64,000 nt of DNA from a virus (IMGVR_UViG_3300020185_000024:1-64000), one strand, 5' to 3'. Shown: positions 1-64,000, counted from the first letter of the stretch. Notes: generated by a model not told the origin, from the letters alone. A program made the numbers and translations.

Positions 1-291
1 ATTTAAAGAATTAATAAGATCATGAGAAACTCCAAATGCTAAACCTGAAGCGTACTTAGGAGTGCAATAAGGAGATTCTCCTAATATAACAACTCTAGTC
101 TCATTCCAAGAAGTATCTTTAAAAGCCTTAAATATATCAGGCTTTTTAGGATACACAATGGTTTGATTAGATCTAATATTAACTTGAGTTCCTATCTTAA
201 GAAATTCTTCAGTGTGAATAAACTCTTTGAGAGGTTCGTACCAAGTATTAAATTTCTCTCGGAATAATTCCTCCAATTGAGTTTGGTTCAT
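1..291 (-). CDS. ung: Uracil-DNA glycosylase family 1-like protein, 5' part (runs off window)
   Basis: Hand translation from ATG at 291: MNQTQLEELFREKFNTWYEPLKEF...VYPKKPDIFKAF...RVVILGESPYCTPKYASGLAFGV. This matches the UNG pattern VYP...IFxAF...VVILGQDPY...AxGLAF. Not in the ORF track because it is truncated. Confidence 0.85.
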   Translation of the reverse strand, partial: MNQTQLEELFREKFNTWYEPLKEFIHTEEFLKIGTQVNIRSNQTIVYPKKPDIFKAFKDTSWNETRVVILGESPYCTPKYASGLAFGVSHDLINSLN

Positions 292-1069
292 AATTATCTA
301 TTTTATATGCATTTAAAAATGTTTCTTCTTTTAATAGAGGAATGCTTAATAATTCAGCATTTTTAGGAAATTGATCTCTATCAACTCTGTCAAATAATTG
401 ATTTATTAAAGCTTCTCTTCTTTCTTTTGATTTATATAAAATTCCACCAGTAGAACCTGTAGAGGTAAAATTGTGAAATGATAATATTTGTTTTTTATAA
501 TCTTCTGTAAATTCAGAATATTTTCCATCTAGAAAATATTTATAATCTTCTTTATGTTGTTCTGGTATATCGAAAACGTAATTAATATGATAAGAATCTG
601 GTTCATATTCTCCTGAATACAAAGGATGCTTACTTATTAAATCTTCAAAATTACTAAACTCTGTACTTCCAGAAAATCTATAAGAAAGTATAATTTTGTC
701 ATAATTTTTATAAGTAGACTGACAAGCCAAATAACAATTTATATAGTTTTTATTATATAAATAGTCTTTTCTTACTCCTCCTAACATAGGAAGAATAAAT
801 ATATTAGATTTTGTATCTGGAGCTATAATTAAAGTGTAAATAACAGCTCCATAAGTAGTAGAAGTTTTTCGTATCTTATATATTTTGTAAGGAGATTTTT
901 TATGCATCCATAAATCTCCTATTTTAAATACTGCAGAACCTATATCTATAGCCACTATATCTCCTAGTTTAATTATAGGTTTTATTTCTTTTTTAGAATC
1001 TAGAATACTAAATTCTCTCTCGTTAGTTTTATTACAACTAAAACTGGCTATATTCTTTGTCATCTCCAT
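248..1069 (-). CDS. Hypothetical protein
   Basis: 273-aa ORF overlapping both neighbours in a co-directional operon; no motif recognised. Confidence 0.7.
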   Translation of the reverse strand: MEMTKNIASFSCNKTNEREFSILDSKKEIKPIIKLGDIVAIDIGSAVFKIGDLWMHKKSPYKIYKIRKTSTTYGAVIYTLIIAPDTKSNIFILPMLGGVRKDYLYNKNYINCYLACQSTYKNYDKIILSYRFSGSTEFSNFEDLISKHPLYSGEYEPDSYHINYVFDIPEQHKEDYKYFLDGKYSEFTEDYKKQILSFHNFTSTGSTGGILYKSKERREALINQLFDRVDRDQFPKNAELLSIPLLKEETFLNAYKIDNYEPNSIGGIIPREI

Positions 1070-1814
1070 TAGAAGTTTTTAAATTTATAGTTTGAACTTT
1101 AGGTATAGACGGTACTAATCCTATTTCTCTTAACATGTCTTCGTCTGTTCTAAGTAAATATACTAATCTAAAATTTTCTTGAAATCTATAAACTCCTTGA
1201 GCTAATCCAAATTCTTCTATATAAACGTCTAAGGTAGCTCCAAAAATAGAACCTTGCGCTTTACTTAATAATTTATTTGCCTTAACTGTTCCTACTCCTG
1301 GAACTCCTTGAATATTATCAGTACTGTCTCCAGTTAAAGTTTGAGTAAATAAAAATTTACACGCTTCCGTTAAACTAGTAGTAGTAAATTTATTTTTACT
1401 GTAATCATAATGTTTACCTTCTACAGTTTCTCTAACATCTTTATCTGGACTGCAAATAATTATATCATAAGTATCTTCTAATTTTTTTTTAAAAAAAGCA
1501 ACGGCATCGTCTGCTTCTAATCTTTTATCTGAATAAGCTAAATATTTCTGTTTTAAATGCTGTCTTAAGGCATAAAATATAATAGGCTTATTTCCTTTCT
1601 TTCTATTTCCTTTGTACGGTCTAATAGTAGCTAAATCGTACCTAAAACAATTATTTTCTGTTATACATAATATATAAGTCTTTGATTTACATTTTTCGAG
1701 AATATCTATTATTCTAGAATCTATATCTGATATAGCTTCTTCTAACGAATTTGCTCCCATTGTATAATACAATAAGCTATCCGCATCTATAATACATAAT
1801 CTTTCTTTTTTCAT
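1038..1814 (-). CDS. 5'-3' exonuclease / flap endonuclease (PIN-FEN fold)
   Basis: Motifs IIDADSL, YKGNR, EADD, SPDKD and the H3TH motif GDSTDNIQGVPGVG. Confidence 0.9.
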   Translation of the reverse strand: MKKERLCIIDADSLLYYTMGANSLEEAISDIDSRIIDILEKCKSKTYILCITENNCFRYDLATIRPYKGNRKKGNKPIIFYALRQHLKQKYLAYSDKRLEADDAVAFFKKKLEDTYDIIICSPDKDVRETVEGKHYDYSKNKFTTTSLTEACKFLFTQTLTGDSTDNIQGVPGVGTVKANKLLSKAQGSIFGATLDVYIEEFGLAQGVYRFQENFRLVYLLRTDEDMLREIGLVPSIPKVQTINLKTSNGDDKEYSQF

Positions 1815-1823
1815 TTTTGAGTT

Positions 1824-1858
1824 AAAAAAAAAAGAGAACTTTTATAGTCCTCCTTTTT
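1824..1858 (-). terminator. Intrinsic terminator
   Basis: Minus strand GGAGGACT-ATAA-AGTTCTCT followed by a long T run. Confidence 0.6.
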
Positions 1859-1870
1859 TATATTAAATAT

Positions 1871-2842
1871 TTAATTGCATATATGCTTAAAAATGTCAGG
1901 ATGAGTCTCGACAAATTTATTTTTTTTCGCATTTATAAAATTACTTAAAATAGCTTTTTTAAATTCTTTTTGTTTATTTATAGGAATTTTTATATTCTCT
2001 GTAAACTTTTTTCCGTAAAATTCTCTCATTTCTTCTTCAGAATGCTCAATAACTTCTCCCCAGTCTAAATTTATAATTTTTTTAAGATCTTTTACTAATC
2101 TATAAGTACCGATATAATTTTTAATATATTCCATTAATTTAGAATCTTCTGTTAAATTTAAAACGTGAACTTTAAAAAATTTTAAAGATATAGGTCTATT
2201 CATTATATATGCTAATCTATAATAAGGAACATATTCTTTTTTTATTTCTAAATGAATAACAGGAATATAGATACTTTTATTATCTATAAAACATCTAACT
2301 AAAAAAACTCCATTTCCTATAAGAGCATGGTTAATATTATTGACCGAGGTTAAATTAATATAAGAAGATAATAAAGACTCAATAGATATTGATTCAGTTC
2401 TATTTAAATTAAAAATACTAGAATAATTACAAACAGAAGAATATAAATATTTTTTAATTTGTGTTTTTATAGAATTTTTAATAGGTAATTGATAATCTGA
2501 ACTTACATCGTAATTTAAATTCGAGTTTGTTAAATAATGACTAGAAAGTAAGACATCTTTTAAGTACTTAGGAAGTTCTCTATCTACATGATTTGTATAT
2601 TCCGCATTGATATTAAGACTTAATTTATTATTAATATCTTTAAAATAATATTCAAAATCTGAATAACTCCTTATAGAAAGATTATTTATTCCTAATAAAG
2701 GAGCATATCCTTCAGTACTCTTATTGCAAACTAAATATAAATTATTTAATATTCCTGAATAAATATTTAAAAATTTTGAATACATAAAGGAAATAGGATA
2801 TGAATCAAGATTAAAATTAATTTTTTCTACGTTTACTAACAT
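1871..2842 (-). CDS. Hypothetical protein directly downstream of the E1-like gene
   Basis: 323-aa ORF overlapping the E1 3' end; no motif recognised. Confidence 0.7.
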
Positions 2843-3515
2843 TTTCTACTGTATTTATTTGAACATTAAAAGAAGGGATTTCAAATTCCACCATAAATGG
2901 AACTTTTCTAATCTTTCTTTTTTTATTTTTATTAAATATTATATTAGTTACAATAGCAGTCATCATAGAGCCTATCATAGCTCCTGTTTGTGAAGTAGCT
3001 TTATAAGAGCATTCTTGTTCTTCGATATCTTCATCGTTAAATAACCAATTTTCATATTCTTCTTCTTGTCCAGGAACTACACAAAATATTTGAAATGTTT
3101 CTGCTTGCATTCTTCCGTCAATAAAAGCAATTCTATCATCTTGTAACGCTTTCCAAGCATTAAATAAGCATTTTCTAGCTTTCATATTATCAAAAGCAGA
3201 AAAAGTTAAAGGTAAAGCTTCGCCAGCTTCGTCAAGTTCTCCTAAAAAATGAACATTAGAATTATTACAAGTTTCATAAATTAAATCGCTTAACGCTTTA
3301 AACTTAGTTTTGTCTACATCAGAAGTTTTATAAAGTTGACCTCCCATATTATGTTCTTCAAGAATATCCATTTCATATACATAAATTTCATATCCTAATC
3401 TACCTAACATAATTCCTAACCAAGATCCAATACCTCCAGCACCACCTAAAACTACTTGCATTCCAGGTGTATGCCAAGGAGCATCTTTGAATCTATCAAA
3501 ATTTTGATTTTTCAT
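2817..3515 (-). CDS. ThiF/MoeB/E1-family adenylyltransferase
   Basis: GAGGIG nucleotide-binding loop, [23 protein letters not shown]; candidate catalytic Cys in ECSYKAT. Confidence 0.9.
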
Positions 3516-4963
3516 TAATTTATAATATTTTTATAATTAGGATATTGTTCTCCCCATTCTTTATACATTTTTTCTTCTATAGATTCTTCTTCTTCTATAA
3601 AGTTATTTAATATATTTTCAGATTCTTCTATTAAAACATCTGCTACAGCGTCTCCTAAAAAACTAGATATAGGGGCTAATTTTATATTTTTAGCGCACTC
3701 TTTATAAATAGCTGATTGCAAAGTAGTATTTTGATATTCTATGTCCAATGTGTAGAAAGCAGCTTCATAATACTCTTGTAAAAAAGTTTTAGAACCTTCT
3801 GCAAGTCTTTCAGCATCTTTCATAGTAAATTCAACTTGGCTTCCAGTGTAATCATTTTCAGCAGTTCTGCAACAATTCATTATAAAAACTTCTGAATCTC
3901 TTTCTAATAGCTTTATTAAAAAAGAATCATTTGGAATTTCTTCTTCGTTCCAAATGCACATAAATATAAACTTTTTCATTGCTATTTCTTCTTCTTCAGC
4001 AAATCTGTTATTTGCAGGTTTAGGAAAACTTATACTTTTTTGAGTATTTAAATTTTCAATTCCTTCTTTTGTTTTTTTTACGCCATTTTCTTTTTTGCTT
4101 TCTAGTGAGAAATTGTTCTTTGGAAGAACTCTTTTGTATGGAATACTCATTTGTTTTCCTATCTTGCTTTTTTGATTTTTTATTGTAGGATTTAAACTTT
4201 GATGATGATTTCCATTTATGTACGAAGGCTTGTAAATTTTCATATTGCTGACAGTTTTTGCCTTCTTGATTTCTGCCAGAGCATCTAAAAAATATTGATC
4301 TTTTACTTCTGATTGTCCTTTCCATTCAACATCTAAATCTAAAGTTACTAGCACATCTTTTGTAACTTCTATTTGTTGCTCTTTTAAAAAGAAGTTTTCT
4401 AACTTTTTAAACATTTTACTAGGGTAATACTTAACTTTTTCTGTAGTTGTTTCAGGAACCATGTATGCTATTTTAGCTACAGGTTTTTCATCAAAATTAA
4501 CAATTAAAGAAAGTAATAAACTATCTGTAGTAGCGCAATCTTCTAAAGCTCCCATGTCTGTTCCAGAAAAGAAAGCTCTCATATTATGATGAGTATGAAT
4601 TATTCCCATTTTAACTTTTCCTAATTGTTTAGGATATTTTTGAAAATATTTTACAGCTTCATCTCCTGTTTGAAATTCAGTATATGTAGCATTGCCTATA
4701 TCCATAGGAATCATATCTACTACTTCAGCTTTTATGCTAGAAGGATCGTCTATAGTTCCTTTTAATATTCTCCAAACTAGTCTTCCTGACCATTCTATAG
4801 GTCCCACTTCTTTGTGGAGATACCTAACTTTATTTATAAAGTCAATAGGAACTACTAATTTTCCTTTTTCTTTAAGTTCTATAATCTTATGTTTATGATT
4901 AACTACTTTTCTTTCGTTAATAGGAAGAGAAGTATCTCCTCTGTTATCTGTTATACTATTCAT
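3515..4963 (-). CDS. JAB/MPN+ (JAMM) metallopeptidase with long C-terminal extension
   Basis: Catalytic Glu in IEWSG plus HxH-x7-SxxD motif [15 protein letters not shown]. Confidence 0.85.
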
Positions 4964-4965
4964 TT

Positions 4966-6069
4966 TTAAAATTTTATTGAATTTTTGTCATAAAAATCTT
5001 CAATTGAATTAAAATACTTTATTGCTTCACGAATCATATAATAATTTATTATTTCTATTTTAGAATCGCTACTCGCTATATTTTTTTCTTTTATATCTTT
5101 TATATCTACACAAGTAAAATCTATTTTTTTTCCTTTAAATGTATAAGATCCTATTTCTAAGCATAACTTATTTGCTTTAGCTGTTAAAACTTTCTTTGAG
5201 CATTCTTCATTAACGCTATAATAACTATTAGAATTAGCTTTTTTATAAGCTATTAAACCAAAATGAAACTCTTTTTTAACTTTAGGTTTTATTTTAATAG
5301 CTAACTCCATTAATACTTCATCAGTAATATCAGAACTATAAGCATGCATATTAAAAGTTTTGCTTGCAGTTTTTAACTTAAATACTAGATTAAAAAAAGT
5401 TAATAATTCTTCCATTATTAAAAATATTAATGCTTGATGTATCTCACGAGTATGATATCTATCTGTGCTTAATAAATTGTTATTAGAATCTTCAGAATAC
5501 AGATAATTTTTTCTTTTATTTAAATAATAATAAGGAATTCCTTCATCGCTTTGCCAACTTACAAATTCTCTTAAATGAAATAAATAAGCTAATACATGAC
5601 TTAAACGCTTAGTTTTGTCTGACTCTTTTGAACTTCTATAAACTATATTGTTTATAGGACCAGATCCTGTACAAAATTTTTGCCATCCCCAATTATGATT
5701 TGAAATATTACTTGCTTTTTTTAAATGAGAATGAACATATCCAGATAATAAATTATACCAGCTAGCTGATAAAACCATTCCCTCTAAATCACTCATTAAC
5801 CTAAAATTGCTAAGATTTATTTTAAAACGTACTAGCAAATTATAAATAGTTGTTTTATTTTCTGAACCTAATTTTCCATTTTGAATAGTTATTTCAGGAA
5901 ATCGTATAGTAGTTATTAATTTGGTTCCTATAACTCTACATTCTACATTATCTTCTCCATAAGCGTTATTTGCTGCTAAAGTTACTTTAGAAATAAAATC
6001 TTTTTCACTTAATTCTTCAGATGTTTCTTGTTTTTCTACAACTTTCTTTTCTACTTTTTCTAAATTCAT
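4966..6069 (-). CDS. Putative prokaryotic E2/UBC-like protein
   Basis: YVHSHL...WQKFCTGSGP resembles the HPN/HPH...C(L)G arrangement of E2 enzymes; lies between Ubl and JAB/E1. Confidence 0.55.
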   Translation of the reverse strand: MNLEKVEKKVVEKQETSEELSEKDFISKVTLAANNAYGEDNVECRVIGTKLITTIRFPEITIQNGKLGSENKTTIYNLLVRFKINLSNFRLMSDLEGMVLSASWYNLLSGYVHSHLKKASNISNHNWGWQKFCTGSGPINNIVYRSSKESDKTKRLSHVLAYLFHLREFVSWQSDEGIPYYYLNKRKNYLYSEDSNNNLLSTDRYHTREIHQALIFLIMEELLTFFNLVFKLKTASKTFNMHAYSSDITDEVLMELAIKIKPKVKKEFHFGLIAYKKANSNSYYSVNEECSKKVLTAKANKLCLEIGSYTFKGKKIDFTCVDIKDIKEKNIASSDSKIEIINYYMIREAIKYFNSIEDFYDKNSIKF

Positions 6070-6086
6070 AATAAATATTTTTAATT

Positions 6087-6122
6087 AAAAAAAAAGAAAA
6101 GAGCCTAAGCCCTCTTCTTTTT
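6087..6122 (-). terminator. Intrinsic terminator between the Ubl gene pair and the E2-like gene
   Basis: Minus strand AAGAGGGC-TTAG-GCTCTTTT hairpin plus T run. Confidence 0.6.
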
Positions 6123-6140
6123 AAAATCTTGAATTAAAAA

Positions 6141-6326
6141 CTAAAATGCTTTTTTCATTTCTTCTTCTAATATTTTTTTACTTGTCTTAATTATTATATT
6201 TGATAATTTGTCAAGATCTTTATCAAATTCTTCTAACAATTCGTCTAAGGAAGAAAAATTTAGTTTTTTTTCTAATTCGTCTCTATTTATTGTCGTTTTA
6301 GTAGAATTTCTTTCTACTGTACTCAT
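6141..6326 (-). CDS. Small helical hypothetical protein coupled to Ubl
   Basis: 61 aa; TAATG overlap with the Ubl stop codon. Confidence 0.65.
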   Translation of the reverse strand: MSTVERNSTKTTINRDELEKKLNFSSLDELLEEFDKDLDKLSNIIIKTSKKILEEEMKKAF

Positions 6327-6571
6327 TAAATTCCAGATTTAACTTCCATAGGAGAAAGAAAGATAGTCAAATCGCCATCAGAAGGAGATTCTGGCAATAA
6401 AGCTTCATCAGCTTCTAAAGTACTACTGTTATGACTAACTACTGCTTTCATAGAGCTAATCTTATTTACTCGTGATGACAATGCTTGTTTAAGGTCTCCC
6501 CAAGTTGTAGCATCAGTGTTTACTTCAAAGTCAGTACCTGACTGTGTGTTATAAATTATAATAGTTCTCAT
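6326..6571 (-). CDS. Ubiquitin-like (beta-grasp) protein
   Basis: 81 aa; beta-hairpin MRTIIIY..FEV, helix TWGDLKQAL, last strand LTIFLSP, C-terminus VKSG-I; next to E1/JAB genes. Confidence 0.75.
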   Translation of the reverse strand: MRTIIIYNTQSGTDFEVNTDATTWGDLKQALSSRVNKISSMKAVVSHNSSTLEADEALLPESPSDGDLTIFLSPMEVKSGI

Positions 6572-6587
6572 ATTTTTATTTTTTTAT

Positions 6588-6968
6588 TTAGAGAATAAAT
6601 ATATATACCCCAGGATTTTCTTTATCCACATGGTATCCTTGGAAAGAAGGATTAATAAACTCCATTGAGTCATCCTCTAACCATTTAAATTCTTGCATCA
6701 TATCAAAAACTATTTGTGAAATATTAATATAATCGAATTTTCTTTTATCTTTTCTTACAAAATAAAGACTCAGCTTTAAAGGATATTCTTTTCCTTGAAT
6801 TTTAAGTTGAAATTCTTCTTTTTTGTTTTCATAAAAAGATTTAGTATTCTTTTTGTAAGTCATTACTGTCTTACTATTTATTAGCATTTTTCCAGTCCAT
6901 CTTTTACTATTTTTAGAAGAAGGAGTATTAAATGGAATAAATATAGCTTCATTAAATTTTAAGCTCAT
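6588..6968 (-). CDS. RusA-like Holliday junction resolvase
   Basis: PSSKN; KRKFDYIN...FD...WLEDD acidic catalytic pattern. Confidence 0.75.
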   Translation of the reverse strand: MSLKFNEAIFIPFNTPSSKNSKRWTGKMLINSKTVMTYKKNTKSFYENKKEEFQLKIQGKEYPLKLSLYFVRKDKRKFDYINISQIVFDMMQEFKWLEDDSMEFINPSFQGYHVDKENPGVYIFIL

Positions 6969-7956
6969 TTTTTATTAGATTTATAGTTAACTTTTTTTCG
7001 TAAAGTTTACAATAGTCTGTAGGGTCTTTAGCCCCTTCCATGTTTTCTGGTACAATATAGTTTATGTTATAATATTCAGAATGTTGCTTTGCAAAATTAA
7101 TTCCAGCATCATCCCAATCGTAGAATATTACTAATCTTTTATATCTTTTTTTTAGTATATCTATAAATTTATCGCTAATCAATACTCCTTCAGCATTAGG
7201 AGCAATAGCAGGTATATGTAAGTTTTCAGCAAAAAACATACACTCTTTATTAGAAGAAGTTATTATTAATAATTCCCCTTTTTCAGGTATTATGTCGTAA
7301 CCGTGTATAGAGTTCATATTACAGTTTCCATACCATTTATTATCGTAAGAACCTTTTTCGGCATAAGGCTGATAAATTTTCTTACGAGAACCTACATGAA
7401 TACAATAAGCTAATTCTAAACACTTTACTCTAGTATTTTCAATCCAATAGTAATCTATAGGTACTACTTTAAATATGTTGCAAGTAGATTTAGAAATTCC
7501 ATATTGGTCCCAATACTTAGTATCTTTCCAATTCCAATTTCTATATCTTACTTTGATTTCATATTTTCTAGGTTTATCAATTACTTCAAGTTTTTTATTA
7601 TTTGGAGCTAAAAAACCTTTAGTAAACTTTTTTACATCTTTATAATTTCCTAATTTTAAATCGAAATCTACATCTACTACTCTTAGAGCTTCTATAAATG
7701 TATAATTGTATTTTTCCATTATAAATTGAAAACAATCTCCATGTTGTCCAGTTTTCAAATCTTTAAACCTTAAACCATTAGATGCTTGAAATACACCAAA
7801 AGAAGGATTCATATCTTTATTTCTTAAAGGAGATGAAAAAGTTTGATTTATTTTAAACTTTTCATCTATATAATAACTAAAAATATCATACTCAGATATT
7901 TTATTGAGTATATTTTCTTTTGTGAGTGTAGTTTGTGAATCTCTAGAGGCTATCAT
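6952..7956 (-). CDS. DnaG-type DNA primase
   Basis: Degenerate N-terminal CHC2-like region (SPLRNKDMNPSF...GDCFQF); TOPRIM DxD motif YDWDDAG; KDPTD. Confidence 0.85.
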   Translation of the reverse strand: MIASRDSQTTLTKENILNKISEYDIFSYYIDEKFKINQTFSSPLRNKDMNPSFGVFQASNGLRFKDLKTGQHGDCFQFIMEKYNYTFIEALRVVDVDFDLKLGNYKDVKKFTKGFLAPNNKKLEVIDKPRKYEIKVRYRNWNWKDTKYWDQYGISKSTCNIFKVVPIDYYWIENTRVKCLELAYCIHVGSRKKIYQPYAEKGSYDNKWYGNCNMNSIHGYDIIPEKGELLIITSSNKECMFFAENLHIPAIAPNAEGVLISDKFIDILKKRYKRLVIFYDWDDAGINFAKQHSEYYNINYIVPENMEGAKDPTDYCKLYEKKLTINLIKNELKI

Positions 7957-7991
7957 AAAAAAAAAGAAGGGAAGCTGTTAACTCCCCTTCT
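7957..7991 (-). terminator. Intrinsic terminator
   Basis: Minus strand GAAGGGGAG...CTTCCCTTC plus T run. Confidence 0.65.
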
Positions 7992-8001
7992 AATTAATCA
8001 T

Positions 8002-8775
8002 TTAAAACAAGCCTGTAGTATTAACTTCTTGACCTGCTAGAGCAGGAGGATTAGCAGAAGCTGCTATAACTTCTTCAGTCCATTCTCCAAATTTCAAAGT
8101 AGGATCAAAATCAGCTTTAAATTGCTTAAAGTCATCTTTCAATGCAGTAAAAAATTGAGAATCTCTTTGAGGTTTAATTCTACCAAAATGATGAGTATAA
8201 ACTTCTTGATATTTATCATCTTTAACTCCTAAAAGACATCTAAGTTCATTATCAGCAAGAGCTGCGTGGGCATTTAATAAGCTAGATACGTCATTATTAA
8301 ACACTTCTACGTTTAATTGACAAGGATCTCCTGTTCTAACATTAAATAAAGCTCTTACAAAACTAGTAAGATTTTCTTCTCCGTAATAAGCTTCTCTTAC
8401 TTCTTCATTTTTATACCAATCATAAATTTCAGCAGGATTAGTTGCTCCCCATTGAAATCTACCTTCTTTGTTTATCCATTGGTATTTGTTACCATCTTTA
8501 TTTTGTCTTTTTTCATTCCGAACTAAAAACTCTGATTTAACAGATAATTTATATTCTTCATTTCTAAGCCAAAATACAATTTTATTGTGAACAGTACCAT
8601 TAATATTAATATTAGTGTACTCAGGTTCTTTTTTAATATAATCCATTCCTAACTCATGTAATTGAGTTAATGTAGGATTTATTGCTATTACTTTCATTGA
8701 AGTTATACCAGAATATAATTTTATTCCGTTATCTTCTACTACTGCTTCATTTGAGCTATTTGTTTGTATTCCCAT
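8002..8775 (-). CDS. Putative single-stranded DNA-binding protein
   Basis: Lies between AAA ATPase and primase as in crAss-like replication modules; aromatic-rich core with a flexible tail ending in F; followed by a terminator. Confidence 0.5.
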   Translation of the reverse strand: MGIQTNSSNEAVVEDNGIKLYSGITSMKVIAINPTLTQLHELGMDYIKKEPEYTNININGTVHNKIVFWLRNEEYKLSVKSEFLVRNEKRQNKDGNKYQWINKEGRFQWGATNPAEIYDWYKNEEVREAYYGEENLTSFVRALFNVRTGDPCQLNVEVFNNDVSSLLNAHAALADNELRCLLGVKDDKYQEVYTHHFGRIKPQRDSQFFTALKDDFKQFKADFDPTLKFGEWTEEVIAASANPPALAGQEVNTTGLF

Positions 8776-8793
8776 TTATTTTTTTTATAATTT

Positions 8794-9135
8794 TTAATCG
8801 TTTGTAGAAGAACTCATAACTTGTTCAGCTACTTCTGTTATACTAAGACCTTCTACATCATTTTGTTCAGGAAGATTTAAATTTTCTTCTACTATAATAT
8901 TAGAAGAAAATCTATTCATTATTTCTTCTGAATCATCTACATAATCTACATAATATGCTTTTGATTTTGCTTTACTAACTATACCAAATCTAGAAAACGC
9001 TTCTTTAACTTCTGCAGTAGTAATTTTATACAACTCAGAAATTTCTTTCATTGTTCTACCACTACCTTTTAAATAAGCAATTTCAGATTTTTTTATTGTT
9101 TTGCATTCTGTTTCTACTTCTGTTTCTGTCGACAT
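8794..9135 (-). CDS. Hypothetical protein, possible HTH
   Basis: GRTMKEISELYKITTAEVKEAF resembles an HTH; acidic tail. Confidence 0.6.
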   Translation of the reverse strand: MSTETEVETECKTIKKSEIAYLKGSGRTMKEISELYKITTAEVKEAFSRFGIVSKAKSKAYYVDYVDDSEEIMNRFSSNIIVEENLNLPEQNDVEGLSITEVAEQVMSSSTND

Positions 9136-9146
9136 AAGTCAATTAT

Positions 9147-9920
9147 TTAATCTACAAAAATTCTGTCCCAATGGACAGACTTAATATTAGTACCTTCAGA
9201 CTCCGCTAACACGATATCCTGACCTCTTAAATGTTCGCTTCTGGCTCCAACACAAACGTTATTCTCTGAGGATTTAAAATTTAACATAGTGAACTCTTTA
9301 TCTCTATGTAAGTAACCTATAGCATCGCACCTAGACGCTAATATATTCTTAATTTTACCAGTTAAATCAATATCATTAACTGATACTTCTTTACCTTCTT
9401 TTTCTATTAATTTCTCTCTTAAGTGCCCTACATAAATAACTCTAGGAAAAGCTTTTTCAATAGCATCGCAAACTTTAAAGAAAGCTTGTCTTAGCCACCA
9501 ATATCCAGCTCCATTTGGAAGTTCCAATATAGACTTTCCTTCCTCATTTTTATCGAAATTTCTTCCCATTGGGGTGTTTTTATACATAGTTTTAGCTAAA
9601 GGTAAGCACATGTCTTCTAAAACAGAAACAGTATCTACTGCTCCGTACTTATATGGGCTACCTGCTTTAATTATGTCTTCTAATATAGAGTTTAATCCTG
9701 CTAAAGAATTATTAAGTTCTTTACTTTTAGGGTGATTTTTAACATCTACTTTTAATGCAGATATCATATCAGTACCACTTTCTAAATCTATGTTTAAACA
9801 GTTATCTAAATAAGATAACATAGTTGTTTTTCCTATCTTAGGAAGAGCATACATTAACAATGTCCTAGGACTTTGTCTAATTGCTGCAATCTTCTCTGTA
9901 GGTAGTTTAAATTCTGACAT
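9147..9920 (-). CDS. AAA/RecA-like ATPase (Sak4/AAA_24 type)
   Basis: Walker A ALPKIGKTT, IDLESG, Walker B AVDTVS, GAGY, DAIGY. Confidence 0.85.
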   Translation of the reverse strand: MSEFKLPTEKIAAIRQSPRTLLMYALPKIGKTTMLSYLDNCLNIDLESGTDMISALKVDVKNHPKSKELNNSLAGLNSILEDIIKAGSPYKYGAVDTVSVLEDMCLPLAKTMYKNTPMGRNFDKNEEGKSILELPNGAGYWWLRQAFFKVCDAIEKAFPRVIYVGHLREKLIEKEGKEVSVNDIDLTGKIKNILASRCDAIGYLHRDKEFTMLNFKSSENNVCVGARSEHLRGQDIVLAESEGTNIKSVHWDRIFVD

Positions 9921-9938
9921 TTAATAATATTATTAAAA

Positions 9939-11060
9939 TTATCTTTGGATATATCTATTAGAATTATCTTCTAGATTAGTTGCCCATACATAATGATCAA
10001 GTCTTTGCGTATGGTCATTAGGATTTAAGTACATCCTATCTGCTCTAGGTAATTCTCTCATCATACCATTTTCTCCTATAAAATTGTAACCTATACTAAA
10101 GTCATCAATACCATAAGAATTTTTTATTACTTTTAACCCTCTAAATCTGTTATATCCGCTATCAGTTATAAATTTAGGAATTTCGTAATTAGCATACTTT
10201 TCAACGCCTAATTTGTAAGGGTTAATTAATCCTATAACTATATCTGCGTTTTCATAAGTGTCTGCCGTTCCTTTAAAATCTTTTGGTTGTATATCTAATT
10301 CAGTTTTTTGTCCTCTATATGTATCTTCAATTGATCTATTTAATTGAGTTATATCTATAGGAACCATGTTGTAAAAATCTCTAAGTTCATCAGCCATATA
10401 ACTAGAATGTTTATCCAGTATTTGCTTATCTCCAAAATGACCACTTTCTCCTTTTACTTTACCAATATGGTCAGTAATATGAAAAACAATTTCATTTGGG
10501 TCATTAGGGATATATTTTTTATTATGAACTGTCACTTGTTCTATTCTTCCTCTTTGAAGCATATATTCTTTTGCGAACTTATATACTCCAGTTGGATTAG
10601 TAGAACCAGATATAAACTCCATGTGTTCAAATAATTCATCAAAATAACCAGCATAAGATCTGACTATTTCCCATAATCTAGGAGTCATATCATATAACTT
10701 ATTAGGCCATCCTAAAATAGTAGGAACATCTATAAGAATTTTATGGTCTTTATACATTTTGTACGCTACCCATTTAGCTCTTTTATGTTCTTCTCCTCTT
10801 TCCATAGACCTATAAATCCATTTAGGCTTAACTGATACAGTATCTCTATTGGCTAACCACCAATCAAAAGCTTCTAATACAAATATACTGTCTACAATTG
10901 CTGTTTTACCTGAGCCAGGCATTCCTCCAAAAAGAACATACATTCCTTTGGTAATACTTATTTCACCATTTAATTTAGCATGAGCTAAAGGAATGTGATT
11001 TTTTTGAGTTGCTGTTACTCTTGCTTTTTCGGCAAATTCTAAGTGTCTACTATTGCTCAT
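9939..11060 (-). CDS. DnaB-like SF4 replicative helicase
   Basis: GMPGSGKT, SMER, TDHIG, TQLNR, ADIVIG, KNSYG. Confidence 0.85.
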   Translation of the reverse strand: MSNSRHLEFAEKARVTATQKNHIPLAHAKLNGEISITKGMYVLFGGMPGSGKTAIVDSIFVLEAFDWWLANRDTVSVKPKWIYRSMERGEEHKRAKWVAYKMYKDHKILIDVPTILGWPNKLYDMTPRLWEIVRSYAGYFDELFEHMEFISGSTNPTGVYKFAKEYMLQRGRIEQVTVHNKKYIPNDPNEIVFHITDHIGKVKGESGHFGDKQILDKHSSYMADELRDFYNMVPIDITQLNRSIEDTYRGQKTELDIQPKDFKGTADTYENADIVIGLINPYKLGVEKYANYEIPKFITDSGYNRFRGLKVIKNSYGIDDFSIGYNFIGENGMMRELPRADRMYLNPNDHTQRLDHYVWATNLEDNSNRYIQR

Positions 11061-11599
11061 TATAAATATTTTACATTAGATTGAACATTAGCATCTGCAC
11101 CACCTTCAACTTCTTCGCAAAAAGAAGCTAATCTAGATTTTTTCATTTTTTCTGAATCAGATTTAAAAATAAAATAATCTGCTTGTTGCAAAAATCTTAA
11201 ATCATCTACAGTACTAATATATAGTTCTGCAGCTTTTATTATAGTATCTTTATTAAATTGAGGATATAATTCTGTAAACTTTTTCATTTTCATTAAACAA
11301 CCTATAGAATCTCCCATAGCTCCAGGTTTAAGACCTTTAAATTGATCTCTGTATTCTTGAATCCAATCTTTAATATTAGATTCTTCTTCTATGAAAACTT
11401 CTTTTCCTAAAGCTCTAATAGATACAATCTGTAATTCTGGATCGTATTTAATAAATTGTTTTTGTTGAAGATGTAAAAGTTCTTCGTCAGTTGCATATTT
11501 GCGTTGCACATTATTTTTTGAAGCTGCAAATAATAACCAAAATTGATTAGGTGATATCTTGTATTTATCTAATATCTTTTTCTTCATTAAAACTTCCAT
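11060..11599 (-). CDS. Hypothetical replication-associated protein (start revised to ATG 11599)
   Basis: TAATG-coupled to the helicase; the upstream part of the track ORF overlaps a terminator and a promoter-like TAAATTTCG. Confidence 0.65.
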   Translation of the reverse strand: MEVLMKKKILDKYKISPNQFWLLFAASKNNVQRKYATDEELLHLQQKQFIKYDPELQIVSIRALGKEVFIEEESNIKDWIQEYRDQFKGLKPGAMGDSIGCLMKMKKFTELYPQFNKDTIIKAAELYISTVDDLRFLQQADYFIFKSDSEKMKKSRLASFCEEVEGGADANVQSNVKYL

Positions 11600-11619
11600 A
11601 ATTACGAAATTTAGATAAA

Positions 11620-11651
11620 TAAAAAAGGGGACCACAATAAAGTAGTCCCCG
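11620..11651 (-). terminator. Intrinsic terminator
   Basis: Minus strand GGGGAC...GTCCCC plus T run. Confidence 0.7.
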
Positions 11652-11674
11652 TCTTAAGGATTTTTTAAGCGTAC

Positions 11675-11959
11675 TTATGACAATCCGTGAAATACTTTCT
11701 CGCCTGAAAGAATTTCATATCTTTCAGTTATAGCGTTGTAATCTTCCATTGCAGAAATTAAATTTCCACTGTTAAATGGAACTGAATACCTTGCTTTTTC
11801 GACATTCATAGTAGCTTCTGCGACTTGTCCTTCAAGAGATAAAAGATCTCTTTGCAATTGTAAGTTTGCTTTTTTAGCAGCAGTTTCCATTGCTGCTTTG
11901 TTTTTAGATTTCTCGTCTTTCGAAATTACTGATAAATAGCTGTTTGTTGTATTTGCCAT
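11675..11959 (-). CDS. Coiled-coil hypothetical protein
   Basis: 94 aa, flanked by its own promoter and terminator. Confidence 0.7.
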   Translation of the reverse strand: MANTTNSYLSVISKDEKSKNKAAMETAAKKANLQLQRDLLSLEGQVAEATMNVEKARYSVPFNSGNLISAMEDYNAITERYEILSGEKVFHGLS

Positions 11960-12002
11960 TTTTTAAAATTTTTAAAAATTTGTTTTTTGTTCAACTTTAC
12001 TA

Positions 12003-12010
12003 CAAATATA
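12003..12010 (-). promoter_or_regulatory. Bacteroidota-type -7 promoter element TATATTTG
   Basis: Matches the TAnnTTTG consensus upstream of the 11959 start. Confidence 0.6.
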
Positions 12011-12056
12011 ATAAAGTTAAACTTTATAATAATAATCTTTAATATCTTATGAAAAT

Positions 12057-12347
12057 TTAAACAGTTGGATTTAATGGTTCAGATAGAAAAGGTTTTCTTT
12101 TCTTTCTTTTAGTTATTGAAAATTCACTTGCTTTCAGATTTTCATTTTCTGGTTCTAATTCTACCATAGGCATAGCAGGCATAGCACTAATAGCTTCTTT
12201 AAGATCGTTTAAATAAGAAGATTTTTTTTCAGTAATAGCTGTTATAACTACTCTTTTTCTTCCAGTTTTAGGAACGCTTCTTTTTTGTTTAACTTTATTA
12301 GCTTGCATAGCTTTGCCCATAGCTACAATTTCATCTGCACTTGGCAT
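12057..12347 (-). CDS. Basic hypothetical protein
   Basis: 96-aa ORF, co-directional. Confidence 0.6.
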   Translation of the reverse strand: MPSADEIVAMGKAMQANKVKQKRSVPKTGRKRVVITAITEKKSSYLNDLKEAISAMPAMPMVELEPENENLKASEFSITKRKKRKPFLSEPLNPTV

Positions 12348-12519
12348 ATAAAAAATATTATAGAATAAAAGCTACAACTTAACCAAATAACTTGGGTAAT
12401 CATAACCATATCCTTGATATAATAATCGAAATTCTAATAATGTATTATCAAGTATTTGTTTATTTGATAACTTTATATTTTTTTTTCGTCTTATCTGTAT
12501 TTTGTTTTTATATTTATTT

Positions 12520-12804
12520 TTAGTAATCATATAAAAGGTTATAAAAACAATCTTGTTTTCTCACTCTATAAACTGGTCTATAAACAGGATTAGGTTCAAT
12601 AATATAGCTTTTAACTACATTTTTACCATTTCTAGTTTCATAGACAGGAGTTGAGATTACTCTATTAACATTTAAGTTATAAACAGGAGTAATTGGCTGT
12701 AGATGAACAGTTCTTACAAGTTTATAATTAACGTTAGTTTGAGATTTACTTATTATAGTCATACTTAACAATAAAGTAAAACTGTATAATATCTTTTTTT
12801 TCAT
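12520..12804 (-). CDS. Hypothetical protein with signal peptide
   Basis: MKKKILYSFTLLLSMTIISKSQ resembles a Bacteroidota Sec signal followed by Q. Confidence 0.6.
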   Translation of the reverse strand: MKKKILYSFTLLLSMTIISKSQTNVNYKLVRTVHLQPITPVYNLNVNRVISTPVYETRNGKNVVKSYIIEPNPVYRPVYRVRKQDCFYNLLYDY

Positions 12805-12805
12805 T

Positions 12806-13981
12806 TTATTTCATTTTTTTAATTAATTCTACATATTTATTATTTTTAAATACTTTTTTAAATTCGTATTTTTCAATATTAGTTGAATCTATAGCATCTA
12901 AAGCTTTAGACATCCATTCTTCCTCGATAGTGTCTTTAGAGCATAGTATTGTTATTTCTCCTATGTGCTCTTTTCTGTATCTAATTATTCTACCTATTCG
13001 TTGAATCATAGATAAAGGATTTGAATTAAAGGCTACTATAATAGCTCCGTCCATATTGGGTAAATCTTCTCCTTCATTTAAAGCTTGAACACATCCTAAA
13101 ACATTGATTTTTTCTGCTACAAATTTATCATAGTCTGAACTATTAGTTTTACTATGATAAGTATGTTTACATAAAGCTTCAATTTGTTTTATTCCTCCTC
13201 CAAAAACTAAATATCTTTTCTTTGGATCTATAGTTTTTAAAACGCCTTTTCCTACTTTTAATTTTGTAGGAATATTATGCAAGAATCTCATTCTTTCTAA
13301 TAATAGCATCTTAGGTGGAGTTACATCTCTGTCTCTATAACTAGCCAATCTTCTAGATCTATAGTTATAAGCGTCTCTCTCACTTTGATAAAATCTGTTT
13401 TTAGCATTTCCTGCTTGGACATTTTTTTCTCTAGTGTCTAAATCGTAATAGATTACTCTTAATTTAAAAGGAGATACTACACCATCTTCTAATGCTTTAT
13501 CTAAAGGATACTCATATATTACTGGAGCATATCTATTTAACATTTTAGATTTTTCTATGTCTCTAGGTAATGTAGCAGTAAGTCCTAATACTTTATCAAC
13601 TTGATTTTGCTTAAAGAATTGAGAATTAAGTTCAGTTATATGGTGAGCTTCATCTAAAATTACTAAATCAAAGTGTTCATCTTTAATTTTATTTATGCTC
13701 TTATAACAAGACATATTTATAAATTCAAGAAGTCCTTCTTTTTTCCATTTTTTAAATTCTTCTGGCCAACGATCATCTCTTAATTTAGTAGTTGGAACAG
13801 CTATTAGAACTTTAAAACTCTTTTTTTTACAAAAAGCTTCTTTGACATGTTCGCATAAATCTACTCCAACTTTTGTTTTACCTGCTCCAGTAGCTGCAGA
13901 TATAGTTCCTATATAATTATTAGAAACTATAACTCTTTGCATATCTTCTTGTACTTTTTGTTTTTTAACGTGAATATTCAT
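12806..13981 (-). CDS. SF2 (DEAH) helicase
   Basis: ATGAGKT, DEAHH, GLTAT, LNEGEDLP, QRIGRIIR. Confidence 0.9.
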   Translation of the reverse strand: MNIHVKKQKVQEDMQRVIVSNNYIGTISAATGAGKTKVGVDLCEHVKEAFCKKKSFKVLIAVPTTKLRDDRWPEEFKKWKKEGLLEFINMSCYKSINKIKDEHFDLVILDEAHHITELNSQFFKQNQVDKVLGLTATLPRDIEKSKMLNRYAPVIYEYPLDKALEDGVVSPFKLRVIYYDLDTREKNVQAGNAKNRFYQSERDAYNYRSRRLASYRDRDVTPPKMLLLERMRFLHNIPTKLKVGKGVLKTIDPKKRYLVFGGGIKQIEALCKHTYHSKTNSSDYDKFVAEKINVLGCVQALNEGEDLPNMDGAIIVAFNSNPLSMIQRIGRIIRYRKEHIGEITILCSKDTIEEEWMSKALDAIDSTNIEKYEFKKVFKNNKYVELIKKMK

Positions 13982-13982
13982 T

Positions 13983-15902
13983 TTAAAATAGTTCTAATTG
14001 TTTAGGTTCCAGTACATCTATTATTTTTTGAGTAGCTGAAATGTAATAATTATAATTGATTTTATAGTCTTTTATATCTCTTTCTATATAATCATTTAAC
14101 AATTCTACATTGTATCCTGCACATAAATCATTAAGACTTCCTTTTTCTTTATGTTTCTTATAAAATTTAGATTGAGTTTTAGATACATAGTACCTATTTG
14201 TTTTTTGACAAGGAATTATTACTAATTCTGTTTTATCTTCATTTAAAGTATGAAATTCAGCTTTAAATTGACTTCCTATTTTCTGAGCCATACAAAAGTC
14301 GTAAACGTCTGTATGACCTTCTATAGTCTCTTTAATAGGCTTATTATTGATAAAATACTCATATAAAGCTAAAGAAACAATAGGTTTATCATAAGAGCAG
14401 GTATAATTCATACTAGCAAATGTAGATTCTACACTTAAATCTCTTACAAATGCTCCTTTTTCTTTGATTTTGTCATCTTCAGTTTGAATGCTATAATTAT
14501 TTACATCTCTAATGATACATTTTTTATAATTAGCAAATTCAAGAGGAATATTTACATATTCTTCAAATTCTTTGCAGATTTCATAGAATTTATCTATTTT
14601 ATCTACTGGAACTTTAGCAGTAGCTCCATCAGTATTAGCATAAAATATCTCAATACCTTCTAATTCCAATTCTTCAATTAACATTAAAAGGAATAATTGA
14701 CCATTTAATGTAACTGAATAACTAGATTTAGCGTCTTTTAACCAACCGTAATCAAAGTTAAGCTTACCATAAACTGAATTAATAACAATTTTTAAAGCAT
14801 CTGCTACAGTTTTATTACCTGCTGCCTTAGCTTCTAATCTTTCGTTTACTATTCTTTTAAATAAATTTAAAAACCTTTTAGATAAATGTTCTGGAAATAT
14901 ATTAAGATTGATCATTAAATTAGGATAATAACTACCAAAATCTAAGTCTATTATCTTGTGAGTATCAGTAGTCTCAACTACCATAGGCTTATTACTACTA
15001 TGCAATCCTCCTAATAGTATGTCATATTTACTATTATTGATTACTACAGTTCTTTTAAACTTATCTCCTAAATTCCAGGTAGTAGATTTAATAGAGTTTA
15101 ATAACTCATTTAAAATCTTACCTTTAAATACTACTTGATTTGAGATACAATCCTTTAAATCTATACTAGATCTTTCAGTTTTTATATCTTTAAATTGCTT
15201 ATAATATTTGCCAGTCTCTTGTTCCCAAAGTTTTTTCATTAAAACATCTCCGACACCAGACCTACTTTTACTTAAAACATTTACTTCATAAGCTTCTCCT
15301 ACTGAAAATCTTATTTTAATTTCACTGCTTACTATTTCTGCTAATCTTTTAGTAGCATCTACATCATTAAGATTGTAACTTAATATTTCTTCTACTTCTT
15401 CTAATTTAACAGGTTCATCAAAAGGTTTAGGTAAATCTTGAACTTTGTGCCATCTCATAGCAATACATGCTTGCTTTAATGTAACATAATTCTTATCAAA
15501 TGCCATTAAAGACATTAAATCTAAAGATTTATAAGGAGAGTTATTAGGAAATAACAATTTCTTAAGTTTCTTACTGTTGTAAATACTATTACCCTTTCTC
15601 TGACTTCCTATAATATCTTTACTTAGTTCATATAATTCATCTGTAATAATATATGCGCTTTTATTTCTAAGTATTCTTTGATTTTCTAAAATATAGTTAG
15701 TTATAATGTCATCGTATTTAGAATTGTTATAACCAACTAAAAATAAGACTTCATTTTGTATAAATTCTACAAAATCTTTTATCTCATTTACATCTTCATG
15801 AACATAAAATACTCTAATTTCTTCAGAATTTCTATCTCTAAAAGTAGAACTAAAAAAATTAGGAAATACTTCATGATCATGGACCCATACTCTTTTTTCC
15901 AT
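13983..15902 (-). CDS. polB: Family B DNA polymerase
   Basis: ExoI DHEVF, ExoII YNNSKYD, ExoIII YNLND; polymerase motifs DFGSYYP, KIVINSVYG, YANTDG. Confidence 0.95.
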   Translation of the reverse strand: MEKRVWVHDHEVFPNFFSSTFRDRNSEEIRVFYVHEDVNEIKDFVEFIQNEVLFLVGYNNSKYDDIITNYILENQRILRNKSAYIITDELYELSKDIIGSQRKGNSIYNSKKLKKLLFPNNSPYKSLDLMSLMAFDKNYVTLKQACIAMRWHKVQDLPKPFDEPVKLEEVEEILSYNLNDVDATKRLAEIVSSEIKIRFSVGEAYEVNVLSKSRSGVGDVLMKKLWEQETGKYYKQFKDIKTERSSIDLKDCISNQVVFKGKILNELLNSIKSTTWNLGDKFKRTVVINNSKYDILLGGLHSSNKPMVVETTDTHKIIDLDFGSYYPNLMINLNIFPEHLSKRFLNLFKRIVNERLEAKAAGNKTVADALKIVINSVYGKLNFDYGWLKDAKSSYSVTLNGQLFLLMLIEELELEGIEIFYANTDGATAKVPVDKIDKFYEICKEFEEYVNIPLEFANYKKCIIRDVNNYSIQTEDDKIKEKGAFVRDLSVESTFASMNYTCSYDKPIVSLALYEYFINNKPIKETIEGHTDVYDFCMAQKIGSQFKAEFHTLNEDKTELVIIPCQKTNRYYVSKTQSKFYKKHKEKGSLNDLCAGYNVELLNDYIERDIKDYKINYNYYISATQKIIDVLEPKQLELF

Positions 15903-15904
15903 AG

Positions 15905-16000
15905 AGGTTATTGCAAGACTCGAACTTGCGACTTCGTGTGTATTAAATGGTTTACCTTAGCTTACCAACCACAATGCTCTACCAACTGAGCTAAATAACC
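15905..16000 (-). tRNA. tRNA-like element with expanded (31-nt) anticodon loop; isotype not assignable
   Basis: Acceptor GGTTATT/AATAACC, D-arm GCTC-AGTTGGTA-GAGC, T-arm GCAAG-TTCGAGT-CTTGC, anticodon stem TTGTG/CACGA. Confidence 0.75.
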
Positions 16001-16067
16001 AAATTGCTGCATCCCATCATCTAATTCTTCTTAAAAGAATCCTCGATAGAATATTTAGCAGCTAGTT

Positions 16068-16343
16068 TTATTTTTTAGGTTTTTCACCTAAAATAGCTTG
16101 AAGATTAGTTCTAATAACAGCATTTTGTTCTTGAGTAATTCTCAATTCTTCTCTTTCTTTAGCTTTAGCTTTAGCTAATTTTTCTAAATTGACAATTTCA
16201 TCAGTCAAACCTCTGTTAAAAGTTTCTATTTCTTTCTCTACAGTATTAATTTGATTAATACCTTCAGTAATAAAGGATACTATTTCTTTACTCTTCTTTA
16301 TTAAAGAATCTTTATCTGTTTTTTTCTTATTTTCAAAGATCAT
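16068..16343 (-). CDS. Coiled-coil hypothetical protein
   Basis: 91 aa in a run of overlapping ORFs. Confidence 0.65.
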   Translation of the reverse strand: MIFENKKKTDKDSLIKKSKEIVSFITEGINQINTVEKEIETFNRGLTDEIVNLEKLAKAKAKEREELRITQEQNAVIRTNLQAILGEKPKK

Positions 16344-16680
16344 TTTTATCTGTTTTTTTTACTGTTCCTAATCCAGGAACAATAAAATTAGTATAATGAT
16401 CGCTTTTATTTGTAAATCCTGAAATACTATTTCTCATTTTTTCTCTATATTCTTTTTTAAGAAGTTTTAGATTCTGCTTTTGAGCTGCAGTTTTTTTAAA
16501 TTCTGATTGATTTTTTATCAGCGTCTTAGGCCATAATCCATCATTAATCATCATGCTTACTCTTAAAACTCTTCCTTGAGTTTCATGGTCAAACGCCATA
16601 GGAATATGTTTGTTTTTTTCATATCCCATTATTATTCTGTCAGCGTAGTATTCGTTTATATTACGAGTTAGATATCCCAT
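16333..16680 (-). CDS. Hypothetical protein
   Basis: 115 aa, overlaps neighbours. Confidence 0.6.
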   Translation of the reverse strand: MGYLTRNINEYYADRIIMGYEKNKHIPMAFDHETQGRVLRVSMMINDGLWPKTLIKNQSEFKKTAAQKQNLKLLKKEYREKMRNSISGFTNKSDHYTNFIVPGLGTVKKTDKNDL

Positions 16681-16900
16681 TTAATTTCATTTCTAAATTA
16701 CTAATACCGTCTTGAACTTTTATTTTGTAAAAACTTTCACGGTTAATTTTTCCATTTCTTATTCTATTTCTAGAGATAAGTTCTACAGAACCTTTATGTA
16801 GAAGTCTGTCCATTTGAGCAGCTCCTAATTTTATTAAAGGTCGTATTCTTTTACCTGATTTTATAAATTCTTTCATATTTAATAATTTTTTGAATACCAA
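16661..16900 (-). CDS. Hypothetical protein
   Basis: 79 aa, overlaps neighbours; start may be the internal Met. Confidence 0.55.
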   Translation of the reverse strand: MVFKKLLNMKEFIKSGKRIRPLIKLGAAQMDRLLHKGSVELISRNRIRNGKINRESFYKIKVQDGISNLEMKLNGISNS

Positions 16901-17115
16901 TTCTTAAAAAGATAAAAATCTTCGGAAATAACACTATATAAAAGCTTTTTAGAAGCGTCTTTTTTCTTGGTAACTTCGTTATTGTATTTTACAATAATCT
17001 TTTCAATTTCAATTGAAGAATGTTGTTTACTTCTTAAAAAGTGTCTAACTCCTTTTTGAGCATTTTTAGCATTCTTTTTCTTTGAAGATTTTTTTTGAAT
17101 TATTTCATTATTCAT
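16879..17115 (-). CDS. Basic hypothetical protein
   Basis: 78 aa, preceded by a TATATTTG promoter element and the TAATCTAAAA motif. Confidence 0.65.
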   Translation of the reverse strand: MNNEIIQKKSSKKKNAKNAQKGVRHFLRSKQHSSIEIEKIIVKYNNEVTKKKDASKKLLYSVISEDFYLFKNWYSKNY

Positions 17116-17140
17116 TAATTTTAATTTTTAGATTAGACAA

Positions 17141-17148
17141 CAAATATA
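17141..17148 (-). promoter_or_regulatory. Bacteroidota-type -7 element TATATTTG
   Basis: Consensus match just downstream of a hairpin (17151-17178). Confidence 0.6.
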
Positions 17149-17391
17149 GGATAGGAGAGGAACTAATTCCTCTCCCTATTATAATAATAATTACTTTAAT
17201 ATACAGATTGCCATATATTAATGGATAATTGCAATGTAATATTCCATCACAATAACCTACAAGTTTTTGACTTGCTTGCTTATACGAACTACATTTTTTA
17301 AATTTATGTAGCGAAAGAGTTCCAAATTCTTCCTTTTTTATATTCTAACGAGAATAAGCTCTCGATCCTAAGTTTCCTTAGAATGTTATCT

Positions 17392-17640
17392 TTAAAGGCT
17401 ATACGCCTTTTTATACTCTTCTATTTCTTTACTACATTTTTCATGTAAAGAATTTTTTCCTATTTTTCCTAGATTATAATAGAATGTATTCCAAGAATAC
17501 AGATTAGCCAAATGTTTTCTAGCTTCTCTTCCATCTAATTTTAATCCTAATCTTGCTCTATAAGCAATAGTTTCAGAGCTAGGTTTTTTTATAGCTCTAT
17601 CTAAATCAAAGGGCTTGGCCCAATTTTTGAATTTACTCAA
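17392..17640 (-). CDS. Hypothetical protein
   Basis: 82 aa, TTG start. Confidence 0.55.
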   Translation of the reverse strand: MSKFKNWAKPFDLDRAIKKPSSETIAYRARLGLKLDGREARKHLANLYSWNTFYYNLGKIGKNSLHEKCSKEIEEYKKAYSL

Positions 17641-17659
17641 AATTAATAATTGTTATAAT

Positions 17660-17872
17660 TTAATAATTGTTCCATAATGTGTCAAGTATAGTATCTGTTT
17701 TGTGGAACTTCTCAAAATTTGATACACTTGAATCTTTAATTTTTTTGTAGTTTTTAATCTCTTTTAATAAGTTCTTACAATAACTGTGAATACCTATTAT
17801 AAGAGCGACTACAACTATGAATCTAACTAGCAGACTCAATAATTGTAGTCTCTTCTTCCAACCCTTTTTCAT
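17660..17872 (-). CDS. Small membrane protein
   Basis: Basic N-terminus followed by hydrophobic segment LLSLLVRFIVVVALIIGI. Confidence 0.6.
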   Translation of the reverse strand: MKKGWKKRLQLLSLLVRFIVVVALIIGIHSYCKNLLKEIKNYKKIKDSSVSNFEKFHKTDTILDTLWNNY

Positions 17873-18049
17873 AGAGTTTATTTTTTATTAAAATTAGAGC
17901 TTTGTTTATCTCCTCCATTATGTATTCCTGATCTACTAGAAGTCACCCTAGAATACTTTTACCATTATATGCTTATCTAGCAAACATATATTTTAGGACC
18001 GCTGGAATAATTTAATCAGATTTCCACTTACTTCTGAACTCTAATTAAT

Positions 18050-18883
18050 TTAAAATATGTATCTTATGCTACTTCTTTTAAAGTATTGACAATAAATATT
18101 TACAAGTTTATCTAAACTTTTACGTTTAGCTTTTATAGGATAACGCTTTACCCCTGAGCTATTCTTAACTTCTGAACTATATTTCATAAGTTCTTGTGCT
18201 TCAGGACTTGCTTTTGCCATTTGTAAGTCATGATTAGTAAGAGCTATAATTTCACATGGTGTTTCTCCTAATATATCTTTAGCCATTTTAAAAAGTTCGT
18301 CATATAACAAACTTCCTTTTGGATAAAAAATAATAGGTGAAAAGTTTATGTGGACTTCCCAACCTAATTTCCTTAACCTAGCTCCTTCTCTGAGTCTGTC
18401 TTCTATAGGTTGCATCTTAGGTTCTAAAATGTTACTATACTTTTGAGGCATAACAGAAATTCTTACTCTTGGTTTTTTATTGAAATGATTTACATCTAGT
18501 TTCAACAAACTAGGGTATTTTGTAGCCATTGTACTATTTAATCTTGGATGATCATCATATTTTTTTAGATAATCTATCAAAGGCTCTGGCATATGCTTTT
18601 GCATAAGTACTAAGTCAGTGTTACATGCAATGTCTACCATCGTATACACTGGGTCTTGTTGATCAGGTACTTTAGTATAGGTTTTCTCCCACTCAACTAC
18701 TGAGTTAAATATTTCATCAACATTGTTGTTGACAAATACTCTATGTCCATTGTATCTGGACATATAACAGTACGAGTCAATACAGCCACCAAAACACCCA
18801 TAGATAATATTAGGTGCTATACAATTAGCACTATTGTTATTGGGTTTGGTAGTAAGTGATTTAGTTATTTGATTTTTAATCAT
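18050..18883 (-). CDS. Spore photoproduct lyase (SplB)-like radical SAM protein
   Basis: YGCFGGCIDSYCY Cys cluster, DIACNTD, ATKY, RISVMPQ, GWEVHINFSPII. Confidence 0.8.
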   Translation of the reverse strand: MIKNQITKSLTTKPNNNSANCIAPNIIYGCFGGCIDSYCYMSRYNGHRVFVNNNVDEIFNSVVEWEKTYTKVPDQQDPVYTMVDIACNTDLVLMQKHMPEPLIDYLKKYDDHPRLNSTMATKYPSLLKLDVNHFNKKPRVRISVMPQKYSNILEPKMQPIEDRLREGARLRKLGWEVHINFSPIIFYPKGSLLYDELFKMAKDILGETPCEIIALTNHDLQMAKASPEAQELMKYSSEVKNSSGVKRYPIKAKRKSLDKLVNIYCQYFKRSSIRYIF

Positions 18884-18958
18884 ATTCTAAAAATTATTTG
18901 CATACAACAATGTATATAGTGTATAGCCAATTCAACATTCTTTTTAACTTGTAGCTTT

Positions 18959-19363
18959 TTAGTCTTTTTTTTCTGGAAATGCAGTTTCTTCTATTAAAGG
19001 TTTTTCTTCTTCGTAAATATCTATTAAAGATATTCCAAAGTCTTTTTGAAGTTGCTCATCTATAATCTCATTAGTAAATCCTAATTTATTTGCACATATT
19101 TTGTTAATAGAGTATATTAATCTATTGACATTATCTGCTTTATTTCTTAAGACTTCTGTTTCTTCATTATAAATTCTAACTGATTCAGCAATATCATCAT
19201 TAGTTATGGGATTATATTTATTAATCATTAAGATTATAAGCGTTATACTTATAAGAATTAAGTTCATTAAAAAATAAAATTCTCCGCTAGCATACTGAAA
19301 TATAGATAATAAGGCTAAAAAGCCTAAACTAAAATTGTTTGTTATTTCTAAAAATTTATTCAT
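18959..19363 (-). CDS. Membrane protein with two N-terminal TM segments
   Basis: Two hydrophobic stretches then a coiled-coil/acidic tail. Confidence 0.65.
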   Translation of the reverse strand: MNKFLEITNNFSLGFLALLSIFQYASGEFYFLMNLILISITLIILMINKYNPITNDDIAESVRIYNEETEVLRNKADNVNRLIYSINKICANKLGFTNEIIDEQLQKDFGISLIDIYEEEKPLIEETAFPEKKD

Positions 19364-20118
19364 GTTTAATGTTTAATGATTAATAATTTAATTTATTAGC
19401 ACCATCTATAATAACTTCATTTAGGCTTTCTTCTTCTTTGGAAGTTTACGTTATTATAAATGGTCACGAGATAATTTTTTATCAATACTAACTATTTGTT
19501 AGCGTAAAATACTTATAACAAGCAGTATTTATCTCTTGCTGTGAACTCCCATAACTATTAATCTGACTTATCACAATACATTCAGTAGTTATCCTATACA
19601 TTACTGTAAGATTTTAATATTAAGGCTCAGAGGGTTTGAGTTCCTATAAATAAACAAAGTAACAAGTTATTACTTCTAGATTTTAACGGTTTCACATGTG
19701 TCCAAGAAACATTTCCTCGTAGTATCATATAGACTAAGTACTGTTAATTATACTTTATGTCTTCATATACTAATCCTGTACTTCTCATTATTGTCTTACC
19801 AAATAAAACTTGACACTCCTTACATGGTGCTTAGAGGAGCCACATGAGCATATCCACGTTTACATTCTTTTTCATTTCTGAAGGAATCCAGTAAATTCAA
19901 CCTATAACTTTTAAAGAAGTTACCAACTTATTAACTCTTCAGTCAATTTCTTAATTGCATTATTCTTGCTAATATTTTATTAAATAATTATATGTTATAC
20001 ACTCTAACCAGCATGTGTATTTGTCATTGTGATAATTAAATCTCATGGACATATAATTTAATTGTGGACCTGGTGGGAATCGCTTCCCTTAACAATTACA
20101 ATTATTTAACACTAAAAG

Positions 20119-20150
20119 TTTGTTTATTTCTTGGACATGTAGTATATTTA
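20119..20150 (+). promoter_or_regulatory. Candidate Bacteroidota-type promoter for the intron endonuclease
   Basis: TTTG (20119-20122), 20-nt spacer, TATATTTA (20143-20150; one mismatch to TAnnTTTG). Confidence 0.45.
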
Positions 20151-20170
20151 CACCATATCTAAAATTAAAC

Positions 20171-20578
20171 ATGATGAATTGGAATTACATATCTGGATTT
20201 TTTGACGCTGATGGGTCAATATCCTTAATAAAACACAGCTCAGAAAATAAAACTATTCAAGTTAGTTTTCATAATACTGATCTACAACTTATAAATAGTA
20301 TAAGAGCATATATAGAAAGAGAATTAGGATTTAGAGGCTCTTTAGCGACTAAAAATCCTAGACAAGAAACTCATAGCATCTCTTATGATCTAAAATACTC
20401 TTATAAACAAGCTCTTCTAATCTGTGAGCATTTAACTAGTTGTCATCGTAAGAAGACTCATAGAATTGCTACAGTATTAAAATATTATGCTCAATTAACT
20501 CCCAGAAATGGGAAATATACTATTGAAATGTTAAATAGGAGAAAAGCCTTTGAAAGACTCTTCTTTCTAGTTTCCTAG
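20171..20578 (+). CDS. Single-motif LAGLIDADG homing endonuclease, antisense within the intron
   Basis: WNYISGFFDADGSI motif near the N-terminus; start revised to ATG 20171/20174. Confidence 0.9.
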   Translation: MMNWNYISGFFDADGSISLIKHSSENKTIQVSFHNTDLQLINSIRAYIERELGFRGSLATKNPRQETHSISYDLKYSYKQALLICEHLTSCHRKKTHRIATVLKYYAQLTPRNGKYTIEMLNRRKAFERLFFLVS

Positions 20579-20908
20579 AAGATTGGACTATATCATCACC
20601 TGTTCTAGGTGCTCCTCGCTATGGGTTTACCGTAGTATCCCTAGTCTCTGAACCTTCTCACTTCTTCCAGTGAGCTTGGCTGCTGATTGTCATGACCTCA
20701 CGGCTTTAGATTCCCAGCAATTCAAGCAGTTTTTAATTACATATCCCTATGCAATGGGTCCGATTTTTTAAACCCACGTCCAAATACCTTCATAAGGTAG
20801 TTTTATACAGCTTATGTGAGTTTGTACTTCACGACAGATAGTTTTAATGACTAACAACATAGGGCTAACCGAAGTTAACCTCCACCACTTAGTTTTATAG
20901 TCTAAGAA

Positions 20909-21145
20909 CTATTTTCGATAACTTTTTATGTAGCAATCATATAAATATGATCCTACTTGTGGCTTATCAAACCACGCTCCTCTATAATCAAATATATACC
21001 ATGAAGGATATACTTTCTTATAAATTTTACCGTCTGTTAGTTCACCTCGATACCTTCTAACAGCTTTAGAGGCTTGTCTTTTTGCCCAGCAGGTATAATT
21101 ACGAGAGTAATCTGAATAACTAGGCTTTTTGTAGCTTCTACTCAT
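20909..21145 (-). CDS. Basic, Tyr-rich 78-aa protein nested inside the tmRNA
   Basis: ATG overlaps the tag stop (TAATG); MSRSYKK...AKRQASKAVRR...YKKVYPSWYIFD resembles small phage hypothetical proteins. Confidence 0.7.
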   Translation of the reverse strand: MSRSYKKPSYSDYSRNYTCWAKRQASKAVRRYRGELTDGKIYKKVYPSWYIFDYRGAWFDKPQVGSYLYDCYIKSYRK

Positions 21146-21216
21146 TAAGCAGCTACACTCATACGAGTGTTAGCACGCTTCTTGTTGATAGAAACTACTT
21201 TGTTTGATTTTTTTCC
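21145..21216 (-). other. tmRNA tag reading frame (A)GKKSNKVVSINKKRANTRMSVAA*
   Basis: Resume context CTAAAC-GGA similar to Bacteroidota tmRNAs; open for 23 codons and ends in Val-Ala-Ala-TAA. Confidence 0.8.
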
Positions 21217-21308
21217 GTTTAGAAAATTCACCAACGTTGATAAAGGAGACTACTCCTGCTGAACTACATTAATCCATCTACCTGTCAAAACCAGTCAGGC
21301 CCGTTTTC

Positions 21309-21539
21309 TTATTTATTGTTTTTTTTAATAAAAGAATCTATACTTATTGTTATTAATTCTATTGCTATAACAGCAGCAATAACAATAAAAAATAAGGTTA
21401 TAGGTATCCAAAATGGAGCAAACACCCAAATCCAAGGAATTTCTATAACATTTGCCATTTTTAAGATAAATAATAATATAACTGTAGAAGTTATTGGTAA
21501 TGTGATATTAATTTCTTTGTTCATTTTGTTTTTACTCAT
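21309..21539 (-). CDS. Small integral membrane protein
   Basis: LFILKMANVIEIPWIWVFAPFWIP-type hydrophobic motif common in phage membrane proteins. Confidence 0.7.
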   Translation of the reverse strand: MSKNKMNKEINITLPITSTVILLFILKMANVIEIPWIWVFAPFWIPITLFFIVIAAVIAIELITISIDSFIKKNNK

Positions 21540-21565
21540 TTTCTTATCGTTTTAATTAAAATAGT

Positions 21566-21603
21566 AAAAAAAGGATAGCAAACAAATGTTCACTATCCTT
21601 TTT
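21566..21603 (-). terminator. Intrinsic (possibly bidirectional) terminator
   Basis: AAAAAAGGATAG...CTATCCTTTTT. Confidence 0.7.
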
Positions 21604-21624
21604 AATAATTTGTACTAGATAATT

Positions 21625-22239
21625 CTAGTTTCCTGGAGTACTAGCAAAATCTGCTGCAGGTTCTGCTGCTTCAGCCACAGGCTCAGCATTTGCTCTATCA
21701 TGGTCAATAAACACATGTTTAGGAGCATGAGCTACTACTTCTGTAGTACTAAAGATATTTTCTCCATCTTTCATGAGGAAATCACCATCTCTACCAGCTC
21801 TTTTTGCTGTAGTCTCTTGATTGTCTAACAACCAATTAAGACTTTCTTTTTTGCTATCAGAATTACTTGCTGCAATTTCTGCTTGAATTTGAGAAGTAGT
21901 TCTTTCTACAACTTCAATTGAAACAGGTTGTCCAACTACTTCTGGATTTAGCAAGTTAATCATTGTAGGATTCATTTTGTCTGTTGACAAATTATCACTC
22001 AATTTGATTCCGAACAATTGTTCAATATCAGATTTTTCACCTACCATCCAAGCTCTTCGGATTCCAGAACCACCTTCAAATCTTGAATCAGACTTGTTTA
22101 ATAATGCTAAAAGATTTACTCTTCCGCCAACTAATCTAGTTGCTACGCAAATGTTAACTTTTCCGCCATCTAATTGTCTAGCAGATTCTAAAATTACTTC
22201 TCCTGGGGCTAATTCAGCCGCTGTTTTTGTTTTACTCAT
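21625..22239 (-). CDS. Hypothetical early protein
   Basis: 204 aa with an Ala/Glu/Pro-rich tail; monocistronic with terminator. Confidence 0.75.
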   Translation of the reverse strand: MSKTKTAAELAPGEVILESARQLDGGKVNICVATRLVGGRVNLLALLNKSDSRFEGGSGIRRAWMVGEKSDIEQLFGIKLSDNLSTDKMNPTMINLLNPEVVGQPVSIEVVERTTSQIQAEIAASNSDSKKESLNWLLDNQETTAKRAGRDGDFLMKDGENIFSTTEVVAHAPKHVFIDHDRANAEPVAEAAEPAADFASTPGN

Positions 22240-22603
22240 TTTAAATGAATTTTAATGTAAATAATGTAAATAATTGTTTCGTCCATCAGCATATGTTTTA
22301 TAAGGGGTTTGGACCTTAACATTAACCTCAATCAAGAGTACAATGTTCCGCTTTAACAATACAAGATTGTAAAAAAGAAGACAGGGAAATTAATAAAAAA
22401 CCTGTCCTCTTTTTAATAATAAACTCTTACAAGGTCTACCTTGAAGTTATCACATTTCGCCCTTGGGATAGAACTTAATCTGCCCTAGGGATTTACCATT
22501 ATTCTGGATAAGAGTTTATATATTTTTTGATTTTAAAAAATAAAGAGAGATACTTCACAATCAGTTTCAACTGGTGAACATTCTCTCTTTATCACATTTC
22601 TGC

Positions 22604-23608
22604 CTAATCTAAAATCTTTTCTTTTTTATTATTCTTAAGGATAATCGAATCATTGATTTCCTGAATAATTCCGTAAGTGTTGTTAAATGATTTATAGAAG
22701 CTTAATGCATGAATAGATATGCATTCTCCTATATTCATTTGTTTAGAATGTAAAACTGTACTTAACATGTTAGCATTAAATATGTTTAACCATTCTTTAG
22801 CAACTTTATCTTGTTCTAAAATGTGACTATTTGCATTTACCCATTCTTTAAGAGTTTTGCAAAAATTAATAATACATTTGTTTATAATTGAAGTTGTTAC
22901 TTTATAGTAACTGCTTTCAATTTTATCCCATACTAATTCTTCTTGGGTCACATCGTACTTAGCTAACTTCTCGCCACATTCTTTTTGAAGTTTAGGATTT
23001 ACAAAAGCTAACTTAAAAGCTAAATCATCTTCTTGATAATCACTTTCATTAATAACATTAGATTCAAATACTATTGCATTAGCATTTTTAAGAATAATAT
23101 TATTAGGTTCAGTTACGAACTTATCTTTAAAGTTTTTAAAGAAATGTTTATTTCTAACTAAAGAATTTTCTGTTAGAATAGGTTTTTCTTTAATGATTAT
23201 TAGTTCTTCTTTGATTAATAATCTCATAAATTCGTCGTCTTCTTCTTCGATAATGTTTAAATTTGTAACATTATTAGGACTTTTGCAGACTTTGAATTTA
23301 ACAGTGTCTCCTATGTTTAGGCTATAGTTATTATTATAGTGTTCTATCATAGGGTTAATTAAAGTGTTTGTAGCTAGGGTTGATAAGTCGTCAGCACATT
23401 GTCCAACATGTTCTTTACTACAATTAAGTACTAACGCAACAATATCATCATTAACACTAAGCATTAACAGTTGATACAACGTAATAGCCTTACCATACTT
23501 GATTTCAATTAAGTCTTTAGCTTCAACATGCTCATAATTTATATTATCTAGCATAGACAATTGACTTAATAATGCAGTATCTCTAAACTGGTCTTCTAAA
23601 TTATTCAT
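22604..23608 (-). CDS. Hypothetical early protein
   Basis: 334-aa ORF. Confidence 0.7.
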   Translation of the reverse strand: MNNLEDQFRDTALLSQLSMLDNINYEHVEAKDLIEIKYGKAITLYQLLMLSVNDDIVALVLNCSKEHVGQCADDLSTLATNTLINPMIEHYNNNYSLNIGDTVKFKVCKSPNNVTNLNIIEEEDDEFMRLLIKEELIIIKEKPILTENSLVRNKHFFKNFKDKFVTEPNNIILKNANAIVFESNVINESDYQEDDLAFKLAFVNPKLQKECGEKLAKYDVTQEELVWDKIESSYYKVTTSIINKCIINFCKTLKEWVNANSHILEQDKVAKEWLNIFNANMLSTVLHSKQMNIGECISIHALSFYKSFNNTYGIIQEINDSIILKNNKKEKILD

Positions 23609-24071
23609 AATTTCTTTTTTTTAGATTAAACGAAAATGCGAATAAAAAGCTTAAAAAGCTTTTCTACTCAATATATAAAAAGAGGTGTGTAAACTTCAGA
23701 GAAATAAAGGAGATAGAAGGAGGGAGATTGGCAGATTGCCAACAGAGAAAGAAAGAACCAAAGAAAGAGACTTTGACTCTATTTCTGGCTTAAGGTTTCT
23801 TTCTTATGAATAATAAGAATGCTCAAAGCTAACTTTTCTCAAAATACAAACCAAATATTCTCTGCTAAATTTTGTTAACTAATAAGATAATGTTTATACC
23901 TTAAAAGCATTAACAGGTGAAAGATAACAATTAAGCTACCTCTCACCTTTTAATTTCTAATCTATCAAACCTAACCCATTAGGCAAAAATGAGAAATCCT
24001 ATAAATAGCCACTAAACGGCAATTAGTGGCAAAATATAGTTACGCATAACGTATTTGTATAAACAGTCGTT

Positions 24072-24494
24072 TTAATGCCGTTCATACCCATCAGAAGGCT
24101 CTCTATCTCTAATAGAATACTTTTTCTCTTCAAAATAGTCTATCAGGTCCCAATGACCTTTTAACCACGTCATCATAGTAAAATAAATACAATCGTAAAA
24201 TTCTACTTCTCCTATATCTTCTATAGAATCTCCTTCGTTTAGGTGCTTAGTTATATCACATCTTAAAGTTTCCCAACAGCCACCTCTTCTTGTGCCATAT
24301 TCCTTAGGTCTGTTAAAAACTTCTGCCCAGCTATCACCTCCCCATTCTAAATTAATATTAAAGGGAGCACTAAAGCCATCATCTCCAGGATTAGTTTTAA
24401 ATACCTTACGAGCATGATTATGTTGCAATTCATAATAAGGAATTACATTACCTTTTTCATCTAATATTTCAAACGTTAATTTTTCAGTTTTCAT
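24072..24494 (-). CDS. Hypothetical early protein (start revised to ATG 24494)
   Basis: In-frame ATG 13 nt from the shared TAATCTAAAA motif. Confidence 0.65.
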   Translation of the reverse strand: MKTEKLTFEILDEKGNVIPYYELQHNHARKVFKTNPGDDGFSAPFNINLEWGGDSWAEVFNRPKEYGTRRGGCWETLRCDITKHLNEGDSIEDIGEVEFYDCIYFTMMTWLKGHWDLIDYFEEKKYSIRDREPSDGYERH

Positions 24495-24620
24495 TACAAT
24501 TAAATTTTTTAGATTAAACAATTAAGTAACAGCGAACACATACCCTTTTGCGAAAAAGTGCACTATTAAAAATACAAGTATGTGTTCTCTTCTGCTACTG
24601 TTTGTGAAATTCCAATCTCA

Positions 24621-24737
24621 CTATCTTTTGAGTTTTCTACTCATTCTTTTACCTGCTTCATAGTCACTCCCAACTATAAAACCAACTAATAACCCTAGAA
24701 ATAAAGCTATCATCCCAACAATTAAAATGGTATCCAT
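24621..24737 (-). CDS. 38-aa single-TM microprotein
   Basis: Hand translation MDTILIVGMIALFLGLLVGFIVGSDYEAGKRMSRKLKR*; preceded by a variant of the shared upstream motif. Confidence 0.55.
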   Translation of the reverse strand: MDTILIVGMIALFLGLLVGFIVGSDYEAGKRMSRKLKR

Positions 24738-24862
24738 TTTCTTATCTTTTTTGATTAGACATTTAGAAGAACAAAGTTCTTCCTCTCAAAACATAGAAAG
24801 AGGAGAGTAGTTTTCAGAAAAATAAAAAAGATAAAACCCCCACCCGAAGGTGAGGATTGATA

Positions 24863-25120
24863 TTAGAGTGTTTCAAGAACGTTGATTTCAACCCTATTGT
24901 GGAGCATTTTGAATATGTCTCCAGTATCAGGCGAAGTACATTCGCTGATAATAGTAGTTTTTGAAGAATCAAAGTTAGTAGCTACAGGGCCTCTAACTGC
25001 ACCGCAGGTAAAGTATCTCTTTTCAGAGTTCTCTCTCTTAGAGATTGTCAATGTAGTAACTCCTTGCTCTACTTTTAGCTGTGCTATAGTCTGAGCTTGA
25101 CCGAAGATTAAATTATTCAT
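24863..25120 (-). CDS. Hypothetical early protein
   Basis: 85 aa, upstream motif, downstream hairpin at 24832-24857. Confidence 0.7.
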   Translation of the reverse strand: MNNLIFGQAQTIAQLKVEQGVTTLTISKRENSEKRYFTCGAVRGPVATNFDSSKTTIISECTSPDTGDIFKMLHNRVEINVLETL

Positions 25121-25214
25121 GATAATAGATTTTTAGATTAGGTGAATATCCACCAATATATAGAACAAGGTTCATAAACCTCAGAAAAATAAGAGAGATT
25201 AAATCTCTCCTTTC

Positions 25215-25394
25215 TCATTCTAAACCTTTTTCAAAGCCTATTTGCCAACCATCATCATAGCCTTGATTATAGCCTTGATAGCGAGCATCTTCAATAGTGT
25301 TATCATAAGCATCCATTGTCATGTTGCCTAATATGCATACTCCTATACCTAGTACAAAGTACACTATAGCTATTGCTATTTCTTTTCTCTTCAT
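25215..25394 (-). CDS. Small membrane-anchored protein with GYxxG repeats (start revised to 25394)
   Basis: TM segment followed by YQGYNQGYDDGWQIGFEKG. Confidence 0.6.
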   Translation of the reverse strand: MKRKEIAIAIVYFVLGIGVCILGNMTMDAYDNTIEDARYQGYNQGYDDGWQIGFEKGLE

Positions 25395-25782
25395 CGTTAT
25401 TGTATTTAGATTAAACAATTCTTTAATATATAAAAGCAAGTATAAACATTCCTCAGGGAAGGAGTCAACCTCCCCAATATATAGAACCAGGCATAATCAT
25501 TAGAGAAATAATAGAGATAAGAACTACCCCAGATCAAATCTTGGTTCATACATTTTCATTTAGTTTTAAGTGGGGGGTATGTTCCCCAAGTTTTTGATAG
25601 GGGGGAGTAGTTTTTAGTACCTCCACATACAATTCCTCGACATTAATTTTTCAAAAAAAAAATAAAAAATTTTTTGTCGCAAATATTTACTAAAATGTGA
25701 CAGAACTTTATAAACGGAAGAAGCCCCTACAAATTAATGCAGAGGCTTCCAACGGTAAACAGACGACAGTCCTAAGGCGAAT

Positions 25783-26088
25783 TTATCCCTCAGTAAGACT
25801 TAAGTTAAACGTTTTATCTTGTTCATATATAGCAAGCATTCCTGCCATTACTATATCATGTAGAGCATTTTCACATGCTTCATTCATAGCTTTATCTGCA
25901 TCATCATCATAAAAGACCACCTCTTGCCTAGATATATGTCTTTCACCTGATTCTACAATTACTATAGCCATATCAGTAGATATTGTCTTTTTTATTGAGA
26001 ATCTATCTTCAATTCCTGAGAACATTATACGAGAAGCTTCAAAATTTTCTACATACTCTGTTAATTGTTTTGTGTATTTTCCTTCCAT
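25783..26088 (-). CDS. Hypothetical protein
   Basis: 101-aa ORF. Confidence 0.6.
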   Translation of the reverse strand: MEGKYTKQLTEYVENFEASRIMFSGIEDRFSIKKTISTDMAIVIVESGERHISRQEVVFYDDDADKAMNEACENALHDIVMAGMLAIYEQDKTFNLSLTEG

Positions 26089-26154
26089 CTTATTTATTAT
26101 TTAATTGTTTTAATTCTTCTTTAAGCCTCTTAAGAAAAGTTTCTTCTCCACTCA

Positions 26155-26355
26155 TTACTTATTTTTTAATTGTTCTGCATATTTGTTCCTAAAACTTAAC
26201 ACTCCAATATCCTTAACTTCAGTAGAATATGTAAATATTTGTTCAATTATTGTAGTTCCTACAGTAAATAATGAATGGTCATCTCTTAACTCTCGAAAGC
26301 TCATATTTTTGTTGCAAGCTTCTATTGCTTTTAGTAGTTTATCTTTTTCTTCCAT
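26155..26355 (-). CDS. Hypothetical protein
   Basis: 66 aa; ATG 5 nt after TATATTTG. Confidence 0.6.
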   Translation of the reverse strand: MEEKDKLLKAIEACNKNMSFRELRDDHSLFTVGTTIIEQIFTYSTEVKDIGVLSFRNKYAEQLKNK

Positions 26356-26360
26356 AAGAA

Positions 26361-26390
26361 CAAATATAATAAAAATATTTTATATATTTG
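26361..26390. promoter_or_regulatory. Back-to-back TATATTTG promoter elements at the strand switch
   Basis: CAAATATA (26361-26368, minus) and TATATTTG (26383-26390, plus), each 5 nt from an ATG. Confidence 0.7.
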
Positions 26391-26395
26391 TAACT

Positions 26396-26698
26396 ATGGA
26401 ACAAAAATTAATACCTATAACAGAATTAATAATGTTAGCTAACGATACATTCGTATTTAGAAAATGTTATTTTGATGCTAACACTATATGGAAGTTTAGA
26501 GAAATATTAGTGGAGAACTATAGTAAAGAAGAATTTGTAACGCTTATCGTGCCTGCAGGAGATGCAGACGCAGAGACAGTGGTTGTAGAGTCTATCGAAA
26601 AGATAAGAAGTCTTATGAAAGAGGCTAACGTAATGGAAGTAAAACATAAATATGAAAGAAATAACAAACGCAATGACGGTGATTGGAGAGATAGCTAA
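26396..26698 (+). CDS. Hypothetical protein (start revised to ATG 26396)
   Basis: MEQKLIPITEL...; the upstream part of the track ORF is antisense to 26155-26355. Confidence 0.65.
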   Translation: MEQKLIPITELIMLANDTFVFRKCYFDANTIWKFREILVENYSKEEFVTLIVPAGDADAETVVVESIEKIRSLMKEANVMEVKHKYERNNKRNDGDWRDS

Positions 26699-26903
26699 CT
26701 CACCTGAAGCTAAAGTGTTTATTAAAACAAATGAACATGGTGCAGCTAACTTACTATTTGAAATGGAAGAAAGTAAAGTAATGTACAAAGAACTTAAAAG
26801 TAAATCTCCTTACGTTAAAAGGGGCCTTTTCTTGAACCGATTAGTAGAAATACTAATAAAAGGTAGCGATAGCAGTTATAAGTTAATCCATGTAAAACCA
26901 TAA
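26652..26903 (+). CDS. Hypothetical protein
   Basis: 83 aa, overlapping operon. Confidence 0.6.
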   Translation: MKEITNAMTVIGEIANSPEAKVFIKTNEHGAANLLFEMEESKVMYKELKSKSPYVKRGLFLNRLVEILIKGSDSSYKLIHVKP

Positions 26904-26905
26904 AG

Positions 26906-27109
26906 ATGGCAAGCGATAATATTTTAACAATATTGAAAAGTTGGGGTAATGTGATATACACTAATCCTACGATAGAAAAAGAAGCCGAGAGAAAGCTGAT
27001 TATTTGTAATACCTGCTCTTATAGAGAAGGATATAAATGTGGAGCATGTGGTTGCCCTCTTATAGCTAAATCTAGAGGGAATAGCAAGTGTCCTAAGAAC
27101 AAATGGTAA
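26906..27109 (+). CDS. Small Cys-rich zinc-binding protein
   Basis: CNTC...CGACGC...KS...CPKNKW. Confidence 0.75.
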   Translation: MASDNILTILKSWGNVIYTNPTIEKEAERKLIICNTCSYREGYKCGACGCPLIAKSRGNSKCPKNKW

Positions 27110-27276
27110 TGATAGGAGCAATACCTCTAGATGAGGCAGTAGAAACGATTAAAAAGTATGTTAAGGCAAGGAAAGGAGTAGAGCTTTCAGAAAATATATA
27201 TTATTTTGGTTATCAATATGAGATGACAGGTCATATGTATAGAATAGCTAAAAAATGGTTAGACGATAACAAATGA
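27109..27276 (+). CDS. 55-aa hypothetical protein
   Basis: Hand translation MIGAIPLDEAVETIKKYVKARKGVE...KKWLDDNK*; TAATG-coupled. Confidence 0.55.
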   Translation: MIGAIPLDEAVETIKKYVKARKGVELSENIYYFGYQYEMTGHMYRIAKKWLDDNK

Positions 27277-27491
27277 TAGCAGTATTAATAATAATGGCAG
27301 CTTCTACTGTATATGTAGCATTTATGAAAATGATTGATAAGGAGTGAACAAAGAAAAAGAGAAGCAGAAAAAGAAATAGTATCTTATTATATAATACCTT
27401 TTCTGCATGGACCACGCAAAGCTAATCTTTTTTACTATACAAAAAACTTTTTAACAATATTTTTTTAATTTTTTTATTCGGAATAATTTTA

Positions 27492-27499
27492 TATATTTG
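27492..27499 (+). promoter_or_regulatory. -7 element TATATTTG
   Basis: Consensus match 4 nt before ATG 27504. Confidence 0.6.
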
Positions 27500-27503
27500 T
27501 TAA

Positions 27504-28259
27504 ATGGAACATGTAATATGGACAGGGCAAGAAGGAGCTACACAATTTGAAGAAGCTATTGATCAACATCTTCAGCAAAACACTTTTCAACAAACTATGA
27601 CAGCTACAACAAGAACAGTTAGATTTAGTCCTCAAGATTCAATCCCAGCAGGATCAGGATCAGAATTAATAGAAGATATGGAAAATACTAATAGTAGATG
27701 GTATAGTCAAGAACTACTTAACGCTTACAATAATTATCTTCATAATAATATAGGATTCTCTAGAGAAACAACTAATGATTCTTTTGGATGGGCGACAGAA
27801 ACAAATGCTGATCAAGCAGTAGAATACTTAAGAGAGTCTGAACAAAAACTAAAGCTTACAAAAGACTTTTTAGAAGGAAAAAGAAAACTACTAGATGTGA
27901 AAGAAAATAAATACACTATAAAAGATATAATTCCTAATTACGATAACTTTGTAGCAGAATTAAAAATTAAACTAAAAAAAGAAGCTGAGGAACGTAAACT
28001 TAAAGGAAACATTAAAGCTAATCCTTCTTCTAAAAGAGTACTAAAAGAATTATCGGATGAAGAAGAGCGTGCAATAAAAGCTTCAAAAAGAAAAGGAGAC
28101 TTAGCATGGAAAAGAGCGCCAAGTCAAATATCAGACACTGTTATAGCAACAGGAATGGCAACAATGGCTACTCAAAACTTAAACAATGCTCCTACAAGTA
28201 GAAATGAGCAATTAAAACAACAATGGATAAATTTTCAACAAAGAAATGCACGAACTTAA
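27504..28259 (+). CDS. Hypothetical protein
   Basis: 251-aa ORF. Confidence 0.7.
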   Translation: MEHVIWTGQEGATQFEEAIDQHLQQNTFQQTMTATTRTVRFSPQDSIPAGSGSELIEDMENTNSRWYSQELLNAYNNYLHNNIGFSRETTNDSFGWATETNADQAVEYLRESEQKLKLTKDFLEGKRKLLDVKENKYTIKDIIPNYDNFVAELKIKLKKEAEERKLKGNIKANPSSKRVLKELSDEEERAIKASKRKGDLAWKRAPSQISDTVIATGMATMATQNLNNAPTSRNEQLKQQWINFQQRNART

Positions 28260-28467
28260 TAATATAGATTACTTAAAAGATCTAGAAATAGAACAACCTG
28301 AAGTAATATTACAAATATTTAGTTCCGATGGAGAACTAAAAGATACCTATGTAGGGTACACGGCAATTGAAGACTATATTGATAGTCAAGAATGGAAAAT
28401 AAAAAAAGAAGAATATAATGAAGCAAAAAGTAATAACAATAAAGAGTCCTCTGAGGAGGTTTTTTAG
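28246..28467 (+). CDS. Acidic hypothetical protein
   Basis: 73 aa, overlapping operon. Confidence 0.55.
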   Translation: MHELNNIDYLKDLEIEQPEVILQIFSSDGELKDTYVGYTAIEDYIDSQEWKIKKEEYNEAKSNNNKESSEEVF

Positions 28468-28804
28468 AGAATACCTTGAGGCAAAAAAAGCTATTCATAA
28501 ATTACCTAATCACGAAGCCTCTTTATTAGCAGAGCTAATGTACCATTATCATATTCTTAAGCAAGCTATGCCTGTAGACAAGTATAGATGGAAAGTGTTA
28601 TTTGATTATGATACTAAAATGGAAATGAGAAATTACTTAGGTATTTCAGGACAAGCATTAGAAAACAAATTGACAATGCTCAGAAGAAAAGGATTTCTAG
28701 TAGACAATAAACTGTCTCCAACTTATATTTTAGATCCAGAAAATAGCTTTATGTTAGTATATAAATGGGATATAGATGCAGAAAACTCTGAACCAGATAC
28801 TTAG
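28418..28804 (+). CDS. Winged-HTH DNA-binding protein
   Basis: EMRNYLGISGQALENKLTMLRRKGFL. Confidence 0.7.
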   Translation: MKQKVITIKSPLRRFFREYLEAKKAIHKLPNHEASLLAELMYHYHILKQAMPVDKYRWKVLFDYDTKMEMRNYLGISGQALENKLTMLRRKGFLVDNKLSPTYILDPENSFMLVYKWDIDAENSEPDT

Positions 28805-29030
28805 AGATTTAAATCAAAAGTATAACGTTCCTCAAAAAGTAATTTTAGCTATAGGAGAATCTCCGTTTAAATTTACAAGAGAACAATTAAAAGATAACGA
28901 TATTGAAAAAGAAAAGGAATTTAAAAATTTTAGGTATCCTTACTTAGGACAATTATGTACTACTTCTGAAAGAATAGTAGCAATAAGAAAAACAATAAAA
29001 AAGAAGAATGAACACAGAAGAGGCAAATAA
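28776..29030 (+). CDS. HU/IHF-like DNA-binding protein
   Basis: Helices ILRDLNQKYNVPQKVILAI followed by the FRYPYLGQL strand-turn of the HU fold. Confidence 0.65.
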   Translation: MQKTLNQILRDLNQKYNVPQKVILAIGESPFKFTREQLKDNDIEKEKEFKNFRYPYLGQLCTTSERIVAIRKTIKKKNEHRRGK

Positions 29031-29382
29031 GCTTTATACAGAAGGCGGAATACAATACGAAGAAGTAACTACTCCAGATGGAAAGCAGTTGAAAGTTAGA
29101 TATGATGATTCTTCTAAAAGATTAGAAGAAGATGAGGAAACTTTTCAAGAATATAAGTTTAGACAAAAAGCTTTGAAACGTTTTAAAAAGTCTAGAAACA
29201 AAGGATTTTTACATTGGCATAGAGAATGGGGCCCAATGACCGAAGCTAAAAAAAATAAAGTAAGACAGTATATGGGGGCAGACGATGAGACTAAAGAAAA
29301 GATTCTAGCCCAAGCTGAAAACATGAGCAAAGAAGCAGTTATTGCAAAACAAATAATGAAAAACAATGAGCAAATCGGATAA
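29008..29382 (+). CDS. Hypothetical protein
   Basis: 124 aa; RLEEDEETFQEYKFR. Confidence 0.65.
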   Translation: MNTEEANKLYTEGGIQYEEVTTPDGKQLKVRYDDSSKRLEEDEETFQEYKFRQKALKRFKKSRNKGFLHWHREWGPMTEAKKNKVRQYMGADDETKEKILAQAENMSKEAVIAKQIMKNNEQIG

Positions 29383-29731
29383 TAAATTACCTTTTAAGGT
29401 ACTAGGAAGAAAAGTAGTAGTAGCCAATCCTATGACAAATTTTAATACTAATTTAATTATAGGAGAAAAAGAAAGAAGAGCTATGGCTGAAGAACAAATA
29501 AAGAACTTAGCTAAGACTGAAGTTCTTCAAGTAGGTGAAGCTATTGAGCATATTAAACTAGGAGATATGATATGCATTAAACAACTCAGTAGAGGACGTT
29601 ATGAAATCATAGAAATACCTAAAGTAAAAGAAGAAGCTTCTATAATTGAAACAGAAGACTCTAAAGAGAGCTCAGGACCAGAATTATATTTTGTTTTTGA
29701 TGAAATGGATGTACTAGCTATCTATGAGTAA
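29366..29731 (+). CDS. GroES-like co-chaperonin
   Basis: FKVLGRKVVV, EVLQVGEA, IKLGDMI, YFVFDEMDVLAI parallel GroES PLxDRVxV, VxAVG, VKxGDxV, ExDILA. Confidence 0.7.
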   Translation: MSKSDNKLPFKVLGRKVVVANPMTNFNTNLIIGEKERRAMAEEQIKNLAKTEVLQVGEAIEHIKLGDMICIKQLSRGRYEIIEIPKVKEEASIIETEDSKESSGPELYFVFDEMDVLAIYE

Positions 29732-30032
29732 GATTGGAAAAATATATAAAGGAAGTCAGCTACAACGGTTGGCTTCCTTTTTAGGTAGTGCTCCAAGATT
29801 ATACAGGAGTAAAACGTTATTAATAGAAGTATTAGCTGTAGGAGATTTTGAATTTAGACATGTTCTCGATAGAGGAAAATATAAACTTATATCTAATCCT
29901 AAACTAAAAAAGGAAAACTCTTTAAAAGCAGAAAAAGAACTGAAAAACGAAGAAAAGAAATATAAAAGTATATTTATTTCTTCTTTTGAAGATAAAAACA
30001 AGCCAGGCTATTACGATAGAAAATTAAAATAA
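29724..30032 (+). CDS. Hypothetical protein
   Basis: 102-aa ORF. Confidence 0.55.
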   Translation: MSKIGKIYKGSQLQRLASFLGSAPRLYRSKTLLIEVLAVGDFEFRHVLDRGKYKLISNPKLKKENSLKAEKELKNEEKKYKSIFISSFEDKNKPGYYDRKLK

Positions 30033-30589
30033 TGGAATTATTTGAAGTAGACCAAAACAACAATGTAACTTTTTCACCTGAAGCATTAACTTTAGCTCCA
30101 TTTAAGAAGTTATGGACCAGAGATAGAAATAGATTAAAGAAGAATGCTATAGAGCAAATGTCTTATATTTATTTCATGTGTGATTATAAATCAGACTATA
30201 ACAACATAAGAGACTTGCAAGAAAGAAGCGAAATAGTTAAAGAAGCTTGTGTTTCAGATATAAAAGGATTTAAGGAAGATTCTGATATTAAAGCTGCTAT
30301 GAAATTTTATACAGATAGATCTAGAACAGTTTCTATGAGTTTATTAGAAAACGCTAGAGATGCTGTAGACAGACTCTCGATCTTTCTAGCTACTATAGAT
30401 TTTTCAGAACTAGATAATAAAGGAGGACTTAAGTTCAATCCTAAACAAATATCTGATACTATAGCTACTTTAGGAAAACAAGTAGATTCTTTAGCTGCAT
30501 TAGAAGAACAAGTTAAAAAAGAAATATCAGCTAAGAGCGAGTTACTTAAAGGCGGAAAAGAAAAATCAATACTAGAAGACGGAGCTTAA
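30032..30589 (+). CDS. Protein upstream of terminase (possible small subunit)
   Basis: Helical, TAATG-coupled to TerL. Confidence 0.55.
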   Translation: MELFEVDQNNNVTFSPEALTLAPFKKLWTRDRNRLKKNAIEQMSYIYFMCDYKSDYNNIRDLQERSEIVKEACVSDIKGFKEDSDIKAAMKFYTDRSRTVSMSLLENARDAVDRLSIFLATIDFSELDNKGGLKFNPKQISDTIATLGKQVDSLAALEEQVKKEISAKSELLKGGKEKSILEDGA

Positions 30590-32877
30590 TGAAACATAAA
30601 TTATTCAATCAATTACAAAGCCAATTATCTGATGAACTTCTCTCTGAATTTGACGGAGCTACCATCAGTGATATTTATGAGGCAATAGAGCAAATACCGT
30701 TAGTAGATACTCTCACAAATCCAAATAGAAGAAAGATAGCAGATGTAGAGAAAGACTCTGAAGGAAAGCTGATAGTAGATATAACCAATCTACATATTTT
30801 AGAAGACATGCCGTACTTTAGAAAAGCTGCTGCTCACTTTGAAGAATTTGGAACATATACTAACCTATATCCTAATAAAAATCCTAATTCAGAATATATA
30901 AAGTTCTGGAGAGAAGAAGCTAGAAGATGTAGAGAAGGTTATATTAGAGAATCTGACGGTGAATGGATACCTGGAGACTTTTATTTTTATCTTAATTATT
31001 CTCCTATTATGGTAACTGTTGCTATAGAAGGAAACACTACAGAACTAGGAGACTTTGAAGAAGCAGATAGAATAGAAGGATTTCCTTTCATCTATGATGG
31101 CGATTATATGTATTATCATTATCTGGACCAAGCTAGAAGAAAAGGACATCATGGATTTGTACTTAAGTCTAGGGGTAAAGGATTCTCGTTTAAAGGTGGT
31201 TCAGGATTAGCTAAAAGAGCTATACTAGGAGAAAACACTAAATCTCAAAAGAACGTAAAAGCATTTGCTTTAGCAAACGAAAAAGAATACCTTATAAAAG
31301 ATGGGGTAATGAACAAGTTTGTAGACGTTATAGACTTCTTAGGTACTAATACTCCTTGGCCTAGAAGAAGAGAACTTAAAGATTCTATAGGAAATATGCA
31401 CTGGAAGTTAGGATATAAAGATCCTCTTACAGGTATAGAAAAAGGAATTAAGAATGAGATAATGGGAGTTACCCTTAAAGATGATCCTCAGAAAGCAAGG
31501 GGTAAAAGGGGAACTTATCTTATTTGGGAAGAGGTAGGAAAATTTAAAGCTTTTATAAAGGCTTGGGGTATTGCTAGACCTTCAGTAGAAGACGGTAATT
31601 TTGCATTTGGTACTATGATTGCTTATGGTACTGGTGGTACAGAAGGAGCTGATTTTGAAGGTGCTGAACAAGCTTTCTATAATCCTGGAGGACACAATAT
31701 ATATGGACTTAAGAATATTTTCGATAAAAATGCTTCTACGGCACTATGTTCATTTTTCTTTCCAGAATACTTAAATAGATCTGGATGTTATGATGAAAAC
31801 GGTAACTCTGATGTTGTAAAAGCATTATTACAATTATTCTCAGCAAGAAATAAAATTAGATTTGGTACTTCAGATTCTAATATATTAATCCAAGAAAGAG
31901 CAGAGAGACCTATTACTCCTCAGGAAGCTATTATGCGTAAGGAAGGTTCTATTTTTCCTGTACTTGATTTAAAAGATTTATTAGCTAACATAGAACCCAA
32001 TAGGTCTTCTTTTATTGCCCCTCACTATGTAGGTAGACTTTCTAATACTGCAGAAGGAAATATTTCTTGGAAACCTGACCCTAATGTAAACATATTAAGA
32101 AATTATCCTATAGATAAGTCCGTATCTAAAGTAGGAGGAATTGAAATATTTGAACAACCTGTAAATGGTCCTAGAGGAGTACCTCCTCATGGAGTTTATA
32201 TTGCAGGTACTGACCCTGTAGATGATGACCACTCTAGTACAGATTCTGTATGCTGTACTTATATCATGAATGTAATGACAGATAGGATAGTAGCAGAGTA
32301 TACTTCTAGAGAACATACAGCAGAAGAATATTACGAGAATACTTTAAGATTGCTTAAGTATTACAATGCCCAGTGTAACTATGAAAATGACAAGAAAGGT
32401 ATGTTTGCTTACTTTAAGAAAAAGCATGCTTTACACTATCTTGTAGATACTCCAGAAATACTTAGAGATATGGATATGGTTAAAGGAATTAATCACGGAA
32501 ATAAATCTAAAGGTACTAACTCAGGTAAAAGAATTAATGAATGGGGTAGAAGACTGGCGGCAGACTGGATGTTATCTCCAGCTTATGATACAGATCCTGA
32601 AGCAGAAACTGTAATGAATATGTTTAAGATTCGTTCTATAGGACTTATAAAAGAAGCTATTGCTTGGAACATGGATGGAAACTTTGACAGAATATCTGCA
32701 ATAGGCATGTTAATGATACTTAGAGAAGAAAGAATAAATAGAGTGCCCACCTATGAAGAAAAACCTAAAAGTGATATGGGAGATGAATTTTTTAATAAAT
32801 GGTTTCAAAAACATTCTGGAGCTGCTGTTCCTACAAGGAATGGTCAAGCACTAGGAGGAAAATTTAACCTATTATGA
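30589..32877 (+). CDS. terL: Terminase large subunit
   Basis: Walker A LKSRGKGFS, Walker B IWEEVG, GTGG coupling motif, nuclease AGTDPVD, FDRISA. Confidence 0.93.
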   Translation: MKHKLFNQLQSQLSDELLSEFDGATISDIYEAIEQIPLVDTLTNPNRRKIADVEKDSEGKLIVDITNLHILEDMPYFRKAAAHFEEFGTYTNLYPNKNPNSEYIKFWREEARRCREGYIRESDGEWIPGDFYFYLNYSPIMVTVAIEGNTTELGDFEEADRIEGFPFIYDGDYMYYHYLDQARRKGHHGFVLKSRGKGFSFKGGSGLAKRAILGENTKSQKNVKAFALANEKEYLIKDGVMNKFVDVIDFLGTNTPWPRRRELKDSIGNMHWKLGYKDPLTGIEKGIKNEIMGVTLKDDPQKARGKRGTYLIWEEVGKFKAFIKAWGIARPSVEDGNFAFGTMIAYGTGGTEGADFEGAEQAFYNPGGHNIYGLKNIFDKNASTALCSFFFPEYLNRSGCYDENGNSDVVKALLQLFSARNKIRFGTSDSNILIQERAERPITPQEAIMRKEGSIFPVLDLKDLLANIEPNRSSFIAPHYVGRLSNTAEGNISWKPDPNVNILRNYPIDKSVSKVGGIEIFEQPVNGPRGVPPHGVYIAGTDPVDDDHSSTDSVCCTYIMNVMTDRIVAEYTSREHTAEEYYENTLRLLKYYNAQCNYENDKKGMFAYFKKKHALHYLVDTPEILRDMDMVKGINHGNKSKGTNSGKRINEWGRRLAADWMLSPAYDTDPEAETVMNMFKIRSIGLIKEAIAWNMDGNFDRISAIGMLMILREERINRVPTYEEKPKSDMGDEFFNKWFQKHSGAAVPTRNGQALGGKFNLL

Positions 32878-32945
32878 TAATAAAATATAACCTAACTCAT
32901 AATAAATAAAGCACTCTGATACATTAATGTTAATTATAATATAGA

Positions 32946-32953
32946 TAAGTTTG
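32946..32953 (+). promoter_or_regulatory. -7 element TAAGTTTG upstream of portal
   Basis: TAnnTTTG match in the TerL-portal intergenic region. Confidence 0.5.
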
Positions 32954-32972
32954 TCAGCTTAGATAATAAATT

Positions 32973-35375
32973 ATGACACTTCCACTTTCCTCAAATAATC
33001 ATCAGTTTCCTTCTCAAAGAAAATCTATTGCTCAAAAAACAGAGACATGGGCTAAAGCATGCATAGACGCTGCTCAACAACATTCTCTTTATACCAATGA
33101 AGGATTTAGACAATCCTACCAAAACAAAAAGACTAATTACAACTTGTATTCTAACGTACTTGATCAGGAAGATGTAGAAAAAGTATGTAATCCTTTTGGA
33201 TTAAGCGGAATGGCTATACCAGCTAAAATGCAAAACTATCCTATATCAGCTCCTAAAATAGACTTATTAGTAGGAGAAGAACTTAAACGAAAGTTTGACT
33301 GGAAAGTAAGAGTATCTAATGACGATGCTATATCTTCTAAAGAATTGCAAAAATCTAAAAAGATAAAAGACTATATCAAACAGCTCATTGAAGAAACTCC
33401 AGAAGAAGAAATGGAACATGAGCTTAAAGGTTATATGAAATACTTAAACTATGAGTGGCAAGACTTCAGAGAAGAAGCAGGCAGCAAACTCTTAAACCAT
33501 ATTTATAAACGACAAAATCTAAAAAGAAAATTTAATAAAGCTTTTAAAGATGCTTGCATATCAGGAGAAGAAGTTGGATTATGGGATATAGTAGCAGGAG
33601 AACCTGTTTGCGAAATTGTAAACCCACTTAAGATTCATACTGTAAGATCAGGAGAAAGTCCTTATTTTGAAGATGCTGATATTATAGTTATAGATACTTA
33701 CATGTCCCCTGGACAAGTAGTAGATCAATATTGGGATGTTTTAAATGCTAGTCAAGTAAAAGAAATAGAAAGTGGATTTACAACGTCTTCTGCAGGAGGA
33801 GGAAAAAGAGGATTTAACGACTTAGGAGATAGTCCAGATTTAGCACTAAGGTTAGACTCTAATATAGATACTACTCAATTAGAAAAAGATATAAGTTTTG
33901 GAGCACCAATAGACCAGGATGGGAACATACGAGTTCTAAGAGTATATTGGAGATCAATGAGAAAAATGCAATGGGTAACAACCATTAATGATTGGGGAGA
34001 AGAAGAAAAAGAATTAAGAGATGAAAACGATATTGTTGATAAAACTTTAGGCGAAACTTCAAAAACTATTTGGATATCTGAATGGTGGGAAGGTCACAAG
34101 ATTGGCGGAAAAGCTAACGCTAAAGACAAAGGTGGAATTTATACTCGTCTTCAACCAAAGAAACTTCAATATAGAAATATACAAAACCCTAGCAGATGCC
34201 ATCCTGGTATTGTAGGAACTCTACACAATACTAATGATAGTAAAGTAGTAGCTCCTATGGATATGATGAAACCATATCAGTATATGTACAATGTTCTTAT
34301 GTACAATACAGAAATAATGATTGCTAAAAACTGGGGTAAGATTATGCGCTTACCTATGCATGAAAAGCCAGACGGATGGCAGACAGAGCAATGGTTAGCT
34401 TTTGCTAAATCAATGAATGCTCTTCCTTATGACGCTTTCCAAGAAAGCACTAAAGGAGCATCTCAAGGTAAATTAGCAGGAGCAATGAACCAAAGTTCTC
34501 CAATGATTGACATGGAAATGGGAAACTCTATTCAGCTTTATATGAATATGATGGACCATATTAAAAATGAAATGGGAGAAATAGTAGGAGTATCTAGGGC
34601 CAGACAAGGTCAGATATCTTCTAAAGAAGCTGTAGGTAATGTTCAAAGAGAGATTATTCAAACCTCTCATATAACTGAATGGTTATTTGCAGCACACGAT
34701 GACTGGAAACTCAGAATGTTAACAATAGGTTTAGAAACAGCTAAAATAGCTGTAAAAGATAATCCTAAAAAATATCAAGATGTCCTAGGAGACATGTCCA
34801 CGCTAATATATCAATTTGGTGACAATGATTCTCTTGAAGCAGATTTTGATATTTTTATTTCTGATTCTAACAGAGATACTGGACTTTATGAAATGATGAA
34901 AGAACTTGCTCACGCAGGTATTCAGAATGATAAAATGAACTTCTCTACACTAATGTCTATATACATGGACGATAGTTTAGGTTCTATTAGACGTAAAATA
35001 GAAGCTTCTGAAAAAGAATCTGAACAAAGGCAGGAACAAGCAAGAAAAGAAGAACTACAAGTACGGCAACAGAACATAGAGCAAACGGCAGCAGATTCTG
35101 AAGCTTTAAGAGAATGGGAAAAAGAGAAAATTTATCTGCAAGAAAGTACTAAGCTAGAAATAGCAGGAATTAATCAAGAAAGAAACGAAGATGATGGAGG
35201 TAAATCTCTTTTAGAATTAGAGAAGCTAAGAGAGACAGCGGCAAAGAATGCTGCAGACATCAAATTCAAATATGATCAATTAAGAGAAACATCTAATAAA
35301 AACTCTAAAGATCATGAAATTAAAAGAAAACAATTGGCTATACAGAGACAACGACCAGCAGCTTCTTCTAGGTAA
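32973..35375 (+). CDS. Portal protein
   Basis: 800 aa after TerL; FPSQRKS...KTETW N-terminus, PKIDLLVGEE, GVSRARQG, coiled-coil C-terminus; crAss-like synteny. Confidence 0.88.
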   Translation: MTLPLSSNNHQFPSQRKSIAQKTETWAKACIDAAQQHSLYTNEGFRQSYQNKKTNYNLYSNVLDQEDVEKVCNPFGLSGMAIPAKMQNYPISAPKIDLLVGEELKRKFDWKVRVSNDDAISSKELQKSKKIKDYIKQLIEETPEEEMEHELKGYMKYLNYEWQDFREEAGSKLLNHIYKRQNLKRKFNKAFKDACISGEEVGLWDIVAGEPVCEIVNPLKIHTVRSGESPYFEDADIIVIDTYMSPGQVVDQYWDVLNASQVKEIESGFTTSSAGGGKRGFNDLGDSPDLALRLDSNIDTTQLEKDISFGAPIDQDGNIRVLRVYWRSMRKMQWVTTINDWGEEEKELRDENDIVDKTLGETSKTIWISEWWEGHKIGGKANAKDKGGIYTRLQPKKLQYRNIQNPSRCHPGIVGTLHNTNDSKVVAPMDMMKPYQYMYNVLMYNTEIMIAKNWGKIMRLPMHEKPDGWQTEQWLAFAKSMNALPYDAFQESTKGASQGKLAGAMNQSSPMIDMEMGNSIQLYMNMMDHIKNEMGEIVGVSRARQGQISSKEAVGNVQREIIQTSHITEWLFAAHDDWKLRMLTIGLETAKIAVKDNPKKYQDVLGDMSTLIYQFGDNDSLEADFDIFISDSNRDTGLYEMMKELAHAGIQNDKMNFSTLMSIYMDDSLGSIRRKIEASEKESEQRQEQARKEELQVRQQNIEQTAADSEALREWEKEKIYLQESTKLEIAGINQERNEDDGGKSLLELEKLRETAAKNAADIKFKYDQLRETSNKNSKDHEIKRKQLAIQRQRPAASSR

Positions 35376-35479
35376 GAAAAAGCTATAGTAGAGGTATAAA
35401 TTTTTATGCTATTTGCTCAACAATCGTTATATCAAGTTAGTTAATTTGTTTATTTGTATTACAAAGGAAAAGAAGAAAA

Positions 35480-36706
35480 ATGGATGAACTGTTTATGAAT
35501 GCAGATATGGAAGATTCTCCAGAAGTGGAAATTGAAATAAATGCAGAAGGTGTTATTGAAGAAACACCAGAAGAAAGACCAGAAGAAAAAACTGACGACA
35601 AATCAAATGTTCTTAATCAAGACAAAAAAACTGAAAATACTGAAAATTTAATTGACCTAACTGAGTTGGGAATTGAAGTTGCTGAAAAACCAGAAGATGA
35701 TGATTCTGACAAAATTGATCCTTTAGCTGATCCAAAAGAAAAAAAGTCTCCCTCATCAGAAGAAATAACAGAACTAGGTGATAAAAAACCTAAATCAGAT
35801 TCTGAACAGCCTTCTTTATTTAATTCCTTTGCCTCAATTCTAGCTGATGAGGGAGTTCTTTTAACTGACGAAGTTGAAAAAATTACTGACGCTAAAACTT
35901 TTTTAGAAGCAATTAAAACTACAGTAAAGCAAAATGAGTTCTCTGACTTAAATGATAAACAGAAGAAAGCCTTAGAAGCTTTTAGAGCAGGAGTACCTGC
36001 AGAAGAGTATGTTGAATCAGCTAACCAAATAGAAATCTTAGATAGCATCAAAGAAGAACATATTAACGGTGAAACAGAAGAGAGTTTAAAACTTAGAAAA
36101 GATCTCATTGTAGAAAATATGATGAGAAAAGGCTTTACAGAAACAAAAGCTGAAAAATATGCTGAAATGCATGTTGATGCAGGTTCTGATAAAGAAGAAG
36201 CTTTAGATGCTCATACCTCTTTAAAAGCTATAGCAAGTATAGATGTTGAAAAAAGACTTGCTGATAAAGTAGAAAAAGAAAAAAAAGCAGCAGAAAAAAA
36301 AGCAGCCTTTCAAGAAGAGCTTAAAAAATCAGTAGAAACAGTAGATATTATACCTGGAATGAAACTTAACTCTAGTCTTAGAGAAAAGGTTTATGAAAGT
36401 ATGACAACTCCTGCAGTAACTACTAAAGATGGTAGAGCTTATGATGCAGTTATGACTAACTGGACAAAAGATCAAAGTTATAAAATGAAAGTTCACGCTT
36501 TACATGTTATAACAAAAGGTTTTACAGATTTCACTCCTTTATATGGAGGAAAGCAAAAAAGTCAATCTGCTATTGATAGGTTAGACCAATTAGCTAGCGA
36601 AGGAAATATCTTAGTTAGAGGTAATACTGCAAGCAATAAACCAAAAGAAAATTTAGGAAAGGTTAAAAGCTTTTTAGATAGCTTACCTGACCCAAACAAT
36701 TATTAA
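35480..36706 (+). CDS. Acidic putative scaffolding/assembly protein
   Basis: Very acidic N-terminus, coiled coils, between portal and capsid. Confidence 0.65.
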   Translation: MDELFMNADMEDSPEVEIEINAEGVIEETPEERPEEKTDDKSNVLNQDKKTENTENLIDLTELGIEVAEKPEDDDSDKIDPLADPKEKKSPSSEEITELGDKKPKSDSEQPSLFNSFASILADEGVLLTDEVEKITDAKTFLEAIKTTVKQNEFSDLNDKQKKALEAFRAGVPAEEYVESANQIEILDSIKEEHINGETEESLKLRKDLIVENMMRKGFTETKAEKYAEMHVDAGSDKEEALDAHTSLKAIASIDVEKRLADKVEKEKKAAEKKAAFQEELKKSVETVDIIPGMKLNSSLREKVYESMTTPAVTTKDGRAYDAVMTNWTKDQSYKMKVHALHVITKGFTDFTPLYGGKQKSQSAIDRLDQLASEGNILVRGNTASNKPKENLGKVKSFLDSLPDPNNY

Positions 36707-36733
36707 TAAGAAACAATATAAAAACTATATAAA

Positions 36734-38209
36734 ATGGCAATGATTTCCCCATTACAAATGACAGATGCAACTAACTGGAAAGGTCTTACGACTGAAAACC
36801 ATCTAGGTGCATTGTGGGCACAAAGTCCACAAAAAATGGAGAGTTACATTACTAAGATCTTGCAAAAGAACTTTGGTAATAACATCGAGTCTGTTTTAGC
36901 TAAATATCCAACTAAGTATTTTGAGGATGATACCGACTATACTTGGCAATTGGAATCACAAGCTGTACAAAATGTACCTCTTGTTGAAGCTAGAATTAAC
37001 GGTGTTGCAGTAACTTCCGCAGATAAACCAGGATACGGACTTACAGAATTTGAGTTGGTATTTGGCATTGATTGGTTCGATGACACTGAAAAAATCGTAG
37101 GTGAGAAGAATGAACTTTACCCAGTAAGAATAGTATCTGAAGGCACGCCTGAAGGAACTAACTTTGTGTATAAAGCTCAAATGTATACTTCTGATCCTAA
37201 GTTTTTCATGCCAGCAGAAGAGCTTGCTAAAGGCAAGAAATTCTCAATTGAGTATGCTCCAGTAGAACGAACTATGTCTCAAAAAGGACGTAAACCACAC
37301 TACAAGTCTAACATTACAATGAAGAATTCTTTCTCTCAAATCAGAATGGAAAAGAAAACTCCAGGTAATATGAAGTCTCGTAAGTTGGGTACAGTTATTT
37401 TAGGAGATAACGGTGAAAAAATGGCAACTTGGCTTGAATATGAATCTTTAAAGTTCATGAAAGAGTTCAAGGATGACATTAACCGACTATTGTACTTTGG
37501 TACTTCTAACAGAGGTAAAGACGGTAACTACGCAACCAAAGGCAAATCAGGTTATCCTATCGTAGAAGGTTCTGGAATTAGAGAGCAAATGCAATCTAGT
37601 AACACTTCCTACTATACAACTTTCTCAATCAAAGAATTGTCTAGCCGACTTTTAGATTTATCTGAAGGCAAGCTTGCAGGCGATGAAAGAGAATTTGTTC
37701 TACGAACAGGAGAACGAGGTGCTGTACAATTCCATGAAGCTCTTGAAGGACACACTCAGTTGTTTACTCCTTTACAGAACACTGATAGAATGTACAAAAC
37801 AACTATGAAGAACATTAAGATGGGTTATGGCTACGGTGGTCAGTTCATTGAGTATATGGGTCCAAATGGCATCAAAGTTTCTTTGAGCATTGATTCTATG
37901 TACGATGACAGAAACCGTAACAAGGTAATGCATCCTAATGGAGGAGTAGCAGAATCATACAGATATGATATCTTTGATATCGGAACTACTGATGGTGCAC
38001 CTAACATTCAAAAAGTAGGTGTTAAAGGGCAACCTGAGATCATCCACAAATACATTCCAGGACTAAGAAATCCTTTTGATCCAGATGGCAAAATTACTGC
38101 TATCGGAACTGCAGAAGATTCTTGGGAAGAGCATAAAATGTTCATTGGCGGAGTATGTGTGAAAGATCCTTCTAGGACTGCATCCTTTATTCCAGCAATA
38201 TTAGCATAA
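36734..38209 (+). CDS. Major capsid protein
   Basis: 491 aa; WKGLTTENHL N-terminus characteristic of crAss-like MCPs; followed by a terminator. Confidence 0.9.
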   Translation: MAMISPLQMTDATNWKGLTTENHLGALWAQSPQKMESYITKILQKNFGNNIESVLAKYPTKYFEDDTDYTWQLESQAVQNVPLVEARINGVAVTSADKPGYGLTEFELVFGIDWFDDTEKIVGEKNELYPVRIVSEGTPEGTNFVYKAQMYTSDPKFFMPAEELAKGKKFSIEYAPVERTMSQKGRKPHYKSNITMKNSFSQIRMEKKTPGNMKSRKLGTVILGDNGEKMATWLEYESLKFMKEFKDDINRLLYFGTSNRGKDGNYATKGKSGYPIVEGSGIREQMQSSNTSYYTTFSIKELSSRLLDLSEGKLAGDEREFVLRTGERGAVQFHEALEGHTQLFTPLQNTDRMYKTTMKNIKMGYGYGGQFIEYMGPNGIKVSLSIDSMYDDRNRNKVMHPNGGVAESYRYDIFDIGTTDGAPNIQKVGVKGQPEIIHKYIPGLRNPFDPDGKITAIGTAEDSWEEHKMFIGGVCVKDPSRTASFIPAILA

Positions 38210-38210
38210 T

Positions 38211-38254
38211 AAGAGTTAAGGAGGAAGATTAAGTTCTTCCTCCACTCTTTTTTT
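38211..38254 (+). terminator. Intrinsic terminator after MCP
   Basis: GGAGGAAG-N8-CTTCCTCC plus T run. Confidence 0.8.
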
Positions 38255-38273
38255 ATTTATTTAAATTTTATTA

Positions 38274-39164
38274 ATGGCAACAAAAGAATTAAAGAAGAAA
38301 GAATTTACGTTACCTAATAAAAAGGTAACAATTATCCCTATCATGAGGGCTAGAGGTCCTATCAAGGATGAAAAACATGAAGCGTTCTTTTTATTTGGAA
38401 ATGCAACTATAGACGTTTGCGTACCTATGGATAGAATGGGAAACTTAATTGACCCATTATCTCCAGAGGAGAGAGAATATTTTGAAGATAAATCTAGATC
38501 AGGAATGCCTTTTAATGTAGGCGAATTATCTATTTATAATAAGCCAGCAGAAAACTACTGGACTACTTTTAGAATCAAGCTTTCAAAAGATGAGAGAGTT
38601 TTAAATCTATCTAATCCTAAAGATTATTTAGAATATAAAGTATTACTGTCTAATAAAGAATTGGTAGCTCCTTCAGGAGATGTCCAATATGATAAAATGA
38701 CTTACAAGTTTGCTTTAATTTCAGAAGACTTTGCTCAGAAAACTAACTTAAATGAAGCTGATCAAAATGAGAGAGCTTGGACTAAGTTTGGTGAAATTAG
38801 AAACAATAGAGCTTATATGTCAAACTTCCTTAAGATTTATGGAAGAATGCCATCTGAAGATTCTAACGATGACTTCTTAAGAAATGAGATTACTAAGATC
38901 ATTAAAGAAGATATCAAAAGTTTCTTAAGCATAACAGAGGATGATATGTTTGAGGATAAAATTCTTATCCACAGAGCAGTAAGAGCAGGAGCTATTAAGA
39001 TATCAAAAGGTAATTACATACTTCCAGGTGGAGATAAAATGTGTGAGCCAGGAGATAAAGCAGATATAGTAAATGCTATTAAATTCCTCAAAGATCCTGA
39101 AAATCAAGAAGTATATGCTACTGTAAGAGAGCGTATAGAAATTGCAGAAGGAAAAACAAAATAA
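38274..39164 (+). CDS. Conserved crAss-like gene downstream of MCP
   Basis: Synteny; LNLSNPKDYLEYKVL. Confidence 0.7.
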   Translation: MATKELKKKEFTLPNKKVTIIPIMRARGPIKDEKHEAFFLFGNATIDVCVPMDRMGNLIDPLSPEEREYFEDKSRSGMPFNVGELSIYNKPAENYWTTFRIKLSKDERVLNLSNPKDYLEYKVLLSNKELVAPSGDVQYDKMTYKFALISEDFAQKTNLNEADQNERAWTKFGEIRNNRAYMSNFLKIYGRMPSEDSNDDFLRNEITKIIKEDIKSFLSITEDDMFEDKILIHRAVRAGAIKISKGNYILPGGDKMCEPGDKADIVNAIKFLKDPENQEVYATVRERIEIAEGKTK

Positions 39165-39167
39165 TAA

Positions 39168-39911
39168 ATGACAGCAACTGAAATTAATAATGAGTTCCTA
39201 TTAGCATACGATAAATTAATGGGGCCTTCAGCTCCAGGGTTAGATGCTTATGAAATCTCAGTATTATTAACTAAAGGTGCTGAAAGAAAAATAAAACAAG
39301 TTTATAACCCTCTTGGTAACAAATACCAGGAGGGGTATGAACAAAGTGAGAAAAGGAAAAAGGAATTAGCTCCTTTAACTAAGACAGCTAATCTTACTCC
39401 TAAGACTTACGATAGTTCTTTGAATTTACCAAATGGTAGGTTTGTAGATTTACCTGAAGATTTTATGTGGGCAACCACAGAAGAAGTTACAGTATCATCT
39501 GCAGACGCATGTATTGACAACACGAGAATAGAAGTTAAACCTATTACTCATGATGGATACAATAAGAATAAAAGAAATCCTTTTAAAAAGCCTAGTGACA
39601 AACTAGTATGGAGAATGGATTATGGTTGGGACAATATTACTCAGCAACATGAGCTTATAGAAGCAAATTCTTATGATATTACTAAGTACCATTTAAGATA
39701 TATTAAGAGACCTAAGCCTATCATTGTATCTGATTTAACTATCTTGCCTGGTAGTTTATCTATAGAAGGATACTCTACAATTCAAGCAATTGAATACAAT
39801 GATGTATTTATAAGAGAGATAATAGATGAGGCTGTGCTAATAGGACTAGAAGTGTTCCAAGAACAACGACTACAAACAGCAGCACAACTAAATCAACAAA
39901 AAACTGAATAA
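39168..39911 (+). CDS. Head-tail ring (adaptor) protein
   Basis: EISVLLT, GYEQSEKR, YHLRYIKRPKPII; synteny. Confidence 0.65.
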   Translation: MTATEINNEFLLAYDKLMGPSAPGLDAYEISVLLTKGAERKIKQVYNPLGNKYQEGYEQSEKRKKELAPLTKTANLTPKTYDSSLNLPNGRFVDLPEDFMWATTEEVTVSSADACIDNTRIEVKPITHDGYNKNKRNPFKKPSDKLVWRMDYGWDNITQQHELIEANSYDITKYHLRYIKRPKPIIVSDLTILPGSLSIEGYSTIQAIEYNDVFIREIIDEAVLIGLEVFQEQRLQTAAQLNQQKTE

Positions 39912-39941
39912 CAATATTTATTAATTTAATTTTAAAATAAA

Positions 39942-41198
39942 ATGGCAACATTTTCACAAAACAACATTCAATGGTTACTATTAGGTAATGACACAAGTAC
40001 AAACGGAGCTAGTAGAGCTGCAGGGATTAATTCCTTAGCTTCTGGTGAAGTAGGAGTATTTGGGGCATACGGAGATAAACTAACTAGCGCAAATGACGCA
40101 GGTCTTCGATTTATGGTAGCTCAAGAAAACGGAAATTCTCCTGTTACTTCTGAGATCATAGATCCTACAACAGTAACAAAACTTAAAAAAGTCGTTGGTG
40201 CTGCTGCAGCTCAACAAGTAGACGTAATTGGATTTAATGGAACTTCTGGTTCTATTAATGTAATTGCAGATAACGTTTATATGGCTAACGTAAACTTAAA
40301 CCAAAGTTTAGTTTCAAATCACGGTGGACAATACCTTAAACATGCAGTTTACAAATCTCCTTCAACAGGAGCAACTCAGCTTGGTATTGCAAGCGGTTTA
40401 ACTGATTCATTCATTAAAAATTTCAGCAAAGAAGCAAGTAAAATTGTAAAAGCTGAACGTTTATGCGATGAAGCAGGTACTGCTTTAGGTACAGGTACTG
40501 CAACTTCAGCAACAGTAGTAGCTACCAATGGTAGTAAAGTTGTTACTGGATGGGCAGATGTAGACGATGCTACAACTAACGCAGCTATGGAAGTAGGAGG
40601 TCTTTTAAGATTTGGTACTGCCACAACTGATCCAGTTTATGTAATTGCTTCTATTGATGCTATTAATGATACTCTTACTTTAGATGTTCCTTATCAAGGA
40701 ACAACTGAAACTTTTAATGACACTGGTTTAGAAACAATTCCTGCTGCAACTGCTGTTGCTTCTGAAATGGGAGTTAAAGTAACTGGCATAGCTGGAGAAT
40801 TTGACACTGGTAAAATGCATTACTACCCAGGAACTTCTTGGACTATGACATTGAGAGATTTTGGTACTACTACTCTTACTAATTCTGTTGGACAAGATAA
40901 CGGAAAAGGTACTTATGAGCAAGTAGCTGAATTGGAATTCTTCCTTCAAGGAAATGGTGGAAACACTATGCGAGCTCCAGAACCACATGTCTTTACTCGT
41001 AGAGCTAAAGCTGTTGAAGGTGCTTTATACAACTTGTATGAAATCACTTACACAACTAAAGAAGAACGAGGATACGGTGCTATTCATGCTCCTAAACAGT
41101 TGACTATTGCTGCAATTTCTACTAATGGTGGATGGGCAGATGATCCAATTACAGGTTTGCAAGCAACAATTGAAAAGCTTACTGGATTATCATTCTAA
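39942..41198 (+). CDS. Abundant structural protein (auxiliary capsid-like)
   Basis: Ala/Thr/Gly-rich, GKGTYEQVAELEFF; followed by a strong terminator. Confidence 0.6.
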   Translation: MATFSQNNIQWLLLGNDTSTNGASRAAGINSLASGEVGVFGAYGDKLTSANDAGLRFMVAQENGNSPVTSEIIDPTTVTKLKKVVGAAAAQQVDVIGFNGTSGSINVIADNVYMANVNLNQSLVSNHGGQYLKHAVYKSPSTGATQLGIASGLTDSFIKNFSKEASKIVKAERLCDEAGTALGTGTATSATVVATNGSKVVTGWADVDDATTNAAMEVGGLLRFGTATTDPVYVIASIDAINDTLTLDVPYQGTTETFNDTGLETIPAATAVASEMGVKVTGIAGEFDTGKMHYYPGTSWTMTLRDFGTTTLTNSVGQDNGKGTYEQVAELEFFLQGNGGNTMRAPEPHVFTRRAKAVEGALYNLYEITYTTKEERGYGAIHAPKQLTIAAISTNGGWADDPITGLQATIEKLTGLSF

Positions 41199-41210
41199 GA
41201 TATAAATCAT

Positions 41211-41242
41211 AAAAGGAGGGGTTAATTCTCCTCCTTTTTTTT
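41211..41242 (+). terminator. Intrinsic terminator
   Basis: AAAAGGAGGGG-TTAAT-TCTCCTCCTTTTTTTT. Confidence 0.8.
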
Positions 41243-41270
41243 ACTTTTTTTCTTTATTTATTATTTCTCT

Positions 41271-41834
41271 ATGGCTTTTGAACCAAAAATATCTGTATGT
41301 TATCACAATTGTAATGAAGTTAAAATAACTGACATTACTGGAGTTTATAATGTGGATTCCAATGCTACTGCATGGAATACTCCAAATCCTGCATCTTCAG
41401 ATGCTACTAAGATTGAACTTGTAATTGATGGAGTAATATACGATGTTACTGATGATGCTCCAGGAGAAATAAATGGAGAATTTACTTATACCATAGCAGA
41501 CTTAGTTCTAGCTGATGGTTATCATACTTTTGAATATAAAGTATATTACACTGAAGGCGTAGGAGTTGACGCTGTAGCTAAAAACACTTCTTACACACTT
41601 ACAGAATTTATTACATGTTCAGCAAGATGCTGTGTAGATAAAATGTGGTTAAGAGTAGCTGACAATCACTGTAATTGCGATAAAGGAGATTTAATGCAAA
41701 AAGCAATAGAAGCTGAAGCATTACTCAAAGCAGCACAAACATCTGCTGCAGCTTGTGGAAATGAAACCCAAGCTAACTTGTTACTTGATTCAGTAACTAA
41801 TTTATGTGCATTTGAAGAATGCAATTGTAACTAA
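41271..41834 (+). CDS. Tail hub-like structural protein
   Basis: Beta-rich N-terminal part, Cys-rich helical C-terminus (CNCN). Confidence 0.55.
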   Translation: MAFEPKISVCYHNCNEVKITDITGVYNVDSNATAWNTPNPASSDATKIELVIDGVIYDVTDDAPGEINGEFTYTIADLVLADGYHTFEYKVYYTEGVGVDAVAKNTSYTLTEFITCSARCCVDKMWLRVADNHCNCDKGDLMQKAIEAEALLKAAQTSAAACGNETQANLLLDSVTNLCAFEECNCN

Positions 41835-41846
41835 AAACTTTAAAAA

Positions 41847-43166
41847 ATGGCAAACGAAACTCAAAATCAAATACTTAATTCTTCTAGAAGAATAGAAAAC
41901 TTATTAGGTGGAACAGGAAATGATGGAGGTGTATCTAGTGAAAAAACTCTAAAAACTCTAGCTACCGAATCCACTCTAATTTCATTATTAAATCACACAA
42001 TAGATACTCAAGATATTGAAGTATTATTAGTAAGAGATACAGGAGCATCTGATAAAGTAGTGCAACAAATAAGAGAGTACACTCAACCATCAGGTCCTTG
42101 GGTAACTTCTTACGAAGATGTGTCTGGAAATGCTTATACTCCAGCAGGGCCATTAGAATATTTAGATCCTTCAGCAGTATTAAACTTAATGCTAGCAGAA
42201 GAGTTAAGTCAAGGAATAGCTATAAGTTCTCAAATTAATTTGTTAACTTCTATTTTAAATAAAATAATTGCTGCACCTGCTACTGAAGCTAAACAAGATA
42301 CGTTAATTACAGCTCTAGGGTCATTACTTACAGAACTTCAAGCAAAAGCAGACTTGACGGAAACTCAGCCAGTAAGTGCTGCAGCTTTACCACTACCAAC
42401 TGGTGCTTCAACTGAAGCAAAACAAGATACTGGCAATACTAGCCTAGGAACAATCGCTGGAGACACTACAAGTATCGATGCTAAGTTACCAGCTCAAGGA
42501 GCAGCTTTAACAGCCGCTTCAACGCCTGTAAACATTGCTAGTGATCAAATTGTGCCAGTAAGTGCATCAAGTTTACCACTGCCAAGTGGAGCTGCAACAG
42601 AAACTACTCAAGCTACTTTAGCTACTCAAGCTACTTTATCTCTTTTAGAGAATAAAGATTTTGCTACACAAAGTACTTTACAAGGAGTTTCTAACACTAA
42701 TAATAATATTAGTGATAAATCAAATATTATTGCAGCAGCTACACAAAGTATGGATGTAAACACTGCTAATATTCAAACTAATGGAGTTACAACTTCACAA
42801 AAAGTTACTTCAATAGATAATAAAACTCCTGCATTAGGACAAGCTGCAATGTCTCAATCAGTACCAGTCACTATAGCTAGTAACCAATCTAATGTTCCTG
42901 TAGCTATTCAAACCACTGCTAGGACTTTTTCAGCAGTTAATGTAGGAATAGGAGTAACGTTTACAGCCCCTGCTGGATGTAAATATATTAAAATATTTGG
43001 CAATGCTCATAATATGCCTGGTATAGTTGCTGTAAATGGGTGGCCAGTAGACCTTTCTAATAAATCTTATTTTGTGGAAATAACAGCTCCAGCAGGTTGT
43101 ACCATTACTGGATTAGTTTTAAATGGTATAGCAACAGGAAACGTTATTGTTCACTATTTAGTTTAA
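41847..43166 (+). CDS. Fibrous structural protein with internal repeats
   Basis: Duplicated TEAKQDT, PVSAxxLPLPxGA and SIDxKxPAxGxA...PVxIASxQ. Confidence 0.65.
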   Translation: MANETQNQILNSSRRIENLLGGTGNDGGVSSEKTLKTLATESTLISLLNHTIDTQDIEVLLVRDTGASDKVVQQIREYTQPSGPWVTSYEDVSGNAYTPAGPLEYLDPSAVLNLMLAEELSQGIAISSQINLLTSILNKIIAAPATEAKQDTLITALGSLLTELQAKADLTETQPVSAAALPLPTGASTEAKQDTGNTSLGTIAGDTTSIDAKLPAQGAALTAASTPVNIASDQIVPVSASSLPLPSGAATETTQATLATQATLSLLENKDFATQSTLQGVSNTNNNISDKSNIIAAATQSMDVNTANIQTNGVTTSQKVTSIDNKTPALGQAAMSQSVPVTIASNQSNVPVAIQTTARTFSAVNVGIGVTFTAPAGCKYIKIFGNAHNMPGIVAVNGWPVDLSNKSYFVEITAPAGCTITGLVLNGIATGNVIVHYLV

Positions 43167-43184
43167 TATATTTAAAATTTTCTT

Positions 43185-44240
43185 ATGACATGTAAATCAT
43201 GTAAAAGTGCAACGTGTAATGGAGCTTGTAAAAGCATTACATTACCTGCTACTCTAAATAAAGGTGCAACTGGGGCTAATGGAGCTGACGGAGCTTCTGC
43301 ATTTATGTATATAGGTTACGCAACCTCTAATACTGGTGCTGACTTTGCTACTGCTCCTTTTGCTTCTGCTAATTGGGTATCCTTTAAAAACACAACAGTA
43401 GCTTCTACAAACGATGTAAATTTACATGCAGGCAACTGGATAGAACTAGAGTGTCCTTGTACTTCCAGCAATGGAGAAGATGGTACTAATGGAGTAGGAA
43501 TTTCTCAAATAGAACTTACTGACGGAGATGGTTCTCCAGGAACTACTGATACTTATACTATAACTTATTCAGATGCTACTACTTCTACATTTACTGTAAC
43601 TAATGGTGCAAATGGAGAATCAGGAGCAGCAGGAACAAGTCAACAAATTCTTTATGGAACAATTGCTCCTGGAGATATTTTAGGTGAAGATGGAGATTCT
43701 TATATAGATACTATAACTGGTAATCTTTATAGCAAAGCTGCAGGAGCTTGGACTTTAGAAACAAATTTAAAAGGTCCTACAGGAGCTACAGGAGCAACAG
43801 GTCCAGCAGGCCCAGCAGGAACAGCAGCAAATAATAAGTATGCTGCAATAATGATATCCTCAGATAAGACTATAAATACAACTACTGTAGCAACTCCTAT
43901 AGAAGAATGGGAAACATCTGAAGCAAGCGGATACTCAGTTAGCCTTAATGACGGAACTCTTACAGTAAACGAAAATGTTACAACTATTGTTGAATTTAAT
44001 ATAGCATTTACAAGTGGATCAAGTGAAGAGTTTACTTTTACAATATATAAAAATGGAACTACGATTACTAATTTACTTGTTTTTGCAAGTACAGGTTCAA
44101 GTTCAGCCAAGTCAGGTAAAGCAAGTTTGAGATTTCCAATTACTTTAATAAATGGAGATAGTTTAGTCATTAAGGTAGCTTCAAATAGTACAGCAACTTT
44201 AGTAATTAAAAACGCAACATTTATAATAGAAGGAAAATAA
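43185..44240 (+). CDS. Collagen-repeat fibre protein
   Basis: Cys-rich N-terminus, several Gly-X-Y runs, GEDGDSYIDT module, beta-rich C-terminus. Confidence 0.75.
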   Translation: MTCKSCKSATCNGACKSITLPATLNKGATGANGADGASAFMYIGYATSNTGADFATAPFASANWVSFKNTTVASTNDVNLHAGNWIELECPCTSSNGEDGTNGVGISQIELTDGDGSPGTTDTYTITYSDATTSTFTVTNGANGESGAAGTSQQILYGTIAPGDILGEDGDSYIDTITGNLYSKAAGAWTLETNLKGPTGATGATGPAGPAGTAANNKYAAIMISSDKTINTTTVATPIEEWETSEASGYSVSLNDGTLTVNENVTTIVEFNIAFTSGSSEEFTFTIYKNGTTITNLLVFASTGSSSAKSGKASLRFPITLINGDSLVIKVASNSTATLVIKNATFIIEGK

Positions 44241-44241
44241 T

Positions 44242-44979
44242 ATGGCATCTACTATTACCACAAGTTCGGATACTTTTTACGAAAATATAAATGCTCCAGG
44301 AGTTGTTGACTTTACTAGAAATATAACCATAAGTATTAACGGATCAGCCACATTTAACGCTTCTAAAGCAGCTAGTAATTTATATGCAACTAATGTTCCT
44401 TTAGGTTGGACATTAGCAGCGAGTGCTGGAAGCAATGTAACTAAAGAAATACTTGTAACTTTTTCTGGCACTGCAAATGATCACGATGCTGCAGACAGTA
44501 TTTCTAATTTAGGATTATATCTTCCTTTAACAGGAAGCAATGGACCTACTTACACTGTTCAAGATGGCTTAGATGATTGGGAAAAAACAGACTTTAATGT
44601 AATATTTTATGGAGGAGCAGCCCCAGATCCAGACCCAGACCCAGATCCAGATCCAGATCCAGATCCAGATCCAGATCCTCCAGTCGAAATTATTGAAAAT
44701 TTTGTTAGTAAATTTAAAACTTATGTATTAGATTTGCAATGTAAGCATGCTTCTTTAGGAGAAAAAATAAGTAAAGGATATCATTATGGTAAATTCTGCG
44801 AAAACAAAAATAAAGACTTTATACAATTAAGTTACATAATAGATATACTTTCTAGACATAATTCTAGATTAGAAGAACTCAATAAAGAATTAGACAGTAC
44901 TTTTGATCATTATTGCTTAAAAGATACTGAATTACTTAAACTAGTAGATTACGCATACTACACAATTAAAAAATACTAA
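44242..44979 (+). CDS. Structural protein: Ig-like domain, (Pro-Asp)9 linker, helical Cys-containing C-domain
   Basis: ORF sequence. Confidence 0.65.
   Translation: MASTITTSSDTFYENINAPGVVDFTRNITISINGSATFNASKAASNLYATNVPLGWTLAASAGSNVTKEILVTFSGTANDHDAADSISNLGLYLPLTGSNGPTYTVQDGLDDWEKTDFNVIFYGGAAPDPDPDPDPDPDPDPDPDPPVEIIENFVSKFKTYVLDLQCKHASLGEKISKGYHYGKFCENKNKDFIQLSYIIDILSRHNSRLEELNKELDSTFDHYCLKDTELLKLVDYAYYTIKKY
44623..44676 (+). repeat. Hexamer tandem repeat (CCAGAY)x9
   Basis: Read directly; encodes PDPDPDPDPDPDPDPDPD. Confidence 0.95.
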
Positions 44980-46175
44980 TGTCAGGAACTAGAATAATAT
45001 CTAATATAGAAGCTTTAAAAGAAATAACTAAAGCAGAAACCCTTGATTTAGTAATCATAGGTAAAAGAAGTACTTCTAATACAGATGGTAAAAAGTATGA
45101 TCCTAAGTCCATAACTATAGAAAAGTTTATGGAGCTTGTTAATTCAGGCACTAACATACTATTAGATGAAGATGATTTTGCTTCTGACTCTAATTCTAAA
45201 GCACCAACTCAACAATCAACTAAAGCTTATATAGCATCACAATTAGCGTCTGGAGGATTTACTCTTTTAGATGATGATACTATGTCAGCAGCGTCGAGAA
45301 CCCAAGCAGCCACTCAAGGTTCGATAAAAGTATACATTGATAACAGTGTAACTTTTACGAATCCTGTAGGAGAAACTACTGTTAGAAACACATTTGGAGA
45401 TATTAAATCTGGAGTAACTAATATAAACGGATTAACCTATCAAGAAATATTTGAAAATATGTTTTTTCCTTATTCCTTACCTTCATTCTCTAGTTTTACT
45501 TTAAATGGAATAAGTACTGTTCAAGAAATAGGAGCAAGCATAGGTCAAAATCAAACATTTACTTGGGGATACAATAACTCAGGAAATATAAGTACTGCTT
45601 CTAATGCTATAGCACTATCTAATTATATAGGAACTTATTTACCAGCAACTTTTGGCGTACCTAAAACTACTACTAGTCAAGCAGTTAGTTTTAATAGCGT
45701 CATAACTTCAAGTACTCCTGGAGATACTGTAGGTTTTACAGTAACAGGACTAAACACTAAAAACACTACATTTAGTAGAAATTATGTTATGGGATTTTAT
45801 GGAAGAGTTATATGGGGTACTCACGCAAGCCCAGTAATAAATACTGGTCAAGCTGCAGCTTTAACAGCTAGTCAAAATGACTTAACTAAAAATATGACTA
45901 ACTCTACTGGTAATGACATAGTAGGAAGTCGATTAACTTTTAATCCTTCAGGTTCTGAATACAGTTATTTACTGATACCTACAGGAGTTCAAATGCCAAA
46001 CGATATTAGAAATTCTACTTTATCTAGTATAGCTAATAGCTTTGACATGTATCAAAATTTATCTGGACAAACAGATATAGTTATAAACACAGCAACAGGA
46101 ATTAATGTTACTTATAAAGTATTTAGAAGTCAAAATGCTTCTAGTGGAGCAAGCACCTGTATAATATCTAACTAA
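44979..46175 (+). CDS. Tail fibre/spike subunit
   Basis: Two LLDxDxxxxxSxxxxxTQxSxKxYI repeats; Thr/Ser-rich beta C-terminus. Confidence 0.7.
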   Translation: MSGTRIISNIEALKEITKAETLDLVIIGKRSTSNTDGKKYDPKSITIEKFMELVNSGTNILLDEDDFASDSNSKAPTQQSTKAYIASQLASGGFTLLDDDTMSAASRTQAATQGSIKVYIDNSVTFTNPVGETTVRNTFGDIKSGVTNINGLTYQEIFENMFFPYSLPSFSSFTLNGISTVQEIGASIGQNQTFTWGYNNSGNISTASNAIALSNYIGTYLPATFGVPKTTTSQAVSFNSVITSSTPGDTVGFTVTGLNTKNTTFSRNYVMGFYGRVIWGTHASPVINTGQAAALTASQNDLTKNMTNSTGNDIVGSRLTFNPSGSEYSYLLIPTGVQMPNDIRNSTLSSIANSFDMYQNLSGQTDIVINTATGINVTYKVFRSQNASSGASTCIISN

Positions 46176-47737
46176 TGGGAATTAAAATAACATCAAATTT
46201 TGAAAGAAACGCTTCTAGCGACACTTATTCTTTAATGGATATTCTTACAGTAAAAGGAGGATTCTCTTCTTTTGCTAATATGGCAACATTAAACAGTGGA
46301 TTACCTTTACCTGTTAGAACAGATAATATGGTAGTCTATACAGCAGACAATCAAAGCTTTTATGAATTAACTACTAATCCTAGTACAGATGTGACTACTC
46401 CTTCAGATTGGACTATCTTAACTGTAGGAGTCTCTGGAGGAGTAACTATAAAAGGAACTGTATGGAATGCTTCAGCTAACACTGGTCCAATACTAAATGA
46501 CAATTCAGGAACTGACGGAGACTTTTATATATGCGGAACTGCAGGAACAGTTAGCGACCCTAATATAGCAGTAGCTAACGGAGAAACTTTTATAGTAGGA
46601 GACTGGATTATATTTGATGGAACTAACTGGAGAAGGTTAGTTCAATCAGGAAATGCAGGAGATTGGAATACTTTAGCAAATAAACCAGCTACTTTTCCTC
46701 CTGATGTTCATATTCATACAATTGCAGACTTAGATGCAGCAGCACAAGCATTAATCAATGGAAAAGAAGATCTTACAAATAAAGTTCAAACTTTAACTGA
46801 TGTAAATGCTAATAAGACTTCTACATCTATGTATCCTTCATTAAATGCTTTAGTAGATTATATAGCTCAAGAAATTACTGCAGCAGGAACTGGTGGCGGT
46901 GGAACTACAGATCATAATCTTCTTACTACCTTACAAGGAGGAAATACTAACGAATATTATCATTTTGACGCTAGTCAGCATAGCAAATTACTTGCTTTGA
47001 TATACACAGCACCTACAATTAGATTTAATGGCTCTACGGCTCTTAAATTAACTTCTACTGTAGAAACAGGAAATAATATTACAACAGCTGCTTCAAGTAC
47101 TTTAATTACTACCACATTTACAGAATTAGCTAATATTACACCTGCTACTACTTGGGAAAAGAAAGAAACTCAGACAGGATCTTTTGGTGCAACTAGTACA
47201 ACAGCTCCTACATTTACTTCAGCTTATAGCGGAGTACCTGGAAATGGTATAACTAAAGTTTCTGAAGGGAGGATATATGAAGTCACTTCTTCAGGTTCAG
47301 GCAATGCTTTAGTAAGTCCAACAGTTTACACTTATGTTCAAACTATGTATAGAGTATATTATTTTATGGCAGATAGTACTACAGATTTTACAGATCCTGG
47401 AAACACTGTCGCATTGCAGAATTTTTTAAATACTGCTAAAGGAAATGCTAATGTTCCTAATCAAGTATATCATGAACTTAGGTCTGCCAAGAAAACAGGC
47501 AAAGTAACATTCACAGAACCAGGAACAGGTGCTGTACATATATATACAGTACATCCAGACGCTTACGGAACTCAAGTATTTGATAATGCTACATTTCCTG
47601 GAAATAATTATACTACAGTAAGTTCTACATTCAGTTATAATAATAATGGAACTACTACTACATATAGAATAACTAGACTTAGTGGAACTAGTGCTCCATT
47701 AGCTATTAACGGAAGCATAGAAATAAACTTTAAATAA
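46175..47737 (+). CDS. Tail fibre subunit
   Basis: KGTVWNAS...GDFYI...GDWIIFDGTNW module, WNTLANKPATFPP, HNLLTTLQGG. Confidence 0.75.
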   Translation: MGIKITSNFERNASSDTYSLMDILTVKGGFSSFANMATLNSGLPLPVRTDNMVVYTADNQSFYELTTNPSTDVTTPSDWTILTVGVSGGVTIKGTVWNASANTGPILNDNSGTDGDFYICGTAGTVSDPNIAVANGETFIVGDWIIFDGTNWRRLVQSGNAGDWNTLANKPATFPPDVHIHTIADLDAAAQALINGKEDLTNKVQTLTDVNANKTSTSMYPSLNALVDYIAQEITAAGTGGGGTTDHNLLTTLQGGNTNEYYHFDASQHSKLLALIYTAPTIRFNGSTALKLTSTVETGNNITTAASSTLITTTFTELANITPATTWEKKETQTGSFGATSTTAPTFTSAYSGVPGNGITKVSEGRIYEVTSSGSGNALVSPTVYTYVQTMYRVYYFMADSTTDFTDPGNTVALQNFLNTAKGNANVPNQVYHELRSAKKTGKVTFTEPGTGAVHIYTVHPDAYGTQVFDNATFPGNNYTTVSSTFSYNNNGTTTTYRITRLSGTSAPLAINGSIEINFK

Positions 47738-49980
47738 TGGCATATCCAAACAAAACTACTGGAGCTAAACCTTCAGGTCAAATTAATTTACTTCAATCTT
47801 TACAAGTTGCTTCTTATGGTAATAATGTATCTTTATTAGACTCTAAAGAGATTAAAGGAGGACTTCACTATATTAAGCATATTGGAGACTTAACTGATAC
47901 AGATTGGGATGGTATAATGCCTTCTAGAAAGCAAGATGGTATGATGGCTTATGTTCATTATGAGAATGATGGAACCACTCTTAGAGATAAATACTATAAG
48001 CTTAAACCAGGAACTGCAGGAACTACAATTACTGATTGGGAAGAACTTTCATTTGGTGGAAGTACTCTAGTTATTAACAATATACAAACTGTAGCTGATA
48101 TTGCAGCAAGAGATGCTTTAACTGGAATGGTTAATGGAGATGTAACTCATGTTACAGATGCTTCTGCAGATGCAGCAGTACCTAGTGGTGGAGCTTCTTA
48201 TATATACGATGGTTCTACTTGGACTAGAATATTAGGAGCAAATGGTATTAATCCATCAGATGTAGCTTCAAATACTGCAGCCAGACATCAAAAAAACGAA
48301 GATACAGCTCTAGATGCTTCTGGATTGAATATAACTGCCAGTTTAATTAATACTCATATTAATGATATTAATCAACATGCTCCTATTAATGATTTAGCAG
48401 GACTTACTAATACTAATGAATTATGGTCAGCAGATAAAATACAAACAGAGTTAAATGTAATTATAGCAGATACAAATGCTAACAGTTCAGATGTCGCCAC
48501 TTTATCTGCAGCATTATCTAATAAGGTAGACAAAATCACAGGATACTCTTTAATAGAAGATGCTGAAAAAACTAAAATACATACTAGAAATAAAGATACA
48601 GCAATTAAAGTATCCGACTTTCCAGACTTAGATGGAAGTGGAGCAGCTATAACAAACATACCTGAACTAAGACAAGTATTTTCTGCCAATTTAGATATAG
48701 GAACTATTGTAACTTATGTAGATGCTTCAACAGATAAAGAAGTCAAATATATACTTACTGCTAATAATTCTACAGATAATGGAGGATCTACAATAAGACC
48801 TGTAGATTATGCTACCTCTACTAATGAAAAAGTATGGGAAGTAATAGGATTAGGAATATATGGTATTAATGATATTGCAGATGTAGATGTTTCTGGCATA
48901 GGAGTAGGAAATATTTTAGTATGGAACGGTACTGAATTTGTAATAGGCGGTGGATTTAGTGTAACAGACATAGATGATTTATCAGATGTAGATACTACAA
49001 CTACAACTCCTAATACTGGAGAATTTCTTAAATGGGACGGTAGTAACTGGGTTCCTGCTATAATACCTACTATAAATGCTATAGATGATATAGGAGATGT
49101 TGACACTACTTCTGCTGTACCTAGCGTTGGTGAATTTCTTAAGTGGGACGGAACTAATTGGGTACCTGCTGCAATAATAGAAGCTAGCGGAAGTGTTGAC
49201 GAACACAGCGATGTAGACACTACTACTTCTGCACCAACTACAGGGGAATTTCTTAAATGGAATGGTAGCAATTGGATACCTGCGGCAATAGTAGAGGCTA
49301 ATGGTACTATTGACAGTCATAGTGATGTAGATTTATCTACTCCTCCTGGAAATGGTCAAATATTATTATATAATTCTAGTACTGGAAAATGGTTGCCAAG
49401 TCCTGTTCCTTTTACTATTACTGAAATTAGTGATTTAACAGATGTAGATACTAGTGGTGCAGTTTCTGGAGAATTTTTAAAATGGGATGGTATAAATTGG
49501 ATACCTGATGCAATACCTACTATCAACACTATAAATGATATTGGAGATGCAACTATTACAGCAGCTACTACTGGAGATATTATTCAATGGAATGGTTCTG
49601 CTTGGGTTAATATACCTTTACCTTCTAGTAATCCTACTAGTGTTGTAGCATCTGCTGTACTAAGCACATTTGTAGTAAGTAGTCACACAACATTTGATTT
49701 AAGTGGTGCTAATCTTGCTCATAAAGTTATTGAAGTAAATATGGACGAAGCTTTTAGTGGAAACTTAACATTTACTAATGGAGTTAAAGGTACTAAGTAT
49801 ACTATAAGATTAACTACGGCTACTACAGCTTTTTCTCCTACAATAAATTTAGCAGCTACAACAAAAGTAAGAAGTGCTACAGCTTTAATTGCTCCTAACA
49901 ATAGTGATTGGACACATGAATATCATGTAGAGTTTGACGGTACTAACTATTGGGTAACACCAGAATATGACCAAAACTAA
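47737..49980 (+). CDS. Tail fibre protein with tandem DxxDVD...GxxLxWxGxxWxP repeats
   Basis: About seven 35-40-aa repeats in the C-terminal half. Confidence 0.8.
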   Translation: MAYPNKTTGAKPSGQINLLQSLQVASYGNNVSLLDSKEIKGGLHYIKHIGDLTDTDWDGIMPSRKQDGMMAYVHYENDGTTLRDKYYKLKPGTAGTTITDWEELSFGGSTLVINNIQTVADIAARDALTGMVNGDVTHVTDASADAAVPSGGASYIYDGSTWTRILGANGINPSDVASNTAARHQKNEDTALDASGLNITASLINTHINDINQHAPINDLAGLTNTNELWSADKIQTELNVIIADTNANSSDVATLSAALSNKVDKITGYSLIEDAEKTKIHTRNKDTAIKVSDFPDLDGSGAAITNIPELRQVFSANLDIGTIVTYVDASTDKEVKYILTANNSTDNGGSTIRPVDYATSTNEKVWEVIGLGIYGINDIADVDVSGIGVGNILVWNGTEFVIGGGFSVTDIDDLSDVDTTTTTPNTGEFLKWDGSNWVPAIIPTINAIDDIGDVDTTSAVPSVGEFLKWDGTNWVPAAIIEASGSVDEHSDVDTTTSAPTTGEFLKWNGSNWIPAAIVEANGTIDSHSDVDLSTPPGNGQILLYNSSTGKWLPSPVPFTITEISDLTDVDTSGAVSGEFLKWDGINWIPDAIPTINTINDIGDATITAATTGDIIQWNGSAWVNIPLPSSNPTSVVASAVLSTFVVSSHTTFDLSGANLAHKVIEVNMDEAFSGNLTFTNGVKGTKYTIRLTTATTAFSPTINLAATTKVRSATALIAPNNSDWTHEYHVEFDGTNYWVTPEYDQN

Positions 49981-52505
49981 TGGTAGAAAAAGCACCTATA
50001 TATAAAGCACCTAATGGCGCAAAAGTTATTCAACATGTTGGCTCTATTTATGGAGATACTTTGTTAGATGACATTACTGTACCTAGTCAAAATGGTAGAG
50101 TAGTACAACCTGGAAGGTGTGTAAAGGGAGATGTAGGTAATGCTACTGATATTCAAATAAATCTTTCTAGCTCTACAACAGATGCTATTTGGATAGGCGA
50201 AATCTATCAAAAAGTTGTATTTTTTGCAGACTCATCTCAGACTCACAACTATATACTTAATATAGAGTCATCTGCCAGTGCACCCGCTAGAGTTTACTAT
50301 AGAGGTACTGACGGAGTAATGGCATGTAGAGTTCTTGGTGTTACAAAAAGTATAAGTGACACAGTCAATTTAGATGAATGGAACACTTTTGAATTTTGGT
50401 TTAGTAATACAGAAGCTATTGTTGTGATAAATAGTGGAACTCCAGAAGTAATAGGTACTCATACCACTACAGCTAATTATAATTTTCATATTTTTAATAA
50501 TACTTTATTAGCTTATAAAAGTAACTACACTCCTGCTAAAGTATCAGAATACTTAGTTAGGAATGTAACATTAGGCATAGATTTAATTCATTGGGTTTTT
50601 GATGAAGGGAATGGAGATACTATACATAGTATTGTAGATAATGGATTAGGAACAAATGATGTAACTGGAACTATAATGAATAGGCAATCCGATACTTGGG
50701 TAGAAGATGGAACTATATCTAGTAGTTATGTTAATGATAATGGTTATACGGATAATCTAGGAATAATAGTCCCTGCTGCTTTAAATTCAAGTACGCTAGA
50801 TGCTTTAGGGAATACTCTTGAATATTCTGGCAAAACTTCTTATACGCCTAAAATAGTTAATCAACCTTGTTTAACTTCTGATGGTACACAAACATTATCA
50901 TTTACAAATTTAACAGGTATAAACATAGTTTCTTATGAGGGAACTTCTATTGCTAGTAAAAGTGGAAATACAATTACACTAACTCCTGGTACAATATATA
51001 ATTTAATTTTAGATGATGGTACTCTACTACCTTTACAAGAAAGTGATGGACGCACAGCTTATGCAATAGGTGGTACAGCAGGAAATGCAACTATTATTAA
51101 TTACTTAGCTACTAATTGGACAGATAACACGCAAGATAGTTATGCTAGAAATGCTTTATTAGGCTATAATAATATGTCTTCTTCTGGTAAACTATTTACT
51201 GATTTTACAAATGATTTAGGAGGTGTAGATTACGCTAGTGGTAGTGCTTTAACTCTTTCGCATGACGTTATAAATGGACTACTTAGATTAGAAAATTCAG
51301 ATGTTAATTCTTATTTATATTTAAAGCCTAATAGTAGTATTGCTTCAAGTGGCCCGTCTAGGTGGGTATTTAAAATTAAATTTACAACTGGTAGAGGGAA
51401 TGGTAGTTTTAAATTACTTGCTGCAAATACTAGCTCTTACGCAATAACATTAAATTATACAGATGGGGTTTGGATGGAGTTTGATATTAATCCCCCATTT
51501 ACTTATATAAATACTACCCAATGGAGAATAGAGCCAGTAGGAGGGATGTTGGTTGGAGATGTAATTGAAATGGATTATTGGTATATTGCCAATATTGGTA
51601 AAGTTTCAGTAAAAACTTCAAATGTTTATGAAGATGCTTTAGGTAATACAGCTTCTCACCCTAATCCTGGAGGTAGAAAACTTTTAGAAGGAATAGATTT
51701 AAAACTTAATCCTAATAATGCTCCTGCTTTAGTTCAGGCAGGTATTACCGACACTACCATTATAGGAAGTGAATATGGTAAAAATAATAATATCATAAAT
51801 GGTGAAAATATTTCAAGAGACATTATAGTATATGATAATCCTCCAGATTTTCCTAGAAATTACTGGGATGAATTTAGTTTTAAGGGTGGCTTAGTCTATC
51901 CAAATACATCAGGAACTTATACTAAAATGGCAACTAACTTCATTAATGGTTCTGATTGGTCATTTTCTGGTTGGTTTATTTTTTCTTCTATTTCGGGAGT
52001 ACGTTTAATTGGAAGCAGTTTTGGTTCTTCATTTGTTTTTTTAACAAACGCTTCTATATTAAGAGTAAATCAAGCTGGAGCAAGTGACTTATCTTTTTCA
52101 GTATCTATTCCCTTAGACACTAAAGTTCATATTGGAATAAGTGTTATTGGATTACAAACTAAAGTTTATGTTAATTCAGTAGAAAGTTCTACTGGTGCTT
52201 TAACTGCCACAGATAGCGCTCAAAATTCTTTTGATAGATTTGGGGCAACGAATAGTGGAGTAGCTCAACAAATTAATGGAGTTCAATCTGAAACTGCTTT
52301 TTGGAATACTGGTTTATCCCAAGACGAGTTCAAATATCTTTTTAATAAAGGAAGAGGAAGGTACTCAAATAAAATAAAAGAAGGTAATCTTGTACATTGG
52401 TGGGATTTTAATAGCTTGAAAACACCTACAACTGTAGAAGATTTAAAAGGTATTAATACTTTAACTTTAAAATCTTTTCCTACTGAAAAAATAGTAAACT
52501 TTTAA
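49980..52505 (+). CDS. Receptor-binding protein with LamG/concanavalin-like domains
   Basis: IHWVFDEGNGDT, WSFSGWF, VHIGIS, VYVNS, LVHWWDFN. Confidence 0.7.
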   Translation: MVEKAPIYKAPNGAKVIQHVGSIYGDTLLDDITVPSQNGRVVQPGRCVKGDVGNATDIQINLSSSTTDAIWIGEIYQKVVFFADSSQTHNYILNIESSASAPARVYYRGTDGVMACRVLGVTKSISDTVNLDEWNTFEFWFSNTEAIVVINSGTPEVIGTHTTTANYNFHIFNNTLLAYKSNYTPAKVSEYLVRNVTLGIDLIHWVFDEGNGDTIHSIVDNGLGTNDVTGTIMNRQSDTWVEDGTISSSYVNDNGYTDNLGIIVPAALNSSTLDALGNTLEYSGKTSYTPKIVNQPCLTSDGTQTLSFTNLTGINIVSYEGTSIASKSGNTITLTPGTIYNLILDDGTLLPLQESDGRTAYAIGGTAGNATIINYLATNWTDNTQDSYARNALLGYNNMSSSGKLFTDFTNDLGGVDYASGSALTLSHDVINGLLRLENSDVNSYLYLKPNSSIASSGPSRWVFKIKFTTGRGNGSFKLLAANTSSYAITLNYTDGVWMEFDINPPFTYINTTQWRIEPVGGMLVGDVIEMDYWYIANIGKVSVKTSNVYEDALGNTASHPNPGGRKLLEGIDLKLNPNNAPALVQAGITDTTIIGSEYGKNNNIINGENISRDIIVYDNPPDFPRNYWDEFSFKGGLVYPNTSGTYTKMATNFINGSDWSFSGWFIFSSISGVRLIGSSFGSSFVFLTNASILRVNQAGASDLSFSVSIPLDTKVHIGISVIGLQTKVYVNSVESSTGALTATDSAQNSFDRFGATNSGVAQQINGVQSETAFWNTGLSQDEFKYLFNKGRGRYSNKIKEGNLVHWWDFNSLKTPTTVEDLKGINTLTLKSFPTEKIVNF

Positions 52506-52507
52506 CA

Positions 52508-53053
52508 ATGAAAGCAATAATACATACACAAAACATAGCATCTCTAATGACATCAGAGGTTGTGAAAGACCAACTTCTTTTTGGACTTATTCTTAATTTA
52601 ATAGGGGCTCAGACTAATGGTGGTTTACCTAAAGAACATATTCCTGGAAAATTAGTATTTCCTAACATAGATAATAATGACTGCCCTTTAAGTTATTATA
52701 AAACATTTTATAATGAAGATAAAGTAACTATGAGCGAGTATCCTTTGTTCATATATGCTCCAATAGCATTTTTAGAAACAAATGTATTTACAGGTTTACC
52801 TAATGCTACTACATTTGATGAAAATGATAATGAAGTTTCAGTTAAATGGAAAGATTGGAGAGCTGATGAACATTATACTCAACCTTTATATAAAAATGAA
52901 ACTCATTGTATTATAAGCTGTCAGTCTTTTGGTAAATACTTAACAGAAGCTGAAGTAGCAAATATTATTTCCAATGAAGAAAATTCTGGAATAGAGCTAT
53001 TAGGAATAAACGAACTTAATGCTAAACTTAATTTATTTATAGAAGAAGAATGA
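52508..53053 (+). CDS. Hypothetical protein (possible fibre chaperone)
   Basis: 181 aa directly after the receptor-binding protein. Confidence 0.6.
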   Translation: MKAIIHTQNIASLMTSEVVKDQLLFGLILNLIGAQTNGGLPKEHIPGKLVFPNIDNNDCPLSYYKTFYNEDKVTMSEYPLFIYAPIAFLETNVFTGLPNATTFDENDNEVSVKWKDWRADEHYTQPLYKNETHCIISCQSFGKYLTEAEVANIISNEENSGIELLGINELNAKLNLFIEEE

Positions 53054-53550
53054 AACTATCAGAAATAGAAAATAACATCCGACATGGAGACATCATATTA
53101 ATAAGAAAGAACAGGTTCATAAGCAAAGCTATTTGTACTTGGACCAATTCTTTCTTTAGTCATGTAGGCGTAATAGTCAAACATGGAGATAAATGGTTTA
53201 TAGTAGATTCTAATGAGAAAGGAGTAGATATAGATCCTTTGGTTCGCAGACTTGAAACTACAGAAGCAGTTAGCATATTGAGACCTAAAGCTTCAAAAGT
53301 TAAAATCAATAAAGCAGTTAAAGAACTAGAGAAGTTTACAGATACTAAAACTCCCTATGATTTTTTATTGTTTTTAAGAATTGCTATAGAAACAGCTATA
53401 AAAGTGAAACTAAATTTTAACACTAAAGGTTTTACTTGTTCAGAGTTCTCAGCATTATATCTATCTTTGTTGTCTTTTAATCACGGGTTAAAAGAAAATT
53501 GTATACCTCAAGAGTTTGCAAAAGTATCACAACTTAAAAAAATAATATAA
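53050..53550 (+). CDS. Permuted papain-like NlpC/P60 (YiiX/YebB-type) enzyme
   Basis: GDIIL, SHVGV (His before Cys), PYD, TCSEF. Confidence 0.85.
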   Translation: MKLSEIENNIRHGDIILIRKNRFISKAICTWTNSFFSHVGVIVKHGDKWFIVDSNEKGVDIDPLVRRLETTEAVSILRPKASKVKINKAVKELEKFTDTKTPYDFLLFLRIAIETAIKVKLNFNTKGFTCSEFSALYLSLLSFNHGLKENCIPQEFAKVSQLKKII

Positions 53551-53662
53551 TGAGTAGACTAAAAGAGCTAAAAGCAACAGAAAATGCTTATACTGATAGC
53601 AATTATATAGAAAGTAAAAATGATAAATATTACTTAAGTACCGCAAGAATTTTAAAACAATA

Positions 53663-54034
53663 ATGATGAATTTACTATTTTTTTCTCTTGAACAAATTGT
53701 AGAAGCTGTATCTACTATAGGTTTATCTGCAACTTTAATATTATTGTTAGTAGGAGGATTAATACTCGGCATATGGAAAAGTGTTCCTATACTATATGAC
53801 AGAATAATCAACAAACAAGTAGAAACTGACGAAAAACAAAATTTGACAATTAAAGAGCTAGAAGAAAAAGTCATAGCTATTCAAATAGAAACTCAAAGCA
53901 TATTAAAAGATATAGCCTCTAATAAAGATATTTCTGATGAAAAACATACTTCTTTGATCACTAGGTTAATAGCTTTAGAGTTAGCAGTTACTAAATTGAC
54001 TGATTACATATTAACAGCTTCTTTAAATAAATAA
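53663..54034 (+). CDS. Putative holin-like membrane protein
   Basis: One TM segment plus coiled coil, upstream of the endolysin. Confidence 0.5.
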   Translation: MMNLLFFSLEQIVEAVSTIGLSATLILLLVGGLILGIWKSVPILYDRIINKQVETDEKQNLTIKELEEKVIAIQIETQSILKDIASNKDISDEKHTSLITRLIALELAVTKLTDYILTASLNK

Positions 54035-54038
54035 ACCT

Positions 54039-54488
54039 ATGAAAGAATTATCTTTACATGAAAAGGTAGACTTCATTATAAAACAAGATGTTTTAAAAAG
54101 AGTAGCACCTATATCAGAAAAAGAACAATTAGAATTAATTGATAAACTTTGCGATGGATATAGCGTTATAGATGTTAGCTGGACAGGACCATCTTATAGT
54201 ATAGACCAAAAACTTTCTTTATCTTTTTATGAAAATATAGGCTACACAAAAGAAGACATTGAATCTTATCAAAATGGAACTTTTGATAGAGCAGATAAAA
54301 AAGCTTTAAATACTCTAGCATTTGATTTAAAATATACTTTAATGAATAATAAAGTAAGTAAAGGAAATTTAAATGTTAAAAGAGAAAATGAAAATAAAAT
54401 AGCACATGTAATGTATAAATATTGTCCTATTAAAGTAGATAGTCGAGGAAGAGTAACTAAAATTATAGGAGTCCAATATATATTGTAA
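54039..54488 (+). CDS. Hypothetical protein
   Basis: 149-aa ORF in the lysis cluster. Confidence 0.6.
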   Translation: MKELSLHEKVDFIIKQDVLKRVAPISEKEQLELIDKLCDGYSVIDVSWTGPSYSIDQKLSLSFYENIGYTKEDIESYQNGTFDRADKKALNTLAFDLKYTLMNNKVSKGNLNVKRENENKIAHVMYKYCPIKVDSRGRVTKIIGVQYIL

Positions 54489-54489
54489 T

Positions 54490-54957
54490 ATGAAACTAAG
54501 TAAAAACTTATCATTAAAAGAAGTAATTAAATCTAACACCGCTACTAAATACGGCATAGATAATAACCCAACTGCAGAGCATTTAGATGCTTTAAAAAAT
54601 ATTGCTATTAATGGTTTTCAACCTTTAAGAGAAGGATTAGGAATGCCAATATTTGTATCTTCAGGATATAGATCTCAAGCATTAAATGATAGAATTGGAG
54701 GAAGTAGTACTTCTCAACATTCTAAAGGAGAAGCTTTAGATGTAGATGCTGACGTATATGGTATAATTACCAACAAAGAAATATTTGATTACATATATGC
54801 TAACATAGACTTTGATCAATTAATCTGGGAATACGGAAATGATAAAGAACCAGATTGGGTACATTTTTCTATGAAGCTAAAAGGCAAAAATAGAAAAGAA
54901 GTTCTTAAGGTTAAAAAAGTAAAAGGTAAAAGCATATACAGTCACTTTAAGCCATAA
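54490..54957 (+). CDS. Endolysin, peptidase M15 family
   Basis: SSGYRS, SQHSKGEALD (SxH-x6-D), WVHFS. Confidence 0.9.
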   Translation: MKLSKNLSLKEVIKSNTATKYGIDNNPTAEHLDALKNIAINGFQPLREGLGMPIFVSSGYRSQALNDRIGGSSTSQHSKGEALDVDADVYGIITNKEIFDYIYANIDFDQLIWEYGNDKEPDWVHFSMKLKGKNRKEVLKVKKVKGKSIYSHFKP

Positions 54958-54961
54958 ATAA

Positions 54962-55606
54962 ATGATAAATTTAGATTTAGGAAATGTAATTAAAGCTTTA
55001 CTTCCAGTTGGATTAGGAGCATTATTAATGTTCTTATTAATGCAAACTTGTAATAGCAATAAAGAAAATGTTGTAATATCTTCAGATAGTACGCTAACCA
55101 TAATTTCAGATACTATTATAAACATAGATTCTATAATAACTTCTGTAAATAATCCAACTATCATTGATACATTACATGATACAAATTATGTAGATCGTTG
55201 GTTAAAACCTGAAAGTATCCATGACACAATTAAAGATAGCATCTTTATTCGTATTCCTGTTTTGGTATATTCTGATACCATTAGAACAAACAGTAATAAT
55301 ACCTTATGGTATAAAGCTATTGTGGAAGGAGAACTTAGAAAAATAGATTTAGGAGCTATTATTTCAGATACTATTATCAGAGATACAGTTAAAATTGTAA
55401 TTAACAATATCGAAGATAAAACAGACTTATATATAGGAGCAAGACTCAGATATGATTTTATAGGCAGTAATATAGACCAGATAACTATTCCTTTAGATTT
55501 AAATTTAAAGAACAGCAAATGGTCTTTCAATGTTTCACCTGGCTATAATATTGCAAATCAAGGATTTACATTAGGCGGAGGAGCTTCTTATAAGCTAGGC
55601 AAGTAA
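54962..55606 (+). CDS. Membrane-anchored protein after endolysin (possible spanin)
   Basis: N-terminal TM ending QTC, repeated DT(I/L) beta motifs, C-terminal amphipathic strands. Confidence 0.5.
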   Translation: MINLDLGNVIKALLPVGLGALLMFLLMQTCNSNKENVVISSDSTLTIISDTIINIDSIITSVNNPTIIDTLHDTNYVDRWLKPESIHDTIKDSIFIRIPVLVYSDTIRTNSNNTLWYKAIVEGELRKIDLGAIISDTIIRDTVKIVINNIEDKTDLYIGARLRYDFIGSNIDQITIPLDLNLKNSKWSFNVSPGYNIANQGFTLGGGASYKLGK

Positions 55607-55654
55607 ATAAGTATTTTTTACTACCTTTGTTATATTATTAATTAAAACTAAAAT

Positions 55655-56572
55655 ATGAATTTAGAGCAAGTAATAAGGAAAATGGAAGTCAATAAAAGTT
55701 ATTTAGAAAATGGCGCAGGTTATTTATCTAAAAAATTTAATTGTCGACCTGACATAATCAAAGAAGCAAAACAAATAATAAGAAATAAAAGAAAGACTCC
55801 AGAAATTAACGAAGATTTATTTAAAGAATTTTTAGAATATGCTAACGCTAAAAAGAAAGATCAACCTAAAAAGAAAAAGAAACAAAAACAATTGCCTCAG
55901 CCTTATCAAGGAGGAGATATAGATAACGTGTTAGTAATAGGAGACTTGCATGAACCATTTTGTTTAGAAGGTTATTTACAACATTGTAGACATGTACAAG
56001 AAGAATTAAACTGTGGAACAGTTATATTCATAGGAGATGTAATAGATAATCATTTCTCTAGTTATCATGAATCAGATCCTGATGGATTTGCTGCAGGTCA
56101 AGAACTAGACAGAGCTATAGATAAAATAGCAGATTGGCATAATGTATTTCCCAATTCTACAGTTCTCATAGGTAATCACGATAGACTAGTATATAGAAAA
56201 GCTACCACAGCAGGAGTATCTAGAAAATGGGTGAGAGACTTAGATGAAGTATTGGAAACACCTACTTGGACTTTTGTAGAAGAAGTTAATCTTCATGGTA
56301 ACAATTACAATCATGGAGAAGGCGGTACAGCAAGAAATAGAATGAAAGTAGAACATCAGTCGCAGATACAAGGACATTTACATTCTCAAGCTTATGTAGA
56401 ATTTTCTGTAGGACCAGATACTAGAATATTTGGAATGCAAGTAGGATGTGGAATAGATAGAAAATCTTACGCTATGGCTTATGGGAAAAACTTTAAAAAG
56501 CCTATTATATCTTGTGGCGCAGTCTTAAATAAAGGACAACACCCGATAGTAATACCAATGAACTTAAAATAA
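55655..56572 (+). CDS. Calcineurin-like metallophosphoesterase
   Basis: GDLHEP, GDVID, GNHD, NHG, GHLH; TACCTTTG element at 55622-55629. Confidence 0.9.
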   Translation: MNLEQVIRKMEVNKSYLENGAGYLSKKFNCRPDIIKEAKQIIRNKRKTPEINEDLFKEFLEYANAKKKDQPKKKKKQKQLPQPYQGGDIDNVLVIGDLHEPFCLEGYLQHCRHVQEELNCGTVIFIGDVIDNHFSSYHESDPDGFAAGQELDRAIDKIADWHNVFPNSTVLIGNHDRLVYRKATTAGVSRKWVRDLDEVLETPTWTFVEEVNLHGNNYNHGEGGTARNRMKVEHQSQIQGHLHSQAYVEFSVGPDTRIFGMQVGCGIDRKSYAMAYGKNFKKPIISCGAVLNKGQHPIVIPMNLK

Positions 56573-56578
56573 AAAACA

Positions 56579-57283
56579 ATGAGTGATATCACACCTAACA
56601 AGATTATATTTGCTACTAGAGAAGACATTAGGAGTTTATCTGATGATTCTAATATAGATGATAGAAACATTCTATTTGAATGGAACAATCAAAGAGCATT
56701 ATACCTTAGAAGAAGTCTAGATGCTAATAGCAGAATAATAGACGAAACCCTTATTCAAGATTTAGGCTGTGTGGAATTAGAATTAGCTCCTGCAGAATCT
56801 TGTTGTGATTTTGATAGCACTTGTAAAATAATAAGAACAAAGAAAGAAATTCCTGCTCCACTTTCACTAAGAGGTGCTACAGGATTAACCAGGATAGGCT
56901 CTATAGATAAATTTTATAGAAACTATTCTATAGTAACTTACGAGAAAGCTTTATACTCAGGCAATGGAAGAGCTTCTCAACTTGCTGTATATGGTTTTTA
57001 CTTAAATGGTAGAGTGCATTTAGTATCTAAGAACCCATCATTGTACAGACAAAAATGGATTAATATCAGAGGACTATTTGAAAATCCAGAAGATATCAGC
57101 TCATTTACCACCTGTGATGGAGATCCATGTTTTACATGGGACAGTCCATATCCTATTACAGCAGATATGGTGGCTATATTAAAACCAGAAGTAGTTAAAA
57201 TATTATTACAGAGATATTCTGTTCCTACTGACAGTTCTAATAATTCTAATGATGACACAGGTAAAGTAGTAGCAGGTAGATAA
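56579..57283 (+). CDS. Tail ring protein
   Basis: QDLGCVELE, INIRGLFENP, DSPYPI; crAss-like synteny. Confidence 0.65.
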   Translation: MSDITPNKIIFATREDIRSLSDDSNIDDRNILFEWNNQRALYLRRSLDANSRIIDETLIQDLGCVELELAPAESCCDFDSTCKIIRTKKEIPAPLSLRGATGLTRIGSIDKFYRNYSIVTYEKALYSGNGRASQLAVYGFYLNGRVHLVSKNPSLYRQKWINIRGLFENPEDISSFTTCDGDPCFTWDSPYPITADMVAILKPEVVKILLQRYSVPTDSSNNSNDDTGKVVAGR

Positions 57284-57292
57284 AAATAAAGA

Positions 57293-57799
57293 ATGAGAAT
57301 AATATCAGATTACGGAATAAGAGATTATTATAAATACTATGATAAAAACTATTGCGAACAAAAAACGTTTAACGCTTATAATGTAGGAGAAAAACTATAT
57401 AAAGAAATATTAAGAGCTTTCCTAAAAGAAGTAGGAGAACATATGATACAAAACAACTTAGAATTTAAAATGCCTTCTAGGTTAGGAGTACTATCAGTTA
57501 AAAAGTTTAAGCCTTCTTTTAAGACAGACGGAAATGGAAAACTAATTACTAGGTTTCCTATAGATTGGAAATCTACAAATGACTTATGGGCTAAGAAACC
57601 AGAACTAAGAAAAAAGAAATTCATTTATCATTTTAATCTTCATACTGACGAATACAGATATAAGTTTAAATACGATAAGCGAACAGCAAACTATCCTTGT
57701 AAAAATGTTTACATGTTTAAGTTTGCAAGACCTTTAAAAAGAGAATTAGCAGCTAACCTTAAGAATCCTAAATTCAAAGGAGACTTTTTTAAATTATAA
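57293..57799 (+). CDS. IHF/HU-like protein of the crAss tail module
   Basis: FKMPSRLGVLSVKK, IDWKST, FKFARPLKREL. Confidence 0.65.
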   Translation: MRIISDYGIRDYYKYYDKNYCEQKTFNAYNVGEKLYKEILRAFLKEVGEHMIQNNLEFKMPSRLGVLSVKKFKPSFKTDGNGKLITRFPIDWKSTNDLWAKKPELRKKKFIYHFNLHTDEYRYKFKYDKRTANYPCKNVYMFKFARPLKRELAANLKNPKFKGDFFKL

Positions 57800-57801
57800 T
57801 T

Positions 57802-58512
57802 ATGCATAACGGAAATTTCATACCTTTAGCTTCTACAATAGAAAAACTATTTAGAGATAACGATTACACCCAAGAAGTAGAACCATATGAAATATATGAA
57901 TGGGCCTACGAAGTATTGGACTATATTGGAGCACCTGAAACTTATAAACCTGCCTTTCATGATATTGTAGTATCTAAGTCTAGAGGAAATCTTCCGTGTA
58001 ATACAAAACAAATACAAGCTACTTTATGGGTTGATAAAAAACTACCTATGAGATATGCTGGAGATTTAATGCATAACTATTATCATTGCGAAAACTCAGA
58101 AGATACTACTTGTGACTCAGATGCAACTTATACAGTTACTAATGGTTACATATTCACTTCATTTAAAGAAGGTACTGTTAGAATGGCTACTTTAGATTAT
58201 TATGCTGATGAAGATGGCGGGCCATTAATTCCAGATGACTATAAAGTAATAAGAGCTGTGTCTGACTTTGTTAGATATAAAATTGATTATAAGCTTTGGA
58301 GAAAAGGAAAACTCAATGGAGATGTATTCCAATATTCAGAAAGAGAGTATTTACATAGCATAGGAGCAGCTAAAACAAGACTTGCTATAGGAACTTATGA
58401 TCAAATGAGATCTATAGCTAATAACAGCTTAAGATTAATTCCTAAGCTTAATGATTGGGAAACCTTTTTCAAACATACAGGCTCACAAGAAAAAAGAAAT
58501 AATTTAACTTAA
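57802..58512 (+). CDS. Tail tubular/ring protein
   Basis: DEDGGPLIPDD; immediately before the muzzle gene. Confidence 0.65.
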   Translation: MHNGNFIPLASTIEKLFRDNDYTQEVEPYEIYEWAYEVLDYIGAPETYKPAFHDIVVSKSRGNLPCNTKQIQATLWVDKKLPMRYAGDLMHNYYHCENSEDTTCDSDATYTVTNGYIFTSFKEGTVRMATLDYYADEDGGPLIPDDYKVIRAVSDFVRYKIDYKLWRKGKLNGDVFQYSEREYLHSIGAAKTRLAIGTYDQMRSIANNSLRLIPKLNDWETFFKHTGSQEKRNNLT

Positions 58513-58513
58513 T

Positions 58514-61500
58514 ATGGCTACAGCAAGACATACTTACTCAGGAGGATTAGATTCTGATACTAGCAATCTAAAATTTCAAGCTAATAAGCTTAGAGAATTA
58601 GTAGACTTAAGAATATATACAGATCAAGGAGAAACCTCTTTAGCATTATCTTCTGTAAAAGGAAATGTTAAAATGTTAGAGTTGCCTTCTATTAGAACGA
58701 TTGCTATTAAAGATGGTGTGTATAAAGGAGATACATTGCCGTCAGGTCATAATGTATTACTAACAGAAAGTTCTCTACCTAAATATCATAGAGGAAAAAT
58801 TATAACTACTACTGCTAATAGTTCATCTGGAGTATATAATGGCAACATGCTACAGTACTCTTATTATTATAATAAAGATACTTTAGATTTAGGTAATAGC
58901 TTTATTAGTAAAAATGACCATAAAATTATTGGTTGGACTACTATGAGAGATGATTTAATTGTATTCTCATCTACTAGTTCATCTTCTGCGCCAGACTCGA
59001 CTGCAAGATTTTGCATATGGAGAATAACTTATGATGATGATTTAACCTATACAATTCAAATGATGTACGTTGGAGCAATACCACACTCTACATACTACAT
59101 GCTTGAAACACATAGCAGACATGAAAACAATAAAGTAGAAAAAGTATATTGGACAGATGCTAAAGAAACTGTAAAACATTTTAACTTAGGAGCTGACAGC
59201 CCCCATGATATATCAAATAGCCAATTAGAATTTACACCAAACGGAGATTATTATGCTCCTAAATTTGTATCATACCTTCCTGGAGAACCTAAAGAAAAAG
59301 GTATGGTACAATATGCATACTCTCTATTTAATAGATCAGGTGCCGAGAGTAAAATATCACCTTTATCTTTACCTATCTATGTTAAAGATCAACAAGTTTC
59401 ATTTTCATTTTGGGCAGATTTAGCTTTTAATAATGCTAGAGTGTATAGAGTTCATTATGCTAATAGTACTGACATTCCTACTGTAACTTTAATGGAAGAT
59501 GTTCCTTATATTCCTCAAGAAAATAATTATATAGAAATATCAGACATAGGACAAACTTTAGCTACTCTCTCTTTAACAGAATTTTCTAACTTAGGAGGAG
59601 ATCCTAAAGTAGTAGAAACAATAGCAGAAAAAGATAATAGATTATTTCTTGGAGGTATTACAGAAAAAGAATTTGATTTAGATTGGGATGCTAGAGCATA
59701 TAGATTTAATTCTTCTAGTAATTGTAAAATATATAAAGCTAACGGAAAATCTACTGATCCTAGCACATATGCATTAGAAAAATCGTTTACCAGCTCTAAT
59801 TACCCTACGTTAACTGGAACAGAAAGTACATTTGATTGTTTTAATATATCTAATTTAGACTTAAGTGTTACAGGATACGATGGAAGTTATAAATTCCAAT
59901 CTAATGGAGGCACTGTAGGAGGAGAAGGTCCTAATATTCAATATCGTTTTGGAACAGGAAAAAGACCTTTTGGATTTACTAGAGAAACTGTTCATTCAGG
60001 ATATTCAAGTTTGTACCAAGACTATGTTCCAGCTAAAGGATACAAAAGAATGGAAATTTATAGATTTGGCATTCAGTTTTTAAATGAGTATGGTCAATGG
60101 TCTTTTGTAAAATGGATAGGAGATATTAAATTTCCTTCTTACCATTTAGATTTAAACGGAGAAGTTCAAATACCTCATTTAAGTGTAAAATTAAAAAATT
60201 TACCTGCAGAATGGAAAGCAGGATGGAAATGGAGAATTGTAAGAGCCAAAAGAAAACAAGCTGATAGAACTATAGCTACTCAAGGATTTATGATGCAAGG
60301 AGTTAAACCTCTTTGGCATATGGACGCTGCTGTAGGAGAAGGAACTAAGCCTGCTCCATATGCTCAACCAGAGACATTTTCTTACCCTTTTCATGGTCCT
60401 GGATTTCAACAAGGTTATTCATCGCCTACATATCATGGAGCTCTTGTTTACGGTACTCCTTATCCAGAACAAGAATTTACATCTGATTATGGAGTAAATT
60501 ATTTAGTTAGTCACGAAGGACATTATATAGATATATCATCAAAAGATGGAGATTATTTTTATCCTATAGCGTCTACTCATAATTATAAAACTGAATACAG
60601 AACTGAACCTATAGAGTTTAAGACTGATCAAGCTTCATCTGGATTTAAAACGTTTTACCATCGTAGATTAGATCAGAAATTGTGGGATAATTTAGTATAT
60701 CCTGATGATAATGACAAAAAATATACGCCAGGAAACATTGAAAAATTAACAGTTCAAAACAAACTTTATCAATTAGGAGACTATTCAACAAGAAATTCTA
60801 TGTGGAATAGACTCCTTTTTTCGCCTGAAGTAGGGTCTGCAGCTACTGAAAGTTATATATGTAGCGGAACTAATGTTATTGCTTGGACATCTTCAGGATT
60901 ACCTACTGGAGGAGGAAGCTTTTTAATAGACAAACCTTGCATTATAGATTTTAGAAAAATAGATAGAAGTCAATATGGAGGATATGCTCATCATCAAAGA
61001 GCTAATACTGAATACATACCTTGTTCAGAGCCTTTTACTAGCAACTATGCGTATGAAACAATATACGGAGGAGATACTGCTACTGCGTTATGCACTATTC
61101 TTAAAGCTTCTTTTGACGAAACTTGGGCAAACAATTATGGGGTGTCTTCTAATAAACAAATAGTAGAATGCGTATTAGAAACTAGCGTAATTCCAGCTTT
61201 TGAAGATTTAGAGAATCAAGACATGTTTGGAGAATTTAAAACTCAAAAAAGTGAATTTTTTAAATTTGATAGCGTATACACAAAAGAATCAGAATATCCT
61301 ACATATATTTCAAAACCTATTAATTTTAATGAAGTAACTAACTTTGATTTTATAATTAAAGCCTCTGAATCTAAATTTAATAATGAAATTATAGACTCGT
61401 ACACTAGATATTTAACTAATGTATTTTTAGAATTAGATCCCAGATATGGACCTATTAAGAAGCTTATTAATCATAAAGATGAGGTAATGTGCTTACAACA

Positions 61501-62413
61501 TAGCGGAGTAGCTCATATTAGTATCAATCCTAGAGTTCAAACTCAAGCAAACGATTCTAAGTCAATTGAACTAGGTTATGGAGGAGTATTGCATGATAAA
61601 AAGTATTTAAGTACTAAATCTGGAACATTAAATAAATGGTCTGTATTTTCTACTAAGAGTGCCGTATATTATTATGATACTCTTCAAAATAAAATAAAAG
61701 TTATAGGCAATAACATGGATATTTCAGATATAAAAAATATTCACGGAAAGCTTAAACAAATAAATTATTTAGATGATTATAAATTAGATAGACCTCTACA
61801 AGGATATGGAGTAATAGGTCAATACAATAATGAATTTTCTGAAGGATTGTTCGTATTTAAAAGTCCTCAAATAGTAGAAAGCAAAGTTTTAGCGTTTAAA
61901 GAAAGTTTAAATGGTGGTGCTGGAGCATTCTCTGGAGAATATAGATACCAACCTTATTCTTTAATTCAAGACAATAAAAACTTATTAAGCATAGATCCTG
62001 TAACTAAAAACTCTATATATGTTCATAACAGAGGAGATATATCAACTTACTACGGAATTGCGCCTAAACAATCATATCTACATATAGTTGTCAATGGAGG
62101 TTCAGACGTATCTAAAATATTCGATAATTGGACTTTCAACATGGAAGCTAAAGATTCTAGTGGAAATGACCTACCTGCTGTACATCCTCACTCATGCAGA
62201 GTATATAATGATTATCAAGATTCTGGTATAGTACCTTTTACTAACCTAGGCAATATAGCTAGACTTCAAAGAACTTGGGAAGCTAATATACCTAGACAAC
62301 AGAACTCTAGACTTACTATGAGAGGTCCTTGGTTAAATATCATACTATATTTTAATAACGATGACAATTATGAATATGTTATGAATGATTTGTATACTAC
62401 ATTTAGATCATAA
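58514..62413 (+). CDS. Tail muzzle/stabilisation protein
   Basis: 1299 aa; GGLDSD N-terminus, KVYWTD, YKRMEIYRFGI, GGDT, KIFDN, MRGPW. Confidence 0.8.
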   Translation: MATARHTYSGGLDSDTSNLKFQANKLRELVDLRIYTDQGETSLALSSVKGNVKMLELPSIRTIAIKDGVYKGDTLPSGHNVLLTESSLPKYHRGKIITTTANSSSGVYNGNMLQYSYYYNKDTLDLGNSFISKNDHKIIGWTTMRDDLIVFSSTSSSSAPDSTARFCIWRITYDDDLTYTIQMMYVGAIPHSTYYMLETHSRHENNKVEKVYWTDAKETVKHFNLGADSPHDISNSQLEFTPNGDYYAPKFVSYLPGEPKEKGMVQYAYSLFNRSGAESKISPLSLPIYVKDQQVSFSFWADLAFNNARVYRVHYANSTDIPTVTLMEDVPYIPQENNYIEISDIGQTLATLSLTEFSNLGGDPKVVETIAEKDNRLFLGGITEKEFDLDWDARAYRFNSSSNCKIYKANGKSTDPSTYALEKSFTSSNYPTLTGTESTFDCFNISNLDLSVTGYDGSYKFQSNGGTVGGEGPNIQYRFGTGKRPFGFTRETVHSGYSSLYQDYVPAKGYKRMEIYRFGIQFLNEYGQWSFVKWIGDIKFPSYHLDLNGEVQIPHLSVKLKNLPAEWKAGWKWRIVRAKRKQADRTIATQGFMMQGVKPLWHMDAAVGEGTKPAPYAQPETFSYPFHGPGFQQGYSSPTYHGALVYGTPYPEQEFTSDYGVNYLVSHEGHYIDISSKDGDYFYPIASTHNYKTEYRTEPIEFKTDQASSGFKTFYHRRLDQKLWDNLVYPDDNDKKYTPGNIEKLTVQNKLYQLGDYSTRNSMWNRLLFSPEVGSAATESYICSGTNVIAWTSSGLPTGGGSFLIDKPCIIDFRKIDRSQYGGYAHHQRANTEYIPCSEPFTSNYAYETIYGGDTATALCTILKASFDETWANNYGVSSNKQIVECVLETSVIPAFEDLENQDMFGEFKTQKSEFFKFDSVYTKESEYPTYISKPINFNEVTNFDFIIKASESKFNNEIIDSYTRYLTNVFLELDPRYGPIKKLINHKDEVMCLQHSGVAHISINPRVQTQANDSKSIELGYGGVLHDKKYLSTKSGTLNKWSVFSTKSAVYYYDTLQNKIKVIGNNMDISDIKNIHGKLKQINYLDDYKLDRPLQGYGVIGQYNNEFSEGLFVFKSPQIVESKVLAFKESLNGGAGAFSGEYRYQPYSLIQDNKNLLSIDPVTKNSIYVHNRGDISTYYGIAPKQSYLHIVVNGGSDVSKIFDNWTFNMEAKDSSGNDLPAVHPHSCRVYNDYQDSGIVPFTNLGNIARLQRTWEANIPRQQNSRLTMRGPWLNIILYFNNDDNYEYVMNDLYTTFRS

Positions 62414-62519
62414 CCTAAATCACACTGAGGACAATTAAATAATAAAATTTAATGTAAACCATAATAAAATTATTAAGTATTTGCATTGATTAGTTATAAC
62501 TATTTATATTTTTGCTACT

Positions 62520-64000
62520 ATGAAACCAAAAAGACTATTCAAATCTTCTACTACTAATTATATGTGGGCAGGAGGAAATCTACCACAAGAGATTAATTTA
62601 GGACAATCTAATGCTCAAGGATTAACTGTATCTAAACCTCAATATGAACATCCTGGAAATGCTGAATTAACTCAGTATACAATGGATCCTCAACAAATAG
62701 CTAATCAACCTATGGCTACAAACGATGCTCAATTGTTTGGTAATCCAGGAGGCGCAGGAGGAGGTTCTCCAGCAGGAGGAATTGCAAATGCTGCAGGTTC
62801 AGTAGCAGGAGTTATATCAGATTCAATAAAAGTTGATCAACAATCTATGGGTAATGAAACCTTAGGAACATTTAATTATGGAGATGCAAGCCAAATAACA
62901 AATAAATCAGCTCTAAAAGGATTTCAAACAGGAACTAAAATAGGTAGCACCTTTGGTCCTGTAGGAACTATAGTAGGTGGAGGAATAGGAGCAATAGCTG
63001 GTTCAATATCTGGAGGCAAAGAAGCTAGAAAACAAAGAGATGCTGCTCAAGATGCTTATGACAATGCTGTAGACAATCGCTTTGATAATATAGATGCTCA
63101 AAAAGGAAAATATGGAGGCAGACTTAAACAGTATGGTGATGGAGGAAAGCTTGAAAATGCTGGTAAAAGAGGTATGATGAAAGCTAAAATAGCTTTAGGT
63201 AGTGAATTTGGTAATCCAGCAGCTAGAAGAATGACTAGATATAATCCAGATACTTATACTTTTGAAGATGGAACAACAGGCACTCATTACATGGGCAGCT
63301 ACGGTAAACACGCAATTCCAGGTATACAAAAAGTAGATGGTAAAATGCAATTGTTAAATGATCCTAAAAGAGGTCCTGAAAGTATGGAATTTGAGTCATC
63401 TGAAGACGCTGAATACTTTGCAAAAAATTATAAAGATGTTGCTCCTATGATGAGAACTCAATTTAAAGATGGTGGAGATCTTACTGAATTTAATGGCCAG
63501 ACCCACGAGAATGGAGGTATTCAACTACCTGCTATGGATGCAGAGGTAGAAGACGGAGAAACTTCTGTAGATAACTATGTATTCTCAGATTCTTTAAGCT
63601 TAAATAAAGATATGATAAAAGATTTAGAACTTCCTAAAGGTTTGACAGGTAAGTCATTCGCAGATGCTTCTAAACATTTAAATAAAAAATTCCCAAGAGA
63701 AAACGATATGTTTGCCAACAAAGCCAAAGAAAGATATTTTGAAAGACTTAAAGCTTTTCAAGAATCTGTAAGACCTAAAGAGCCTAATGGATTATTCAGA
63801 GATGGAGGCTTTTTTAAAGATAGAGCAACTAGACAATCAGATAGAGATGTTGCAAGATGGCAAAAAGAAAATATAGCCAATAATACTGATCCTATAACTG
63901 TTAATGCTCCAAACAATCAACGAAGATTGACTATGGAACCTGGAAAAGCTAATGATGCAATAAATGGAATTTCTAGAATGGCTCCTATAATTACTTCAGG
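62520..64000 (+). CDS. Virion cargo/ejection protein, 5' part (runs off window)
   Basis: Partial hand translation from ATG 62520 (MKPKRLFKSS...): glycine zipper GPVGTIVGGGIGAIAG, THENGG...AEVEDGE...YVFSD, repeated aromatic-x(0-2)-GG motifs; TATTTTTG at 62507-62514. Confidence 0.75.
   Translation, partial: MKPKRLFKSSTTNYMWAGGNLPQEINLGQSNAQGLTVSKPQYEHPGNAELTQYTMDPQQIANQPMATNDAQLFGNPGGAGGGSPAGGIANAAGSVAGVISDSIKVDQQSMGNETLGTFNYGDASQITNKSALKGFQTGTKIGSTFGPVGTIVGGGIGAIAGSISGGKEARKQRDAAQDAYDNAVDNRFDNIDAQKGKYGGRLKQYGDGGKLENAGKRGMMKAKIALGSEFGNPAARRMTRYNPDTYTFEDGTTGTHYMGSYGKHAIPGIQKVDGKMQLLNDPKRGPESMEFESSEDAEYFAKNYKDVAPMMRTQFKDGGDLTEFNGQTHENGGIQLPAMDAEVEDGETSVDNYVFSDSLSLNKDMIKDLELPKGLTGKSFADASKHLNKKFPRENDMFANKAKERYFERLKAFQESVRPKEPNGLFRDGGFFKDRATRQSDRDVARWQKENIANNTDPITVNAPNNQRRLTMEPGKANDAINGISRMAPIITS

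Follow-up and report, generated by a model that had tools for sequence, protein, structure and literature searches.

Bil operons (BilA-BilB-BilC-BilD) are bacterial anti-phage ubiquitination operons (PMC11601596; 10.1101/2023.09.26.559546), which encode no E3; the E2 is therefore thought to select the target itself. Type I Bub operons, formerly 6E.1, comprise BubAB, BubCD and BubE, and cutting of the ubiquitin-like (Ubl) precursor after its Gly by the JAB peptidase was demonstrated for this system (Ye et al., 2024, PMC11601596). Host Ubl systems are summarised in the same paper as conjugating to phage structural proteins or priming CD-NTases (PMC11601596). Operon type 6d was described as combining a Ub-like protein, a JAB, an E1-like and an E2-like protein with a rapidly diverging alpha-helical protein, and lambda/T1 TAPI as a tail-assembly Ubl with a C-terminal domain beyond its conserved C-terminal Gly (Iyer, Burroughs and Aravind, 2006, PMC1779556). 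Studies of such a kit have so far been confined to cells and to the defence of bacteria against phages; the one described here is carried by a phage.

The window (the whole stretch of 64,000 nucleotides that was analysed) comes from a marine crAss-like phage, the major capsid protein of which was matched over its full length by Pfam Crass_capsid (PF23898, 2.7e-143). Five minus-strand ORFs that a preliminary description had placed in one mostly tightly coupled cluster were all found, with their motifs, and the coupling was confirmed. The 81-aa Ubl (6326..6571) ends in ...EVKSGI, with Gly80 at 6332-6334, and its stop codon overlaps the start of a translationally coupled ORF for a 61-aa acidic helical protein (6141..6326) in the sequence TAATG. 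A terminator-like hairpin of 14 pairs with a T run (6091..6122, minus strand; by consensus scan and reading of the sequence only) divides these two small genes from three enzyme genes, which encode a 367-aa E2-like protein (4966..6069), a 482-aa JAB/JAMM metallopeptidase (3515..4963) and a 232-aa E1-like adenylating enzyme (2817..3515). The first two of these are separated by 2 nt, and the last two have base 3515 in common. On balance, the locus is probably a phage-encoded ubiquitin-like conjugation cassette, kept beside the primase gene in a lineage of crAss-like phages. It had been read as a complete virus-side conjugation pathway; the E1, the JAB, the Ubl and the place in the replication module stood, the E2 identity did not stand by sequence, and conjugation itself is what we infer from the parts.

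In its parts the cassette matches Bil: each has a Ubl, a JAB/JAMM peptidase and an E1, together with an E2, in the cassette a probable one, and no E3 is encoded. However, Bil is host-encoded and the cassette virus-encoded, and the cassette E1 is a single adenylation domain, whereas BilD is a multidomain IAD-AAD-CYS protein (PMC11601596). No Pfam or PADLOC family, moreover, takes in the E2-like protein or the Ubl, and the order of the genes is Ubl-E2-JAB-E1, in the replication module. In Bub the extension is the E2 itself and the JAB is fused to the E1, whereas the cassette has four separate genes and an unrelated tail; the Bub E1 is given there as lacking the crossover-loop Cys and forming oxyesters, whereas a Cys is invariant in both the E1 and the E2-like protein of the cassette. 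Type 6d has the same protein types, including a fast-evolving extra partner (PMC1779556). The cassette nevertheless scored far under the family cut-offs of NCBIfam PRTRC models (TIGR03734-03742), with 23.5 bits against 144.75 for PRTRC_ThiF and 11.3 against 101.8 for PRTRC_A (E 0.18), and its alignment with Prok-E2_D was not significant (see below). We take the PRTRC system to overlap operon type 6d. TAPI and the JAB-containing TAPK resemble the cassette in that a JAB peptidase of the phage is predicted to release a phage-encoded Ubl; they lie in the tail module, without E1 or E2, whereas the cassette has both and lies in the replication module (PMC1779556).

The E1-like protein, a single ThiF-type domain, was assigned with Pfam ThiF (PF00899; E 6e-14 over residues 20-223, with 52.2 bits where the cut-off is 28.1), and the match was reproduced in a genome-wide search; PHROG 15670 was matched at 1.1e-60. 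Two ten-residue motifs are invariant among 23 sequences, and they fit the G-x-G-x-x-G nucleotide-binding loop (GGAGGIG, G24-G30, 3426-3446) and the Asp of the D-N-x-x-x-R motif (Asp109, 3189-3191), elements with established roles in E1s. The usual E1 motif N-x-x-R-Q has Gly in place of Arg in the phage family. Among the 37 invariant columns is C169 (in ECSYK, 3009-3011), 60 residues past Asp109; judged by this spacing, it would lie in the crossover loop, the alignments to solved E1s (MccB, PaaA, UBA5, SAE2, Uba1, ThiF, Cap2 and MoeB) stopping at the nucleotide-binding part (profile positions 19-120 only). No relatives of the E1 were found on 72,556 plasmids.

The assignment of the JAB protein also held. 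The motif E...H-x-H-x7-S-x2-D is complete, and Glu57, His123, His125, Ser133 and Asp136, in a catalytic domain of about residues 36-165, are invariant (24 and 21 sequences); the last four fall in the 14-residue stretch 123-136. The window protein scored 18.3 bits (E 0.0022) with Pfam Prok-JAB (PF14464), under the 25-bit cut-off, and 17 of 21 relatives matched that family at E<=0.1 (best, 4.4e-6). Searched against PDB sequences, the family profile hit no JAMM chain. Because the motif is complete and most relatives match Prok-JAB, the protein was taken as a diverged member of the family.

The Ubl, for which the earlier assignment was upheld as well, matched no Pfam family, and no Ubl family appeared at E<=0.5 among the 25 listed of the 52 Pfam families matched by its 22 members; PHROG 15560 (function unknown) was matched at 4.5e-9, restricted to 83 N-terminal positions of the 289 in the profile. 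Its AlphaFold model (pLDDT 86.9, pTM 0.73) has the order b-b-a-b-b. In Foldseek searches of the PDB, the 48 matches listed (ranks 1-50) included ubiquitin, NEDD8, SUMO, ISG15, Get5-UBL, UBX and DIX, with TM 0.64-0.71 to the ubiquitin-type structures and, for most ubiquitin, NEDD8, SUMO and ISG15 entries, probability 1.00 and borderline E-values of 1e-3 to 6e-3. From this predicted fold, the protein can be modelled with confidence as a ubiquitin-type beta-grasp protein. G80 is invariant, and K78 and S79 nearly so (22 sequences); in the window only one cap residue, Ile81, stands between K-S-G and the stop codon. Across related loci the beta-grasp domain ends in x-[S/G/A]-G in 28/28 (K-S-G in 24), and in 22 of these 28 a tail of 64-206 aa continues beyond the Gly; the Ubl domain would therefore be that of a precursor needing cutting. 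All six standalone forms end one residue past the Gly, so that, set against the tailed forms, natural gene fission coincides with the predicted cleavage site. By analogy with Bub, the Gly would be exposed by cleavage.

The 81-aa and 61-aa layout of the window is thus a minority split form, most relatives having a fused, tailed precursor; that the pair is a split form had escaped the first reading. The 61-aa ORF occupies the position that corresponds to the Ubl tail of relatives, and four of the six split loci have a coupled small ORF behind the standalone Ubl (the window, L005 with 131 aa, L020 with 81 aa, and L026 with 77 aa ending in ...DAGFK). With the tail HMM the 61-aa ORF scored 2.6 bits, with the C-terminal tail HMM it gave no match at E<=10, and with the L026 ORF it gave no BLASTP alignment. 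It is likely a detached Ubl tail, with a homology not demonstrable by sequence. The tails end in ...GF, an ending that some small membrane proteins encoded by these phages also have, and in many relatives the tail too ends in Gly plus one residue.

The 367-aa protein has an N-terminal domain of about residues 20-190, predicted as UBC/RWD-like, and a C-terminal domain of about 195-367. Cys133 (in FCTG, residues 132-135; 5671-5673) and His115 (in His113-Ser-His115, 5725-5733) are invariant among 129 sequences. In the model, Cys133 falls after strand 96-103 and before helix 138-148, in a loop that joins strand 4 to the long helix beyond it, which is also the arrangement in UBC enzymes. The classical H-P-N is replaced by HSH, within Y-x-H-S-H 18-20 residues upstream of the Cys, with the His kept and Pro-Asn absent; prokaryotic E2 families without the classical motif are noted by Iyer et al. 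(2006, PMC1779556). None of 23 E2-like members matched UQ_con or any Prok-E2 Pfam family, the family profile found no E2 among PDB sequences, and hhalign against 10 Bacteroidota Prok-E2_D proteins was not significant (probability 0.25%, E 0.24). Among the named structural clusters of the ESM Atlas, Prok-E2_D came nearest (TM 0.53, 128 aligned), a lead only, and Prok-E2_D and the 367-aa family share the motif aromatic-x-x-...-G-x-[VF]-C-[ML]-G. A UBC-like N-domain is only moderately supported, and the protein is a probable carrier (E2-like) enzyme; of the four functions first proposed, the other three are the ones that held.

The cassette adjoins the primase gene in crAss-like phages including the cultured crAss001 and Flavobacterium phage FpV4. 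In crAss001 it corresponds to gp79-gp76 (HMM E 1.5e-28, 1.3e-33, 7.4e-63 and 1.4e-65), a synteny that, with the capsid protein, bears out the crAss-like assignment of the genome. JAB and E1 genes were found in the same order in 24/24 related phage loci, the Ubl in 23 by BLAST and in the 24th by HMM, and the 367-aa family in 20 by BLAST, the other four having a positional ORF with the invariant motif of that family; the four-gene order thus holds in 24/24. In MAG contigs, all four positions were filled in 3/4. Because the same gene order recurs in related loci, the arrangement is not due to chance. The suspicion that such genes were already annotated singly was correct: in crAss001, gp76 is labelled 'thiamine biosynthesis protein' and gp77 'metalloprotease domain containing protein', gp78 and gp79 are hypothetical, and an FpV4 gene carries the same thiamine label in GenBank. 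A literature search found no paper describing the E2-like family.

We propose the following course for conjugation. The Ubl is made with one residue past the invariant Gly80 or, in most relatives, with its long tail, and the JAMM peptidase would cut after the Gly, as BubC cuts BubAB after Gly229. The E1 would adenylate the freed Gly carboxylate and load the Ubl on its Cys169, from which it may pass to Cys133 of the 367-aa protein, in the predicted UBC-like N-domain. The choice of target, in phage or host, might fall to the variable C-terminal half of this protein, no separate E3 being needed, with the Ubl presumably becoming attached to a target lysine; the JAB enzyme may reverse the mark as well. 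The hairpin after the small genes could allow an excess of Ubl over the enzymes.

The CysO/Mec+ and QbsE/QbsD pathways likewise combine a capped carrier, a JAMM peptidase and a small ThiF-type E1. The Ubl could accordingly be a sulfur carrier of the ThiS/MoaD/CysO/QbsE type, uncapped by the JAB and adenylated by the E1, its thiocarboxylate serving as sulfur donor for a nucleotide, a cofactor or a small molecule, and the 367-aa protein a sulfur acceptor or transferase instead of an E2. The thiamine labels on the crAss001 and FpV4 genes point the same way, as do the best NCBIfam matches of the E1, which are ThiF equivalogs (5.3e-10 and 7.5e-7), all far under their cut-offs. We consider this unlikely. 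The 232-aa, one-domain E1 has no rhodanese domain; ThiS and MoaD were absent from the 48 structural matches listed for the Ubl, all of them ubiquitin-type domains; and neither the 64-206-aa tails nor the UBC-like partner, with its invariant Cys, is a trait of sulfur-carrier operons. Sulfur-transfer genes, said at the outset to be absent nearby, were absent also from the entire 90,666-base virus record, in which searches for rhodanese, for cysteine desulfurase (Aminotran_5) and for PP-loop ATPase (ATP_bind_3) had 0 matches, control genomes being matched, although host enzymes could serve.

The cassette might instead act first in counter-defence against host ubiquitin-like immunity (Bil, type II CBASS, Bub), with the JAB stripping host-attached modifiers or cGAS-type conjugates and the Ubl, E1 and E2 acting as decoys or competitors. 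This would agree with the activity of host Ubl systems on phage structural proteins or CD-NTases (PMC11601596), and with a weak similarity of the E1 to Cap2-type models: alone among the cassette proteins it matched PADLOC defence models (CBASS-type E1-E2, best 4.6e-5), the Ubl, E2-like and JAB proteins matching none, and it matched Cap2 chains in the PDB at 8e-5. However, a decoy needs neither invariant E1- and E2-like catalytic residues nor a processed Ubl, which are kept across the 3,314 clusters of the E2-like family, and a cassette that keeps its position in the replication module in marine and gut phages alike does not resemble a variable anti-defence island; as a primary role, counter-defence is decidedly improbable. 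It overlaps the conjugation reading, because phage conjugation could itself target defence proteins. Very improbable is a C-terminal peptide modification, in which an MccB/PaaA-like E1 would adenylate the terminus of the Ubl or tail to yield a modified or cyclised product and no conjugate: the E1 profile scored best on MccB (4e-9) and PaaA (2e-8), then UBA5 (2.7e-7), and the tails end in ...GF as the small membrane proteins do, but the differences in rank are small, the alignments are confined to the shared nucleotide-binding region, the 232-aa E1 is too small for the N-terminal peptide-clamp domain that MccB has, and conjugation is the better fit for a folded beta-grasp substrate of 80 aa that is accompanied by a JAB and a UBC-like protein.

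Terminator-like sites number 5 in 6.7 kb, against 1.1 +/- 1.2 in shuffles, by consensus scan. The co-directional 323-aa ORF downstream (1871..2842, minus strand) overlaps the end of the E1 gene by 26 nt; it matched no Pfam, NCBIfam or PHROG family and does not match the phrog_15446-type family, a conserved family that occupies the same position in 20 loci and includes crAss001 gp75 (4e-4).

The five co-directional ORFs listed in the preliminary description at 2817–6571 (minus strand) were present exactly as listed. ORF calling gave an 81-aa ubiquitin-like protein ending in ...EVKSGI (Ubl, 6326–6571), a 61-aa ORF (orf61, 6141–6326) whose ATG overlaps the Ubl stop codon in the sequence (TAATG), and three large ORFs of 367 aa (E2-like, 4966–6069), 482 aa (JAB, 3515–4963) and 232 aa (E1, 2817–3515). 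A terminator-like hairpin with a T run (6122–6091, minus) separates the two small from the three large genes; by motif scan, 6.7 kb held 5 terminator-like sites, where shuffled sequences had 1.1 ± 1.2. Another strong terminator-like hairpin, of 12 pairs and then a T run, lies at 7965–7991 (minus), just upstream of the primase gene and after a 257-aa gene (8002–8775) whose product ends in ...NTTGLF. The source virus record comprises 90,666 bases and was rated 92% complete. The genome was assigned to the crAss-like phages, as had been proposed, on the strength of a Pfam Crass_capsid match (2.7e-143) by its major capsid protein, together with phage-family matches for terminase, portal and DNA polymerase.

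Metagenome runs of marine and estuary origin (four studies) yielded contigs carrying the cassette, without differences over hundreds of bases. Among the sequencing runs listed as containing this stretch, none was an RNA run. The Ubl and orf61 genes showed zero variants among the contigs of four DNA metagenome runs. Among the 40 variants listed, of 52 located elsewhere, the E2-like gene carried 17 non-synonymous and 2 synonymous changes, the JAB gene 6 and 1, and the E1 gene 1 and 3 (one of these stop-to-stop); these variants derive from diverged contig pieces, and their counts were not read as a measure of selection.

The Ubl matched no Pfam family. The structure check suggested for it was run and returned a predicted beta-grasp fold (pLDDT 86.9). 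The 48 Foldseek matches listed for this model (ranks 1–50) included ubiquitin, NEDD8, SUMO, ISG15 and other ubiquitin-type domains (TM 0.64–0.71, E about 1e-3 for the ubiquitin-type matches), and neither ThiS nor MoaD was among them. With both the Ubl and the E2-like models, Foldseek gave no match at E ≤ 1e-3.

For comparison, 23 related viral loci were fetched by E1, and FpV4, crAss001 and four MAG contigs were added. The beta-grasp domain closes with x-[S/G/A]-G in all 28 loci with a readable Ubl gene, and with K-S-G in 24 of them; Lys78 is almost invariant. The Ubl is split in six of the 28 (window included), with a stop one residue past the Gly (caps I, K, E, I, K and N), and fused in the other 22, with a tail of 64–206 aa past the Gly. 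As the protein thus continues past the Gly in every locus, a free C-terminal Gly has to come from cleavage. The gene for the JAMM peptidase lies two genes from the Ubl gene. An experimental precedent is the Bub system (PMC11601596), where BubC cleaves the BubAB pre-protein directly after Gly229. A small translationally coupled ORF occupies the tail position in 4/6 split loci, that of the window being orf61. Sequence tests gave no support to orf61 as a detached Ubl tail, and the argument for it stays positional only.

Weak SAP-domain matches were obtained for two of 22 Ubl proteins scanned (best E 0.052). By eye, a conserved block, N-[WY]-T...T..L, was read in the alignment near the start of many tails of loci L001–L024. 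The SAP matches and this block are below significance and, as sequence features, hint at DNA binding. FpV4-like phages encode, some 3 kb upstream, a small single-pass membrane protein whose C-terminus repeats the final ~20 residues of the Ubl tail (E..RL..EA.EL..GF) of the same genome (L012:879–1049, L011:742–951 and L001:14942–15109; also L015:697–942, L010:827–1006 and L014:781–990). The motif was detected in three such membrane proteins by hmmsearch (E 5.5e-6 to 4e-4, in a database of 1,394 ORFs). In both the tail-bearing and the membrane proteins, as in the Ubl, a final Gly is followed by just one or a few residues, and the shared C-terminal motif could serve in docking or processing.

The 482-aa protein scored 18.3 bits against Pfam Prok-JAB, under the 25-bit cut-off. 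It carries the full JAMM motif (Glu57, His123-x-His125, Ser133 and Asp136; invariant in 24 and in 21 sequences), and 17 of its 21 relatives matched Prok-JAB (best 4.4e-6), so that its earlier reading as a JAMM peptidase was retained. No JAMM chain was found when the JAB family profile was searched against PDB sequences. The ThiF/E1 call for the 232-aa protein was likewise borne out, by a Pfam score of 52.2 bits against a cut-off of 28.1 bits. A nucleotide loop and a further block, each of ten residues, together with FIDGR and Cys169, were invariant in a 23-sequence alignment; Cys169 is putatively placed in the crossover loop. The E1 of the window is a bare 232-aa domain. Extra regions of ~150 aa are present elsewhere, N-terminal in crAss001 gp76 (L025:6425–7576) and acidic and C-terminal in L024:7001–8146.

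The 367-aa protein matched nothing in Pfam, NCBIfam, PHROGs or PADLOC, and 22 relatives were equally without a Pfam match (23 members searched). In a search of 1.84 billion representatives its family reached 3,314 clusters at E ≤ 1e-3 and still 1,500 at E ≤ 1e-30. Over 129 sequences, His115, Cys133, Gly135, Ser174 and Pro179 are invariant and His113, Ser114, Phe132 and Gly177 almost so (consensus Y-x-H-S-H ... F-C-x-G ... W-E-S-L-E-G-x-P-Y). The AlphaFold model (pLDDT 79 overall, mostly >90 at residues 21–180) runs through a helix, four strands, a short helix, the H-S-H loop, Cys133 and two long helices. As modelled, this is the element order of the UBC fold, with Cys133 at the E2 active-site position. 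The best Foldseek match was Ube2S (E 0.049), and ESM Atlas returned Prok-E2_D as a lead only (features 0.81, structure TM 0.53). The 129-sequence profile retrieved only cytidylate kinase (E 0.11) from PDB sequences. Comparison by hhalign with 10 Prok-E2_D proteins, from 8 of 301 Bacteroidota genomes, gave a probability of 0.25%; its sole local alignment sets FC[TL]G on VCMG and was not counted as evidence. The C-terminal half (about 195–367) was poorly modelled and had no consistent match. The E2 call on 4966–6069 is the weak link, as had been anticipated. A UBC-fold E2 with catalytic Cys133 is considered likely but not established, because the structure searches agree in kind, not in strength. 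A number of E2-like proteins are extended at the N-terminus by long acidic stretches (L002:4116–5681; also in L003, L006 and L020). In L002 the Ubl is standalone with no small ORF after it, and by eye the extension resembles, in the alignment, a tail transferred to the E2-like protein.

The boldest reading compatible with the data, which we hold about evenly between belief and doubt, is that a large crAss-like lineage, from marine Bacteroidota phages to gut crAss001/DAC15, runs its own ubiquitin-like tagging cascade in infection. In it a precursor Ubl would be served by a JAMM maturase, a minimal Cys-E1 and a new, sequence-orphan family of UBC-fold E2 that carries its own target-binding domain. 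The proteins marked, of the host or of the phage, would be found at the replication machinery or close to it. This reading builds on the directly observed gene set, invariant residues, precursor/cap architecture and conservation. In such a cascade, Gly80 of the Ubl would be exposed by the JAB, adenylated by the E1 and received on Cys169, and the Ubl would then be handed on to the E2-like protein at Cys133. Choice of the target lysine would fall to the variable C-terminal domain of that protein, with no E3 involved, as has been suggested for Bil, and the JAB might also remove the mark. Because the cassette is fixed beside primase, RusA, UDG and polymerase genes, replication-stage proteins of phage or host are pointed to as targets.

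A capped carrier, a JAB and a small E1 would also fit a sulfur-carrier role, for which CysO/Mec+ and QbsE/QbsD offer a parallel. That role is unlikely: the absence of sulfur-transfer genes, noted earlier for the neighbourhood, held across the entire genome, and the ubiquitin-type fold, the long tails and the Cys-bearing UBC-like partner would be left unexplained. Pure counter-defence, with a decoy Ubl and a deconjugating JAB, is quite unlikely, since it leaves invariant catalytic residues over thousands of clusters unexplained; the phage's own conjugation could nonetheless be aimed at defence proteins. Among solved structures, the E1 profile matched MccB, PaaA, UBA5, SAE2, Uba1, ThiF, Cap2 and MoeB over its first 120 positions only, and the E1 was therefore taken as a separate branch of the superfamily. 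A MccB/PaaA-like peptide-modifying role, whose sole basis is small E-value differences across this shared nucleotide-binding region, is very improbable.

To our knowledge, prokaryotic Ubl conjugation has been worked out only in cellular systems, mostly anti-phage ones (Bil, type II CBASS and Bub). The cassette is like Bil in its parts list and like type I Bub in precursor processing, yet belongs to neither: its E1 is single-domain, unlike BilD, the genes fused in Bub are separate, and both catalytic Cys are retained where Bub forms oxyesters. Against PRTRC and CBASS models it scored far below the cut-offs. Iyer et al. 2006 (PMC1779556) described Ubl/JAB/E1/E2 operons in bacteria and, in phages, the TAPI/TAPK pair, but not this cassette. 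In the openly accessible article texts searched, no E1/E2/JAB/Ubl cassette was tied to crAss-like or any phage. The main texts of Yutin 2021 (PMC7886860) and Shkoporov 2018 (PMC6235969) contain 0 mentions of ThiF, JAB, MPN, ubiquitin, metalloprotease or gp76/77/79; supplementary tables of crAss papers may name the genes singly. A tagging cascade run by these phages would, if confirmed, be the first complete Ubl conjugation system encoded by a virus of prokaryotes, and would mirror the Bil and Bub immunity of hosts. A conserved virus-side kit would mean that phages, too, employ this chemistry, whether for reprogramming the cell or for fighting back, and the catalogued ancestors of the ubiquitin system would gain a minimal E1 and a new E2 family.

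Conservation of the cluster, a point raised earlier, was surveyed over related loci and phage records. The order Ubl, E2-like, JAB, E1 was kept in 24/24 loci, with a primase gene upstream in 23; BLAST recovered E1 in 24, JAB in 24, Ubl in 23 and E2-like in 20, and the members it missed were recovered through position, motif or HMM. In crAss001 the same four genes are gp79–gp76, between primase gp80 and UDG gp74, and gp79 retains K-S-G (profile matches to gp79, gp78, gp77 and gp76 of 1.5e-28, 1.3e-33, 7.4e-63 and 1.4e-65). GenBank labels these hypothetical, hypothetical, 'metalloprotease domain containing protein' and 'thiamine biosynthesis protein', in agreement with the earlier suggestion that such genes are annotated singly in other crAss-like phages; labels of this kind have hidden the system in public records.

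E1 relatives were found in 79 of 50,697 phage records: 29 Flavobacterium phages of FpV4 type, 29 Bacteroides phages (crAss001, DAC15, DAC17 and the PhiCrAssBcn series), 12 uncultured gut crAss-like phages and a few others. The tagging claim is directly testable. Phages that are in culture together with their hosts carry the cassette: crAss001 (Bacteroides intestinalis), DAC15/DAC17 (B. thetaiotaomicron) and FpV4-type phages (Flavobacterium psychrophilum). No E1 relative was found on 72,556 plasmids. A pattern scan of 185,579 species genomes gave only four true relatives, each on a MAG contig (3–54 kb), and three of these contigs had all four gene positions filled; the scan hinges on two exact peptide patterns, so these four matches do not show absence from bacteria. 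A 32.9-kb contig of a 'Promethearchaeia archaeon' MAG (L027, JAZGEW010000157.1) carries a crAss-type primase, Ubl, E2-like, JAB and E1, the last 50% identical to that of the window, and is most likely a phage contig misbinned into an archaeal MAG.

The gene directly after E1 belongs to one conserved family, phrog_15446, in 20 loci including FpV4 (e.g. L014:7671–8732), with a weak match (4e-4) to crAss001 gp75 (L025:7576–8388). Peculiar to the window are the split Ubl with its one-residue cap, the coupled 61-aa ORF and the terminator-like site after it; the window is also without this fifth family. Its 323-aa ORF (1871–2842, minus) matched neither phrog_15446 nor anything else in the data set, and was rejected as a fifth partner when BLAST, HMM iteration and jackhmmer gave no link.

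The cassette was absent from Xanthomonas and Erwinia jumbo phages with E1 relatives. In the Xanthomonas jumbo phage PhiXhv-15 (L035:1691–5570), the E1 relative (E 1.9e-30 to the E1 profile) is preceded by a 141-aa protein ending in ...KASGG and a Cys-rich protein of 892 aa. The locus gave no match to the Ubl, E2-like and JAB profiles of crAss type and, from its sequence, may represent a different phage Ubl-E1 system.
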